Positions 1 through 64,000 are shown, counted from the first letter of the stretch. The stretch is DNA of 64,000 nucleotides from Anaeramoeba ignava BMAN (GCA_028826165.1 JAPDFW010000063.1:1054001-1118000); one strand, 5' to 3'. The notes: generated by a model from the sequence alone, not told the origin. Numbers and translations: made by a program.

Positions 1-204
1 ATTGATTCCCATCTTGTAAGTATGATCTCCTGCATTGTGTTCTTGGATTTTCTTTAAATTGGTTTGGAAATTTTTAAACCTTTTTGCTTCTTCTTCTACA
101 CTGTATTGCTTATTGAATTTGGTTTTGAAATGTTGGAAAAGTATTCTTTCGTTTGCGCAACTTGCCACTAAAATGAGAATAGCGAAAAAAACAATTGTTT
201 TCAT
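1..204 (-). CDS. Cathepsin L-like papain-family (C1A) cysteine protease, 5' part (signal peptide + I29 prodomain); runs off window start
   Basis: Manual translation from ATG at 204: MKTIVFFAILILVASCANERILFQHFKTKFNKQYSVEEEAKRFKNFQTNLKKIQEHNAGDHTYKMGIN. Signal peptide, ERFNIN-type motif (E..KRF..F..N...I..HN) and Y.MG.N. Not in the ORF track. Confidence 0.9.
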   Translation of the reverse strand, partial: MKTIVFFAILILVASCANERILFQHFKTKFNKQYSVEEEAKRFKNFQTNLKKIQEHNAGDHTYKMGIN

Positions 205-391
205 TCTTTATTTTTATTTTCCAAATTGAAAAAAAAAAATGAAAATGAAAAAGAAAAAAAAAATAAAAAACTTGCTTATTCAAAAAATAATTTATTTTTA
301 TTTATCAAAGTCAAATTTGTTTTTTTTTAAAAATCCAAAAAAAATCCAAAAAAAAAAAAAGTGGAAAAAATAAATTCTATTTTTTTTTACA

Positions 392-1790
392 ATGATTTCA
401 ACAAGAAAAAAAAGAAAAACAATTCAAACATTATCAATTCATAAAAAGAAATCGAATAAATTAAATAATTTAAATAATCTAAATAATCCAAATAATCCAA
501 ATAATTCAAATAATCTAAATAATCTAAATAATCTAAATAATCTAAATAATCTAAATAATCTAAATAATTCAAATAATCCAAATAATCTAAATAATTTAAA
601 TAATCCAAATAATCCAAATAATTTAAATAATCTAAATAATCTAAATAATCCAAATAATCTAAATAATTTAAATAATCTAAATAATTCAAATAATCTAAAT
701 AATTCAAATAAATCAAATAAATCAAATAATTCAAATTATTCAAATAAATCAAATAATCCAAATAATTCAAATAATTTAAATAATCTAAATAATTCAAATA
801 ATTCAAATAATTCAAATAATCCAAATAATCCAAATAATTCAAATAATTAAAATAAATTAAATAATCCAAATAATTCAAATAATCTAAATAATCCAAATAA
901 TTTTAAATAATCAAATAATCCAAATAATCTAAATAATTTAAATAATTCCAAATAATCAAATAATTTAAATAATCTAAATAATTCCAAATAATCCAAATAA
1001 TTCCAAATAATCCAAATCCAAATAATTCCAAATAATCCAAATAATTCCAAATAATCTAAATAATTCAAATAAATCAAATAATTCAAATAATCTAAATAAT
1101 TCAAATAAATCAAATAATTCAAATAATCTAAATAATTCAAATAATTCAAATAATTCAAATAATCCAAATAATCTAAATAATCCAAATAATTTAAATAATT
1201 TAAATAATTTAAATAATTCAAATAATTTAAATAATTTAAATAATCTAAATAATTTAAATAATTTAAATAATCTAAATAATTCAAATAATCTAAATAATTT
1301 AAATAATCTAAATAATCTAAATAATTTAAATAATCCAAATAATTCAAATAATTTAAATAATTTAAATAATCTAAATAATCTAAATAATCCAAATAATCCA
1401 AATAATTTAAATAATTTAAATAATCTAAATAATCCAAATAATCCAAATAATTTAAATAATTTAAATAATCTAAATAATTCAAATAATCCAAATAATTCAA
1501 ATAATCTTCTAAAAATTGAAAATGAAGAATTAAAAAATATTCTTAAACAAAAAGATTTCCAAATTCAAAAATTTCATCAAGAAACAAAATTACAATTTCC
1601 AACAATAATTCAAGAAAATAGAAAATTAAAACAATTTAATCAAAATCTTAAAGATCAAATTAGTGAAGCAATAATTTTTTATCAAAATAAAATTGTTCAA
1701 ATTTTGAAAAATGAGGAAAAAGTTTTATTAAAACTTCAGGAAGAATTTGAAAGAATGTTATATTTGAAAACCTCTCATTTTTCAAAATGA
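392..1790 (+). CDS. Hypothetical protein: basic N-terminus, very long (Asn-Asn-Leu/Pro/Ser) repeat, C-terminal coiled coil; frame broken within the repeat (~850-1050)
   Basis: ATG 392 gives MISTRKKRKT..., followed by a 9-bp array. After ~1505 a non-repetitive coiled-coil-like segment (LLKIENEELKNILKQKDFQIQKFHQE...KLQEEFERMLYLKTSHFSK*) ends at TGA 1788-1790. The array has no GT on this strand, so it cannot start a GT-AG intron. Confidence 0.55.
460..1507 (+). repeat. 9-bp minisatellite AATAATYYA (~115 units)
   Basis: Units aataatcta/cca/tca/tta read directly; no G on the + strand across the array. Confidence 0.95.
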
Positions 1791-1947
1791 TCAAAAAAAA
1801 TGAAAAATTTAAATGAAAATTTAAGTCTTCCTTCAATTTTGTTTTTCAAATTTACGTTTAGAAATTTGATAATTGTTTCTTGAAGTAAGTAAATTGAAAT
1901 CAAATGAAGTCAAATTAAAAATTTCATTCAAATCACAATTTAAGCGC

Positions 1948-3236
1948 CTATTGTAAATGGGGAAGGACATAAGATTTAAATGCGTGTTCTCCACAAGTTC
2001 CATCACGTAAAGTTCCATGTGTGCAAGGTACTGAGTAAGTATAAAGTTTTTTTTCTTCTTGTAATGTTTTGATTCCCAACCAATCCTCTTTATATGCTTG
2101 TGTGTTGTTATAAGGAATAACATTTAGATTTTCATCATAGAATCCAAATAATTCACTTTCATTAGGATAAACTATTTTATTATTTATAAAAAAAAAACAT
2201 TTATAATATTATTTAAATTGAAATTGAATAATTTCATCTTCAAATTTACCTATTATATCTGCTGTTGCCATAAGCATTGTAAAAGAATCTAAGGAAATTA
2301 AATTTTCTCGATATTTTGGATTTTTTGTTTCCTTTTCATTATTAAGATCTGGAAGGAAAATGGATTTTTCGAGATAAGTATTATAATCAAGAGGGTCTTT
2401 CCAGTACTATTTTAAGTTTCAATATTAAAATTAAAATTAATATTCAAATCAATATTTAATATTTAAATTCAAAATAAAATTAAAATACTTGAGCAAAAGT
2501 AAAAACTTCTTGAACACCAGGAATATAAGCACTTTTTTTTAAAAGTTCATCTAACCATTGTAAATCAATTACAGGAATACCAAAAACACCAGCTTTGGAA
2601 TAAAAAATTAAAATTAATATTAATATTAAAATTATTAAAATTAATATTAAAATTAAAATCAATATTAAAATTAATATTAAAATTGAAATTTAAATTAAAA
2701 TTAAAATTAAAATTAAAATTAAAATTAAAATTAATATTAAAATTATAATTAATATTATAATTAAAAAATTACCATGAGGAGTAGCAAGTGTAATAAAATT
2801 AGCAACTGGAGGAGAGTTATAACGTTCTATATACCCTCGACAAAGTAAACCTCCTTGTGAAAAACCAACAACATTGATTTTTTCAGATTTACTAAGAACT
2901 GGATCAGCTTGAATATTAGCATTAAATTCATCAACTTCTTTGCTCATTTCTCCAATTAAACTATCAATTAAACCATCTCCAATCTATATTTAATTATTAA
3001 AAAAAAAACAAAAAAGAAAATTAAAAAAAGAAAAAATTGGTTTGTTTTTTGTTTATTTTTTGTTTTTGCTATACCTCCATATTAAGAACATAAACATCTG
3101 GTTTAGCAGCTTTTATCCATCCAACAAATTCTGCCATTTTTTCTGCACTTTCTCGACATCCATGCATAACGACTATTGGCCAATCAGCAAGAACAAAAGA
3201 GGAGAAGATTAAAACAATTAAAAATTTAGTAATCAT
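1948..3236 (-). CDS. PPT1: Palmitoyl-protein thioesterase (PPT1-like lysosomal alpha/beta hydrolase), 5 exons
   Basis: Spliced translation: signal peptide MITKFLIVLIFSSFVLA, PIVVMHG, E|IGDG, GFSQGG nucleophile elbow, RGYIERYNSPPV.NFITLATPH, FAQ|YWKDP, FLPDLNNE, Y.EDWLGIK.L, PCTH; stop TAG 1950-1948. GT-AG introns keep the frame. Confidence 0.92.
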
Positions 3237-3354
3237 TTTAAAAAAAAAAAATGAATTTTGAAAATAATTTTGATTTTTTTTTTTCTTTCAAATTTTATTT
3301 GGAAAATTATTATTGAAATGATTATTAAAATGCTTTTCTCTTTTTTTGTTTCTT

Positions 3355-6300
3355 TCACCAATTCCCAAATTTTATTAAAGAATCAATTTTTTCCAAATTA
3401 TCAGATCTTTTTCGATTCCTTGACAAAGTAAAACTTCCACTTCTTCTTCTTCTCGGAGTATTATCTTTACTTCTATTAGAACGATTAACATCAAAAAGAC
3501 TTCTTGACTGGTTCTCATTTGAAACATGAGAAAAAGAAAACAAATTTGAATCATTTGAATCTTTAATCTCAAATGATTGATTTTTTTCATCATTTTCTTT
3601 TATGATTTTGGAAGATGAAAAAATATGTTTTTGCTTTGATTTAACTTTTGGAAAGGAATTCTCGGAATAAAATCCAGGAACATCAGTGACTTGTTTAATG
3701 ATCTTCTTTGCCTTTTTAAGACTTTCTAATTTTTGATAACATTTTTTTCTCTTCTCAACTTCGACTTGATTTTCTTCCAGAAGTTTGTCGAAGTTCTCTG
3801 GCTGATATATGTGCGAGTGTAAAACGGGAAGAAGATTATCTCGAAAATGGTAAACAAGGAAATGCAAGATGGATTTCGGGATTGAGTCCGAAATTTTAGT
3901 CTGGACAATTTCAAAGTAATTTTTCATGAGTTGGTAAATCAGCGTTGCATCTTTTTTCTGGGATTCGCTGAGCTCGCCTACAGACCGTATAACAGACGGA
4001 ACTGGGGGAAGGTCCGTGCTTTTGCGCGCGACTTTGGGCTTAGTCTCGTTTGTCAGGAAAAAATCTTTTGGTCTTTTTTGTGCTGTTATTTGGGTGATTA
4101 AGTCAGTTGGATATTGAAAGTGAGGATGTCCAGTGTTTATATAAGCCGATTCAATTTGCACGAGATTTCGCGCAAACTTCTTTGTTTTCTTCACGAGAAA
4201 TTTGATGAACTGAGAAGACACTTGGAGAACTTGATTTTGTAAATTGTGATATTGACTGAATTCGGGAAGATCTAAACTTTTGATGATTTTGTTTAATTCT
4301 TCAGCAACTTGATCAATGCATTTCAAACAAGGAGTTTCTAGCTTTAATATCTCTCTTGTGATAAGGATCTCAAAAGCCTTCTCAGGCACAAGAAAGTTGT
4401 TGCGTGGTCCTGCGCAATTACGGATTGTGTTGATGATTTCGTGTTTGGAGATTCCCTCTGTAATGTCTATTTCCGACATGAACCGAACAAAAATATCGTT
4501 GAAAATGTAGTTGATCAATGATCCGCCATATAACTTGTTTGTTTCTATTTTGGTTGAGGTTCCGTTGATTGTTTCTGTGTTTTCCTGGCAAAATTTATGA
4601 AGAAGTCGAATGATTTGCTCTCCTTTTGAGTTACTTTTTTCTGTTAATGAATCTCCGCGTAAACTTTCATACTCAAGTTTTGTTTTTGATATTCTTGTTG
4701 ATATTTGTTCTTGGAGAACAGGGATTTGTGCTTTGATGTGATTGATCAAGAGTTCAGAGAGTTGTTCCGAAAGATACTTTGTTCCGCATTTATATGCAAT
4801 TTGTTTGTACTGATTGTGTGTTTCAAAAAAGTTTTTTTCGTTTTCGAGTGATTTTTGGATTGAAATTTTTTGATTAAGATCTTTTTGGCTTCTGTTAACA
4901 ACTGGGATAAATCCTAATTTTAATGAGAGAATTTTTCCCTCTATTAATTCCATTGCGTGTGTTTCTTGGTCCATTAAATCTAGTTTTGTCAATACACACT
5001 TTTTGAATCATATAAATAAATAAATTGAAATAAATTGAAATAAATTAAAATAAATTGAAATAAATGTGGAATAAATAAATGAAAAAATAAATAAAATGGA
5101 ATAAATAAATTGAAATAAATAAATTGAAATAAATAAAAATAAATAAATGTGGAATAAATAAATTAATTGAAATAAATGTAAAATAAATTGGAATAAATAA
5201 ATGTGGAATAAATAAATGTGAAATAAATAAATTGAAATAAATAAATGTGAAATAAATAAATTAAAATAAAAAAATGTGGAATAAATAAATAAATTGAAAT
5301 AAATAAATTGGAATAAATAAATGTAAAAAATAAATAAATAAATAAATGTAAAAATAAATAAATGTGAAATAAATAAATATAAATAAAAAAATAAATAAAA
5401 AATAAATAAATAAATAAAATAAATAAATAAAAAATAAATAAATAAAATTGAAATAAATAAATGTGAAATAAAAAAATGAAAATAAATAAATTGGAATAAA
5501 TAAATAAATGTGAAATAAATAAATTAAAAATAAATAAAATGGAAATAAATAAATTGAAATAAATAAATGTGAAATAAAAATAAATTAAAATAAAATAAAT
5601 AAAATAAAAAATAAAAACAAAAATAAAAAATAAATAAATAAAAATAAATAAATAAAAATAAATAAATGTAAAATAAATAAACGTGGAATAAATAAATAAA
5701 TGGAAAAAATAAATGTAAAAATGAAATAAATAAATGGTGAAATAAATAAATTAGGAATAAATAAATAAATTTTAAATAAATAAATAAAAATAAAATAAAT
5801 GAAAAAATAAATAAATTGAAATAAATAAAATAAATAAATAAAACGTGGAATAAATAAATGTAAATAAATAAAAAATTGGAATAAATAAATGTGGAATAAA
5901 TAATGAAATAAATAAATTGAAATAAATAAATAAATAAAAATAAAAAAAATGGAATAAATAAATGGAAGAAATTGAAATAAATAAATGTGAATAAAAAAAA
6001 ATAAATAAACAAAAAATAAATGGAAATAAAAATAAAATGAAATAAAATAAAATAAAAAATAAATAAAATAAATAAATAAAAATGGAACAAAAATAAATAA
6101 ATGTGAAATAAATAAATAAATGTGAAATAAAATAAATTGAAATAAACAAATTGAAATAAATAAATGTGGAATAAATAAATGTGGAATAAATAAAATGAAT
6201 AAATAAATAAATTAAAATAAATAAATAAAATAAATAAATTAAAATAAATAAAATAAAATAAAAAATAAAATAAATAAATGTGGAATAAATAAATGTAAAA

Positions 6301-8517
6301 ATAAAAATAAAATAAAATAAATTAAAATAAATAAATTTGAATAAATAAAATAAATGTGAAATAAAATAAATAAATGTGAAAAAAAAATAAATGAAATAAA
6401 TAAATGTGGAAATAAATAAATGTGAAAATAAATAAATGTGGAATAAATAAAAAATTGGAATAAATAAATAAATAAATAAATAAATAAATTAAATAAAACA
6501 AATAAAATAAATAAATGAAAATAAAATAAATGAAACAAAATAAAACAAATAAATAAATTGAAATAAATAAATAAATGTGGAATAAAAATAAACTGAAAAT
6601 AAAATAAAAATAAATAAATAAAAATTGAAACAAAATGGAATAAATAAAATAAATAAATATGAAATAAATAAAAAAATGAAAATAAATAAAATGTGGAACA
6701 AATAAATAAATAAATGTAAAACAAAATAAATAAACGTGAAATAAATAAACAAATAAATGTGGAATAAATAAACAAATAAATGAAATAAATAAATAAAAAT
6801 AAATAAACGTAAATAAATAAATGAAAAATAAACGTGGAAATAAATAAATTGAAAAAAACAAACGTGGAAATAAATAAATGTAAAATAAATAAACGTGGAA
6901 TAAATAAATTGAAAAAAAAAAATTGAAATAAATAAACGTGGAATAAATAAATGTGGAATAACAAAAAAATGAATAAATAAATAAAATAAAAAAAAACGTG
7001 GAAATAAATAAACTGAATAAATAAATAAATAAAAAAATAAATAAATAAAATAAATAAATTAAAATAAATAAATGAAATAAATAAATGTGGAATAAATAAA
7101 TGTGGAATAAAAAAAAAAATAAATAAATAAATAAATAAAAAATAAATAAAAAATTGGAATAAAAATAAATAAATGTGGAATTAAAATAAATAAATAAATT
7201 GAAATAAATAAATTGGAATAAATAAATAAATTAAAATAAAAAATAAATAAATATAAAAAAATGTGAAATAAATAAATTGGAATAAATAAATGAAATAAAT
7301 AAATTAAAAATTAAAATGGAATAAATAAAATAAATAAAATGTAAAATAAATGTAAAACAAATATGAAAAAAATAAAAAAAATAAATAAACGTGAAAATAA
7401 ATAAATGTGAAAATAAATAATGTGAATAAAATAAATTAAAATAAATAAAATGGAAAAAAAAAATAAAAAATAAATAAATTGAAAAAAAAAATAAAAAAAT
7501 AAAATAAATAAAAATAAATAAATTAAAATAAATTTGTGGAATAAATAAATAAATAAATGTGAAATAAATAAATTGAATAAATAAATAAATTGAAATAAAT
7601 AAATTGAAATAAATAAATTAAAATAAATAAATAAAAATAAATAAATTAAAATAAATAAATGTGGAATAAATAAATGTGGAATAAATAAATGTGGAATAAA
7701 TAAATTTGAAATAAATAAATATGAAATAAATAAATAAATTGAAATAAATAAAATGAAATAAATAAATTGGAATAAATGGAAATGGTTTTTTAAATTGAAA
7801 TAAATAAATAATATATCTACTAAAGTTCTTTTTCCTTCACTATCAAATTGTTGAGCAGCTTTAATAGCCAAATCATTCGCAATATCTTGATTAGCAGGAG
7901 TAACAACAACAATCAATGCATTTTCATTTCTTAAATAACTAAAAACAATTTCTCGAATTTGATCAACAATTTCTTGAGGTTGATAATTTGTTGGGATATT
8001 TGTTAGTCCAGGAAGATCTACAAGAGTTAATTCAGGTATATTTTTTAAATGAAGCTATTGAAAAAATATAATTTAGAAATGATAAAAAAAAATTGTTTTA
8101 ATTTTTCAATGTGAAAAAAATTTTTTTTGATAAATTTCTTTAAATAGACACAGAAAGATAAATAGGAGATTGAGAAACAGAAAGCTTGGGAGCTAGTCTT
8201 TCAGTTTCTGTTTTTATTTCTTCTTTGATTTCATCAAAATCATAGAAAACTTTTGAATTATGATGAAAAGTTGCAAATTCTTTTTGGTTTGATTGTGGAT
8301 TAATTGGAGAAAGTTGCAAGACAATGGGACAACGAGTAACAATTCCCGTTCCTTGAGGCAGAAAATCTTTGCCTATGATTTTTGTAAGAACAGCGGATTT
8401 GCCTGAGCTTTGACTTCCACACACTACAATTTGAGGTAAATCTAATGGCGGTGATTCCAATTCTGCCATTGCAATTTGTAATTGATTTACAATTTGAATA
8501 ACATTATTATAACTCAT
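3355..8517 (-). CDS. Dynamin-related GTPase (Vps1/Drp1-like), 3 exons (~8517-8153, ~8054-7821, 4998-3355)
   Basis: LPQIVVCGSQSSGKS (G1), GIVTRCP (G2), LTLVDLPG (G3), RTL|CVLTKLDLMD (G4), VVNRSQ, middle domain (YINTGHPHF) and GED (YFEIVQTKISDSIPKSILHFLV). No PH domain. Confidence 0.95.
4999..7820 (-). repeat. 2.8-kb low-complexity intron of the dynamin gene: (TTTA)n with interspersed TTCCAC/TTTCAC
   Basis: Donor GTAGAT at 7820 and acceptor AAAAAG at 5000-4999 join RTL to CVLTKLD in frame. The interior is a degenerate 4-bp repeat. Confidence 0.9.
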
Positions 8518-8728
8518 CTTTTTCTTATTCTTTTTCTTTTTCTTATTCTTTTTCTTATTCTTTTTGTTTTTTTTGAAAAAAAAGAAAAATGAAATTTAAA
8601 AAAAGTGGAACAAAAATTAAAAATTTAAAAAATTCAAAAAGTAATTTAGTTTTGAGAAAAAATTCGTTTTTCTTCTTAATTAATTCGTTTGAAAAAAAGA
8701 AAAAAAATGAAAATAATTGATTGGATGC

Positions 8729-11700
8729 TTATTTCTCTTGATCATCAATTTCATTGATTTGTAAATCATTATCATCATTATCATTATTATCATTATTATC
8801 TTCTTTGTTTTCTTTATTATCTTCTTTGTTTTCTTTATTATTATCATCATCAGAAGAACTTGAATTCTTTTTCAAATTTTCAAGATAACCATGAACATCT
8901 TTATCCAATTTCTCAAATTCATTTTCAATTTTCTTCTCAAATTTATCATCTTTACCAACATTGAAATAACGGTATTTTGCAACTTTTGGATTATTCCGAA
9001 GAGTAATAAGCAAAAGAATTCTCAAAGCAGCTTTCTGTTTATTCAATGCATTGAGATACTCCATATCATTTTTAAAGAAATTCATTGCAATATCGAGTTC
9101 AGACTTAGAAATCTTTGCACAACAACCATCTTTACTAAGAAAGCCTTTTTGAATCTGGCGACGATATTTAAATCCACGAGTTAACCCACGGATAAATAAG
9201 GACACAACTGGGTTATTAAATTTGTGGTCCATTTGCAAAACACTGACATATGATCTGTGTCCCGAATCCAAAATTGACAACGATCCACTTAAAGAAGGTT
9301 GGTCCAATCTCATGAAAAAAGCAAGATTTGCAAACATTAGAACAACCAAACGAATAATTGCCGTTGCAAGTCCGGAAACAATGTTCAAAAAGAGCCAAAT
9401 AAAATCCCAAAGATAGAAAAGTCTTGGATGAACAATTTCTCCGTCGCGAGCAATGAAATATTTGATCAACGCTACAATCACTGCCTTTATTACAACGGAA
9501 AGCAGAATCCCTAATAAAATTGGCCAAAGATGCCTCCAGAGAAACTTTCTTAACGGAGCAAAACCAAGACAAACAATGATTGCCAAGAAAATTAACACAA
9601 AAAGAACAAAAGTAATCCCAGCAAGCCAGCCTTGGATTCCGGAATAGCTTGTTGCTGCGGGTGGTGGCATCGGTTGCCGAAATATCTTGTGACCTTGTCT
9701 CATCCTCATGATCCTTTGGCGGTATAATTTCATAATTAGATACCAAAGAACACCAATAACAGCAGCAGAAAGAACAGAAGAAACGCATATTGCAATTAGT
9801 GAAATTTCGAAGTATTTGTCCACTTTGTCGTTGTCAACTGATCCAAGGAAAGAAACAACTCGTAGAATGTTTTGTGGAAGAAAATCAGATGTTGAATTGA
9901 AATTGAGATCTAGATCAAACGATGTGTGGAAAGCGTTTTCAACTGAATATTTTGATTGTGAAATGAATCCTTGCAAACGAGCCTAATGAATAAATAAAAA
10001 ACAAATGAAATGAAATGAAATGAAATGAGAAAATAAATTGAAATATTTTTTTTTTTCACCTTTTGATCAAAATTGGATCAAAATTCAATCAAAAAGTGAA
10101 AAAAAAAAAATAAGAATTTAAAAATTTACTTCAAGTTCAAGAATTTCTTGTCTCCAAATTATCACTTTATATTTAATGTAACTGTTAATTTTTACAAAGA
10201 TCAAAAACATATAGAAAATAATAAAAGAAGTTAGTGTAATTGCAATGAAAAGTCTTTGAGGATAAAAGAAATCTTTTTTGGTTTCAAATCTAGCATGAGG
10301 ATTTTCTTCACTTGCAAGAAGATCTGAAATTTTGGATTTAACTTTGCCGCCAACACTTTTCATTTTATGACCAAAACGAGTGAGAGCACTTTCTGTTTTA
10401 TTATCTTCTTCTTTTTCCTCAGAATCCTTGTTGATAAAGTTTGTGATAAGTTTTGAAATTTCTTGGTCGTTGAGATCATCAAAATTTTTTTTGCGAATAG
10501 AATCGATTGGAATATCATCATCATTTTCATTGTTGTTGTTGTTATTGTTATTGTTATTGTTTTCGTTTTGTTTATTATCAAGATCAGATTCCAATTCAAT
10601 TTCGTTTTGATTTTTTTTTTCCTTTTCATTTTCTTTTCCTTTTTCTTTTTGATCATCCTCATTTTGATCTTCTTTCCATTTTAATTTTTCAGATTTGAAA
10701 TCAGATTCGAATTTTTCGCGAATCCTTTGCAAAACAAAGAATCTCACAGAACCGATTGGAAGAAGACGACGAACCAAATTTTTGTAGTTCTTCAAACGTT
10801 TGGGACAAAATTCCCACTTATTTGGATCTGCCCAGAGATTAACAATAATAAGGAACCAAAGTAAACCAACAGAAAAAAGAGTGACTAGAGTCAGGATAAT
10901 AAGAGAAGTAATAACATATCCGTTTTTAAGAAGAGAATCCTTGGAATTACCCCAAATGGTTCCTACAAGAACCAAAATGAATATTGAAACACCGAATGGA
11001 AGAAGCATTCCCCAGCGACGATTTTGTCTCTCAGAATTTCCAAAGAAAGGGAAAAGCATGATCAAAGTTGCCAAGATGATTAAACCCTTGAGCTTTTTGA
11101 AGCCTGATAAATCTGGGGAAGAGGGATCATGAACATTGAATTTTTGTGATTTTTGTGACTCAATCCCATCGACAATGAAAATGAGTTCGTAATCTTGGGT
11201 TGAACCACTTGTGATTTTAAGATCTGTGAACCTGTAGTAACCACCAGGCTCGGAAACAGGACCACCTGATGAAGTACTAATAGTGCCATGCTGAACAGTC
11301 TTTACTGTTATTGTTTTGTGTTCCATTCCTTTGTTGTCGTGATCGAGAACCAGAATCAGAGGTTGGTCAGGAAGTTTTTCATCAAGTTCAACAAAGTCGT
11401 TTGAACCAATACCTGGTTGTTCGATAATAAGTACTTGTGCGACTGGATTGAACACACTGAACGAGTCTGTGTCTTTTGATTGGACACCATCTGATGTGAA
11501 ATATATTGTATATTTATAATCAGGTTTTCCAGCAATTGCCTTAAGTTCAAATTTTGCGATTCCATATCCATCAGTTGTTTCAACAGAACGCGAAACATCA
11601 AGTGCAAAATTTCCTTTAGCAGCATTTTCACCGACAACTGCTGTGATACCTTTATAAGGAAGAGGAGCTCCGCTTTTGATAAATGCCTGAACAGCAACTT

Positions 11701-14700
11701 GTCCTCCAATCACTTCGCTTCCCACATAAAAATCAGATGTTGCTGGGAAAGGAATTCCAATGGTGATATTCGGACTGGGTTGAATCAAAATCTCGAGTTT
11801 ATCAACAGTGTTTGTGAGTTCGATTTCCATTATATTGCTATTAATTCCATCGCAAGTAAAGACAATCTCATATACACCCAAAGAAACGTTAGTGTAGAAG
11901 TACATGCTATCCAGTATTACTCTTCCTGTTACATCTGTTTCGCCAAAGTAGTTTTCCATGTATAGATCGATTGTTTTATCTCCTGAACCAGCAGGCTTAC
12001 TTGAAAATTTTGCCATCACAAGTGCTCCACTCAAAGGCGAACTATTCACATCAAAAACAGTCACAACAGGTGATGTATAGAATATAACACCTGGAGATGC
12101 TGCAGAAGGAAGTCCTGTCAGAGTTATATGATCCACTAATGTTGTTGCGTTGATTCCTTGATTCGAACAATTTCGGATCATCGGGCTTGTTAGATCTGAT
12201 GAATTGTAGAAACTAAAACAGATAATATATGTTCCAGGTTCAGTTACCGATCTGAATCTCAAATTAGTGAATGTTGCTTTTCCCGCGCTATCTGATTTGG
12301 AACTTACTGCAACTGTATAAATATTGTCAGTATAAAGTGATCCAGTTTCGTTCGTTTCTGCTACAACAAAAACATTTGGAACTCCTCCTCCTGTAGAATT
12401 TAGTATATATACCTCTGGTTGTTGATCAAATATTTTTCCAGAAATTACTGGTTGACTGCTATCATTTGGTGGAATAGTGATTGCAATGATCTCTACTGGT
12501 GCATATGCAATTATTGTTGGTAGTACGTGAGTGAAAACACCTCCAACTCTTAGAATAAGTGAGTATTCTCCGGGATAAAGTAATTGTAAATCTGTGATGT
12601 TTAGAGTACCTGTATCTGTATTAAATAATATTTTTATTTGAATTTGATTTGAATTTAATTTTTATTTGATTTTGATTTGAATTTTATTTGAATTTTATTT
12701 TGATTTGATTTGAATTTGATTTTGATTTTGATTTGATTTTAAATTTGATTTGAATTTAAATTTGAATTTGAATTTGAATTTGAATTTGAATTTGAATATT
12801 TTTATTTGAATTTGATTTTGATTTGATTTTAAATTTGATTTGAATTTGAATATTACCTGAACAATTTACTTTAACTGGATTGCGATAAAACTTCATATCA
12901 CCAGGAACATTAAATTGATTGTCAGGAGTTATCAAATCCTCACTAGGTCCAATCGAAATAGTAATCCAAGCATAAATAAGATATAAAGGAAACTCCATTG
13001 TAATTACATCAACATAATACTCTCCTTTTTGATTAGGATCAGAATCATTAACTTGAACAATAATTGGCTGAGAAAAACCTTTTGCAATTTCAACGTGAGT
13101 TTCAGGAACTTGAACAACGATATTTTGAATATTATTTGTGAGATGGACTGTAAACTCAGTTAAACAATCAAACTCAACATTTGAAGTTTTCCAATGATAA
13201 CTTTCTTCAAGATTAAGAGCATACACAAAAAAATAACCAGCTCCAGTATATCCACTAAAAAAAACATTTGTGAAATTAGCTTCTCCATATTCATCAGTTA
13301 CATTATCAGCTTCTAAAGGAAACATAAAAGAAGTTGGCACAAAATTGTCAAATGTTTCAACAAATAATTGTGTTCCTGTTCGGATAGTTTGATTTGCAAG
13401 TGGTCTTCCTCGGAAATCAAGCACTTTGACTGTCATGTTAAATGGTTCATCAACTCCAACATGAAAAGGTTTACTTAAATAATCTGTGAAGTTTCCCGAT
13501 TTGAAGTATAACTGGGAACATCTAGTAGTACTACTATTTCCAAGCGTTATATTGATCCAATCAGATTCCACAATTAATTCATCACAATAAGCCACTAATT
13601 TTAGCCTTGTTTTACTTGAATTATAAAGGGACACAATTCGCAGATACGGAAATGAAATGATTCCATCAAGATCAGAAACACTGTATTTTCCATCTACTCT
13701 AATTTCACTCATATCATCAATGCTACTTATATTTCCATCTTCTGGAAGAGCTAATATCCATGCAAATTTCCCTGCTACTGGATTCTCATCTTTGTCTGTT
13801 ACTCTTAGCATTGGAGATGGTGTGAACATTCCATAAAGATCACTTAAATTTTGTTTCTCTGAGTATTGCCATCCATCAAGCAATGATGATTCAGTTGAGT
13901 TTTGAAGCCATACCATTTTCGTAACTGATGATAAAATCCAAAAATTAGTGCTTTCTTCTGATTCAACTCCATCACATATAAATGATAATGTGTAAGCTGT
14001 GCTGTTATCTTCTGTATTGTTACTTGTTCCCTCAACTCCGACAGTTAAATTTTCAAATTGCACTCTATTATTTGAATATTATTATTATTATTATTTTTAA
14101 TATTATTATTATTTATTTGAATATTATTATTTGAATTTTATTTGAATATTATTATTATTATTTATTTGAATATTATTATTTGAATATTATTTGAATATTA
14201 TTATTATTATTTTTATTTGAATATTATTATTATTAAATTTTATTTGAATATTATTATTAAATTTTATTTGAATATTATTATTAAATTTTATTTGAATATT
14301 ATTATTATTAAATTTTATTTACTCTCCTTGTGCATCCGTTTTTCCACTAATAACGTTTAAAAGATTTTTGACATATTCATTATCTAGCTCAGATACATCT
14401 GATACAATTTCTCCCATTTTTTTTTTAAATCTCGCAAAAACAATTTTGTTTGGAATTCCTTCACCTCCAGAATTTGTTACTCGAATTTTTGGTTGAGGTG
14501 AAAATGGAACACCTTCAGTTACATTTTCTGAAGGTTGAATAATGATTTCAACATTGGAAACTATAAAAACAAAAGCATATCAAAACATTAAAATTTGAAT
14601 ATTTAAATTGTGTGTTCTTCTTTTACCATCCGTTGAAAATATAACTGGTTGGCCATAAGTTCCAATTCCTGTTTGATTATTTGTATAATAAACCCAATTA

Positions 14701-17275
14701 ATAACATTTGGATCCATAATTGGATCTCTTTCACTAAAGAAAGCAAAGTATAGATCTTTGGTTGTTGCTCCAATTACAGTAAAATCTGTGAATTTAATAG
14801 TTCCGTTTTCATCAGAAGGTCCTGCAACTTCTCCTTCAAATAAAGCTTTATTTTTTTTTTACAGATATTTAACTTAATTTATTAATTTGTTAGATTTTAA
14901 ATTAATTTATCAATTTTTACCAAATCTTTGATAATAAAGAGAAGTTGCAAATTGATTAGGATTATTATAAATTCTCACATAATGACCTGCAAGTGGATTT
15001 CCTTCTGAATCAAAAATTCGAACTTCTGGTTGAACAGTTAAAGGAACACCAAATTCTTCAGTACTATTTCCCGATTCAGAATAAGGAGGAAGATCCGTTG
15101 TATTAATTATTGAAACTAAAATTCAAACATTATTTTAAATTCAAATAATATTATTAAATTCAAATATTATTATTAAATTCAAATAATATTTAATCCAAAT
15201 AATATTTAATCCAAATATTATTAAATCCAAATATTTTTAAGTTCAAATATTTTTAAGTTCAAATATTATTTAAAATTCAAATATTTTTAAATTCAAATAT
15301 TTTTAAGTTCAAATAATATTAAATCCAAATATTATTATTAAACTCAAATATTTTTAAATTCAAATATTTTTAAGTTCAAATATTTTTAAGTTCAAATATT
15401 TTTTAAAATTCAAATATTTTTAAATTCAAATATTTTTTAAAATTCAAATATTATTAAATTCAAATATTATTAAATTCAAATATTTTTAAGTTCAAATATT
15501 TTTAAAATTCCAAATAATATTTAATCCAAATATTATTAAATTCAAATATTATTAAATTCAAATATTTTTAAGTTCAAATATTATTTAATCAAAATATTTT
15601 TAAATTCAAATATTTTTAAGTTCAAATATTATTAAGTTCAAATATTATTATTAAATTCAAATATTATTAAATTCAAATATTATTAAATTCAAATATTTTT
15701 AAGTTCAAATATTATTTAATCAAAATATTTTTAAATTCAAATATTTTTAAGTTCAAATATTATTAAGTTCAAATATTATTATTAAATTCAAATATTATTA
15801 AATTCAAATATTATTAAATCCAAATATTTTTAAGTTCAAATATTTTTAAGTTCAAATATTATTTAATTCAAATATTTTTAAGTTCAAATATTATTTAATT
15901 CAAATATTTTTAAATCCAAATATTATTATTAAATTCAAATATTATTATTAAATTCAAATAATATTTAATTCAAATATTTTTAAATTCAAATATTTTTAAG
16001 TTCAAATATTATTTAAAATTCAAATATTTTTAAGTTCAAATATTATTTAAAATTCAAATAATATTTAATTCAAATATTATTAAATTCAAATATTATTAAA
16101 TTCAAATAATATTTAATTCAAATAATATTTAATCCAAATATTATTAAATTCAAATATTTTTAAATTCAAATATTATTAAATCCAAATATTTTTAAGTTCA
16201 AATATTTTTAAGTTCAAATATTTTTAAATTCAAATAATATTATTTTAAATTCAAATATTTTTAAGTTCAAATATTTTTAAGTTCAAATATTTTTTAAAAT
16301 TCAAATATTTTTAAATTACCATTCGTTTTTGTATAAACTGTAAAAGTTGTCCAAACTGATTCACAGGAATAATTTAGCACAACAGCTCCAATTGGTCCAT
16401 AATTTAATTGCAAACTTGAAAAATCAGTAAATCCATCTTCATCAGTTTTTGATTGAGTTGTTCCTTGGAAAGAAACTGGATATATTTCTTGATCTCTTAT
16501 TTGAATAAGTGTTTTTCCATTTTGATTTGATTGAAATGGAATTGCAGGATCATAAGTTGCTGAAATACTTACTGTTTTAGATTCCAATCCAATTTCAAAC
16601 ATATTGGAAATTCTTGTCTAAAAATTATAAATAAAATTTAAATTAATTTTATTTAAAAATATTAAAATAAAACAGAAAGAATAATAAATTTGTTTTTTGA
16701 TCAAAAAGAATTACATTTGGGACATTTGTAAATGGGGTATTATAATAAACTTCTGAATCAGGAAATTTTGTAAAAGTCATCCTTTTATTTTATAAAAAAA
16801 AAATTATTTTTATTTATTTTGTTGATTAATTTAATCAAATAATCAAAAAAAAAAAAATAATTTAATAACTAAATTAATAAATAAATAATTAAATAATTTG
16901 AGATCAAATATTAAAAATTTTTAATTAAAAAAAAATAAATAAAATTTTGAATTATTTCAATTATTTGAATAAAAGAATATGGTTAATTGCTCTTAAAACA
17001 AAAGAAGAAAATAAAATAAAACAAAACAACAATAAAATTTAATATAAATATTAATATTCATACGTATCAGGATTTTCATCATCAACAACACTTCGTTGAT
17101 AAAATAAAGCAGAAATGGCTTGAAAAGCTGCAATGGAAAGAATAAACAAAAAGAGAAACATGGTTAACAATCTCAAACGAACTCGATCTTGTGTCAAATC
17201 CAAGAAAACTGGTGTATGAAGTCCTTTGATTGAGTGAGTTTGTTTGTCGTAATAAATTTTACCAACTCTTTTCAT
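8729..17275 (-). CDS. ~2,060-aa membrane protein: N-terminal TM anchor, ~10 Ig-like (Big-1/invasin-like) repeats, C-terminal STRA6/RBPR2-like multipass domain; 9 exons
   Basis: Exons at approx. 17275-17064, 16781-16715, 16618-16320, 15115-14920, 14845-14627, 14561-14323, 14065-12857, 12615-10131 and 9982-8729 join in frame through GT-AG introns. Repeat motif: QP...G.PF..QP.V.V.D..G.P......TD..G...F..L....G.Y.L.F..DG. STRA6-like segments: NYKNLVRRLL, FFYPQRLF, LYRQRIMRMRQG, Y.GIQ, FLNIVSG...AIIR, RLD..L.....LDSGHRSYVSVLQMDHKFNNPV, LLITLRNNPKVAKYR. Confidence 0.8.
15120..16315 (+). repeat. ~16-bp intronic tandem repeat TTCAAATATT(A/T)TTAA(A/G)
   Basis: Directly visible; fills intron 3 of the Ig/STRA6-like gene. 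Confidence 0.9.
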
Positions 17276-17479
17276 TTGTTTAAAATTAAAAAATATTTGA
17301 AAAGCAAAAATTAATTAATTAATTAATTTGATAACAAAAAAAAATTTTGCAAAAGAAAAGAAGAAGAAGAAGAAAAAGAAAAAAATGAGAAAAGGAAATT
17401 CAAAAAAAAATTTTTTTGAAAATAATCGATCAACAAAAAAAAAAAAAACATCAATCCAATTTCAAACATTTGATTTGAA

Positions 17480-20400
17480 TTCAAATTTAAATATTTGATT
17501 TAAATATTTGATTTAAATAATTAATTTAAATAATTGATTTAAATATTTAATTTAAATATTTAATTTAAATATTTTGATTTAAATAAATGATTTAAATATT
17601 TTGATTTAAATATTTGATTTAAATAATTAATTTAAATGATTGATTTAAATATTTTGATTTAAATATTTTGATTTAAATATATTTTGATTTTAAATATTTT
17701 GATTTAAATAATTAATTTAAATGATTGATTTAAATATTTGATTTAAATATTTTGATTTTAAATATTTAATTTAAATATTTGATTTAAATATTTGATTTAA
17801 ATATTTTGATTTAAATATTTTGATTTAAATATTTGATTTAAATATTTGATTTAAATAATTGATTTAAATATTTTTAATTTAAAATGATTGATTTAAATAT
17901 TTTTGATTTAAATATTTGATTTAAATATTTAATTTAAATATTTGATTTAAATAATTGATTTAAATATTTGATTTAAATGATTGATTTAAATATTTGATTT
18001 AAATATTTGATTTAAATAATTGATTTAAATATTTTGATTTAAATATTTGATTTAAATATTTGATTTAAATATTTGATTTTTAAATGATTGATTTAAATAT
18101 TTAATTTAAATATTTGATTTTAAATAATTGATTTAAATATTTGATTTAAATAATTAATTTAAAATATTTGATTTAAATATTTTGATTTAAAATATTTGAT
18201 TTAAATAATTTGATTTAAATAATTAATTTAAATATTTGATTTAAATAATTGATTTAAATATTTGATTTAAATAATTTGATTTAAATAATTAATTTAAATA
18301 TTTGATTTAAATAATTGATTTAAATATTTGATTTAAATATTTTGATTTAAATATTTGATTTAAATATTTGATTTAAAATTCGATTTAAATATTTGATTTA
18401 AATATTTGATTTAAATATTTGATTTAAATATTTTGATTTTAAATATTTGATTTAAATATTTTGATTTAAATATTTGATTTAAAAATTTGATTTAAATAAT
18501 TTAATTTAATTATTTGATTTAAATATTTTGATTTAAATATTTGATTTAAATATTTGATTTAAATATTTGATTTAAATATTTGATTTAAAATATTTGATTT
18601 TAAAAATTTTGATTTAAATATTTTTGATTTAAAATATTTTGATTTAAATATTTTGATTTAAATATTTGATTTAAATATTTTGATTTAAATATTTTGATTT
18701 AAATATTTGATTTTAAATAAATTGATTTAAATATTTGATTTAAATATTTGATTTAAATATTTGATTTAAATATTTTGATTTAAATATTTTGATTTAAATA
18801 TTTTTGATTTAAATATTTTGATTTAAAAATAAATTTAAATATTTTGATTTAAATATTTTGATTTAAATATTTTGATTTAAAAATATTTTTGATTTAAATA
18901 TTTTGATTTAAATAATTGATTTAAATATTTGATTTAAATAATTTGAAAAAATTGATTTGATTTAAATATTTGATTTAAATATTGATTTTTAAATAATTTG
19001 ATTTTAAAATTTTGATTTAAATATTTTTGATTTTTAAATATTTTGATTTAAAATATTTTGATTTAAATATTTTGATTTAAATATTTGATTTAAATATTTT
19101 GATTTAAAATATTTTGATTTAAATATTTTGATTTAAATATTTGATTTAAATATTTTGATTTAAATATTTGATTTTAAATATTTGATTTAAATATTTTTGA
19201 TTTAAATATTTGATTTTAAATATTTTGATTTAAATAATTGATTTGATTTAAATATTTTGATTTTAAATATTTTAATTTAAATATTTTGATTTAAATATTT
19301 TGATTTAAATATTTTGATTTAAATATTTTGATTTAAATATTTTGATTTAAATATTTGATTTAAATATTTGATTTAAATATTTGATTTAAATATTTTGATT
19401 TAAATATTTGATTTTAAATATTTTGATTTAAATATTTTGATTAAAAATTTTGATTTTAAATAATTGATTTAAAATATTTTGATTTAAAATAATTGATTTA
19501 AATATTTGATTTAAAATATTTTGATTTAAATATTTGATTTAAATATTTGATTTAAATAATTAATTTAAATATTTAATTTAAATATTTTGATTTAAATATT
19601 TGATTTAAAATATTTTTTGATTTAAAATATTTTGATTTAAATATTTTGATTTAAAATAATTGATTAAATATTTTGATTTAAAATATTTGATTTAAATAAT
19701 TGATTTAAATATTTTGATTTAAATATTTTGATTTAAATATTTTGATTTAAATATTTTGATTTAAAATATTTTTGATTTAAATATTTTTGATTTAAATATT
19801 TGATTTAAATATTTTGATTTAAATATTTTGATTTAAATATTTGATTTAAATATTTGATTTAAATATTTGATTTAAATGATTGATTTAAATATTTTGATTT
19901 AAATATTTGATTTAAATATTTTTTAAATATTTTGATTTAAATTATTTGATTTAAAATATTTGATTTAAAATATTTTGATTTAAATTTTAATTTAAATATT
20001 TTGATTTAAAATATTTTGATTTAAATATTTTGATTTAAATATTTTTGATTTAAATATTTGATTTAAATATTTGATTTAAATATTTGATTTAAATATTTGA
20101 TTTAAATATTTTGATTTAAATATTTGATTTAAATATTTGATTTAATTATTTGATTTAAATATTTTGATTTAAATATTTTGATTTAAAATTTGATTTTAAA
20201 TATTTGATTTAAATATTTTGATTTAAAATATTTTGATTTAAAATTTTTGATTTAAATATTTAATTTAAATATTTTGATTTAAATATTTTGATTTAAATAT
20301 TTGATTTAAATATTTTGATTTAAATATTTGATTTAAATAATTGATTTAAAATATTTGATTTTTAAATATTTTGATTTAAAATAATTGATTTAAAATTTGA

Positions 20401-21510
20401 TTTTAAACATTTTGATTTAAAAATATTTTGATTTTAAAATAATTAATTTTAAATAATTGATTTAAATATTTTGATTTAAATAATTGATTTAAATAATTGA
20501 TTAAAATATTTTGATTTAAATATTTGATTTAAATATTTGATTTAAATATTTGATTTAAATAATTAATTTAAATATTTAATTTAAATATTTTGATTTAAAT
20601 ATTTGATTTAAATATTTTTGATTTAAATATTTTGATTTAAATATTTGATTTAAATATTTGATTTAAATAATTTGATTTTAAATATTTTGATTTAAATATT
20701 TTGATTTAAATATTTGATTTAAATAATTGATTAAATATTTTGATTTAAAATAATTGATTTAAATATTTTGATTTAAATATTTTTGATTTAAATATTTTGA
20801 TTTAAATATTTTTGATTTAAATATTTGATTTAAATATTTTGATTTAAATATTTTGATTTAAATATTTGATTTAAATAATTGATTTAAATATTTGATTTAA
20901 ATGATTGATTTAAATGATTGATTTAAATATTTGATTTAAAATATTTGATTTAAATATTTTGATTTAAATTATTAATTTAAATAATTGATTTAAATATTTT
21001 GATTTAAATATTTTGATTTAAATATTTTGATTTAAATATTTGATTTAAATATTTGATTTAAATATTTGATTTAAATATTTGATTTAAATAATTGATTTAA
21101 ATAATTGAATTTAAATAATTGAATTTTAAATAATTTGATTTAAATATTTGATTAAAATGATTTAAATAATTGATTAAAATATTTGATTTAAATGATTGAT
21201 TTAAATGATTGATTTAAATATTTTGATTTAAATATTTGATTTAAATAATTGATTTAAATTTGATTTAAATATTTTGATTTAAATATTTTGATTTGAATAT
21301 TTTGATTTAAAATAATTAATTTAAATATTTGATTTGAATATTTTGATTTAAATAATTTAAATTTAAATATTTGATTTAAATAATTAATTTAAATATTTTG
21401 ATTTAAATATTTTGATTTAAATATTTTGATTTAAATATTTGATTTAAATATTTAATTTAAATACTTGATTTAAATAATTAATTTAAATATTTGATTAAAA
21501 ATTTGATTAA
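17480..21510 (+). repeat. ~4-kb AT-rich satellite, 13/14-bp unit GATTTAAATATTT(T)
   Basis: About 300 degenerate units, nearly devoid of C on the + strand, with no ORF. Each unit has the overlapping palindromes ATTTAAAT and AAATATTT. Confidence 0.95.
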
Positions 21511-21557
21511 AGTTTATTCTGTAATTGAATCCTGAAAAAAAAAATTCATTCAAAAAA

Positions 21558-22323
21558 TTAATCTGTATCTTTTTTTGTTAAAATTCCTCCAAACCAAATC
21601 ATAATATCCTTCATCTCTTCATCACAAACATTATGTTTCAAACCTTTGTAAATATTTAATTTGGAATTGAACTTTTTTTCTGATAAAACATTGTGGGATC
21701 CTTCAGCCCAACTTAAAGGAATCACATCATCTTCATCACCATGACAAAAAAGAATAGGAGTACGCTTGTTGATCTCAGAAAATTCTGATCCAAGAGTAGA
21801 AATCAAAGGAATATAACAACTTAAAGCAAGAACTCCATCAATTTTGCTTTTACAACTACGAAGTGCAGTTTGAAGAGAAAGTACTCCTCCTTGAGATATC
21901 CCTCCAATTATCACTATCCGATCTTGCTTCTTTTCTTCTTCAATTATCTTCGCTGCTTTTTCTCCTGCTTGTTTGATCCCTTCAAGATCTTCTTTTGTTC
22001 CAAGTGTGAATCCAAAAACATTAAACCATGCTGTTCTTTTTACTCCTGGTTTGTATCCCATTTCTCTCATCGGTGCATTTGGTAATATTACTTTTGTGTT
22101 TGGAAATGATTCATGTACTTTTTGTCCAAAATTCATTAAAGCTTCTGAAGTTTCTATTTGTATTTTTTTTTTTGAGAAATTGGAACACTTTTTGTTTTTT
22201 TTTTTGATTTGTTTTTGATTATTATTTACGTCCTAATCCATGAAAAAGAATAACTGTTGATTTTGTTTCTTGTTGGCTTTCAATTACTGAAGGAAGGGGT
22301 GTTTCAGTTTGAGTTTCAATCAT
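21558..22323 (-). CDS. Acyl-protein thioesterase / lysophospholipase (APT1/LYPLA-like), 2 exons
   Basis: Exon 1 MIETQ...STVILFHGLG, then an intron (GTAAAT...CAAATAG), then KVILPNAP, AWFN, GGISQGG (Ser), HGDEDDVIP (Asp) and GLKH (His). Confidence 0.92.
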
Positions 22324-22619
22324 TTTTTTGTTTTCAATTTAATCAAAACTAATTTTGTTTTTAAGTGAAAAAAAAAATGATTAGAAAAAAAATATTTTTT
22401 TTAAATTGATCTTCAATAAAAATTAAAGAGAAAAAAATTATTAATTACCACGTGTTTTTTATGATGTGGAAAGCAAATTATTTTTGAAGACAAAAACAAT
22501 TAAAATCAAAATTATTCAAATTAAAAATTAATAAAATGAAAGATCTTAAATAAAAATAATTCAAAAGGAAAAATTTTTTTTTTGTGGATTTGAATAGGAT
22601 TGATTGAATGAAGTTTATT

Positions 22620-23940
22620 GATCAATTGGATATTATTTATTTTAAAATTAAATCAATTTTTGAATTTTCATTTAATTGATAATAATCTTTTTCAATCAAT
22701 AATTTCAAAAGAAATATTATTATTTCTACAAGCAATATGTAAAGTTGTTTCTTTTTTATCTATTTTTGAATTAATAATTTAATAATTTCAAAAGAAATAT
22801 TTTTATTTCTACAGGCAATATGTAAAGTTGTTTGATTAAAATATCCTTTTGAATTAATATCAATCCATTTTTCCAATTAATGATTCAATAATTCCAAAAT
22901 AAATATTATTATTTCCACAGACAATATATAAAGTTGTTTCTTTTTTATCTATTTTTGAATTAATATCAATTCATTTTTCCAATTAATAATTTAATAATTT
23001 CAAAAGAAATATTTTTATTTCTACAGACAATATATAAAGTTGTTTGATTAAAATATCCTTTTGAATTAATATCAATCCATTTTTCCAATTAATAATTCAA
23101 TAATTCCAAAATAAATATTATTATTTCCACAGACAATATATAAAGTTGTTTCTTTTTTATCTATTTTTGAATTAATATCAATTCCTTTTTTGAATTAATA
23201 ATTTAATAATTTCAAAAGAAATATTATTTCTACAAGCAATATGTAAAGTTGTTTCTTTTTTATCTATTTTTGAATTAATATCAATTCCTTTTTTGAATTA
23301 ATAATTTGATAATTTTAAAATAAATATTTTTATTTCTACAAGCAATATGTAAAGTTGTTTCTTTTTTATCTATTTTTGAATTAATAATTTAATAATTTAA
23401 AAAGAAATATTATTATTTCTACAAGCAATATGTAAAGTTGTTTCTCTTTTATCTATTTTTGAATTAATATCAATTCATTTTTTCAATTAATAATTTGATA
23501 ATTTCAAAATAAATATTATTATTTCTACAGACAATATATAAAGTTGTTTGATTAAAATATCCTTTTGAATTAATATCAATTCCTTTTTCAATTAATAATT
23601 TAATAATTCCAAAATAAATATTATTTCTACAAGCAATATGTAAAATTGTTTCTTTTTTATCTATTTTTGAATTAGTATCAATTCCTTTTTTTCAATTAAT
23701 AATTTAATAATTCCAAAAGAAATATTATTATTTCTACAAGCAATATATAAAGTTGTTTCTTTTTTATCTATTTTTGAATTAATATTAATTCATTTTTTCA
23801 ATTAATAATTTAATAATTTCAAAATATTATTATTTCTACAAGCAATATGTAAAGTTGTTTGATTAAACTTCGTTATTAAATGAATTCAATTTGTTTTAAG
23901 TACTCAAATTTGTTTTCTTCAATAACTTTCCAAATAATTT
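22620..23940 (-). pseudogene. Decayed or frameshifted ankyrin-repeat gene: ~12 near-identical ~105-bp units
   Basis: Minus-strand units translate as TTLHIACRNNNISFEIIKLLIEKGIDINSK(IDKKE/GYFNQ). The 5' part IWKVIEENK resembles the N-terminus (FWKAIEENN) of the ankyrin-BTB gene at 29532. Many indels and stops; no ATG found. Confidence 0.75.
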
Positions 23941-24041
23941 TTTAAAAAAGAAAAAATTTCAAAAAAAAAAATTAAAGAAAAAAAAAATGAAAAATCATTT
24001 TTCTTCATTTTTATTAAATTCATTCAAATTATCATCAAATT

Positions 24042-26072
24042 ATGGTAAAAAAAAATTTTTTTTGTTTCAATTTTCTTTCTTGAATTCATTTTAATATTAA
24101 TAATAATAATTTCTTTTAGGATCAACTTGATAATAAAAAACAAGAAAAAGTTAGACAATTCATCTCTTTTACAACAGCAACGTAAAAATAATAATCTTTT
24201 AAAAAGAAATTTAAAGATAATTTAGTTTCAAAAAAACAAATTCATAAATCATCTTTTCAATTTTCTGATAAAAACAGATAATAATTTTATAAATAATAAA
24301 TAATAAATAATAAAAGAAAAACAAATAAAAATTTAATTATCAAAATTTTTTCAATAATTTAAAGAGGGAAATTTAATAAGAAAAAAATTATCAATTTTTG
24401 CTTTTTTTTTTTTTTTTTTTGAATAAAATTAATTTTTGTTCCGTTTTTTTTTTTTTTTTTTTTCTTCAATTTTGGTTTAGTGAAGAAACTGCAATAGCTT
24501 GTTTAAAAAGGTTTCATTGGAGTTTAGAAAGAGCAGTGAATGATTTTTTTGAAAATCCACCACCTCCACAACCAGTTAAAAAATCACCAGTAACTAAAAG
24601 AAAAACCAATCGAGAAGAATTAGAAAAATTATTTAGAAAATATAAAAAATCTGGTGAAAATAAAATCGATGCTCAAGGTGTTGCTAATTTTTTTAATGAT
24701 CTTGGTGTTGATATGACTGATATTCTTACACTTATTATTGCTTGGAAATTACGTTCAAAAAGTTTTAGGTGAATTTTCTTATGAAGAATTTGTTGATGGT
24801 TGGTTTCATCTTGGGTATTTATTGAAGATAGATTTATGAATTTAAAATTAAATTTAAAATCAAAATTAAAATTAAAATTCAAAATCAAAATTAATTCAAA
24901 ATTAAAATTTAAAATTAAATTAAAATTAAAATTAAAATTAAAAATAAAATTCAAAATCAAAATCAAAATTAAAATCAAAATTAAAATTTAAAATTAAATT
25001 CAAAATTAAAATTAAAAATTAAATTCAAAATCAAAATCAAAATCAAAATCAAAATCAAATTTAAAATCAAAATTAAAATTAAAATTAAAATCAAATTCAA
25101 AATTCAAAATTCAAAATTAAAATAAAAATTATTTTTGTTGATTTTCTTGATTTATATTAGTTGTGATTCAATATCTGCTATAAAAAATAAATTACCAGAT
25201 TTACGAAAAGAAATTAATGATAAAACAAAATTTACAGAATTTTATTCATTTATTTTTGATTTTGGAAAAGAACATCCAGATCATAAATTTTTAAGTAAAT
25301 TTTAAAAAAAATCTTGAAAAAATTTTGATTAAAATTAATTAATTGATTTATAGAAAATGAAATTGCAAGTGCTTTATGGGAAGTTGTTTTAAAAGGAAGA
25401 TTTAAATTTTTAGATAACTGGCTTGAATTCTTAAAAGTAATAATTTTAATCCATTTAAAAATGAATTTAAAAATTAATTTAAAATTAAATTTAAAAATGA
25501 ATTTAAAAAATGAATTTAAAAATGAATTTAAAATTAATCTAAAAATGAATTTAAAAATTAATTTAAAAATGAATTTAAAAAATGAATTTAAAAATGGAAT
25601 TAAAAATGAATTTAAAAATGAATTTAAAAATTAAATTTAAAAATGGATTTAAAAATGAAATTAAAAATGAATTTAAAAATGAATTTAAAAATGGAATTAA
25701 AAATAAATTTAAAAATGAATTTAAAAATGAATTTAAAAATGGAATTAAAAATAAATTTAAAAATGGATTTAAAAATGGATTTAAAATTAAATTTAAAAAT
25801 GAATTTAAAGATGGAATTAAAAATAAATTTAAAATTAAATTTAAAAATTAATTTAAAATGAATTTAAAAATGAATTTAAAATTAAATTTAAAAAATATAA
25901 ATAGAAACCACAAAATGTTAAACAAACAATTAATAAAGATACATGGAATTTATTACCAGAATTCGGAGAAACAACAAATTTAGATTTATCAAATTATGAT
26001 GAATCTGCAGCTTGGCCTGTTTTAATTGATGAATTTGTTGAATATTTACAAGAATTAAAAGAAAAAAAATAA
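24042..26072 (+). CDS. DCN1: DCN1-like NEDD8 co-E3 (UBA-like + PONY), copy 1, 6 exons; one extra A at ~24760 breaks the frame
   Basis: ATG|GT first exon; [22 protein letters not shown]|[26 protein letters not shown]; LIIAWKL; [14 protein letters not shown]; INKDTWNLL; [28 protein letters not shown] here versus TCAAAAGTT in copy 2. Confidence 0.88.
25460..25895 (+). repeat. 12-bp intronic repeat AAAAATGAATTT (paralogous array at ~28460-29010)
   Basis: Directly visible in the last intron of both DCN1 copies, at different lengths. Confidence 0.88.
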
Positions 26073-26502
26073 TTCTTAAAAAAGAAAAAAAAGAGAAAGA
26101 AAAATTCAATCAAAAAAAATATATATGAATGAATTTTAAACAAATTTTAAACGAATTTTAAACGAATTTTAAACGAATTTTAAACGAATTTTAAACAAAT
26201 TTTAAATGAATTTTAAACAAATTTTAAACAAATTTTAAACGAATTTTAAACAAATTTTAAACAAAATAAATATTTTTTTTTTTTGGATTTGAATTTTTAA
26301 TCCATCATTTATCTCATTCATTTTTTTTTGGAATAATCAAACAACAAAATAATTGATATAAAAACAAGAAAAAATTTTTAAATAAAAAAAGAAAATTAAA
26401 AAAAATTAAAAAAAAATTTTTTTTTGAAATTCATTTTTTCCTTTTTTATTTCCTTTCAAAAAAAGATTTAATTAATTAAATAATTAATTAATTCATTAGT
26501 CA

Positions 26503-29194
26503 ATGGTAATTATTCATGTTCCAACTTTGTTTTTGCAAAAAAAAAAGCATTTTATTTTGATTTGTTTTTTTTGTTGTTATTGTCCAACTTTTTTTTTTCC
26601 TATTTTCACTTTCTAGAACAAACTTGATCGTAATAAACAAGACAAAGTTAAACAATTTATTTCTTTTACAACAAGAGGGTAAACTCTTTCTTTTTCAAAA
26701 AGAATTTTAATTCTAATTCTAAATATAATTTTAATTCTAATTTTAATTCTGAATATTAATTTTAATTATAATTTTAAATATAATTTTAATTTTAATTCTA
26801 AATATAATTTTAATTCTAAATATAATTTTAATTCTAAATATAATATTAATTCTAAATATAATTTTAATTCTAAATATAATATTAATTCTAAATATAATTT
26901 TAATTCTAAATATAATTTTAATTCTAAATATAATTTTAATTCTAAATATAATTTTAATTCTAAATATAATATTAATTCTAAATATAATTTTAATTCTAAA
27001 TATAATATTAATTCTAAATATAATTTTAATTCTAAATATAATTTTAATTCTAAATATAATTTTAATTCTAAATATAATTTTAATTCTAAATATAATTTTA
27101 ATTCTAAATATAATTTTAATTCTAAATATAATTTTAATTCTAAATATAATTTTAATTCTAAATATAATTTTAATTCTAAATATAATTTTAATTTTAATTC
27201 TAAATATAATTTTAATTTTAAATATAATTTTAAATATAACTTTAATTCTAAATATAATATTAATTCTAAATATAATTTAAATTTTAAATATAATTTTAAT
27301 TCTAAATATAATTTTAATTCTAAATATAACTTTAATTTTAGTGAAAAAACTGCAATATCTGCTTTAAAAAGTTTTCGTTGGAATGTAGACAGAGCAGTGA
27401 ATGATTTTTTTGAAAATCCTCAAAAATATCCACCATCACCACCACCATCACCACCTCCATACAACAAATCATCATTAGAAAAGTTATTTCGTAAATACAA
27501 GCAATCTAATGCAAACAAAATGGATGCTCAAGGTGTTGCTAATTTTTTTAATGATCTTGGTGTTGATATGACTGATATTCTTACACTTATTATTGCTTGG
27601 AAATTACGTTCAAAAGTTTTAGGTGAATTTTCTTATGAAGAATTTGTTGATGGTTGGGGTCAATTTGGGTATTTATTGAAGATATATTTATGAAATTAAA
27701 ATTAAAATTAAAATTAAAATTAAAATTAAAATTAAAATTAAAAATCAAAATTAACATCTAAATTTAAATTAAAATTAAAATTAAAATTAAAATTAAAATT
27801 AAAATTAAAATTAAAATTAAAATTAAAATTAAAATTAAAAATAAAAATCAAAATTAAATTAAAATTAAAAAAAAATTAAAAATTTAAAAATTCAAAAAAA
27901 TTAAAATTAAAAATTAAAAATTAAAATTAAAATCAAAATCAAAATTTAAATTAAAATTAAAATTAAAATTAAAATTAAAATTAAAATCAAAATTAAAATC
28001 AAAATTAAAATTAAAATTAAATTCAAAATCAAAATTAAAATTAAAATTAAATTCAAAATCAAAATTAAAATTAAAATTAAAATTAAAATTAAAATCAAAA
28101 TCAAAATCAAAATAAAAATAAAAATAAAAATTATTTTTGTTGATTTTCTTGATTTATATTAGTTGTGATTCAATATCTGCTATGAAAAACAAATTATCAG
28201 ATTTACGAAAGGAAATTAATGATAAAACAAAATTTACAGAATTTTATTCATTTATTTTTGATTTTGGAAAAGAACATCCAGATCATAAATTTTTAAGTAA
28301 ATTTTAAAAAAAATCTCAAAAAAAATATTGATTAAAATTAATTAATTGATTTATAGAAAATGAAATTGCAAGTGCTTTATGGGAAGTTGTTTTAAAAGGA
28401 AGATTTAAATTTTTAGATAACTGGCTTGAATTCTTAAAAGTAATAATTTTAATCCATTTAAAAATTAAATTTAAAAATTAATTTAAAATTAAATTTAAAA
28501 ATGAATTTAAAAATTAATTTAAAAATGAATTTAAAAATTAATTTAAAAATGGAATTAAAAATGGAATTAAAAATGAATTTAAAAATAAATTTAAAAATAA
28601 TCCAAAAATTAAAAATAAATTTAAAAATGAATTTAAAAATGAATTTAAAAATGAATTTAAAAATGAATTTAAAAATGAATTTAAAAATGAATTTAAAAAT
28701 GAATTTAAAAATGGAATTAAAAATGAATTTAAAAATGAATTTAAAAATGAATTTAAAAATGGAATTAAAAATGAATTTAAAAATTGAATTTAAAAAATGA
28801 ATTTAAAAATGAATCTAAAAATGAATTTAAAATGAATTTAAAAATGAATTTAAAAATTAATTTAAAAAATGAATTTAAAAATGAATTTAAAAATTAATCT
28901 AAAAATGAATTTAAAAATGAATTTAAAATTAAATCCAAAAATGAATTTAAAAATGAATTTAAAAATTAAATTTAAAAATGAATTTAAAAATTAAATTTAA
29001 AAATTAATTTTAAAAAATATAAATAGAAACCACAAAATGTTAAACAAACAATTAATAAAGATACATGGAATTTATTACCAGAATTCGGAGAAACAACAAA
29101 TTTAGATTTATCAAATTATGATGAAACTGCAGCTTGGCCTGTTTTAATTGATGAATTTGTTGAATATTTACAAGAATTAAAAGAAAAAAAATAA
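26503..29194 (+). CDS. DCN1: DCN1-like NEDD8 co-E3, copy 2, 6 exons, intact
   Basis: ATG|GT; [22 protein letters not shown]|[26 protein letters not shown]...[13 protein letters not shown]...[26 protein letters not shown]. Confidence 0.92.
26715..27340 (+). repeat. 18-bp intronic tandem repeat AATTCTAAATATAATTTT
   Basis: About 30 highly homogeneous units in intron 2 of DCN1 copy 2; absent from copy 1. Confidence 0.9.
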
Positions 29195-29531
29195 TTCTTA
29201 AAAAAGAAAAAAAAGAGAAAGAAAAATTCAATTCTTTTTTCTTCTTTTAATTTCCCAAAGAAAAGCAAAAAAAAAGAAAACAAGAAAATCATTTTTTTTT
29301 TACAGAATAAATTCCAGATATTTTTTAAACACTTTTTTTTACCATTTTATTGTTATTATTTTTATTAAATTTTTTTTTTTAAAAAAGGAAAAAAATTTTT
29401 TTTCGAATTTTTTCAATTCATTTTTTTTTTTCATTTTTTATTTTTTTTTTCATTTTTGCGAATTTTGTTACAATTTTCTCAAATCAAAATTTTATAACTA
29501 AAAAGAGTACATAGAAAACAAAAGAAAATAA

Positions 29532-32432
29532 ATGAGTGAAAAAAAAGGAAAAGAAAGCAAAGATTTTTGGAAAGCAATTGAAGAAAACAACAGTTCATTT
29601 TTGAAGAAGAACAAGAAGCAGTTAATATTACAGAAGAACAAGGACAACCAGACGCTGCTTCATTACGCATGCATTAAGCGAGCGAAGCTGAGCATAATCA
29701 AGTTATTAGTGCAAAATTTGAACATCAACACAAAAGACAATCTTGGGAAAACGGCGCTGCATTATGCGTGCGAAAAAATACCGACGAAAACAGTGCTAAC
29801 GATGCTTATCAAGAACGGAGCGAACATCCACGCGCAAGACGGGGAAGATCATCTGCCGTTACACATTATATGCACAAGAAAAAGAATAACGGAAAAAGAA
29901 CTGAATTTGGTGATCCAACCGGAAACGGATGTCAATGCAAAAGATAACGAGAATAAAACCCCGCTGCACTACGCGTGCGAATATAAGCTTTCTGGGGAAG
30001 TTGTTATGGAGCTGGTACAGCGCGGGGCGAAGACCAACCAAGCGGATGTTCAGGGAAAAGTGCCGTTGCATTATTGTTGCGAAAACGGCGGACGACTTGA
30101 AGTTATTGATGTTTTAACGAAAACGACGATATCAATCAATGAAAAGGACAAGGAGGGACGCTCGCCGTTGCATTACGCATGCATCCACAAGCTGAAGGTG
30201 GAGTGTGTGAGACTTATGGTGGAAAGGGGCGCTGTTGTGAACGCGAAGGACACAAGCAAAAAAACTCCGTTACATTATGAATGTGAAAACGGAATTAGAA
30301 AGGAAGTTGTGGAGCTGTTTCTCAGCAACGGCGGCGTTGCTAATCCGAAAGACGAGAACGGATTGACGCCGTTGCTGATCTTGTTTGCCAAAACAGGGCA
30401 GTCGGAGATTGTTAAGATCCTGATCGAGAACGGTGCGGATCTCGCACTGCAGGATCAAGACCAACTTAATTCTCTTCATCACGCATGCAAAAATGCAGTC
30501 GAGACGGTTGTTCTCGAGATGATCGTCGCTAAGGGTGTGGATATCAACTCGCGAGACTCGCAGGGAAAGACCCCATTGCACTACGCGTGCGAAAATACGC
30601 CCAGAGCAGATTCCCTCGCCCTTCTTCTCCAGAAAGGCGCAGATCCAAACGCCCAAGACGCCCGTCTTCAAACACCCCTTCATTGTCTTTCTCTCTCCAC
30701 CCTCGATCCTCAGCTCTTCACAATTCTTCTGGACGCTGGCGCTGACCCCGCACTTGCTAACGACGACAAACAAACCCCTCTTCATCCCCTCTGCAAACGC
30801 GCTGGTGTTTCCCCCGTTCTCCAGCTTTTCCTCACACACAACGCCGATATCCATGTCGTCGACTCTCTCGGTCGCTCGCTTCTCCACATCGCCTGCGAAC
30901 ACGCCATAGACACACAATCCCTTGAGTTTCTTTCCCAGCACATCCCCATCGATTCCGTAGACACCTCAGGACAAACCCCAATGCACGCTGCATGCAAAAG
31001 TTCCTGCCAATCAAATCTCCAAGCCGTTGAATTTTTGTCCGGCAAAAACGCAAATATCGGAATTAGGGACACGGATGGAAAAACGCCACTTCATTGTGCC
31101 TGCGAAAATAACCCCCAAAAACCCGTTATTGAGTGGCTCATTCAGCACGGAGCGGATATCAACGCAAAGACAAACAACGAGCAATATCCGCTCCATTTTG
31201 CGTGCGAAAAAAGAGCAACTGTGGATGTGCTGGTGCTGCTTGTTGACGACAAGACAGACATCAACTGCGTGGACAAGAACCATCAAACGCCGCTGACTTA
31301 CGCTTGCATTTCGCGCGCGGATCTCGACGTTTTCAAGTTCCTGATCTCGAAGGGCGCAAACGTGAACACAAAGAACTTCTACCACCACTCGCCGCTGCAT
31401 TTTCTGTGCCTGAACCGCGCAAGCATCGATATCATAACACTATTTCTGCAGTCCGGCGCAGATGTCGAACAGAAAGACCACTATTCGCGCACTCCACTCC
31501 ATTTCGCATGCAAAAATAACGGCGACGAAAACGTCATCGACTTGCTTATCGTCACAGGCGCAAGCACAGATCTCCAGGATTACTACAACAAAACACCTCT
31601 TTGCTACGCCGCAGAAAACGGGAATCTTTCCCTTGTTAAGCTCCTCCTCTCCTACGATTCCTCCCTCTGTGGCGCTACAATCGACTCCCTAGAGCCCAAG
31701 ATCCAGCACCTCATCCGCTCATACTACTCGGTCGTCCTCGACTTCCAAAACCTCCTTCTCCGCAGAGAGCTTTCAGACTTCAAGATCAAGTGCAAAAACG
31801 GCACGCTTCTGACTCATTCCCAGATTCTCAAGGCAAGACTCTGCGGAATCTCTGCAAAAATCCATCCCGAGGAGTTCGATAACATCAAAGCTAAGCTCTC
31901 CTCTTTGTGCAAGCAGTATTCCCTCTCAGAACTCACAGACTTCTTTCTCTTCCTCTATTCGGGCTTTGTCGACATCTACAACCCCCAAAAATCCTTCAAT
32001 TTCATCAAAAAATTCGCGCTTGATCTCGGCTTCGACAACAAATGGGTCCAGCGCAAGCGTGGTCGCAAGGGTCTTCTTGCAGATCTCCAGCGGCTCTATG
32101 AAGAGCACGACACAAAGGACTTCACTATCGTTGTCCAGGGTCAGGAGCTTCATATCCACAAATCCGTTCTCGTTGCTCGCTCAAATTTGTACCGCTCTAT
32201 GTTCCTTGTCGTAGAGAAAGACCGCTCTCACCAAGTCGAGGATTCTAGCGGTAAATCCCAGACAGCTATGCACCAATTCATCAAATTCTTGTATTTCGAT
32301 ATTCTTGCTGATGGTCTTTCAACTCAAACTCTCTATGAATTTTCTGATGTCAAGGATTTTTTCCAACTTAATCCAAACTCGTATTTGAGTTATCAATTAG
32401 AGGATATTCAATCTTTGCATAAAAAGAAGTGA
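29532..32432 (+). CDS. Ankyrin-repeat (~20 repeats) protein with two C-terminal BTB/POZ domains; putative Cullin-3 substrate adaptor; intronless
   Basis: Repeated G.TPLHYAC...LL..GADIN.KD. BTB1: ELSDFKIK...THSQILKAR...FFLFLYSG. BTB2: TKDFTIVV...HIHKSVLVARSNLYRSMF...FIKFLY. Confidence 0.93.
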   Translation: MSEKKGKESKDFWKAIEENNSSFLKKNKKQLILQKNKDNQTLLHYACIKRAKLSIIKLLVQNLNINTKDNLGKTALHYACEKIPTKTVLTMLIKNGANIHAQDGEDHLPLHIICTRKRITEKELNLVIQPETDVNAKDNENKTPLHYACEYKLSGEVVMELVQRGAKTNQADVQGKVPLHYCCENGGRLEVIDVLTKTTISINEKDKEGRSPLHYACIHKLKVECVRLMVERGAVVNAKDTSKKTPLHYECENGIRKEVVELFLSNGGVANPKDENGLTPLLILFAKTGQSEIVKILIENGADLALQDQDQLNSLHHACKNAVETVVLEMIVAKGVDINSRDSQGKTPLHYACENTPRADSLALLLQKGADPNAQDARLQTPLHCLSLSTLDPQLFTILLDAGADPALANDDKQTPLHPLCKRAGVSPVLQLFLTHNADIHVVDSLGRSLLHIACEHAIDTQSLEFLSQHIPIDSVDTSGQTPMHAACKSSCQSNLQAVEFLSGKNANIGIRDTDGKTPLHCACENNPQKPVIEWLIQHGADINAKTNNEQYPLHFACEKRATVDVLVLLVDDKTDINCVDKNHQTPLTYACISRADLDVFKFLISKGANVNTKNFYHHSPLHFLCLNRASIDIITLFLQSGADVEQKDHYSRTPLHFACKNNGDENVIDLLIVTGASTDLQDYYNKTPLCYAAENGNLSLVKLLLSYDSSLCGATIDSLEPKIQHLIRSYYSVVLDFQNLLLRRELSDFKIKCKNGTLLTHSQILKARLCGISAKIHPEEFDNIKAKLSSLCKQYSLSELTDFFLFLYSGFVDIYNPQKSFNFIKKFALDLGFDNKWVQRKRGRKGLLADLQRLYEEHDTKDFTIVVQGQELHIHKSVLVARSNLYRSMFLVVEKDRSHQVEDSSGKSQTAMHQFIKFLYFDILADGLSTQTLYEFSDVKDFFQLNPNSYLSYQLEDIQSLHKKK

Positions 32433-33074
32433 AAAAAAAAAAGATCTGAAGAAGAATAAATGATGAAAGAATAAAAAATGGTGAAAGAATAAAAAATGAT
32501 GAAAGAATAAAAAAGGATTTTTATGAGAACAATTTACAACAATTTAAAAAATATTTCAAAACATTCAAAACATTTAAAACATTTAAAACATTTAAAACAT
32601 TTAAAAAATATTTCAAAACAATTTACAACAATAATTTCAAAAATATTTCAAAACAATTCAAAACATTTAAAAAATTTAAAAAATATTTCAAAACAATTCA
32701 AAAACATTTAAGAAATATTTCAAAAATACTTTCAAAAACACTTTCAAAAACATTTACAACAATACTTTCAAAAATACTTTCAAAAATAATTTCAAAAATA
32801 TTTCAAAAATATTTAAAAACAATTTACAACAATTTACAACAATTTACAAAAATATTTACAAAAATACTTTCAAAAATACTTTCAAAAATACTTCCAAAAA
32901 TACTTTCAAAAACAATTTACAACAATTTACAACAATAATTTCAAAAATATTTCAAAAAAATTCAAAACATTTAAGAAACAATTTCAAAAATAATTTCAAA
33001 ATAATTTCAAAAATACTTTCAAAAACAATTTACAACAATTTACAACAATTTACAACAATTTACAAAAATACTTA

Positions 33075-33960
33075 CAAAAATATTTCAAAATAATTTCAAA
33101 AATATTTCAAAAATACTTTCAAAAATAATTCCAAAAAATATCCTTGTTGTTTTTTAAAATAAGAAAAAAAAAGTTTCAAAAGAAGAAATCAAAACAAAAA
33201 TTTACAACATTTTTCTTAAGAATATTTACAAAAACTTAAAAATTTTAAAAATTCAAATAACTTTTAAAAATTTTTATTTACAACAGTTTAGTGATTTACA
33301 AAAATTTTTCAAAATAATTTCTAATTGATCTTTTTCAAAACTTTCTTCTTCAAAAATTTTTCAAAAATGTTTTTATCATTTTTCAAAATGATTTCAAAAA
33401 AAATTTTACAAAATTTTTCCAAAAACTTTTTTAATTTTGATTTTTAAATTTTGATTTTGATTTTAATTTTAATTTATTTTAATTTTCAAAAAATTTTTAA
33501 AACAATTTTGATTTTAGATTTTGATTTTGATTTTTTACAATTTTTACAACATTTTGATTTACAAAAATATTTCAAAATAATTTCAAAAATATTTCAAAAA
33601 TACTTTCAAAAATAATTCCAAAAAATATCCTTGTTGTTTTTTTTAATAAGAAAAAGTGAAAAGAAGAAATCAAAACAAAATTTGCAACCATTTTTCTTAA
33701 GAATAATTTAACTTCCATTTTAAAAATTATAACTTTAATATTTTTTTAATTGTTCTTAGTGTTTCTTTTGATTGCTTCTTTTGTTATTCTAATTGATCTT
33801 TTTCACTTTCTTCTTCAAAAATTTTTTCTTTTATCATTTTTTTTTGTTATTGATTAAATTGAGGAAAATTTTTTTCCACTTTGATTAATTTTGATTTTAA
33901 TTTTGATTTTAAATTTTGATTTTGATTTTAATTTTAATTTTGATTTTGATTTTGATTTTG
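33075..33960 (+). repeat. ~490-bp tandem duplication of intergenic sequence (copies at ~33075 and ~33560), preceded by short-period repeats from ~32530
   Basis: Anchors such as aataattccaaaaaatatccttgttg, aagaagaaatcaaaacaaaa and ctaattgatctttttca each occur twice, about 490 bp apart. Confidence 0.75.
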
Positions 33961-34219
33961 ATTTTGATTTGCCATCTAAAAAAAAATTTTTCATTTTGTT
34001 TTTTTTCAAAATTAAAATCAAAATCTAAAAAAAAAACAACACGCCATCAAATATCAAATTTGAAAGTTTTACCAGTTATTATTATTGTTATTATTATTAT
34101 TTTTTTTTTGTTTTAAAAATGGATTTTCCTCTTTAATTTTTGATTTTCATTTTTTTCTTTTACTTTTTTTTTTTTTTAAAAAAACAAAACAATTTAAACC
34201 AATTTTTTTTGATTAAAAT

Positions 34220-35715
34220 ATGAATATTGAAAATCAAGAATATGAAGAAAAACAAATTCCAGTTGTTGATGAGTCAATAACGACAAATTCCAGACAAGAA
34301 AATATTGAAATGGATTCAGCGTTAGAAGAAGAAAAAGAAACAGAACCCAAAAAGAAAAAGAAAACTCACAAATCTAAAGATAGAAAAGAAGGATTAGAAC
34401 AACTAACAAAAAAAGTCATTCAACTTCTTCAAACAAGTTAATTTTTCTTATCTATTTTTTGTTTTTTAATTGAAAAAAAAATTTCTTTATTGATTTTGAC
34501 TTTTTTTTTTTGTTCTTAATTAAAAAAAATTTATTAAGGAGGAGAAATGTTTTTTAAAGATATTCAAAGTGAACTCGGAATTGGATACAGAAGAGCTTAT
34601 GATATTTTAAATGGTAAATGATAATAATATAATAAAGAAAATTTCCGAATTTCAAAAAATTAAAATTAAAATTAAAATTTAAATTAAAATTAAAATTAAA
34701 ATCAAAATTAAAATTAAAATAAAATTTAAAATTAAAATCTAAATCAAAATCAAAATTAAAATTAAAATTAAAATTAAAATCAAAATCAAAATTAAAATCA
34801 AAATTAAAATTAAAATTAAAATAAAAATTAAAATTAAAATTAAAATTAAAATTAAAATTAAAATTAAAATCAAAATTAAAATTAAAATTAAAATTAAAAT
34901 CAAAATTAAAATTAAAATCAAAATTAAAATTAAAAATTAAAATTAAAATTAAAATTAAAATTAAAATTAAAATTAAAATTAAAATCAAAATTAAAATTAA
35001 AATTAAAATTAAAATTAAAAATTAAAATTAAAATTAAAATTAAAATTAAAATTAAAATTAAAAAATCAAAATTAAAATTAAAATCAAAATTAAAATTAAA
35101 ATTAAAATTAAAATTAAAATTAAAATTAAAATTAAAATTAAAATTAAAATCAAAATTAAAATTAAAATTAAAATTAAAATCAAAATTAAAATTTAAAATT
35201 AAAATTAAAATTAAAATTAAAATTAAAATTAAAATTAAATCAAAATTAAAAATCAAAATTAAAATCAAAATTCCGATTTGGAATGAAATCAAAAATTAAA
35301 TATAACCTTTTATAAATTTAGTTCTTTTAACAACACCTTTAGTTCATAAAAGCGGTAAAAAAAGAGAAAGTAAAAAACCTTATTATTATCTTGATGGAAA
35401 TAAATTACCTGAAGCAGTTGATATTTGTGACATTTTAGAACAAATTGAATTTGAAGAAAAACAACTTTCAGTTTTAAATTTATATACACAAAGAATTCAA
35501 CAAGAATTAAATAAAGAAGATGCGTAAATTTATCATAATTTTTTAAAATTAAAATTAAAATTAAAATTAAAATTTAAATCAAAATTCATTTATAAAAATT
35601 AAAATTAAAATTAAAAATTAAAATTTAAAATTTAAAAAGAATTGACATAGAACAATTGATGAAAGATTTAGAAAAAGACGAATTTTCTTTGCAAGTTAAA
35701 AGAAATACTGATTAA
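34220..35715 (+). CDS. E2F/DP-family winged-helix transcription factor (small), 4 exons
   Basis: Spliced: KDRKEGLEQLTKKVIQLLQT|RGEMFFKDIQSELGIGYRRAYDILN|VLLTTPLVHK..., containing the RRxYDxxNVL signature and followed by a coiled coil; stop TAA 35713-35715. Confidence 0.85.
34660..35270 (+). repeat. (AAAATT)n/(AAAATC)n intronic microsatellite; similar arrays at ~2690, 24840, 27700, 37000, 37860, 43660, 63300
   Basis: Directly visible; the source of the spurious [12 protein letters not shown] ORFs. Confidence 0.95.
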
Positions 35716-36524
35716 AATTTTAGTCATTACTTTTGAAATATCAAATTTTATTGAAATTTGTTTTTGGATTCTTTTTAGTTTCTTTTTCTTTTTCTTTTTC
35801 TTTTTCTTTTGTTGTTTCTTCTTTTTTTTTTTTTTAAATGAAACTTGAAACAAATTTTTAATTTAAAATTTTTAATTTTTGGGTTTAAAATTTAATTAAA
35901 GTTTTTTTTTGTTGCTCCAAAAATAATTAAAAGATAAATTATACAGTTGGAATTAAAGTAAAGATCAATTTGATTAAATAAGGATTTGAATTAAAAATTT
36001 AATTGAAATTTTTATTTTTTTTTTTCTTTTTTTCTTTTAAAAAAAATGATCCAAATAATTACTTAAAAACAACAAAGAATAATAAAACAAAAACTAAGAA
36101 ATTGAGATCAAAAAGATTTTTATTAGTTTGATTGTTTAATTTTATTTTATTTTTTAATTAAAATTATTTAAAAAGATCAAAAAAAAATAAATAAAACAAA
36201 AAATTTTTTTTTCTTTCTTTTTTAATTTTAAATAAAAAAATAAAAAAATTTTTAATAAAAATTAAGAATTAAAACGGTTTTAAAATTAATTTTTAAAGTA
36301 TAATTTATAATTTGGATAGTTTGTTTTTTTTATTAAATAAAGAATGATCAGAAAATAGAAGAAAATTTTCATTTTTTTATTTTCATTTTTTCATTTTCAT
36401 TTATTTTGAATTTAACAAAATCAAATAAAATCAATTAAAATCAAATAAAATCAAATAAAATCAATTAAAATCAATTAAAATCAAATAAAATCAAATAAAA
36501 TCAATTAAAATCAATTAAAATCAA

Positions 36525-38614
36525 ATGGGGAATTCACAAAAAATAAACACAGTAATTTCTTTAAAAAAAAAACGAGCTTATTTAAGAGTATTTGCAAATT
36601 CCAAAGAAGCAATTGTGATAGTTGATGTTTCTGGTTCTTTTGTATATGTGAATAGCTCAAGTTTGGAGTTATATCAAGCTTCAAGTGAATTAGAGCTTTC
36701 CATGCACAAGTTTTTAAACTTAAGTGCAGTTAATCAACCACAATTGGGGGTATCTTCTGAACAAGCCGAAATTAAAATCATAAACACTGTTTTAAAGTTC
36801 GTTTTTTTTTCTTTTTTAAATTTTTTCTTTGATCCACTTTTTTTTTTCTTTGAAAATTATTTGTTTTATTTATATTTTTTTTTATTTAATTTAAATTCCA
36901 AATTTTTTGGAATTGATTTTTTTTTAATTTTATAATTTAATTTAATTTAATTTCGATCAAATGATCTATTTCTATTAAAATTAAATTAAGATTAAAAATT
37001 ATAATTAAAATTAAAATTAAAATTAAGATTAAAATTAAAATTAAAATTAAAATTAAAATTAAAATTAAAATTAAAATTAAAATTAAAATTAAAATTAAAA
37101 TTAAAATTAAAATTAAAATTAAAATTAAGATTAAAATTAAAAATTAAAATTAAAATTAAAATTAAAATTTAAAGATTAAAATCTTATTCATCATAATAAT
37201 AATATTTTTTTTCTTTTTTTTTTTATATAATTAGTGAGCCAAATCAAACAACTGATTTTGATTGGGTTTTAAAAACAATAAAAAAAAAAGAGATTTGTGT
37301 TCATATTTGGGTAAATTTAAATTCAAACTCACAGTTCAAATCAAAATCAAAATCAAAATCAAAATTCAAATTCAATTCAATATTCAATTCAATATTCAAT
37401 ATTTAATATTCAATATTCAATATTCAATATTCAATATTCAATATTCATTATTCAATTCAATATTCAATATTCAATATTCAATTCAATATTTAATATTTAA
37501 TATTCAATATTCAATATTCAATATTTAATTAAAATTAAAATCAAAATTAAAATTAAAATTTAATTCAATATTCAATTCAATATTTAATTCAATTCAATAT
37601 TCAATTCAATATTCAATATTCAATATTCAATATTCAATTCAATATTTAATATTCAATATTCAATATTTAATATTCAATATTCAATATTCAATTCAATATT
37701 CAATTCAATATTTAATATTCAATTCAATATTCAATATTCAATATTCAATATTCAATATTCAATATTCAATTCAATATTCAATATTCAATATTCAATTCAA
37801 TATTTAATTCAATATTCAATATTCAATATTTAATATTCAATATTCAATATTCAAAATTAAAATTAAAATTAAAATTAAAATTAAAATTAAAATCAAAATT
37901 AAAATTAAAATTAAAATCAAAATTAAAATTAAAATTAAAATTAAAATTAAAATCAAAATTTAATTCAATATTTAATTTATGATAAAGGCTACACTAGTCG
38001 ATTTAGCAGGAGATATCACTCTTAAATTTATTATCAGACCAACAATCAACTTTTTAGATCCCAAAGTAATGAAAAGCCAAGAAATAAAGTTTTCAACACC
38101 ACAACTTTTAAACATTGATGAAAACGATCTATCTTCAACAGATCATTTCTCAAGTACAGAAAATCAGACAAACCAAAACCCTCAAAAACAGATTCTAATA
38201 TCGCTTGAAGATCAAGATCTTGAAGACACACTTGAAAACAAAATTGATGAAATAAAAATGACTGTTCGTTCTTCAGATGATCCAGATATTGAACTAAGAA
38301 TTGTGAAAGTTCTTAATTCTCTTCATAATTTAAGTACAAATTGGCTTTCTTCAAAAAATACCGAAATCCAAAAACTGTCAGAAAAAATTCAAATTGAACG
38401 TCAAAGTTTTCGCAAAAAATATCAACAATTAGAGTCTCATTTACAAAGAAGATTAGATGGTTATGAAACTGAAAGAGACGTCAAAAAAAATGTTGTTAGT
38501 GAAAATAAAGAGCTTAAAGAAAAATTCCATTTTTTGATAAAATTAATTCGTGATCAATTTCAAGTCACAGAAAAACTTTATTCTTTTTATCGAAGTGATC
38601 TTTCCACAATTTAA
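36525..38614 (+). CDS. N-myristoylation-type (MGNS) PAS-domain protein with C-terminal coiled coil, 3 exons
   Basis: VFANSKEAIVIVDVSGSFVYVN (PAS start), LSAVNQPQLG.SS, exon 2 (~37235-37310) TDFDWVLKTIKKKEICVHIW, exon 3 ATLVDLAGDITLKFIIR (PAC strands), then heptad-rich EIQKLSEKIQIERQ...ENKELKEK. Confidence 0.75.
37370..37855 (+). repeat. 7-bp intronic repeat (TATTCAA)n
   Basis: Directly visible in intron 2 of the PAS gene. Confidence 0.9.
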
Positions 38615-38829
38615 AAGCAAATGAAAAAGATCTTAATTTTCCTTTCTTTTTCTTTTTTCTTTTTCTTTTTTCTTTTTCTTTTTTTTCTTTTTCTTTTCAT
38701 TGTTTGATTTTTTTTACAAAAATAATTAAACAAAAAAACAAATTTCGAAGATTAAATTTTATTTAATTAATTTATTATTTTATTTAATTTATTTAATTTA
38801 ATTTAATTTATTTAGTTTATGATTTTTTT

Positions 38830-40390
38830 CTAAGAAGACCATCCAAAAATTTCTGCTGATCTTGAAATGTAAAAAAAACAAAGTAAAATGAAAAAAGCGA
38901 TCCAAACAAACCAAGCTCCAGTTATTTTCACAACATTATATTTTTGATTTTCTTGGGGATTTTCAGAAACCAATTCTTGAGTAAAACGATTGACACATTT
39001 CAAATCCAAAGAATCAAAAGAATCCGAAATCTTTCTATAACTTTTCTTCAAGAAAGACCAACCAAGATGATAATAAGTAATAACAAAAACCAAGACATCA
39101 AAAATCAAGTAAGAGAATCCTTGGAGTATCCAGCAATACATATTATTTGGATCATCTTTTTGGTATGTGAGAGCAGAATCTGCCTTGAGAAGTGGGATCG
39201 CAGCAACTAACTGAAACACACTATCAAAAATAAGAGTCCAGTATTGCGGAACTCGTGTTGAATAGAAATAGAGAGCAACACCAAGTGAACCCCCAGTTAC
39301 TACTTGTCCTACTGAGTGAAATCCTAATGTAACTCTTTCTATCATTGCAAGTATTAATATAACAACTCCAACAATTCTTGATAATATCGGAAAATATATT
39401 GCTTCGTCAAAAAGAAAACTACCTAATAATCCTCCTGTCATAGAATCTCCTGATGGCATTCCATATATTGATCCAACTGGTGAAAATTCTCCAGTTCCTT
39501 CGATATCGCATATACACTTATATAATTTATTTAATTATTATATTATTATATATTAATTATTATATTAATTATTATATTAATTATTATATAAATTATTATA
39601 TAAATTATTATATAAATTATTATATTAATTATTATATTATTATATATTAATTATTATATTAATTATTAAATAAATTATTATATTAATTATTATATAAATT
39701 ATTATATTAATTATTATATTAATTATTATATAAATTATTATTTAAATTATTATATAAATTATTATATAAATTATTATATATTAATTATTATATAAATTAT
39801 TATATAAATTATTATATAAATTATTATATAAATTATTATATAAATTATTATATTAATTATTATATTAATTATTATATATATTAATTATATAAATTATTAT
39901 ATAAATTATTTAAATGAATTTTGAATAAAAGATTAAAACACACTGGACGGCGTTGACGAAAGACTGTATATAACATAACATCCAAAACAAATGCATAAAC
40001 AAGACGATGAACAAAATTTAATAAAACAAATTGAATTCTAAAAAATTTTTTAATTGAAGAATTTGAAGATAATTTTTTTGTTCCAAAGACAATAACAGGT
40101 AACACAATAATAGCAACAACTCCAAACGTCATTAATGTAACTGGATTAAAATATTGATAGAACATATTTCCATAAATCGTTCCAACACCAAGAGGGATTT
40201 GCTTAAAGCATTTATTAAAGAACTACAATTAAAAAAATTTTTTTTGAATTGAATATTTTTTTTTTAATTGAAATTTTTTTTATTGAATTTTTACATTATT
40301 ATTTAATTGATTCTTGCATGAAGGCTTTATTCCTTGAATTGATTGTAAGATTGATAATAAAATTATAATTGAAATAATAAGTGATTTCAT
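38830..40390 (-). CDS. PAP2-superfamily membrane phosphatase-like protein (dolichyl-pyrophosphatase-like) with signal peptide, 3 exons
   Basis: MKSLIISIIILLSILQSIQG signal; C1 VFRQRRP, C2 YGMPSGD, C3 ERVTLGFHSVGQ; multiple TM segments. RRP|CICD joined across an intron filled with a 12-bp TATTATATAAAT repeat. Confidence 0.82.
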
Positions 40391-40545
40391 TTTAAATCTT
40401 AACAAAAAAAAAAGAAGCAAAAATAAAAAAATAAATTTTTCATTTTTTTTTTATTTTAACCATTTTTTATTTTTGTTTTAAAAAAATTTTTTTAGTTTTC
40501 TTCTTTTCTTTTTTTCTTTTCTTTTTATAAAAAATAAAATTCACA

Positions 40546-43500
40546 ATGTCGAAAAGAATATCAAGAATTGCGAAAGAAATGCAAATAAAAAGACAAACAA
40601 TGTCTTCTCAATCTATTTCTGATTTTAAAAACCAATTAAAATTCTATCAAACAAATGGTTAATTTTTTTATCTTTTTTTTTATTTAAATGAATTGGTTTT
40701 TCCAAATAACAAAAAAAGCAGAAATTATTATAATTATTATAATTAACATTTTGAAAAAAATTTTTTAAAATTGAAAATAATTATGATCAAATTCAAATGG
40801 AATGATCAAATTAAAATCAAATTAATAATTTAAATCAAATTAATAATATAAATCAATTTTATAATTTAAATCAATTCAACCACAAAACAAAAATAATAAA
40901 TCAATTTTATAATTTAAATACAATTCAATCACAAAGCAAAAAAATAATTCAATTTTATAATATAAATCAATTTTTATAATTTAAATCAATTTTATAATAT
41001 AAATCAAATTTATAATTTAAATCAAATTAATAATTTAAATCAAATTAATAATTTAAATCAAATTTATAATTTAAATCAATTCAACCACAAAACAAAAATA
41101 ATAAATCAATTTTATAATTTAAATCAATTCCATAATATAAATCAATTTCATAATATAAATCAATTTAACCACAAAACAAAAATAAATCAATTTTATAATT
41201 TAAATCAATTTTATAATTTAAATCAAATTTATAATATAAATCAATTTTATATAAATATTAATATAAATTATTATATAATTTAAATCAAATTTATTATATA
41301 AATCAATTTTATAAATTTAAATCAATTTTATATAAATTAAATTATTTATAATTTAAATCAAATTTATAATTTAAATCAAATTTATAATTTAAATCAAATT
41401 ATATAATTTTAAATCAAATTTATTATTTTAAATTATTATAATAATTATTATATAAATTATTATATTAATTATATAAATTATTATATAAATTATATAAATG
41501 AATTTTGAATAAAAATCACAAAGCAAAACGAAAGACTGTATATAACATAACATCCAAAACAAATGCATAAACAAGAATGAACAAAATTTAATAAAACAAA
41601 TTGAATTCTAAAAATTTTTAATTGAAGAATTTGAAGATAATTTTTGTTCCAAAGACAATTTAAACAAATAATAATATAAATCAATTTAAAACGTCATTAA
41701 TGTAATAATTTAAATCAAATTAATATTTTAATAAATCGTTCCAACACCAAGAGGGATTTGCTTAAAGCATTTATTAAAGAACTACAATTAAAAAAATTTT
41801 TTTTGAATTGAATATTTTTTTTTTAATTGAAATTTTTATTGAATTTTACATTATTATTTAATTGATTCTTGCATGAATTTTTATAATTTAATTACAATTG
41901 TAGATTGATAATAAAATTATAATTGAAATAATAATTGATTTCATTTTAAATCTTAAAAATTCAAGCAAAAATAAAAATAAATTTTTCATTTTTATTTTAA
42001 CCATTTTTATTTTTGTTTTAAAAATTTTTAGTTTTCTTCTTTTCTTTTTCTTTTCTTTTTATAAAAATAAAATTCACAATGTCGAAAAGAATATCAAGAA
42101 TTGCGAAAGAAATGCAAATAAAAAAAGACAAAACAATGTCTTCTCAATCTATTTCTGATTTTAAAAAAAATAAATCAATTTTATAATTTGAAACAAATGG
42201 TTAATTTTTATCTTTTTATTTAAATGAATTGGTTTTTCCAAATCAACAAAAGCAGAAATTATTATAATTATTATAATTAACATTTTGAAAAAAATTTTTT
42301 AAAATTGAAAATAATTATGATCAAATTCAAATGGAATGATCAAATTAAAATCAAATTAATAATTTAAATCAAATTAATAATATAAATCAATTTTATAATT
42401 TAAATCAATTCAACCACAAAACAAAAATAATAAATCAATTTTATAATTTAAATACAATTCAATCACAAAGCAAAAAAATAATTCAATTTTATAATATAAA
42501 TCAATTTTTATAATTTAAATCAAATTAATAATTTAAATCAATTTTATAATTTAAATCAATTCAACCACAAAACAAAAATAAATCAATTTATAATTTAAAT
42601 ACAATTCAATCACAAAGCAAAAAAATAAATCAATTTATAATTTAAATCAAATTAATAATTTAAATCAATTTTATAATTTAAATCAATTTTATAATTTAAA
42701 TACAATTTTATAATTTAAATCAAATTTATAGTATAAATCAATTTAATAATTTAAATCAAATTCATAATTTAAATCAAATTTTTAATTTAAATCAATTTTA
42801 TAATTTAAATCAATTTTATAATTTAAATCAATTTTATAATTTAAATAAAATTAATAATTTAAACACAAATCAAATCAAAATTAGACCAAAAAAATTATTT
42901 AGCTCCTCTTATAGATTCCTTTTTTGAGCATCAAGAAGGAATAATGTTAAAATATAAAAATGTACCCTTTTATATTTCACCAGATGGAAAAATATACGAT
43001 TTATATTACCATCAAATTTATTCGAAAGATGGTGAAAATTCTCAAGAATTTAGAACCACATCTGAAAATTATTATGATATATTACTTCAACAACTTTCTC
43101 CACATGATTTGGAAAATATACCAAATTTCCCAGATTTTAGTCAATGTAATTCTTATTCAGAATTTGAAGAAAAAGCAATTCAATGGAAAGAAGATATTCT
43201 ACAAAGATTGGGTTTTATTAAATTACCCAGATTACTTGGAAGAACTTATCCTCGTCCAAAATTTCATGAAGATAAGGTTTTTATTAAAATTAATTTAATA
43301 TATAATACCTTATATTTTTTGATAAAATTAAAATTAAATCACGAACTCAAAAATTTCTCATAAACTCATTTTTATTCTTATATTTTCCAAAATCAAAATC
43401 AAAATCAATATCAAAATCAATATCAAAATCAAAATCAATATCAAAATCAAAATCAAAGATTCATAAATATTTTGAATCTGATGAAAAAATTATTACAGAT

Positions 43501-46500
43501 TTTTCTTCGCCAAGAGATTCTTCAGATGCTAATAAATCAGGGAAATTAAGAACATCTTTATCAAGTGTAAAAAATGATTTTGATGAAAATGAACCAGACT
43601 ATCAAAGTGAAAAAGAAATACGTTCGGAATCAACTGAAGAAAAAGAAGTAAATTTATTTAAAATTAAAATTAAAATTAAAATTAAAATTAAAATTAAAAT
43701 TAAAATTAAAATTAAAATTAAAATTAAAACTAATATTAAAATTAAAATTAAAATTAAAATTAAAATTAAAATTAAAATTAAAATTAAAATTAAAATTAAA
43801 ATTAAAATTAAAATTAAAATTAAAATTAAAATTAAAATTAAAATTAAAATTGAAATTAAAACTAAAATTAAAATTAAAATTAAAATTAAAATTAAAATTA
43901 AAATTAAAATTAAAATTAAAATTAAAATTAAAATTCAAATTAAAATTAATATTAAAAGAATCGATCAAAAATGGTAAATCCTTCTCTTCGTTTTTATGAT
44001 GGAACAGACCTTCTAATTCGCCAAAATGAAAGTTGGAAAAATTATTTAATTCCACCAACTCCAAAAGCTCAATATTATTTAAGTTATGAAGGTAAATTTA
44101 TTACAAAACGAATTATAGTTTAGTAATAAAAAAAATTAAATGAAATTAAATGAAATCAAATTAAATTAATAAATTATAAAAATGAAAGAATTTGAAGAAG
44201 CTTATTATAATTGGGGACAAATTGTTTTGAGTCAACTTCCACAAATTCCTCCACATCCAAAAAATTTTGAAGAAATGTATGGGTTTCTTACTGGAGAAGA
44301 AAGAATTCAAAAAATTCAAAAAAGAATGTTAAAAGAAAGTCAATTTGATTATGTATTTTATTATTAATTTAACTTATTTTTTGGATCTTGCTTTTATATT
44401 TATATATTTATATATATTTATATTTATTTTAAAGAATAAATATGAAACAAAATTGAAAAAGAAAATTATTAGATTGAATTGGTATGATTTATGGAGGAAA
44501 AAAATTGAGAGAAATACTCTTTTTTATTCCATTTCATTTGGGCATGGATCTAAAATTGGATTTTCAAATATTTTTGCAGATTTAAAACAAAATCAAAAAC
44601 AAAATCAAAATCAAAATTTAAATTTAAATGAAAATCAAAATCAAAATCAAAATCAAAATCAAATTAAAAATCAAAATCAAAATCAAAATGAAATTAAAAA
44701 TGAAAATCAAAATGAAAATCAAAATGAAATTGAAAATCAAAATCAAAATCAAAATCAAAATCAACTGACTGAATCAAAAAAAGAAATTTACAATTTTCTT
44801 GATAAAATATATTCCAAAATCAAAAATAATATTCATGATTTTAATTCAATTTCAAAACCAATTTTGGGTCAAATTTATGGCAAAATAAAAACAAATGAAA
44901 TCGAATATTCAAAAAAATATCAACAAAAAATTAATTTACCATTAAGAAGAACTGGTTTAACAGAAAATCTACTAAATGAGTCTTATCAAATACCAATAGA
45001 AATGAAAGTAAATCATAATTTTATTACCTTTGCAAACAAATTCTTAAATCATATATTGATTTAAAATTAAATTTAAATTGATTTAAAATTAAAATTAAAA
45101 TCAAATTGATTTAAAATTAAAATTAAAATAAAATTGATATTAAAATTAAAATAAAATTGATTTAAAATTAAAATTAAAATTTAGAAGGAAGACATAGATT
45201 TCTCATTTCCAGATTATGATTTATCTCTAAAAATTGAATATTCCCAAATTCATGATCCAAAATATTTACAAAAAATACAATCAGAATTAAATACAATTAA
45301 TGAAAACGCAAAGTTAGATGAATTTAAATATTTAACTAATGCAAATAAATATTCAAAAAAGGTAGATTTTTTCCTTTTAACAAAAAACAACAACAATAAA
45401 ATATAATATTAAAAAATAAAATTTCATTTTATTAGAATTTGCAAATTTATAAGCAAAAAATTGATAAATTAACTGAAGCAGGAACTCCTCTTACAGTTGA
45501 AGAATTAAAAGAAGTTTTTCATTTTAATATTGGAATTGATCAATTATCAAATTTTTTATTAGAACTTGTGCTTGTAAAATACCAAGAACAAACCATTTCT
45601 TCATTCTTTCAACTTTCAGTTACAAAAGAAAATTTTTCACAAATTTTAAATTTATTTTATGAAAATCATTCTCTTGAATTTCATTTTAGAGTAAATTATA
45701 GAAAGAAACAAAAAAAGAGAGAGAGAAAAAAAAAGACTAAAATTTATAATCATTTTAAAATGGAAATAGTTTTCTCAATTCATTTCTGAACTTGTTCAAA
45801 CAAATTTAGGAAGATCATTAATTAATCATTATTTGAATAATCACGAAGTATTGAATCTTTATTATATCGCTTACTCAGTAAATATGACTGATAATAATCC
45901 TCAACCGATATTTCCTTATTCAAAATTGATCCAAATACTTTGCAAAATTGTACATATTAATTTAAATTTAAATTTTAATTTAATTTGATTCATTTTAATT
46001 TTTATTTGATTTCATTTGGAAAGAAAAACAAAAACAGCATTTTGGATCAATTCGAAAATATTTTTTTCATAAATTATTACTTATCAATTATACAATCGCA
46101 AATGACATCTGAGAGTCAAATGTTTTCATTTGTTTCAGGATCAAATGAAATTACAAAGAAAATGAAACAATTCACATCAATTATGATAGATAATCTCAAA
46201 AACAATTCAAATGCAATTATCAATAATTTATTTGAGGGAATAAATTCTCGATCAACTTTAATTTCTGAATATTATGCATTCATTTTGAGGAAATTATTTC
46301 TGTATAAAAATGGAGATATTGAAGTAATTTGTTTTTTATTTCCATTTTTTGCAATTAACTTAATTTCCAACAAAAAACAAAAAACAACTTTCTTTTCTCT
46401 TTCTTTTGATTGCTTTTTTATGATCAAATTAAGAAAATTCTCATGCTTGACGAAAGTAAATTATTCGAGAACATTCGAAAATTAGGAAATAGTAAATACA

Positions 46501-47801
46501 GTCATTCTCAGCAATATTGCCAAGTTTTATGGAGAACATTAATTTCAAACAATAAATGGCTTAATTTTTTAACTGAAAAATACTCTAAAAATTACCAATT
46601 TTTGATTCTTGATATTTATCCACCAAACAAAATTGAAAACGAAAATGAATTTGAAGTTGAAAATAAACATCGTTTGATGAACTTGTTGTTGTGCCAATTC
46701 CTGAAAACAGCGTTTGATAAAATTGACTTGAAAAAGAAGAAGAAAAAGAAGCTAACTTATGATCTTTTAAGAGCAAAACTGTTTTTTGACTTACTTTCTC
46801 AATGTGAATATCATGTTACAATCAATTATTTCACTGAAACCTTGATTTTTATGACTAAAATTATGAAAATTATGGCAAAGAAATTCCGCAAAATATCAGC
46901 AATATCAACAGAAATGCCAACAAACATAGATGATTTCGATCTTCTGAATTCGTATCTGTTTATTTCTTTGGATCATTTGAAGATCATCATCTCAATCATC
47001 TTGAAACTTCCCAAAAATCTTAGTCAAGCGCAGAAGAACCTAGTTTCGTTCTTCAGGAACTTATTCGCGAGGAACAAGTTTTCACGCTTTTTGTTCAGAA
47101 TCCAAGCATTTTTTCATCAATTATCTTGATATTCCGCAATTGCAAAAGTTTTGGATTGAGCGAATATTTATGGGAATTGATTTATAAATTAATTCTTTAT
47201 CATAATGGCTTCATTGGCAAGTTGATCCAGAATAATCAATTAAACTCAGTTATTGAACTGATTTCTCCAAGTTATCATATTTCTGTTGTTGTTTATGGAT
47301 TAGAACATTTCAAGAAAATATTCAATATGGTTAATGAAGAACGAAATAAAATCAAATTAACAAAAAAACCTTCTCGAAATAAACATTCTTTGAAAACAAT
47401 TGAGAAGGATATTAAGTCCTTTATTGATTATTTTGAAGAAAATTCTTTTTTCGTAACATTTCATATGATTCTTAAATCATGTATTAGTTCAGAAGATCGG
47501 AGATTTATTGTAAGTTGAAAATAAAATCAATTAAAATCAAAATCAATTAAAATCAAAATTAAAATCAAAATTTATTAAAATTAAAATTAAAATCAATTAA
47601 TTATTCCACTTTTTTTTTTTAAAAAAGAATTTGGCAGAAATTTATAATATTATTTTAACAAATCCTTCTTGTTCTAAAATTTTAACTCAAGTAAATTCAA
47701 GAGAACATTATAAATTTACTTTTGATTTTTTAACTCAATTTTTTAAACAAGGTTACAAATTAAAATATAATAAGAAAACAAAAGGATATTCTTTAATTTG
47801 A
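40546..47801 (+). CDS. Large multi-exon protein resembling Sca1-complex scaffold ScaA (repeated P.P..Y/F..F.EFE.A...W motifs, helical C-terminus); one apparent frameshift near 47045
   Basis: Exon 1 MSKRISRIAKE...QTN|, then FYISPDGKIYD, FPDFSQCNSYSEFEEKAIQWK, W..YLIPPTP..QYY.SYEEFEEAYYNW...IPPHP, and helical exons ending TGA 47799-47801. Family assignment is from recalled motif similarity only. Confidence 0.6.
41480..42880 (+). repeat. Degraded tandem copy (offset ~1,533 bp) of ~39900-41400, covering the PAP2 5' exons, the divergent promoter and ScaA-like exon 1
   Basis: ATGTCGAAAAGAATATCAAG at 40546 and 42079; ccaacaccaagagggattt at ~40181 and ~41741. The second copy has many indels and intrusions of the neighbouring 18-bp repeat. 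Confidence 0.85.
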
Positions 47802-48169
47802 ATAGAAAAAGAAAAATAAGAAACAAAATAATTTAAATTAATTAATTTTTTTTTTTCCTTTTTATTCTTTAATTACTTTTTTTGGATAATTAAATGAAAA
47901 ATAATCTTTTTATTTTTATTTTTATTTTTATTTTTATTTTTATTTTTATTTTTATTTTTATTTTTGTTTTTATTTTTATTTTTTTTTATTTTTATTTTTA
48001 TTTTTATTTTGAATAAGCAAATGAGTTCTCAGTTTAAATGATCAATTTAAAAGAAAAAAAAAAAGAAAATTTTTAATTCATTTTTTTCTTTTATTCTTTT
48101 TTTCTTTTTCTCTTTTATTCTTTTTTTTCTTTTTAGGATTTTGCTTTCATTAATCAATTAAGCAAAATA

Positions 48170-49528
48170 ATGCAATCTAACAACAAAATTACAATTAAAT
48201 GTTGTTTGGGAGAAGATATTCGTAGATTTTATTTACCAAAAGAAGCAGAATATGAAACACTCTTATTAAATCTTCAACAAATTTACAAAATTGATTTTTC
48301 CAAATCATCAAATTTCCAAATTCAATATATTGATGAAGAAGAAGATTGGATCACAATTACATCAACACATGAACTTTACACAGCAATCCAACTCATCTCT
48401 AACAACACACCACCAGTTTTGAAGCTTCAAATTTTCTTAAAAGAAGATGAAGATGAAATCAATGATAATGAAGATGAATATGAAATGAATGATAATGATA
48501 ACGAAGATGAAATCAATGATAATGATAACAAAGATGAAACGAATTCAAATCAAGGATTTTCGTTCCCTTTTTTCCCAGGATACTTCTTCTTTCAAAATCT
48601 TCTTGGCAAAGATTTCCAGGTTATTATTACTAACGTTCTTGAGATTATTAAGGATAAATCAATTTTTGATTGGTTCAAGAAATCAAAGTGTGAAATCGCT
48701 TCAATTTTCTGTCAATTAGTTCATTCAGGAGCTCAAGGAGTTGAGACTTTCAAACAAGGAATCAACGAACTTATTAAGGACTTCGAATTTTCACTTCCTG
48801 AGACTAAAAAGAGAATTACCGAAATTGTGAACCAAATTGCAAATCATGCTGGATCATTGAATATGTTTTTACATCAGAATTTGTGTGCAAAAATGTTCCA
48901 AGGATGCCCAAATCAAGATTCGGAATTATCCAATCAATCAACAGATCAACAAGCTCAAAACGGAAACTTTTTTGGATTTGGTTTTGGAAGAAATTTCGGA
49001 TTCAATAATAAAGGTTTTGGAAAAGGTAGAAATCAATGTTTTGGAGCAAGAAGAGGAATGTTTAGAGGAAGAAGAAGTCATTTTAGAGGAAGAAACCGTC
49101 AACATAATTTTAGGAATTTCTTTCAACCTAATTCTAATCAATTCCGTGGTAATTTCTATCGAAATCAAAGTCCTTTTGGTTTTCATTTTGGACAAATGAA
49201 TCCATATTTTCCTTTTCCTTTCCAATTCCAAAATGTGGATCAACAAAATTTTCAAGATGATTCACAAAATGATTTTGATACTCAGAATTTTCAACAAGAT
49301 GAACTCACAAATCAAATGAATGAAAAGCTTGGTCTTAATGATAATCAAGTTGATGATTTCAATTCCCAAAAAGATGATCAAATTTTCCCTTATATGCAAC
49401 AACTTGAAGATTTAAAAGAAATGGGTTTTCCTGATTCTGAAGAAATTCGACGTTTACTTATAAAGCATGAAGGACAGATATCTTTTGTTTTGAATAGCCT
49501 TCTTTCAAACAGTGCGAAATTCTTTTAA
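48170..49528 (+). CDS. PB1 + UBA domain protein, p62/SQSTM1/NBR1-like autophagy receptor (no ZZ finger seen); intronless
   Basis: PB1 with basic site (TIKCCLGEDIRRF) and acidic OPCA motif (QYIDEEEDWITITSTHEL); C-terminal UBA (QQLEDLKEMGFPDSEEIRRLLIKHEG.ISFVLNSLL); central FG/RG-rich low-complexity region. Confidence 0.85.
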   Translation: MQSNNKITIKCCLGEDIRRFYLPKEAEYETLLLNLQQIYKIDFSKSSNFQIQYIDEEEDWITITSTHELYTAIQLISNNTPPVLKLQIFLKEDEDEINDNEDEYEMNDNDNEDEINDNDNKDETNSNQGFSFPFFPGYFFFQNLLGKDFQVIITNVLEIIKDKSIFDWFKKSKCEIASIFCQLVHSGAQGVETFKQGINELIKDFEFSLPETKKRITEIVNQIANHAGSLNMFLHQNLCAKMFQGCPNQDSELSNQSTDQQAQNGNFFGFGFGRNFGFNNKGFGKGRNQCFGARRGMFRGRRSHFRGRNRQHNFRNFFQPNSNQFRGNFYRNQSPFGFHFGQMNPYFPFPFQFQNVDQQNFQDDSQNDFDTQNFQQDELTNQMNEKLGLNDNQVDDFNSQKDDQIFPYMQQLEDLKEMGFPDSEEIRRLLIKHEGQISFVLNSLLSNSAKFF

Positions 49529-49876
49529 AGAATTTATTCAAAATCCAAATCAAAATCAAAATCAATTTCAAATTCCAAATCAAAATCAAAATCAATTTCA
49601 AAATCAATTTCAAAATCAAAATCAAAATCAAAATCAATTTCAAAATCAAAATCAATTTCAAAATCAATTCCCTTTTTTTTTTTCAATTTCAAAATCAATT
49701 CCAATAAAAAATAAAAAAATTTAATTCCATTTTTTTTAATTCAATTTTTTTTCCTTTTTTTAATTCAATTTTTAATTCAATTTTTTTCCTTTTTTTTAAT
49801 TCCATTTTTTTTAATTTTTTTTTCCTCTTTTTTTTAATTTCATTTTTTTTCTTTCGTTTCATTTTTTTTTAAATAA

Positions 49877-52800
49877 ATGAATAAACAATCCTTAATTCAA
49901 AGAGTAAAAAACAAAAAAAAAGACAAAAACAAAAACAAAAACAAAGAAAACAAAAACAAAGAAAACAAAAACAAAAAAGAAGATATAGATACAAATATAG
50001 ATACAAATATGAATACAAATATAGATATGAATATGAATATGAATACAGATACAAATGCAAATACAGATACAGATACAGATACAGATACAGATACAAATAC
50101 AAATATCCAAACTCAACAAGAACAAAAAGAGATTCAAATATACCTTTACATCCCTCTAGATAGGCAACCAGAAAAAGAAAAAGAAAAAGTTTTAGCCATT
50201 TTTTACAAAACAAACCCAAAACAAAATGAGCAAATGATTAAAGTTAAAAACAAACCGATCTGGGAAGCAAATCTAAAGGGAGAAAAAATCCAAAACGAAT
50301 TCCAATTTGTGATTATCAGTAAAAAGATATTGAGAGATCGGAAAGATAACACTTCTTCACAATTTAGCTCCAAACCATTTTCCGAAAATTCAAAAGAACT
50401 CCTTTTTTTCAAGCCTTCGGACTCAATTATGCAACTTGATATCGAATATTTTGGCGATTTAATAAAAAGATCCATTTTACAAGATTCAAAAACAGTTGCG
50501 TTTTTTGAATATGAATCAAACAATATTTCAAATAATTTTGAAAAAATAGAAGAAAGTCCCAAATTCATTTTTCTTGATATTGCCTTTTCTTTTGATACAA
50601 ATAAACTGGATGTCCAAGATATGCTGAAAGATTTCAAGAATGTTATCCAGGAAATAGATTTAGACAGCAAGGTTGTCTCGAAATATCTGCAATCAAACGA
50701 AAATTTTATGAAAGAAACCAACAAACACAAAGTCCTTAAATTAATTTTTTTGAACAAGTTCGAACTGATTACGAAAATACTGAATCCTCTTTTGTTAAAT
50801 AATTTTAAGGCAATTTACGACGATTTAATGAACCAGGAGTTGTTCAAGATTCTGGCCGAAGTTTTCTCTCAACTTAAGAATCCAAGCATTGAAAAACATA
50901 TAGTTGTTCTCTATATCTCTCTGCTTAATGAACACAATATCCCCATTCCTGAAATTGACTCCAGTACCCAAGTCGAGGATTCCTTTAAGAAAATATTCGA
51001 GTTTTTTTTGAAAGAAAGAATCTCCAAACACATTGACGACAAAAAGGCACTGGAAATATTTGTCAAAAGTTATATACACATCGTGCTCAAAAAAAATAAT
51101 ATACCCTTTTTGGGAAAATTGGATCAAATCGTTCCACTTGACAAACTTCCATTTAACGTACTTGTGGATATTATTCTAGCTGCCATCGAACAATTTATTC
51201 ATGATATCACAATTGCACAATATATTGAATTTTGGAAGCCGATATTTCCTCTTTTGGAACAATACGAAAAAGAAAAAAACCAAGAATACATACAGCAAAT
51301 CACCGAACTAGCGGATAAAAATTTCAAAAAAATAAAAACTATTGCTTTTGTTATCGATTACATTCAAACAATTATTATCGAAAAAGTATCGCTACCATCT
51401 TGGTTTTCTGAAACATTTAAAAAAAGACTTATTACTGAATATAGCTTATTACTCAAAGAAAAGAAAGTTAAAAAATATCATTTGGAAAAATTAGAGTTCG
51501 AGATCCATCAAAAATGCTGGAATAATGTTGCAGAAGAGATTCAGGGAATAAATATAACTTATAATAATAATATTAGTGCTGAGAGTTTAATACAAAAATT
51601 CGAACAATTACATTCAAATATATATAATGTTAATAGAGACATCAATAAAGTGAATCTCTGGGTATATTTGGTGAAGCTAAACCAACAACTAATTTCTGAG
51701 AAAGGAAAAGAATTATGTGAAAAATATGAACTTTTTTCCAAATTAGATACGGAACATAAGTGCATCAAAGAAATCAAAGAAAATATCGAAAATGGAAAAA
51801 TCAAGGTTTGCGAGCTCGAAAAAGTAACAGAAGATTTTTTTAAATTTGTTATTATCAAATTGTTTAGAGATGAGGAACTAGTCTACGATCCCCTCATCGA
51901 AAAATTCAAAAAACAAAAAGAAATTCTTCAGAAATTCAAAGAACAACAAAAGATTATCCAAAAGTTCATAGATGAGTTTACTGGAAATAAAGTCACAAAT
52001 CCTAATTTAAAAGAAAAAATACAAGCAAGTCCTCAAACTGAAATCTTGGAAGCACTTGTTTTTTTTGGAATTGAAGAAAATATCATAAAACGAATTGATA
52101 TCTACAATAGCATATCCGAAAGCAATTGGATTAAAGAGCTTGTGTGGAAAGAAGTAACCAAAGACCAAGATACAATTCAAGTAAAGTCATCAATTGATAA
52201 TATGGACAAAAAAATAAAAATAATCGAGCGAGGGTTTATCGAACAGAAATTCACATTTAAAGATTTGAATGAATATGTCACTTCCAAAATGAATGATTCC
52301 GATATCAAAAAAGAAGTTAAGTTTTTAAATAAGGTAATCACCCGAAAATTGGAATCCTCCATTCTCAAGAAATACAAATTAATCCAGGATTTCGAACCAA
52401 AGTCAAAGCTTTTCATTTTCTTCTGCGGAAAATTCGATATCGAAACCAAAACAGACTTTGAGGAATTCAAGCAAATATACCAGAAAATGGAGGAAAAAAC
52501 CCTGGAAGAAGTACCCAAGCTTTGTGAAATTCAGCAAAAATATGTGGAAGGATTCAAAAACTCCTTTTTCGAATTCATTTCAGATATATTCCCTATTCTT
52601 GAACAAAAAAACAACGATTCTCTCTCCATTTTGATGATAAATTGTTCGATTTCATCCGCAAAAATTCAGAGACTTGGGAGCAGGTTATAGAGCTGATTGA
52701 CGAGCAATTCTTTTTCTATCAGGACTCTCTTAACATCATCCATTCTAGGCTCGAAAATTTAATTGCAATAAAAAAATTCCAAAATTTCAATAAATTTATT

Positions 52801-55800
52801 GAAGAGGCTCTAAAAAATGAAAATGAATGGCGAAAGAAATTTATACAAGAAGCAGAAAACTGGAGAAGCCAAAAAGACATCATCAACCAAATTTTCACGA
52901 GTCTAGATTACATCATCAAGTTCATCGAGCAAAAGCTTGAAACACCAAAACAGAGAGCTTACAAAAACTTGGTTAATATTATATCCAAGAAAAAAACCCA
53001 AAAAAAAATTTTCATATTTTCAATCAAGGATTCAATTGAATTTGAATGCAAACTTTTCATGAGAGAATCCAAATCCAAATCCAAATCCAAATCCAAATCC
53101 AAATCCAAATCCAAATCCAAATCCAAATCTAAATCCAAATCTAAATCCAAATCTAAATCTAAAAATGTGGTAAAGGAAATGAGTTTTAATTTCCCAAATT
53201 TCCATGAGATTAATATGCTATTGCTTGAAAACGAAAATCAAGAAAATGAGGATGAAAATGAAAACGAAAATGAAAATGGAATGGAAAGCGAAGATGAAAG
53301 TGATGATGACAATGAAGATAAAAATGGAGATCAAAGAAAGGATAAAAAGAGAAAAAAGAGAAGATATCTAAGAATATTCGAAGAATTTTTTCCTTTGATT
53401 CAAGATATGATGTCCATATTAAACCATTTCAAAGTGTCACTCCATCCCGATTTTATTAAGGATTATTCACTTAATATTGAAATTTCCAATCCAAACGATT
53501 TGGACAAGGAACGCAACAAAATTGCAAGCCAAAAAAGTCATTGGGAGGAAATAGAAAAAGAAACTGAAGAAAAATATTTCTATGCATATTTTTACTCTCA
53601 TCACCAACTCAAAATTCTTTATAATGTACTCAAAAAAAACAAGAACAATCAAAACCAGCAAAATACGGAACAATCAGGAAAACACAAAACAAAGAGAAAC
53701 CCAGAAGAAACAAAAAGTGTTGAGCAACTTCTCAAATTAACAAATACCAAACCATTTGATTGGACTCAAAAAAAAGATCTAAAAAAGGATTTTAAGGCTT
53801 TTATCCGGAAACTACATCAAAATATTGAAAAAAGCATACAAGAAAAAGAAAAAGAAAAAGAAAAAGAAAAAGAAAAAGAAAAAGAAAAGATTAAGGAAAA
53901 AAAAAAGATTAAGGAAAATCGGCTCCGCTCATTGTTTTTTAAAAACTGGGCTCCTCAAGGCCAAGAACCAATATTTATAATCCAGATCAAAAAGGAACTC
54001 GAAGTATATCAATTCATCACAATACTCTATCTCAAATACACAAAGGAGTTTCCATCAAGAGAACAAGTTCTTTTTTGCCATAAAAATACAACAGAGGATG
54101 ATATCTCCAGATTTGTGATCATCTTCAAAAAACTCAATGCGCAGAATAAGCACCAGATTTTCTCGATAGTCTTTCCTCACAAACTTCCAAAGAAATTGGA
54201 AATGGTTTTGATCTCCAAGCTCAAAACAACAACAAGCACAAATAGCATGAATAAGAACAAATCGATAATGCTTTTTTCTCTGGAGAATTCAGAGGCGACA
54301 AAGAACTATTTGAGTAACTTTTTGATAAGTTTAGGACAGAAGGAGATCGAAGACCAGTTTGGATTTGAGGAATTCTCCGACAAAGAAATGTTCATCAAAG
54401 AAGAACTTAAGAAAGAACATCTAGGAAGATTCAAGAATATGGAAGCTTTTTTTTCAGAGTTTGCTGGTTGCGGCAAAACATTCCAGATCCGCAAGAAACT
54501 ATTTGAAAAAAATTCATGCATCGCAAACGAAAAAAGCCAATACAAATATTGCCATATCGATATTCGTGTCGATGATCCGCATCGCTTGATTAAGAAACTA
54601 ATAAAACAAGATAACAAATACAAACATCGCAAAAAATGCTTCCATTTCGATATTGCGTATTGTGCTGGAAATGAGACTGCTGAGCTGATTTGGTCTTTAC
54701 TCATTTTCGGATGTATTGAAGACAAAAGATCTTGGAATGCCGACACCTCTGCTTTCATTTTCAACGAGAAAAGACACCTAATTTATTTTGAAGTGCCGAG
54801 TACTCGTGTCAAAAATTCATTTTTCGGATTAAAGTATTTCCCAGCACTAAATTTTATTGAGTCGACACACTGCGAGATCAACTCTAGTACTGTGTGCAAA
54901 AATTATTATGAAATTGATGATAACCAGATAATCAGCGTACATAAAAATAAGAATATGATGGCTTGCGCTAATTTCTTCAAAAAAAAAGACCAAGATTTCG
55001 AGGAATTCAATTTTAAGGATCGGAACAAAATACTTTTGGACGAAAATTATAACGAAGAGAGTCTGTTTGAAAAATCCACCAATATCGATACCATTAAAAA
55101 CGAAGAGTTAACTTTCATGCTAATTTCTAATTTCTGGAAATTGCTTGGCTTCTACATCAATTCAATCAAGGATTGGAAAGAGTTTTATTCAGAAACAACA
55201 GAATATTTTTTAGACCAAAGAAGAATATCTGAGAAGTTTCAGAAAAAAATATCAGATCTTATTGTCGATACATCATCTAAAATTATTCAAAGATCGTTTT
55301 CTTGGACAAAAACAATCGCACACCGTTCCGATTGCAATAATTTTAAACAGTTTGTGCTTTGGGATCATAAAATGAATGGATCCATTTTTGCGTTTTCAAA
55401 GAGTCAAGACAATTCCTCTCAATTTGGGTTTTTCTCTCGTAATAGGCTACCAAATAATTTTTTTGATAATAGAATCAAGGCTGCACTAAAATCAAGAAAC
55501 GTTCTGTCTGGACCAATTTCGACATCACATTCGAAAAATATCGAAGAATATCTGGGTTTCCTTCTCAGGTTTGGTAATTCTAATTCTCGTTACGAAATTA
55601 TCCCCAATATTAGAGAAACAACTTATCAACTAACAAACGATAACTTCCTCAAATGTATCTTGATCCAGATTCGCTTGTTTTCTGGATTGCCTGTGGTTAT
55701 ATTAGGCGAAACTGGGTGCGGAAAAACGAGACTTATTAAGTTCTTGTTTACGGATTTATTAGGGAAGAATTTGCATGTCTTAGATATTCATGGAGGCACA

Positions 55801-58800
55801 ACAGAGAAGGAGATCAAAGACAAGATGGATGGCGTGATAAAAAACATGAAAAAAGGTGTCGATGAGATCATTCTTTTCGACGAATTCAATACCGCCACAA
55901 AAGAATGCATTTCTTTGATGAAGCAGATGCTTTTTGATCGTATCTATAAAGGAAAAACAATAGCTAAAGAGATCCAATATATTGTTATTGCGAATCCTTA
56001 TCGCAAATACGAAACCAAACCCAAAGAAGATGTAAATGAAAAAATTGATACAAAACATAAATCTAAATCTAAAAAAGATTCAAATGAAAAAACTAAATCT
56101 AAAGAAGATTCAAATAAAAAAACTAAATCTAAAGAAGATTCTAATAAAAAAACTAAATCTAAAGAAGATTCAAATGAAAAAACTAAATCTAAAAAAGATT
56201 CAAATGAAAAAACTAAATCTAAAGAAGATTCTAATAAAAAAACTGGTCCAAATAAACAAGATCTTGAAGACTTGAACTCAGGATTTGAGTTGAGTGTGAT
56301 GTTTGATTACAAAGAAAAAACAAAGGAAATGAAAAAACTTCTGAGAGCTATTTACAGAGTTCGTGAAATCCCAGACTCGTTTTTCGACCACATTTTCGAT
56401 TTTGGTTCCCTCGATAAGAAAATTGAAGAACTTTATCTGCGCCAAATGATCAAAAACAAATTCTCTGATATTTGGGGATTTTCACCTCAAGAAAACAACG
56501 ATTTAATTGAGCTTTATAAGACTTTACTTTTCAAATCTCATGAATTTGCCAAGGAATATTCGCTTGATGGGAAAAGCTCCATTTCTCTTCGTGATGCAAC
56601 AAGAGCCCTTAAGGTCTGGGAATTTCTTTTGGGTACAGATTTAACTCTCGAGTTTTTTGCTAATAAGAGTGATGCGGCAGAAGTTGAAGACTCTGATTTT
56701 GGTCAAAAGAAATTGAAGATGATCATTTCTATTATTTTGTCCATATTTATTAGTTATGGATGTCGATTTTCTGTGGATTTAAGAAAAGAATATTATCAAT
56801 ATATTTTGAAAAAATTGGAAATCCCACAATTTCTAGAAAAATCAAAACCAAAATTTCCTCGAGATTATTCAGACTTCGAAAGTATTATCAAACAAATTCG
56901 TGAAAATTTCTCGAATAAAATTGATGCTGATGAAAATTTTAAATCCAAAGCCATTGCGCCAAATGAGGCACTGACAGAAAATCTACTAATCGAATTCATT
57001 TGTATTCAAACAAAAATACCATTATTTATTATTGGGAAACCAGGTAAATCTTTAATTATTTTATTTTATTTTATTTTATTTTATTTTAATTTTATTTTTA
57101 TTTTATTTTTATTTAAACAAACAGGAACATCCAAATCATTATCAATTGAAACCTTAAAAAGTTGGTTGAGCAACTCTTCATTGAATGCGCAAATAAGAAA
57201 CGGGAAGCTTCAACCTATCCGTGTTTTTCCTTTGCAATGCTCGCCACAAACAACATCCCAAGCAATTAGCTCAATTTTCCAGCAAGCAAGAAATTATCAG
57301 AGAGATCTCAAAAACTACGAGAGGAGATTAAGAGAGAAAGAAGAAGAAACACAACAAACACTTTTTTTTCGAAGAATTATTCCTGTTATTCTTTTGGATG
57401 AGGTTGCGCTTGCTGAAATTAGTCCTGATTTCCCTTTGAAAGTTCTGCATAAGGAATTGGAAATTTGTGATCAATCGGAACAGAATGAAGATCTAATACC
57501 TGTAATAGCAATCTCAAATTGGAGACTTGATGCAAGTAAAACAAATCGTGGAATCATCCTCCAAAGGAACGATCCTGACAAAGATGGCTTAATTCAAACA
57601 GGGAAAAGAATCCAAGATTTTATTTTTTTGTCATCTTCGGATTCAAAAGACAGAAAAGGGATGGATTTATCTGGTTCACTCAAAAATTATTTAGAAGAAA
57701 CTCCTAAAAAACTTGCAAAGATTTATCTGAAAATCCTCAAAAAACAAAAGCAGAAACAATACATCGAAAAGCAAATGATACGTGACAACTTTTTTGGATT
57801 GCGAGATTATTACTATTTAGTAAAGATGACTGGATATAATTTAAAAGATAAAATCAAATCAAATCAAAATCAAAATCAAATTTCCGGCATCGAAGATATT
57901 ACGAGCGAAATTTCTTCCAAAGAATTTCGACAAATTGTTTTTAAATCTCTTTGTAGAAATTTTGGAGGAGTTCCCGAATTTTTCAATGAAGCTGTCAAAA
58001 AATTATTTATGGACCATTACCCAAATAATTTGAACGACAATAACAAAAATATAAAAAATGATGATAAGATACCAAGTCCTATCGATTTAGTTCTCGATAA
58101 CCTTAATAGTGAGAGGAATCAAGTAAACGCTGAAGAAACTTCTCCTGATAACCTCAATAGTGAGAAGAAAAACGTAGGTGCCAAAAAAAATTCACCGATC
58201 AAATCAAGACATGTGATGATAATTTGCGAAGAGATGGCGATTCTCCCATTGATTATCGAGAAATTGAAATCGGATTTGAATGGCAAAGAAACTGATAATA
58301 GTGGGAAGAAAAAGGATATTATCAAGCTTTTGTATGGATCATATTTTGCCGAAGATAAAGAAACTCAAACATTCCGAGACTTAAAAAATGTTGCGAGTTT
58401 CCTTGCAGAAAATAATGTGACTGTTTTATGCAATCAAGACCAGCTTTTCGAACCGTTATACGATGTTTTGAACCAGAAATACACCAAGATTGGCAACAAG
58501 TACATCTCAAACATAAGCTTCGGACCAACAACTACAAGAGTGACGATAAATTCTGCCTCGCGTATTGTTGTTGTAATGCCCAAAAGCGTTGTTTATAAAG
58601 ATTTATCTCCAGCTGTGTTGAACAGATTCGAGAAACATCTTGTAACTTCGGGGGATTTTCTCAATGAAATAGGCCAACAAAATCTTGCAAATATCCAAAC
58701 GCATTTCGAAGAAATCCAAAATATTACTACGTTATCTATTAATGAGTTGCTAGTAGGATATCACCCTGATTTGATTCCTTCACTTGCATTAAAATTGCAG

Positions 58801-60911
58801 AAACGTCTTAAAAAAAATATCAAAAAAGGCATTAATTTTCAAAAATTCTGGATCAAAATCGCCAACTTAGGCTCTATGATTTATTTGAGAAAACTCCTTA
58901 ATACCAACAATGATTCCAAAGATGAACAAAAGAAAAATGGTATTCGTGAAACTGTGTCAAATTATTTCCAGAATTACCCACCAAATCTCAAGCAGTTTCT
59001 TAATAATCTAGAAAATTCTCGTAAAAATTTCAAAACAAACCGAGTTATTCTTTTGACAAATTCTCCTCCATTTGATCTTGAACGTTTTTTGGAATATGAA
59101 GAATTTAAGGAAAAATGTTCTTCTGTTAGTGTTTCAAATTTTGGGAAAACGGATGATTTCATGAATTACATTGCTTTGCATTCTAAAAACAAGCAATTTT
59201 TGTTTATACAATTTGAAGTATCTCCTAATAACAGAGTTATGGAATCATTTCAATTTATAAAAAGTAAGATTGAATCGGGTGAAATTTTCAAGGTAAAAAG
59301 AAAGAGAAATGAAAACAATGAAAACAATGAAAACAATGAAAACAATGAAAACAATGAAAACAATGAAAACAATGAAAACAATGAAAACAAGAAAACAAAA
59401 GAAAAGCAAAAGCAAAAGCAAAAGCAAAAGCAAAAGCAAAAGCAAAAGCAAAAGCAAAAGCACAAAAAAAGAAAACAATGAAAAAGATAATATCCCAAAA
59501 TATATTATTCTATGCGTTCATCTCCCTTGTAATGAAAATCAATTGTTTCGTGTTTGCTTTGAAGAAAAATGGGAATTATTCTTTTTAGATGATTTAAATC
59601 CCTATTTCGAATCGAATAGTTTATTTCTTGATGATTTGCATACCATATATACGAAAGACAAAATGAATGAACAGAAGAAGTTATTTAACGAGGTTGTTAA
59701 ATTGGCATCTAATAAGGTGAATATAAGTGCTGAAGATTTGGGTGAGATTGATTCGTTTTTGCATGAAAAGTTTATGGAGAGCTTGAAAGAAAAAAAAGTA
59801 ATTGAAGAATGGGAAAAAAGAACAAATTCTATTTATAAAAATTCTCGTTCGCAAATTTCATTTGAATCGGTGAATTCAAGTTTTAACAGAAATATACATG
59901 ATTTTTCTGTTCAAATTGTAATACAAATTATTGAAGAAATTTCTCAGTTCAACAATTTGAAACTCAAGAAGGAAAATAAGAAATTATGGGAGTTTTGCTT
60001 AAGAAATTTCCATCCATTTAAAGTGAAATATGAGAAGATTAATCGGGTTACGGAAATTGAATTTCCATTTAGCTTTTATTTCTATTCGTTTCAGGAAGTA
60101 CTAGACTCTGGGCAGGATAATTTTCTTATAAGACAAGGTATTCAATTCTTCGAAAAGATTGATGCAAAGTATAAAGACCAACTCAATGTTCTGATTCCTA
60201 AATATTTAGCAGATTTTATTCGATACTCTTTATTCCCAAAGGATTTTGAAATTTATCAAATTTTGGAATCTTTGAATGAATTTAATTCTCAAAGTGTACT
60301 ATTTCCAAAATTAAAACTGAAATCTCTAAAAAAAATTTACGAGGAATTGATTGGAATTGAAAAGAAACCAGAATGGAAAACATTAAATTTGATAATCAAA
60401 TGTTGTTCTTTATTAAAAGAAATCAATTTTAATCTGGATAGTTTGAAGAAAGAAGATTTTACAATATCGACTCTAATTGAAAAAATTATCAACATCTCTT
60501 CTTCCTTTAAGAACGATTTGAACATTGTTTATATTATAATGAAAAGATCAAAAAGAATCAAAGCCATGATTGAAGAGGTTCAAGATAAACCAAAAAAAGA
60601 CAATTTACTCAAAAAATGGAAAAATGTAGAATTTCGGAATTTGTTGAATGCTTATAATGAATCATCAGACCAAAAAGAAGATTATGAAAATGATTTATTT
60701 CAGCTAATGAACGAATCTTTTTCAAAAAATAAAGAAAATAAATTTAAGGAATGGTATAAACCTATTACCAGATTTATTCTTGATACAATACTATTTGAAT
60801 CTAAGTCACCAAATGAAAATGAAAATGAAAATGAAAATGAAAATGAAAATGAAAATGAAAATGAAAATGAAAATGAAAATGAAAATGAAAATGAAAATGA
60901 AAATGAAAATG

Positions 60912-60954
<43 letters not shown>

Positions 60955-63238
60955 AAATGAAAGTGAAAATGAAATTAAAATCAATTACCTAAAAGAATTT
61001 ACCAAGCAAGTCTATACTTATGTACAACCCCAAGAAATCAAAAATTTTGTTCCTCAGATAATGCGTTTTATTATTTTTTATTTTGGAAAACATTACTCAA
61101 GTAGATTAAAAGAGATTATTTCTGAATCAAAGGAGGATATTAAAGGGTATTATCTTGAAGCTTTGAATGAAAAATATCTTGAATATTTATTTCACACAAA
61201 AAAAAAGGAAAAGAGAGAAGAAAAGAGAGAAGAAAAAGATTTTAACCAACAAAAAATACACAGAGAAATGAAAGAAATTTTTGGAGAGAAAAACATATTT
61301 GATGAGTCAAAAATTGAAAAAGTTTTGGAGTTTCATCTCAATTTGGTTTCAAGTTGTATACTCATAAAAAAGAAGATTAAAACAAGACATATACTTATTA
61401 ATAGTCACGAAAGCTTCAAAGAAAGCATTAGAGACGAATATGATATAAAAAAAGACCAAATCAAATGTTTTTTTTCGATGATAGAAAAAATAGTACTAGA
61501 CGAAATGATGGAAAATGACAAAAATTTCGAAAATGCTTGTTATGAATTATCTAAAAAAATTACTACAACAAAAGAGAAATTTGTTATTCAGAAAATATCC
61601 AATCTTTTGAAGTGCAAACCTGATAATCCACAAAAATTCAAAAAATTCAAAAAATTCAAAAAATTCAAAAAATTCAAAAACAAAAATTCAAAAGAATTGA
61701 TGTTTTATAAATCTATCAAATCGATGATCAGAAAAAGGAAAAATAACAATAAATACATTTTACCGATTAATCTTAAATCTTGGTGGTGGCATTCTTTCCC
61801 AACAGTTGGGCTTGAGAAAATTTTTTCGTTATTCCACAAAGAAAAAGAAAAAGAAATTGATCCTAAAAAAGTATTTCCGCTGACTAATTTCTATTTAGAT
61901 AACTATGTTAATTTCGAGATGTTCTGTAAACTTCAAGCACTTTTTGAGGTTATAAAAATGGTATTCATGAACAAAGACAAGAAAGAAAAAGAAAAAGAAA
62001 AAGAAAAAGGAAAAGAAACAAAAACACTTGAAAATTTGCTTTCAGAAAAGAGTGAAATATATAATGATTTTTGTGATTTGTGGAATTACGAGCAATTATC
62101 GCAAGAAATGTTCGAAACAAATTTCATTTCCTCGAAAACAGAAATTAATGAGATTGTCAAAAATAAGATTACTCTTGAGCAAATATACGAGAAATATGTG
62201 AAGTCTTATAACGAATTGGTATATACAATAACAACAAAATTTATCAATAATTCGAGGAAGTTTGTTGTGGAAAGGATTGAATTGAAATCAGAAACTGAGA
62301 AGAAATTCCCAAATATTTTGCGTCTATCGATCGAGGAAATCGACAATTTTGTGATTACCAATTTAATTGAAGAAGTGCAAAGTCTTTATTTATTAGAAAA
62401 TTATTTAGAGCAGCAGTTTGAGATGATTGAAGTTCACAAATTAGAGCTTCCTCAACCAGAAGTTCCGTCGATACCTATTTTCCCAGAAAATGTGTTGAAA
62501 GATATTAAAAATAAAATAGGAAACGATCAGTTTCAGAAGTCGCAAAGCATCTCAATTATTTCAGAACTGGAGCAATCCAGAATACTTGAGAATTGCGGGT
62601 ATTTGCTTAATGTTTTGATGAATTATATTGCCAGCGAAAGTTCAAAAGAAGTTTTTGAAGCAATGAAGAAGAAGAAAATCAAGGATTTTCTTATCCAAGA
62701 AGAGATTGCGAACCCCAAAAAAAATGAACCAAAAGAACTTGAGAAAGTATATAAATTGACCCAACTCCGTTTGTTTCAGGGAGTCAAAGAGCATGTTTTG
62801 AAATGCCCAACGTTTTGCAAAATTTCTGTTCCTCAGCTTGTGTGTCTATATCAAAAAATATCTGAAAAACTCAACGATACATGTCGTTCTCTATCTCAAG
62901 AATTCAAGAAGACGATAGTTGACACAACTAAAGCGGAAATTATTAAGAATTTTAATAATTTAAAACTTCAGTATCAATCTAAGTTAACAAAAGCTTTGGA
63001 AAGTTGTATAGAAATGATTCAAGATAAGAAACCAAAAAACGCAAATGAGAATAAAGAAAAAAATAATTCTGGTCAATTTGAGAATGATGAAATTTTTGAC
63101 AAGCTTTTGGATTATGAGTTGATTGCGTTTGAAGATATATCAAGATTGAAAAATTTAAAAGATTCTAAAATAAAGTTAGAAAATTTGGTTGATTTTTACA
63201 AAATTTGCGAAAGCCATTATCAAAAGAATTTGAATTAA
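49877..63238 (+). CDS. Giant RNF213/mysterin-like dynein-related AAA+ ATPase (~4,400 codons) split over three overlapping ORFs; intron 57044-57124
   Basis: RNF213-type motifs in order: SEFAGCGKT, FHFDI, PVVILGETGCGKT, IHGGT, ILFDEFNT, ANPYR, YRV..IP, ISLRD, NEALTEN, IPLFIIGKPG|TSKSLS, QCS, VILLDEVALAEISPDFPLKVLH, ISNWRLDASKTNR, FFGLRDYY.LVK, RNFGG, GSYF.ED, LYDVLNQ.Y, LNRFEKH. The ORFs overlap at 52603-52690 and 59309-59481. Confidence 0.9.
56059..56245 (+). repeat. 30-bp coding tandem repeat (KTKSKEDSN[E/K]) x ~6 within the AAA core
   Basis: AAAACTAAATCTAAAGAAGATTCAAATGAA-type units between ANPYRK and AIYRV. Confidence 0.9.
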
Positions 63239-63562
63239 AATTAAAATCAGAATTAATATCAATTAAAATTAATATCAATTTGAATTAAAATTAAAATTAA
63301 AATCAAAACTAATATGAATCAAAATTAAAATTAAAATTAAAATTAAAATTAAAATTAAAATTAAAATCAATATCAAAATTAAAATTAAAATTAAAATTAA
63401 AAAAAGAAAAAAAAAAAGAAAAATAAAAATAAAAAGAAAAAATATAAAATCGGAAAAATTTTTTTCATTTTCCAAAAATCATTTTTTTCCTTTCAAATTA
63501 AAATTAGAAATTAAAATAATAAAAATCAAAATCAAAATAAAAATCAAAATAAAAATAATAAA

Positions 63563-64000
63563 ATGAACACATTAGAAGAATTCGCAAGACAACTATACAC
63601 AGAAACCAATCCAGAATTACGAACACAACTCGAAGAGCAATACAAAGAATTTGTATCACGATACGAAAGCATTGAGCTTGGATTAAGACTGCTAACAGAA
63701 AGCGAGAATCATCAAGCACAATTTTTTGCCAGTTCAGCTTTAAAGACGTTAATAACGGATTATTGGAACGTAATTGGGAGTGAAACAAAAAACCAGATCC
63801 AGAACACAGTATTAGAGATCCGGTTTGGAAAACAAACAAGACGAGAAGCGAACCACGTGCTGAACGCAATGGAGACTGTTGTAGCACGGTCAGTTAAGCT
63901 TGGATGGGATGATCCTGAACTCGACTGCAAGAATCTTTTGGACAAAATCGCAGGATATTTCTTTTCGTTCAACCCGGAAATTGTGGTTGCGAGTTTGCGG
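63563..64000 (+). CDS. XPO7: Exportin-7/RanBP17-like karyopherin, N-terminal part; runs off window end
   Basis: Manual translation: MNTLEEFARQLYTETNPELRTQLEEQYKEF...AQFFASSALKTLI...VVARSVKLGWDD. Matches the importin-beta N-terminal pattern of XPO7 (LE.L..QLY, AR..KLGW.D). Not in the ORF track because it is truncated. Confidence 0.8.
   Translation, partial: MNTLEEFARQLYTETNPELRTQLEEQYKEFVSRYESIELGLRLLTESENHQAQFFASSALKTLITDYWNVIGSETKNQIQNTVLEIRFGKQTRREANHVLNAMETVVARSVKLGWDDPELDCKNLLDKIAGYFFSFNPEIVVASLR

What the first reader, a model, noticed from the sequence alone, without database searches (positions are those of the whole stretch)
8729..17275. STRA6-like lipid/retinoid receptor fused to ~10 adhesin-type Ig repeats
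Seen: four separate ORFs and five untracked exons splice into one ~2,060-aa protein with a short cytosolic N-terminus, a TM anchor, ~10 Ig-like repeats, 3 TMs, then a multipass domain. Known: that domain shows, in the correct order, segments like those of animal STRA6/RBPR2 (RBP_receptor family): juxtamembrane Y...VRRLL, F.YP.R, YR.....LR.G, RLD...LD.G...Y...L..D....NP, and LLITLRNNP.V..YR, which resembles the STRA6 calmodulin-binding helix. The Ig repeats resemble bacterial invasin/Big-1-like surface repeats. Animal STRA6 has no large ectodomain and binds soluble RBP. Inference: this protein may carry its own capture or adhesion arm, so that a bound cell or carrier (prey or symbiont bacterium) delivers hydrophobic ligand into the membrane under Ca2+/calmodulin control. 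I do not know of a characterised protein with this architecture, though uncharacterised protist homologues may exist.
Basis: partly seen in the sequence, partly recalled or inferred. Interest (0 to 1): 0.85.

Follow-up and report, generated by a model that had tools for sequence, protein, structure and literature searches.

The report
Protist STRA6 relative with Ig arm
One nine-exon gene of the anaerobic amoeba Anaeramoeba ignava encodes a 2,058-residue surface protein that joins ten Ig-like domains to a true relative of STRA6, the animal vitamin A receptor; this shows that the supposedly animal-only receptor belongs to an old, widespread protist family whose function is unknown.

Summary
On the minus strand, 17275 to 8729, nine exons with GT..AG introns and matching phases give 2,058 aa. 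This is identical to the public protein KAJ5076061.1 (hypothetical protein M0811_06923, Anaeramoeba ignava).

- **Layout:** a conserved cytosolic N-terminal motif, a TM anchor, ten Ig-like repeats carrying 33 N-glycosylation sequons, then a multipass domain.
- **STRA6 homology:** Pfam RBP_receptor scores 56-62 bits against a cut-off of 25. phmmer to zebrafish STRA6 (5SY1) gives 2.4e-7. The predicted fold has STRA6 as its only strong PDB match (Foldseek 6.3e-7; Z 13.7 over 419 residues).
- **Motifs:** The last one aligns with the experimentally defined calmodulin-binding BP2 helix.
- **Fusion:** it does not rest on splicing. Exon 8 alone holds four Ig repeats and the first four membrane helices.
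- **Ig repeats:** these are Ig-like folds, but "invasin/Big_1 type" is not established.
- **Distribution:** the same architecture occurs in Metamonada, Amoebozoa, Apusomonadida, Stramenopiles, Euglenozoa and cryptophytes. This genome holds at least 22 STRA6-like loci.

Function (ligand capture, calmodulin control) remains inference. I obtained no RNA evidence for this gene. The scan already reported this family on other DNA of the same genome (s1-686534, s1-686579).

The parts
8729..17275 (-). Whole gene M0811_06923 (Anaeramoeba ignava): 9 exons, 8 GT..AG introns, 2,058 codons plus stop
   Evidence: The exon model derived here is identical to public protein P0001 / KAJ5076061.1.
17064..17275 (-). 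Exon 1 (aa 1-70). Cytosolic N-terminus with the conserved juxtamembrane motif (P-V-F-L-D-L-x-x-D-R-V-R-x-R, aa 22-35) and TM anchor (aa 36-58; 17102-17218 covers motif plus TM).
   Evidence: Hydropathy. The motif is conserved in Anaeramoeba, Pelomyxa, Cantina, Papus and Lacrimia homologues (alignment A4). Coordinates checked.
16715..16781 (-). Exon 2 (aa 71-93), start of the ectodomain
16320..16617 (-). Exon 3 (aa 94-192), Ig-like repeat 1
14921..15115 (-). Exon 4 (aa 193-257), first half of Ig-like repeat 2
14627..14845 (-). Exon 5 (aa 258-330), second half of repeat 2
14323..14560 (-). Exon 6 (aa 331-409), first half of repeat 3
12857..14064 (-). Exon 7 (aa 410-812), repeats 3 (end) to 6
   Evidence: All-beta model, mean pLDDT 75.
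10130..12615 (-). Exon 8 (aa 813-1641). Holds repeats 7-10 (last repeat 11132-11383), STRA6-fold helices a-c (10835-11092), YKNLVRRLL, an acidic/Asn-rich cytosolic insert (10283-10735), and FFYPQR plus helix d (10190-10270). One open frame joins the Ig repeats to the membrane domain.
   Evidence: 847-aa stop-free frame. Features. The structural alignment to 5SY1 starts at model residue 115 = aa 1314.
8729..9982 (-). Exon 9 (aa 1642-2058 plus stop). Holds helices e-h (9338-9805), the RLD..D.G.R.Y..NNP motif (9209-9310), the BP2-like helix (8969-9055) and an acidic tail.
   Evidence: Pfam PF14752 5.1e-17. phmmer to 5sy1_A 2.4e-7 with BP2 aligned. Coordinates checked.
8969..10288 (-). Extent of the Pfam RBP_receptor match on the spliced protein (aa 1589-1979, profile 237-603). 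It crosses the exon 8/9 junction.
15119..16317 (.). Intron 3, filled almost edge to edge by 72 copies of a 16-nt tandem repeat. Introns 6 (14066-14310) and 7 (12636-12851) are filled likewise.

Best explanation
Shown here: this is a single gene for a 2,058-aa glycoprotein of the cell surface or of a compartment continuous with it.

- A short cytosolic N-terminus with a conserved motif leads into a membrane anchor.
- The chain then runs outside through ten Ig-like beta-sandwich repeats and re-enters the membrane directly as the first helix of a STRA6-homologous multipass domain.
- The cytosolic C-terminal helices include a counterpart of the calmodulin-binding BP2 helix of STRA6.
- It is the orthologue of A. 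flamelloides proteins and one of at least 22 STRA6-like loci in this genome.
- It belongs to a family with the same Ig-plus-STRA6 layout in at least six major eukaryote lineages.

Inferred mechanism: like STRA6, the membrane domain probably forms a dimer with an outward-facing lipophilic cleft that passes a hydrophobic small molecule between an outside donor and the bilayer without using energy. Animal STRA6 docks a soluble carrier (RBP). Here the built-in Ig array would hold the donor instead, which could be a particle, a bacterial surface or a secreted carrier. Calmodulin on the C-terminal helix could tune the direction or rate.

The ligand is not retinol-RBP. Six-frame search found no lipocalin gene in the genome.

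I put identity and architecture at about 0.95. The transport-receptor mechanism is about 0.4-0.5.
For: - **Gene model:** identical to the public protein.
- **Fusion inside one exon:**
- **STRA6 homology by sequence:** Pfam PF14752 at 62.2 and 56.5 bits against a cut-off of 25, crossing the exon 8/9 junction. phmmer to 5sy1_A gives 2.4e-7 over chain residues 418-637.
- **STRA6 homology by fold:** an AF2 model (pLDDT 74, above 88 over most of the C-terminal helices) has STRA6 as the only PDB hit at E<=1e-3 (6.3e-7, prob 1.0). VIA gives Z 13.7, rmsd 6.7 A, over 419 aligned residues.
- **Conserved family columns:** DFxYPQR, YRxxIxxLRxG, FxRxD...DxGxxxY...NNPV and RWxLxxTLxxNPxL. The last matches the zebrafish and sheep BP2 peptides.
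- **Ectodomain:** ten repeats. Both models are all-beta and Ig-like. 33 sequons lie in the ectodomain.
- **Orthologues:** A. flamelloides proteins are colinear over the whole length, with the ectodomain at E about 1e-170 to 1e-178. In the tree, P0001 pairs with P0003.
- **Paralogue transcripts:** complete transcriptome ORFs of two A. ignava paralogues carry ten repeats plus the STRA6 domain (P0153, P0030).
- **Spread of the layout:** 34 of 47 long homologues carry at least 3 of the same repeats.
- **N-terminal element:** the motif plus anchor is conserved across supergroups.
- **No RBP partner:** no lipocalin PF00061 in the genome.
Against: - No transcript or read evidence for this particular gene.
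- The first ~236 positions of the Pfam profile find no sequence match. The structural alignment starts only at STRA6 residue 106, so the N-terminal part of the STRA6 fold may differ.
- Z 13.7 for a helical bundle is near the level the tool itself warns can arise from common arrangements. The case rests on sequence and fold together.
- Nothing here shows a cleft, a dimer, a ligand, calmodulin binding or localisation.
- The W of BP2 is replaced by I in this protein.
- The absence of a lipocalin was tested only in six frames, exon by exon.
Confidence: 0.55

Rival explanations
1. Adhesion or phagocytic/symbiont-contact receptor. The Ig array binds surfaces (prey, Desulfobacteraceae symbionts, substrate). 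The STRA6-like domain serves as a membrane anchor and calmodulin-linked signalling platform, with no lipid transfer.
For: - Long glycosylated Ig arrays are typical of adhesion molecules. The ectodomain model matches contactin, DSCAM, Robo and the bacterial grappling-hook protein as well as other Ig arrays.
- The family is expanded to at least 22 loci in an amoeba that houses bacteria in surface-connected symbiosomes (PMC11550330).
- Vertebrate STRA6 is also described as a signalling receptor (abstracts of PMC5549806 and PMC12953553).
Against: - The most conserved columns of the family lie inside and next to the membrane helices, including a nearly invariant Arg in the last helix. This suggests the membrane domain does more than anchor.
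- The family also occurs in free-living lineages with no known symbionts.
Confidence: 0.25
2. The Ig arm is a bacterial-type (invasin/Big_1) adhesin module, possibly acquired by lateral transfer. It captures prey or symbiont bacteria so that they deliver ligand under Ca2+/calmodulin control.
For: - Sub-threshold Big_1 hits in the A. flamelloides orthologue (30.9 bits against a cut-off of 34.9) and in 2 of 61 repeats.
- The repeat profile hits invasin at 0.019-0.034 and intimin at 0.13 among PDB sequences.
- InvE, invasin, FdeC and intimin score Z 8.1-9.2 to the last repeat.
- LGT is frequent in Anaeramoeba (PMC11550330).
Against: - No repeat of this protein reaches any Pfam family.
- Runt and STAT (Z 9.5-9.7), S-layer SbsC and complement MG domains tie with the invasin family.
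- The best sequence hits are the Sap S-layer protein and alpha-2-macroglobulin.
- The same repeat family sits in front of the STRA6 domain in six eukaryote lineages. The array is therefore old and eukaryotic, not a recent bacterial gift.
- No beta-barrel anchor or lectin tip of invasin/intimin was found.
Confidence: 0.1
3. Annotation artefact. The Ig exons and the membrane exons are separate genes, or some exons are not used.
For: No RNA evidence for this locus was obtained. Introns 1 and 3 are long (282 and 1,204 nt).
Against: - Exon 8 alone joins four Ig repeats to four membrane helices in one 847-aa open frame.
- All eight introns have GT..AG and compatible phases.
- The orthologues are colinear end to end.
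- The paralogue on contig C55 matches piece by piece with breaks at the same positions.
- Two paralogues exist as complete transcriptome ORFs.
- The N-terminal motif of exon 1 is conserved family-wide.
Confidence: 0.03

Closest known systems
STRA6, the vertebrate receptor for retinol uptake (zebrafish structure 5SY1; Pfam PF14752 RBP_receptor)
   Same: Homologous multipass domain by profile, pairwise sequence and predicted fold. Shared motifs include RLD, D.G.R.Y, (N/H)P, a conserved Arg in the last membrane helix, and the BP2 helix (..LL.TL.NNP.(L/V)...R) that binds calmodulin in STRA6.
   Different: STRA6 is about 670 aa with no large ectodomain and docks soluble RBP. This protein has an extra N-terminal anchor, about 1,260 aa of Ig-like repeats and a 150-aa low-complexity cytosolic insert. 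The first ~236 profile positions are not matched. No lipocalin was found in the genome. The organism is an anaerobic metamonad amoeba, whereas the papers read call STRA6 animal-specific (PMC5977736) or say it appears in vertebrates (PMC12714816).
RBPR2 / STRA6L, the second vertebrate member of the same Pfam family (from general knowledge, not tested here)
   Same: Same family, with presumed carrier-to-membrane retinol transfer.
   Different: Short form without an ectodomain. No sequence of it was available here for comparison.
Long-form STRA6-like proteins of other protists and the paralogues in this genome (earlier scan reports s1-686534 and s1-686579)
   Same: Same order of parts: N-terminal motif and anchor, array of the same Ig-like repeat family, then the STRA6-like domain. 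Examples are A. flamelloides P0002-P0004, Pelomyxa schiedti P0019, Thecamonas trahens P0057, Cantina P0027, Lacrimia P0047, Papus P0094 and Guillardia P0048.
   Different: This is a separate locus (contig C64) with its own A. flamelloides orthologue (P0003). It has nine exons, whereas the earlier report describes a 17-exon paralogue. Repeat numbers in other lineages range from 3 to 10.
Inverse-autotransporter adhesins invasin/intimin (Big_1 arrays) and alpha-2-macroglobulin/complement MG arrays
   Same: Strings of roughly 100-aa Ig-like beta-sandwiches with a similar core pattern (..D..G.P..G..V......TD..G.A.F.L......G.Y...). Weak profile and fold matches.
   Different: No Pfam membership. No outer-membrane barrel, lectin tip or thioester domain. 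The anchor is a eukaryotic multipass domain.

Membership tests
STRA6 / RBP_receptor (PF14752) | Score above Pfam's gathering cut-off | tested here: met
   62.2 bits for exon 9 alone and 56.5 bits for the whole protein, against a cut-off of 25. Profile positions 237-603 of 605.
STRA6 / RBP_receptor (PF14752) | Direct sequence similarity to an experimentally solved STRA6 | tested here: met
   phmmer to 5sy1_A, E 2.4e-7, query 124-348 against chain 418-637.
STRA6 / RBP_receptor (PF14752) | STRA6 fold of the membrane domain | tested here: met
   AF2 model with pLDDT 74. Foldseek's top and only hit at E<=1e-3 is 5sy1_A (6.3e-7). VIA gives Z 13.7 with 419 of 582 residues aligned. This is a predicted structure, not a solved one.
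STRA6 / RBP_receptor (PF14752) | Nine TM helices plus one intramembrane helix, N-terminus outside, C-terminus inside | tested here: inconclusive
   Eight hydrophobic helices follow the ectodomain. Orientation fits: ectodomain out, C-terminal helices in. The structural alignment starts at chain residue 106 and the first ~236 profile positions are unmatched, so the two N-terminal helices of STRA6 may be missing or replaced by the separate N-terminal anchor.
STRA6 / RBP_receptor (PF14752) | C-terminal calmodulin-binding BP2 helix | tested here: met
   Met at sequence level only. aa 1951-1979 align with the published zebrafish BP2 peptide, and the family consensus RWxLxxTLxxNPxL matches zebrafish and sheep BP2. 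Actual binding cannot be tested with these tools.
STRA6 / RBP_receptor (PF14752) | Cognate carrier: a retinol-binding lipocalin (RBP4 type) | tested here: not met
   No PF00061 match in the 42.8-Mb genome in six frames. This bears on the ligand, not on homology.
Bacterial Ig-like domain group 1 (Big_1, PF02369; invasin/intimin type) | Pfam match above the cut-off in the repeats | tested here: not met
   No Big_1 hit in this protein. 2 of 61 family repeats hit at E<=0.01. The best case, in the A. flamelloides orthologue, is 30.9 bits against a cut-off of 34.9.
Bacterial Ig-like domain group 1 (Big_1, PF02369; invasin/intimin type) | Inverse-autotransporter context (beta-barrel anchor, C-terminal lectin-like tip) | tested here: not met
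   No such domain in the Pfam scans of the whole protein. The anchors are alpha-helical.
Ig-like beta-sandwich repeats (fold level) | Repeated ~100-aa beta-sandwich domains | tested here: met
   Ten repeats by iterated HMM. All-beta models. The last repeat scores Z 8-9.7 to Runt, STAT, invasin-family, SbsC and C3 MG domains. The array matches multi-Ig proteins at E 1e-15 to 1e-21.

The most novel reading that the evidence does not exclude
The long form may be the ancestral state of the STRA6 family. That would be a LECA-age, self-contained capture-and-transfer receptor with this layout:
- the N-terminal anchor, with its conserved cytosolic motif, packs back onto the STRA6-like helix bundle;
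- the ten-domain Ig array therefore forms a closed arch over the outward lipophilic cleft;
- the arch holds a lipid donor in place of a soluble carrier.

On this reading, animal STRA6/RBPR2 are stripped-down descendants that outsourced capture to RBP. In Anaeramoeba, the expanded family would work at the symbiosome or plasma membrane to exchange lipophilic compounds with bacteria.
Probability: 0.2. Interest if true: 0.85.

Novelty: new variant of a known kind. Interest (0 to 1): 0.58.

Why it matters
**Why a STRA6 specialist would care**
- STRA6 is described as a unique transporter. One paper read here calls it animal-specific (PMC5977736) and another says it appears in vertebrates (PMC12714816).
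- This gene and its relatives show that the STRA6 membrane domain, including the calmodulin-binding helix, is conserved across at least six major eukaryote lineages.
- In protists the domain usually sits behind a long Ig-like ectodomain and a second, conserved membrane anchor.
- This gives the vitamin A receptor an evolutionary origin that can be tested. It also offers natural variants for asking what the STRA6 fold does when there is no RBP.

**Why it matters for Anaeramoeba**
- It points to a large, uncharacterised surface-receptor family in an organism whose biology centres on bacteria held in surface-connected compartments.

**Limits**
- The function is unknown.
- Public databases already tag the domain automatically (P0001 carries PF14752; UniRef names a Hemiselmis homologue 'Receptor for retinol uptake STRA6').
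- This scan has already reported paralogues in the same genome.

Tried and rejected
2. **Word-index homologue searches.** Two searches of the membrane domain (regions 1200-2058 and 1690-1985 of P0001) returned only the query. Relatives are about 30% identical, below what that index sees. A third search (aa 411-1000), meant to catch transcriptome fragments of this gene, found nothing. The exhaustive HMMER search supplied the homologues instead.
3. **Pfam naming of the repeats.** Only sub-threshold hits appeared: CarboxypepD_reg, MG4 and Big_1. The repeat profile against PDB sequences reached only E 0.002-0.03. I therefore did not file the repeats under Big_1.
4. **Literature.** Searches for STRA6 with Dictyostelium, protist, Anaeramoeba plus retinol, RBP_receptor, or unicellular/Amoebozoa/metamonad terms found no paper on non-animal STRA6 homologues. 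The STRA6 structure paper (PMC5114850) is not held, so I could not map helices a-h onto TM1-9.
5. **First guess at the organism.** I first thought of a dictyostelid or an anaerobic fungus. The database record settled it as Anaeramoeba ignava. The genome statistics fit the published 80.65% A+T genome and 91.86% A+T introns.
6. **Rfam.** No match on the window.
7. **Tree.** The careful tree did not finish within the time limit. Only the quick tree is reported.
8. **The joined spliced model.** I sent no self-joined sequence to any search or folding tool. I searched the exons by reference. I built the joined translation only inside a local script, to compare it with the public protein. All whole-length work then used the public protein id P0001.

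Full report
**What is in the sequence**

The window is 22% GC. It is contig C64:1054001-1118000 of a 42.8-Mb, 147-contig genome.

Between 17275 and 8729 on the minus strand, four long ORFs and five shorter stop-free pieces can be joined by eight GT..AG introns whose phases all fit. The exons are:
- 17275-17064
- 16781-16715
- 16617-16320
- 15115-14921
- 14845-14627
- 14560-14323
- 14064-12857
- 12615-10130
- 9982-8729 (stop included)

Introns are 5-20% GC and the CDS is 34% GC.

An exhaustive HMMER search with the last exon returned a public 2,058-aa protein, P0001, as best hit. A local comparison showed that my nine-exon translation is identical to it, residue for residue. P0001 is KAJ5076061.1, hypothetical protein M0811_06923 of Anaeramoeba ignava, which taxonomy places in Metamonada. 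The published description of that genome (80.65% A+T, introns 91.86% A+T; PMC11550330) fits the window.

I sent no self-joined sequence to any search tool. Exons were searched by reference. Whole-length work used the public id P0001.

**Architecture**

Hydropathy gives one strong N-terminal anchor. The best 19-residue stretch starts at residue 36 and I read the anchor as aa 36-58. About 35 mostly basic or polar residues precede it, which is too many for a typical cleaved signal peptide.

A long hydrophilic stretch follows, to about aa 1318. It carries 33 of the protein's 36 NxS/T sequons.

Then come eight hydrophobic helices:
- a-c at 1321-1406
- d at 1601-1621
- e at 1701-1721
- f at 1764-1782
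- g at 1788-1814
- h at 1829-1856

A 150-aa acidic/Asn-rich insert (1440-1590) lies between c and d, and the tail is acidic.

An HMM seeded on the last repeat and iterated over this protein and nine relatives finds exactly ten repeats in P0001: 85-187, 215-299, 347-453, 489-584, 616-701, 738-848, 872-960, 988-1077, 1113-1200 and 1224-1307. AF2 models of residues 59-1215 (pLDDT 75) and 1200-2058 (pLDDT 74) are all-beta through the repeats and helical afterwards.

One refinement is that the '3 TMs' belong to the STRA6 fold.

**Is the membrane domain STRA6-like?**

Yes, by three kinds of evidence.
1. **Profile.** Pfam RBP_receptor (PF14752) scores 62.2 bits for exon 9 alone and 56.5 bits on the whole protein, against a cut-off of 25. 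The match (aa 1589-1979, profile 237-603) crosses the exon 8/9 junction.
2. **Pairwise sequence.** phmmer against all PDB sequences finds only zebrafish STRA6 (5sy1_A), E 2.4e-7, chain 418-637.
3. **Predicted fold.** Foldseek's top hit for the model, and its only hit at E<=1e-3, is 5sy1_A (6.3e-7, probability 1.0, 463 columns). VIA-align gives Z 13.7, rmsd 6.7 A, 419 aligned residues, model 115-716 against chain 106-574. The tool warns that Z near 13 can occur between unrelated helical bundles, so the fold match counts only together with the sequence evidence.

They coincide with the conserved columns of a 46-sequence family alignment: DFxYPQR, YRxxIxxLRxG, FxRxD..DxGxxxY..NNPV and RWxLxxTLxxNPxL. 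Nearly invariant residues are R1600, R1736, G1738, R1852, R1866, D1880 and P1899.

The last motif aligns with zebrafish residues 600-626. This is the BP2 peptide, described as providing the major set of calmodulin interactions (PMC7154012; PMC12714816). The sheep BP2 peptide shows the same pattern. So the resemblance to the calmodulin-binding helix is real at sequence level. Binding itself is untested.

**Is it one gene?**

The key point does not rest on splicing. Exon 8 is part of a single 847-aa open frame. It contains Ig repeats 7-10, helices a-d and the FFYPQR motif.

Several things support the upstream exons.
- The intron phases are all compatible.
- Three A. flamelloides proteins match end to end, with the ectodomain at E 1e-159 to 1e-178.
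- A close paralogue on contig C55 matches piece by piece at 36-48% identity, with breaks at the same positions.
- Complete transcriptome ORFs exist for two other A. ignava paralogues with ten repeats plus the STRA6 domain (P0153 and P0030).
- The exon-1 sequence is conserved family-wide (see the N-terminal element below).

Direct RNA evidence for this locus is missing.

**What are the Ig repeats?**

They are Ig-like beta-sandwiches, but no family label is justified.
- No repeat of this protein reaches a Pfam family. The weak hits are CarboxypepD_reg and MG4.
- Of 61 repeats from seven family members, only two hit Big_1 at E<=0.01.
- A profile of these repeats against PDB sequences gives S-layer Sap 0.002, alpha-2-macroglobulin 0.018, invasins 0.019-0.034 and intimin 0.13.
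- At fold level the last repeat scores Z 9.7 to Runt, 9.5 to STAT, 9.2-8.9 to InvE, invasin, FdeC and intimin, and 8-8.7 to SbsC and C3 MG domains. These are effectively tied.
- The whole array matches generic multi-Ig proteins. These include ciliary central-apparatus proteins, nuclear-pore-complex chains, GhpA, A2M/C5/CD109 and contactin.

'Adhesin-type' is thus a fair description of shape. 'Bacterial invasin/Big-1' is not established.

**Relatives**

The HMMER search found 484 representatives at E<=1e-3. Named sources (taxonomy) are listed below.

| Organism | Lineage | Length (aa) | Repeats |
|---|---|---|---|
| A. flamelloides | Metamonada | 2,047-2,150 | 10 |
| Pelomyxa schiedti | Amoebozoa | 1,861 | 8 |
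| Luapelamoeba | Amoebozoa | 1,977 | not counted for this isoform |
| Clastostelium | Amoebozoa | 1,297 | 3 |
| Ceratiomyxa | Amoebozoa | 906 | 2 |
| Thecamonas trahens | Apusomonadida | 1,944 | 8 |
| Cantina marsupialis | Stramenopiles | 2,704 | 6 |
| Lacrimia lanifica | Diplonemea | 3,248 | 4 |
| Papus ankaliazontas | Kinetoplastea | 2,004 | 6 |
| Guillardia theta | cryptophyte | 2,337 | 3 |
| Hemiselmis tepida | cryptophyte | 889 | 1 |

UniRef names the Hemiselmis protein 'Receptor for retinol uptake STRA6'. Of the 47 representatives of at least 1,100 aa, 34 carry three or more copies of the same repeat family upstream of the STRA6-like domain.

In the genome itself, PF14752 matches 22 places, 21 of them above the cut-off. 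A quick tree pairs P0001 with A. flamelloides P0003 (SH-aLRT 88) inside an Anaeramoeba clade (82). The gene therefore predates the split of the two species, whose orthologues average 37% identity.

**A conserved N-terminal element**

The earlier notes I saw do not mention this. The cytosolic residues just before the N-terminal anchor follow a motif, R-x-P-x-F-L-D-L-x-x-D-x-V-R-x-R. It is shared by Anaeramoeba, Pelomyxa, Cantina, Papus and Lacrimia proteins and by two unnamed environmental proteins. D26 is invariant and R35 nearly so.

The anchor is therefore a conserved working part and not a cleaved leader. Both ends of the Ig array are then tied to the membrane.

**How it most likely works**

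What is shown is an outside-facing, glycosylated Ig array bracketed by a conserved N-terminal anchor and a STRA6-homologous domain, with conserved intramembrane and cytosolic motifs.

What is inferred comes from the published STRA6 mechanism. That mechanism involves a dimer, an outward lipophilic cleft open to the bilayer, energy-free transfer and bound calmodulin. It is described in the papers and in the 5SY1 entry. By analogy, the domain would pass a lipophilic molecule between an outside donor and the membrane, the Ig array would replace the soluble carrier-docking step, and calmodulin would modulate it.

The ligand is not RBP-retinol, since no lipocalin was found in the genome. I give this mechanism about 0.4-0.5. 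A pure adhesion/signalling role gets about 0.25. An annotation artefact gets about 0.03.

**Comparison and novelty**

The protein is a member of the STRA6/RBP_receptor family. It is not a member of Big_1.

The papers I could search describe STRA6 as animal-specific (PMC5977736) or as appearing in vertebrates (PMC12714816). None discusses protist homologues. Databases already tag the domain automatically, and this scan reported paralogues of the same genome earlier (s1-686534, s1-686579).

I rate this locus a new variant of a known kind, with interest 0.58. It is solid and evolutionarily informative. Its function is unknown, and it is one of many paralogues already noticed.

Noticed in passing
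window 15119-16317, 14066-14310, 12636-12851: Introns 3, 6 and 7 of the gene are filled almost from donor to acceptor by tandem repeats built on a shared ATTTGAA/TTCAAAT core. Intron 3 holds 72 copies of a 16-nt unit and is 1.2 kb long. The exons on either side are intact.
   Followed up: partly
window 29532-32432 (+): An intron-free 966-aa ORF with many ankyrin repeats and a C-terminal BTB domain has 47% GC in a 22% GC window. This is a strong compositional outlier. It could be a recent transfer or simply a repeat-driven composition.
   Followed up: partly
window 3355-8517 (-): The gene directly downstream is a dynamin. Dynamin_N is at 8140-8517 and Dynamin_M plus GED at 3355-4992, with very AT-rich stretches between them.
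   Followed up: partly
G000:C55:117154-124335 (+); locus L003 covers its 3' end: This is the closest paralogue of the gene in this genome (36-48% identity). Its matching pieces break at the same positions, so the intron positions seem conserved.
   Followed up: partly
protein P0024 (KAJ5068224.1, A. ignava, 2,009 aa): This family member has six of the Ig-like repeats and a C-terminal match to the STRA6-like exon of this gene. Its public name is 'RNA polymerase iii transcription initiation factor b', which looks like a misannotation.
   Followed up: no
window 21558-22136 (-): An ORF with a phospholipase/carboxylesterase (Abhydrolase_2) domain.
   Followed up: no
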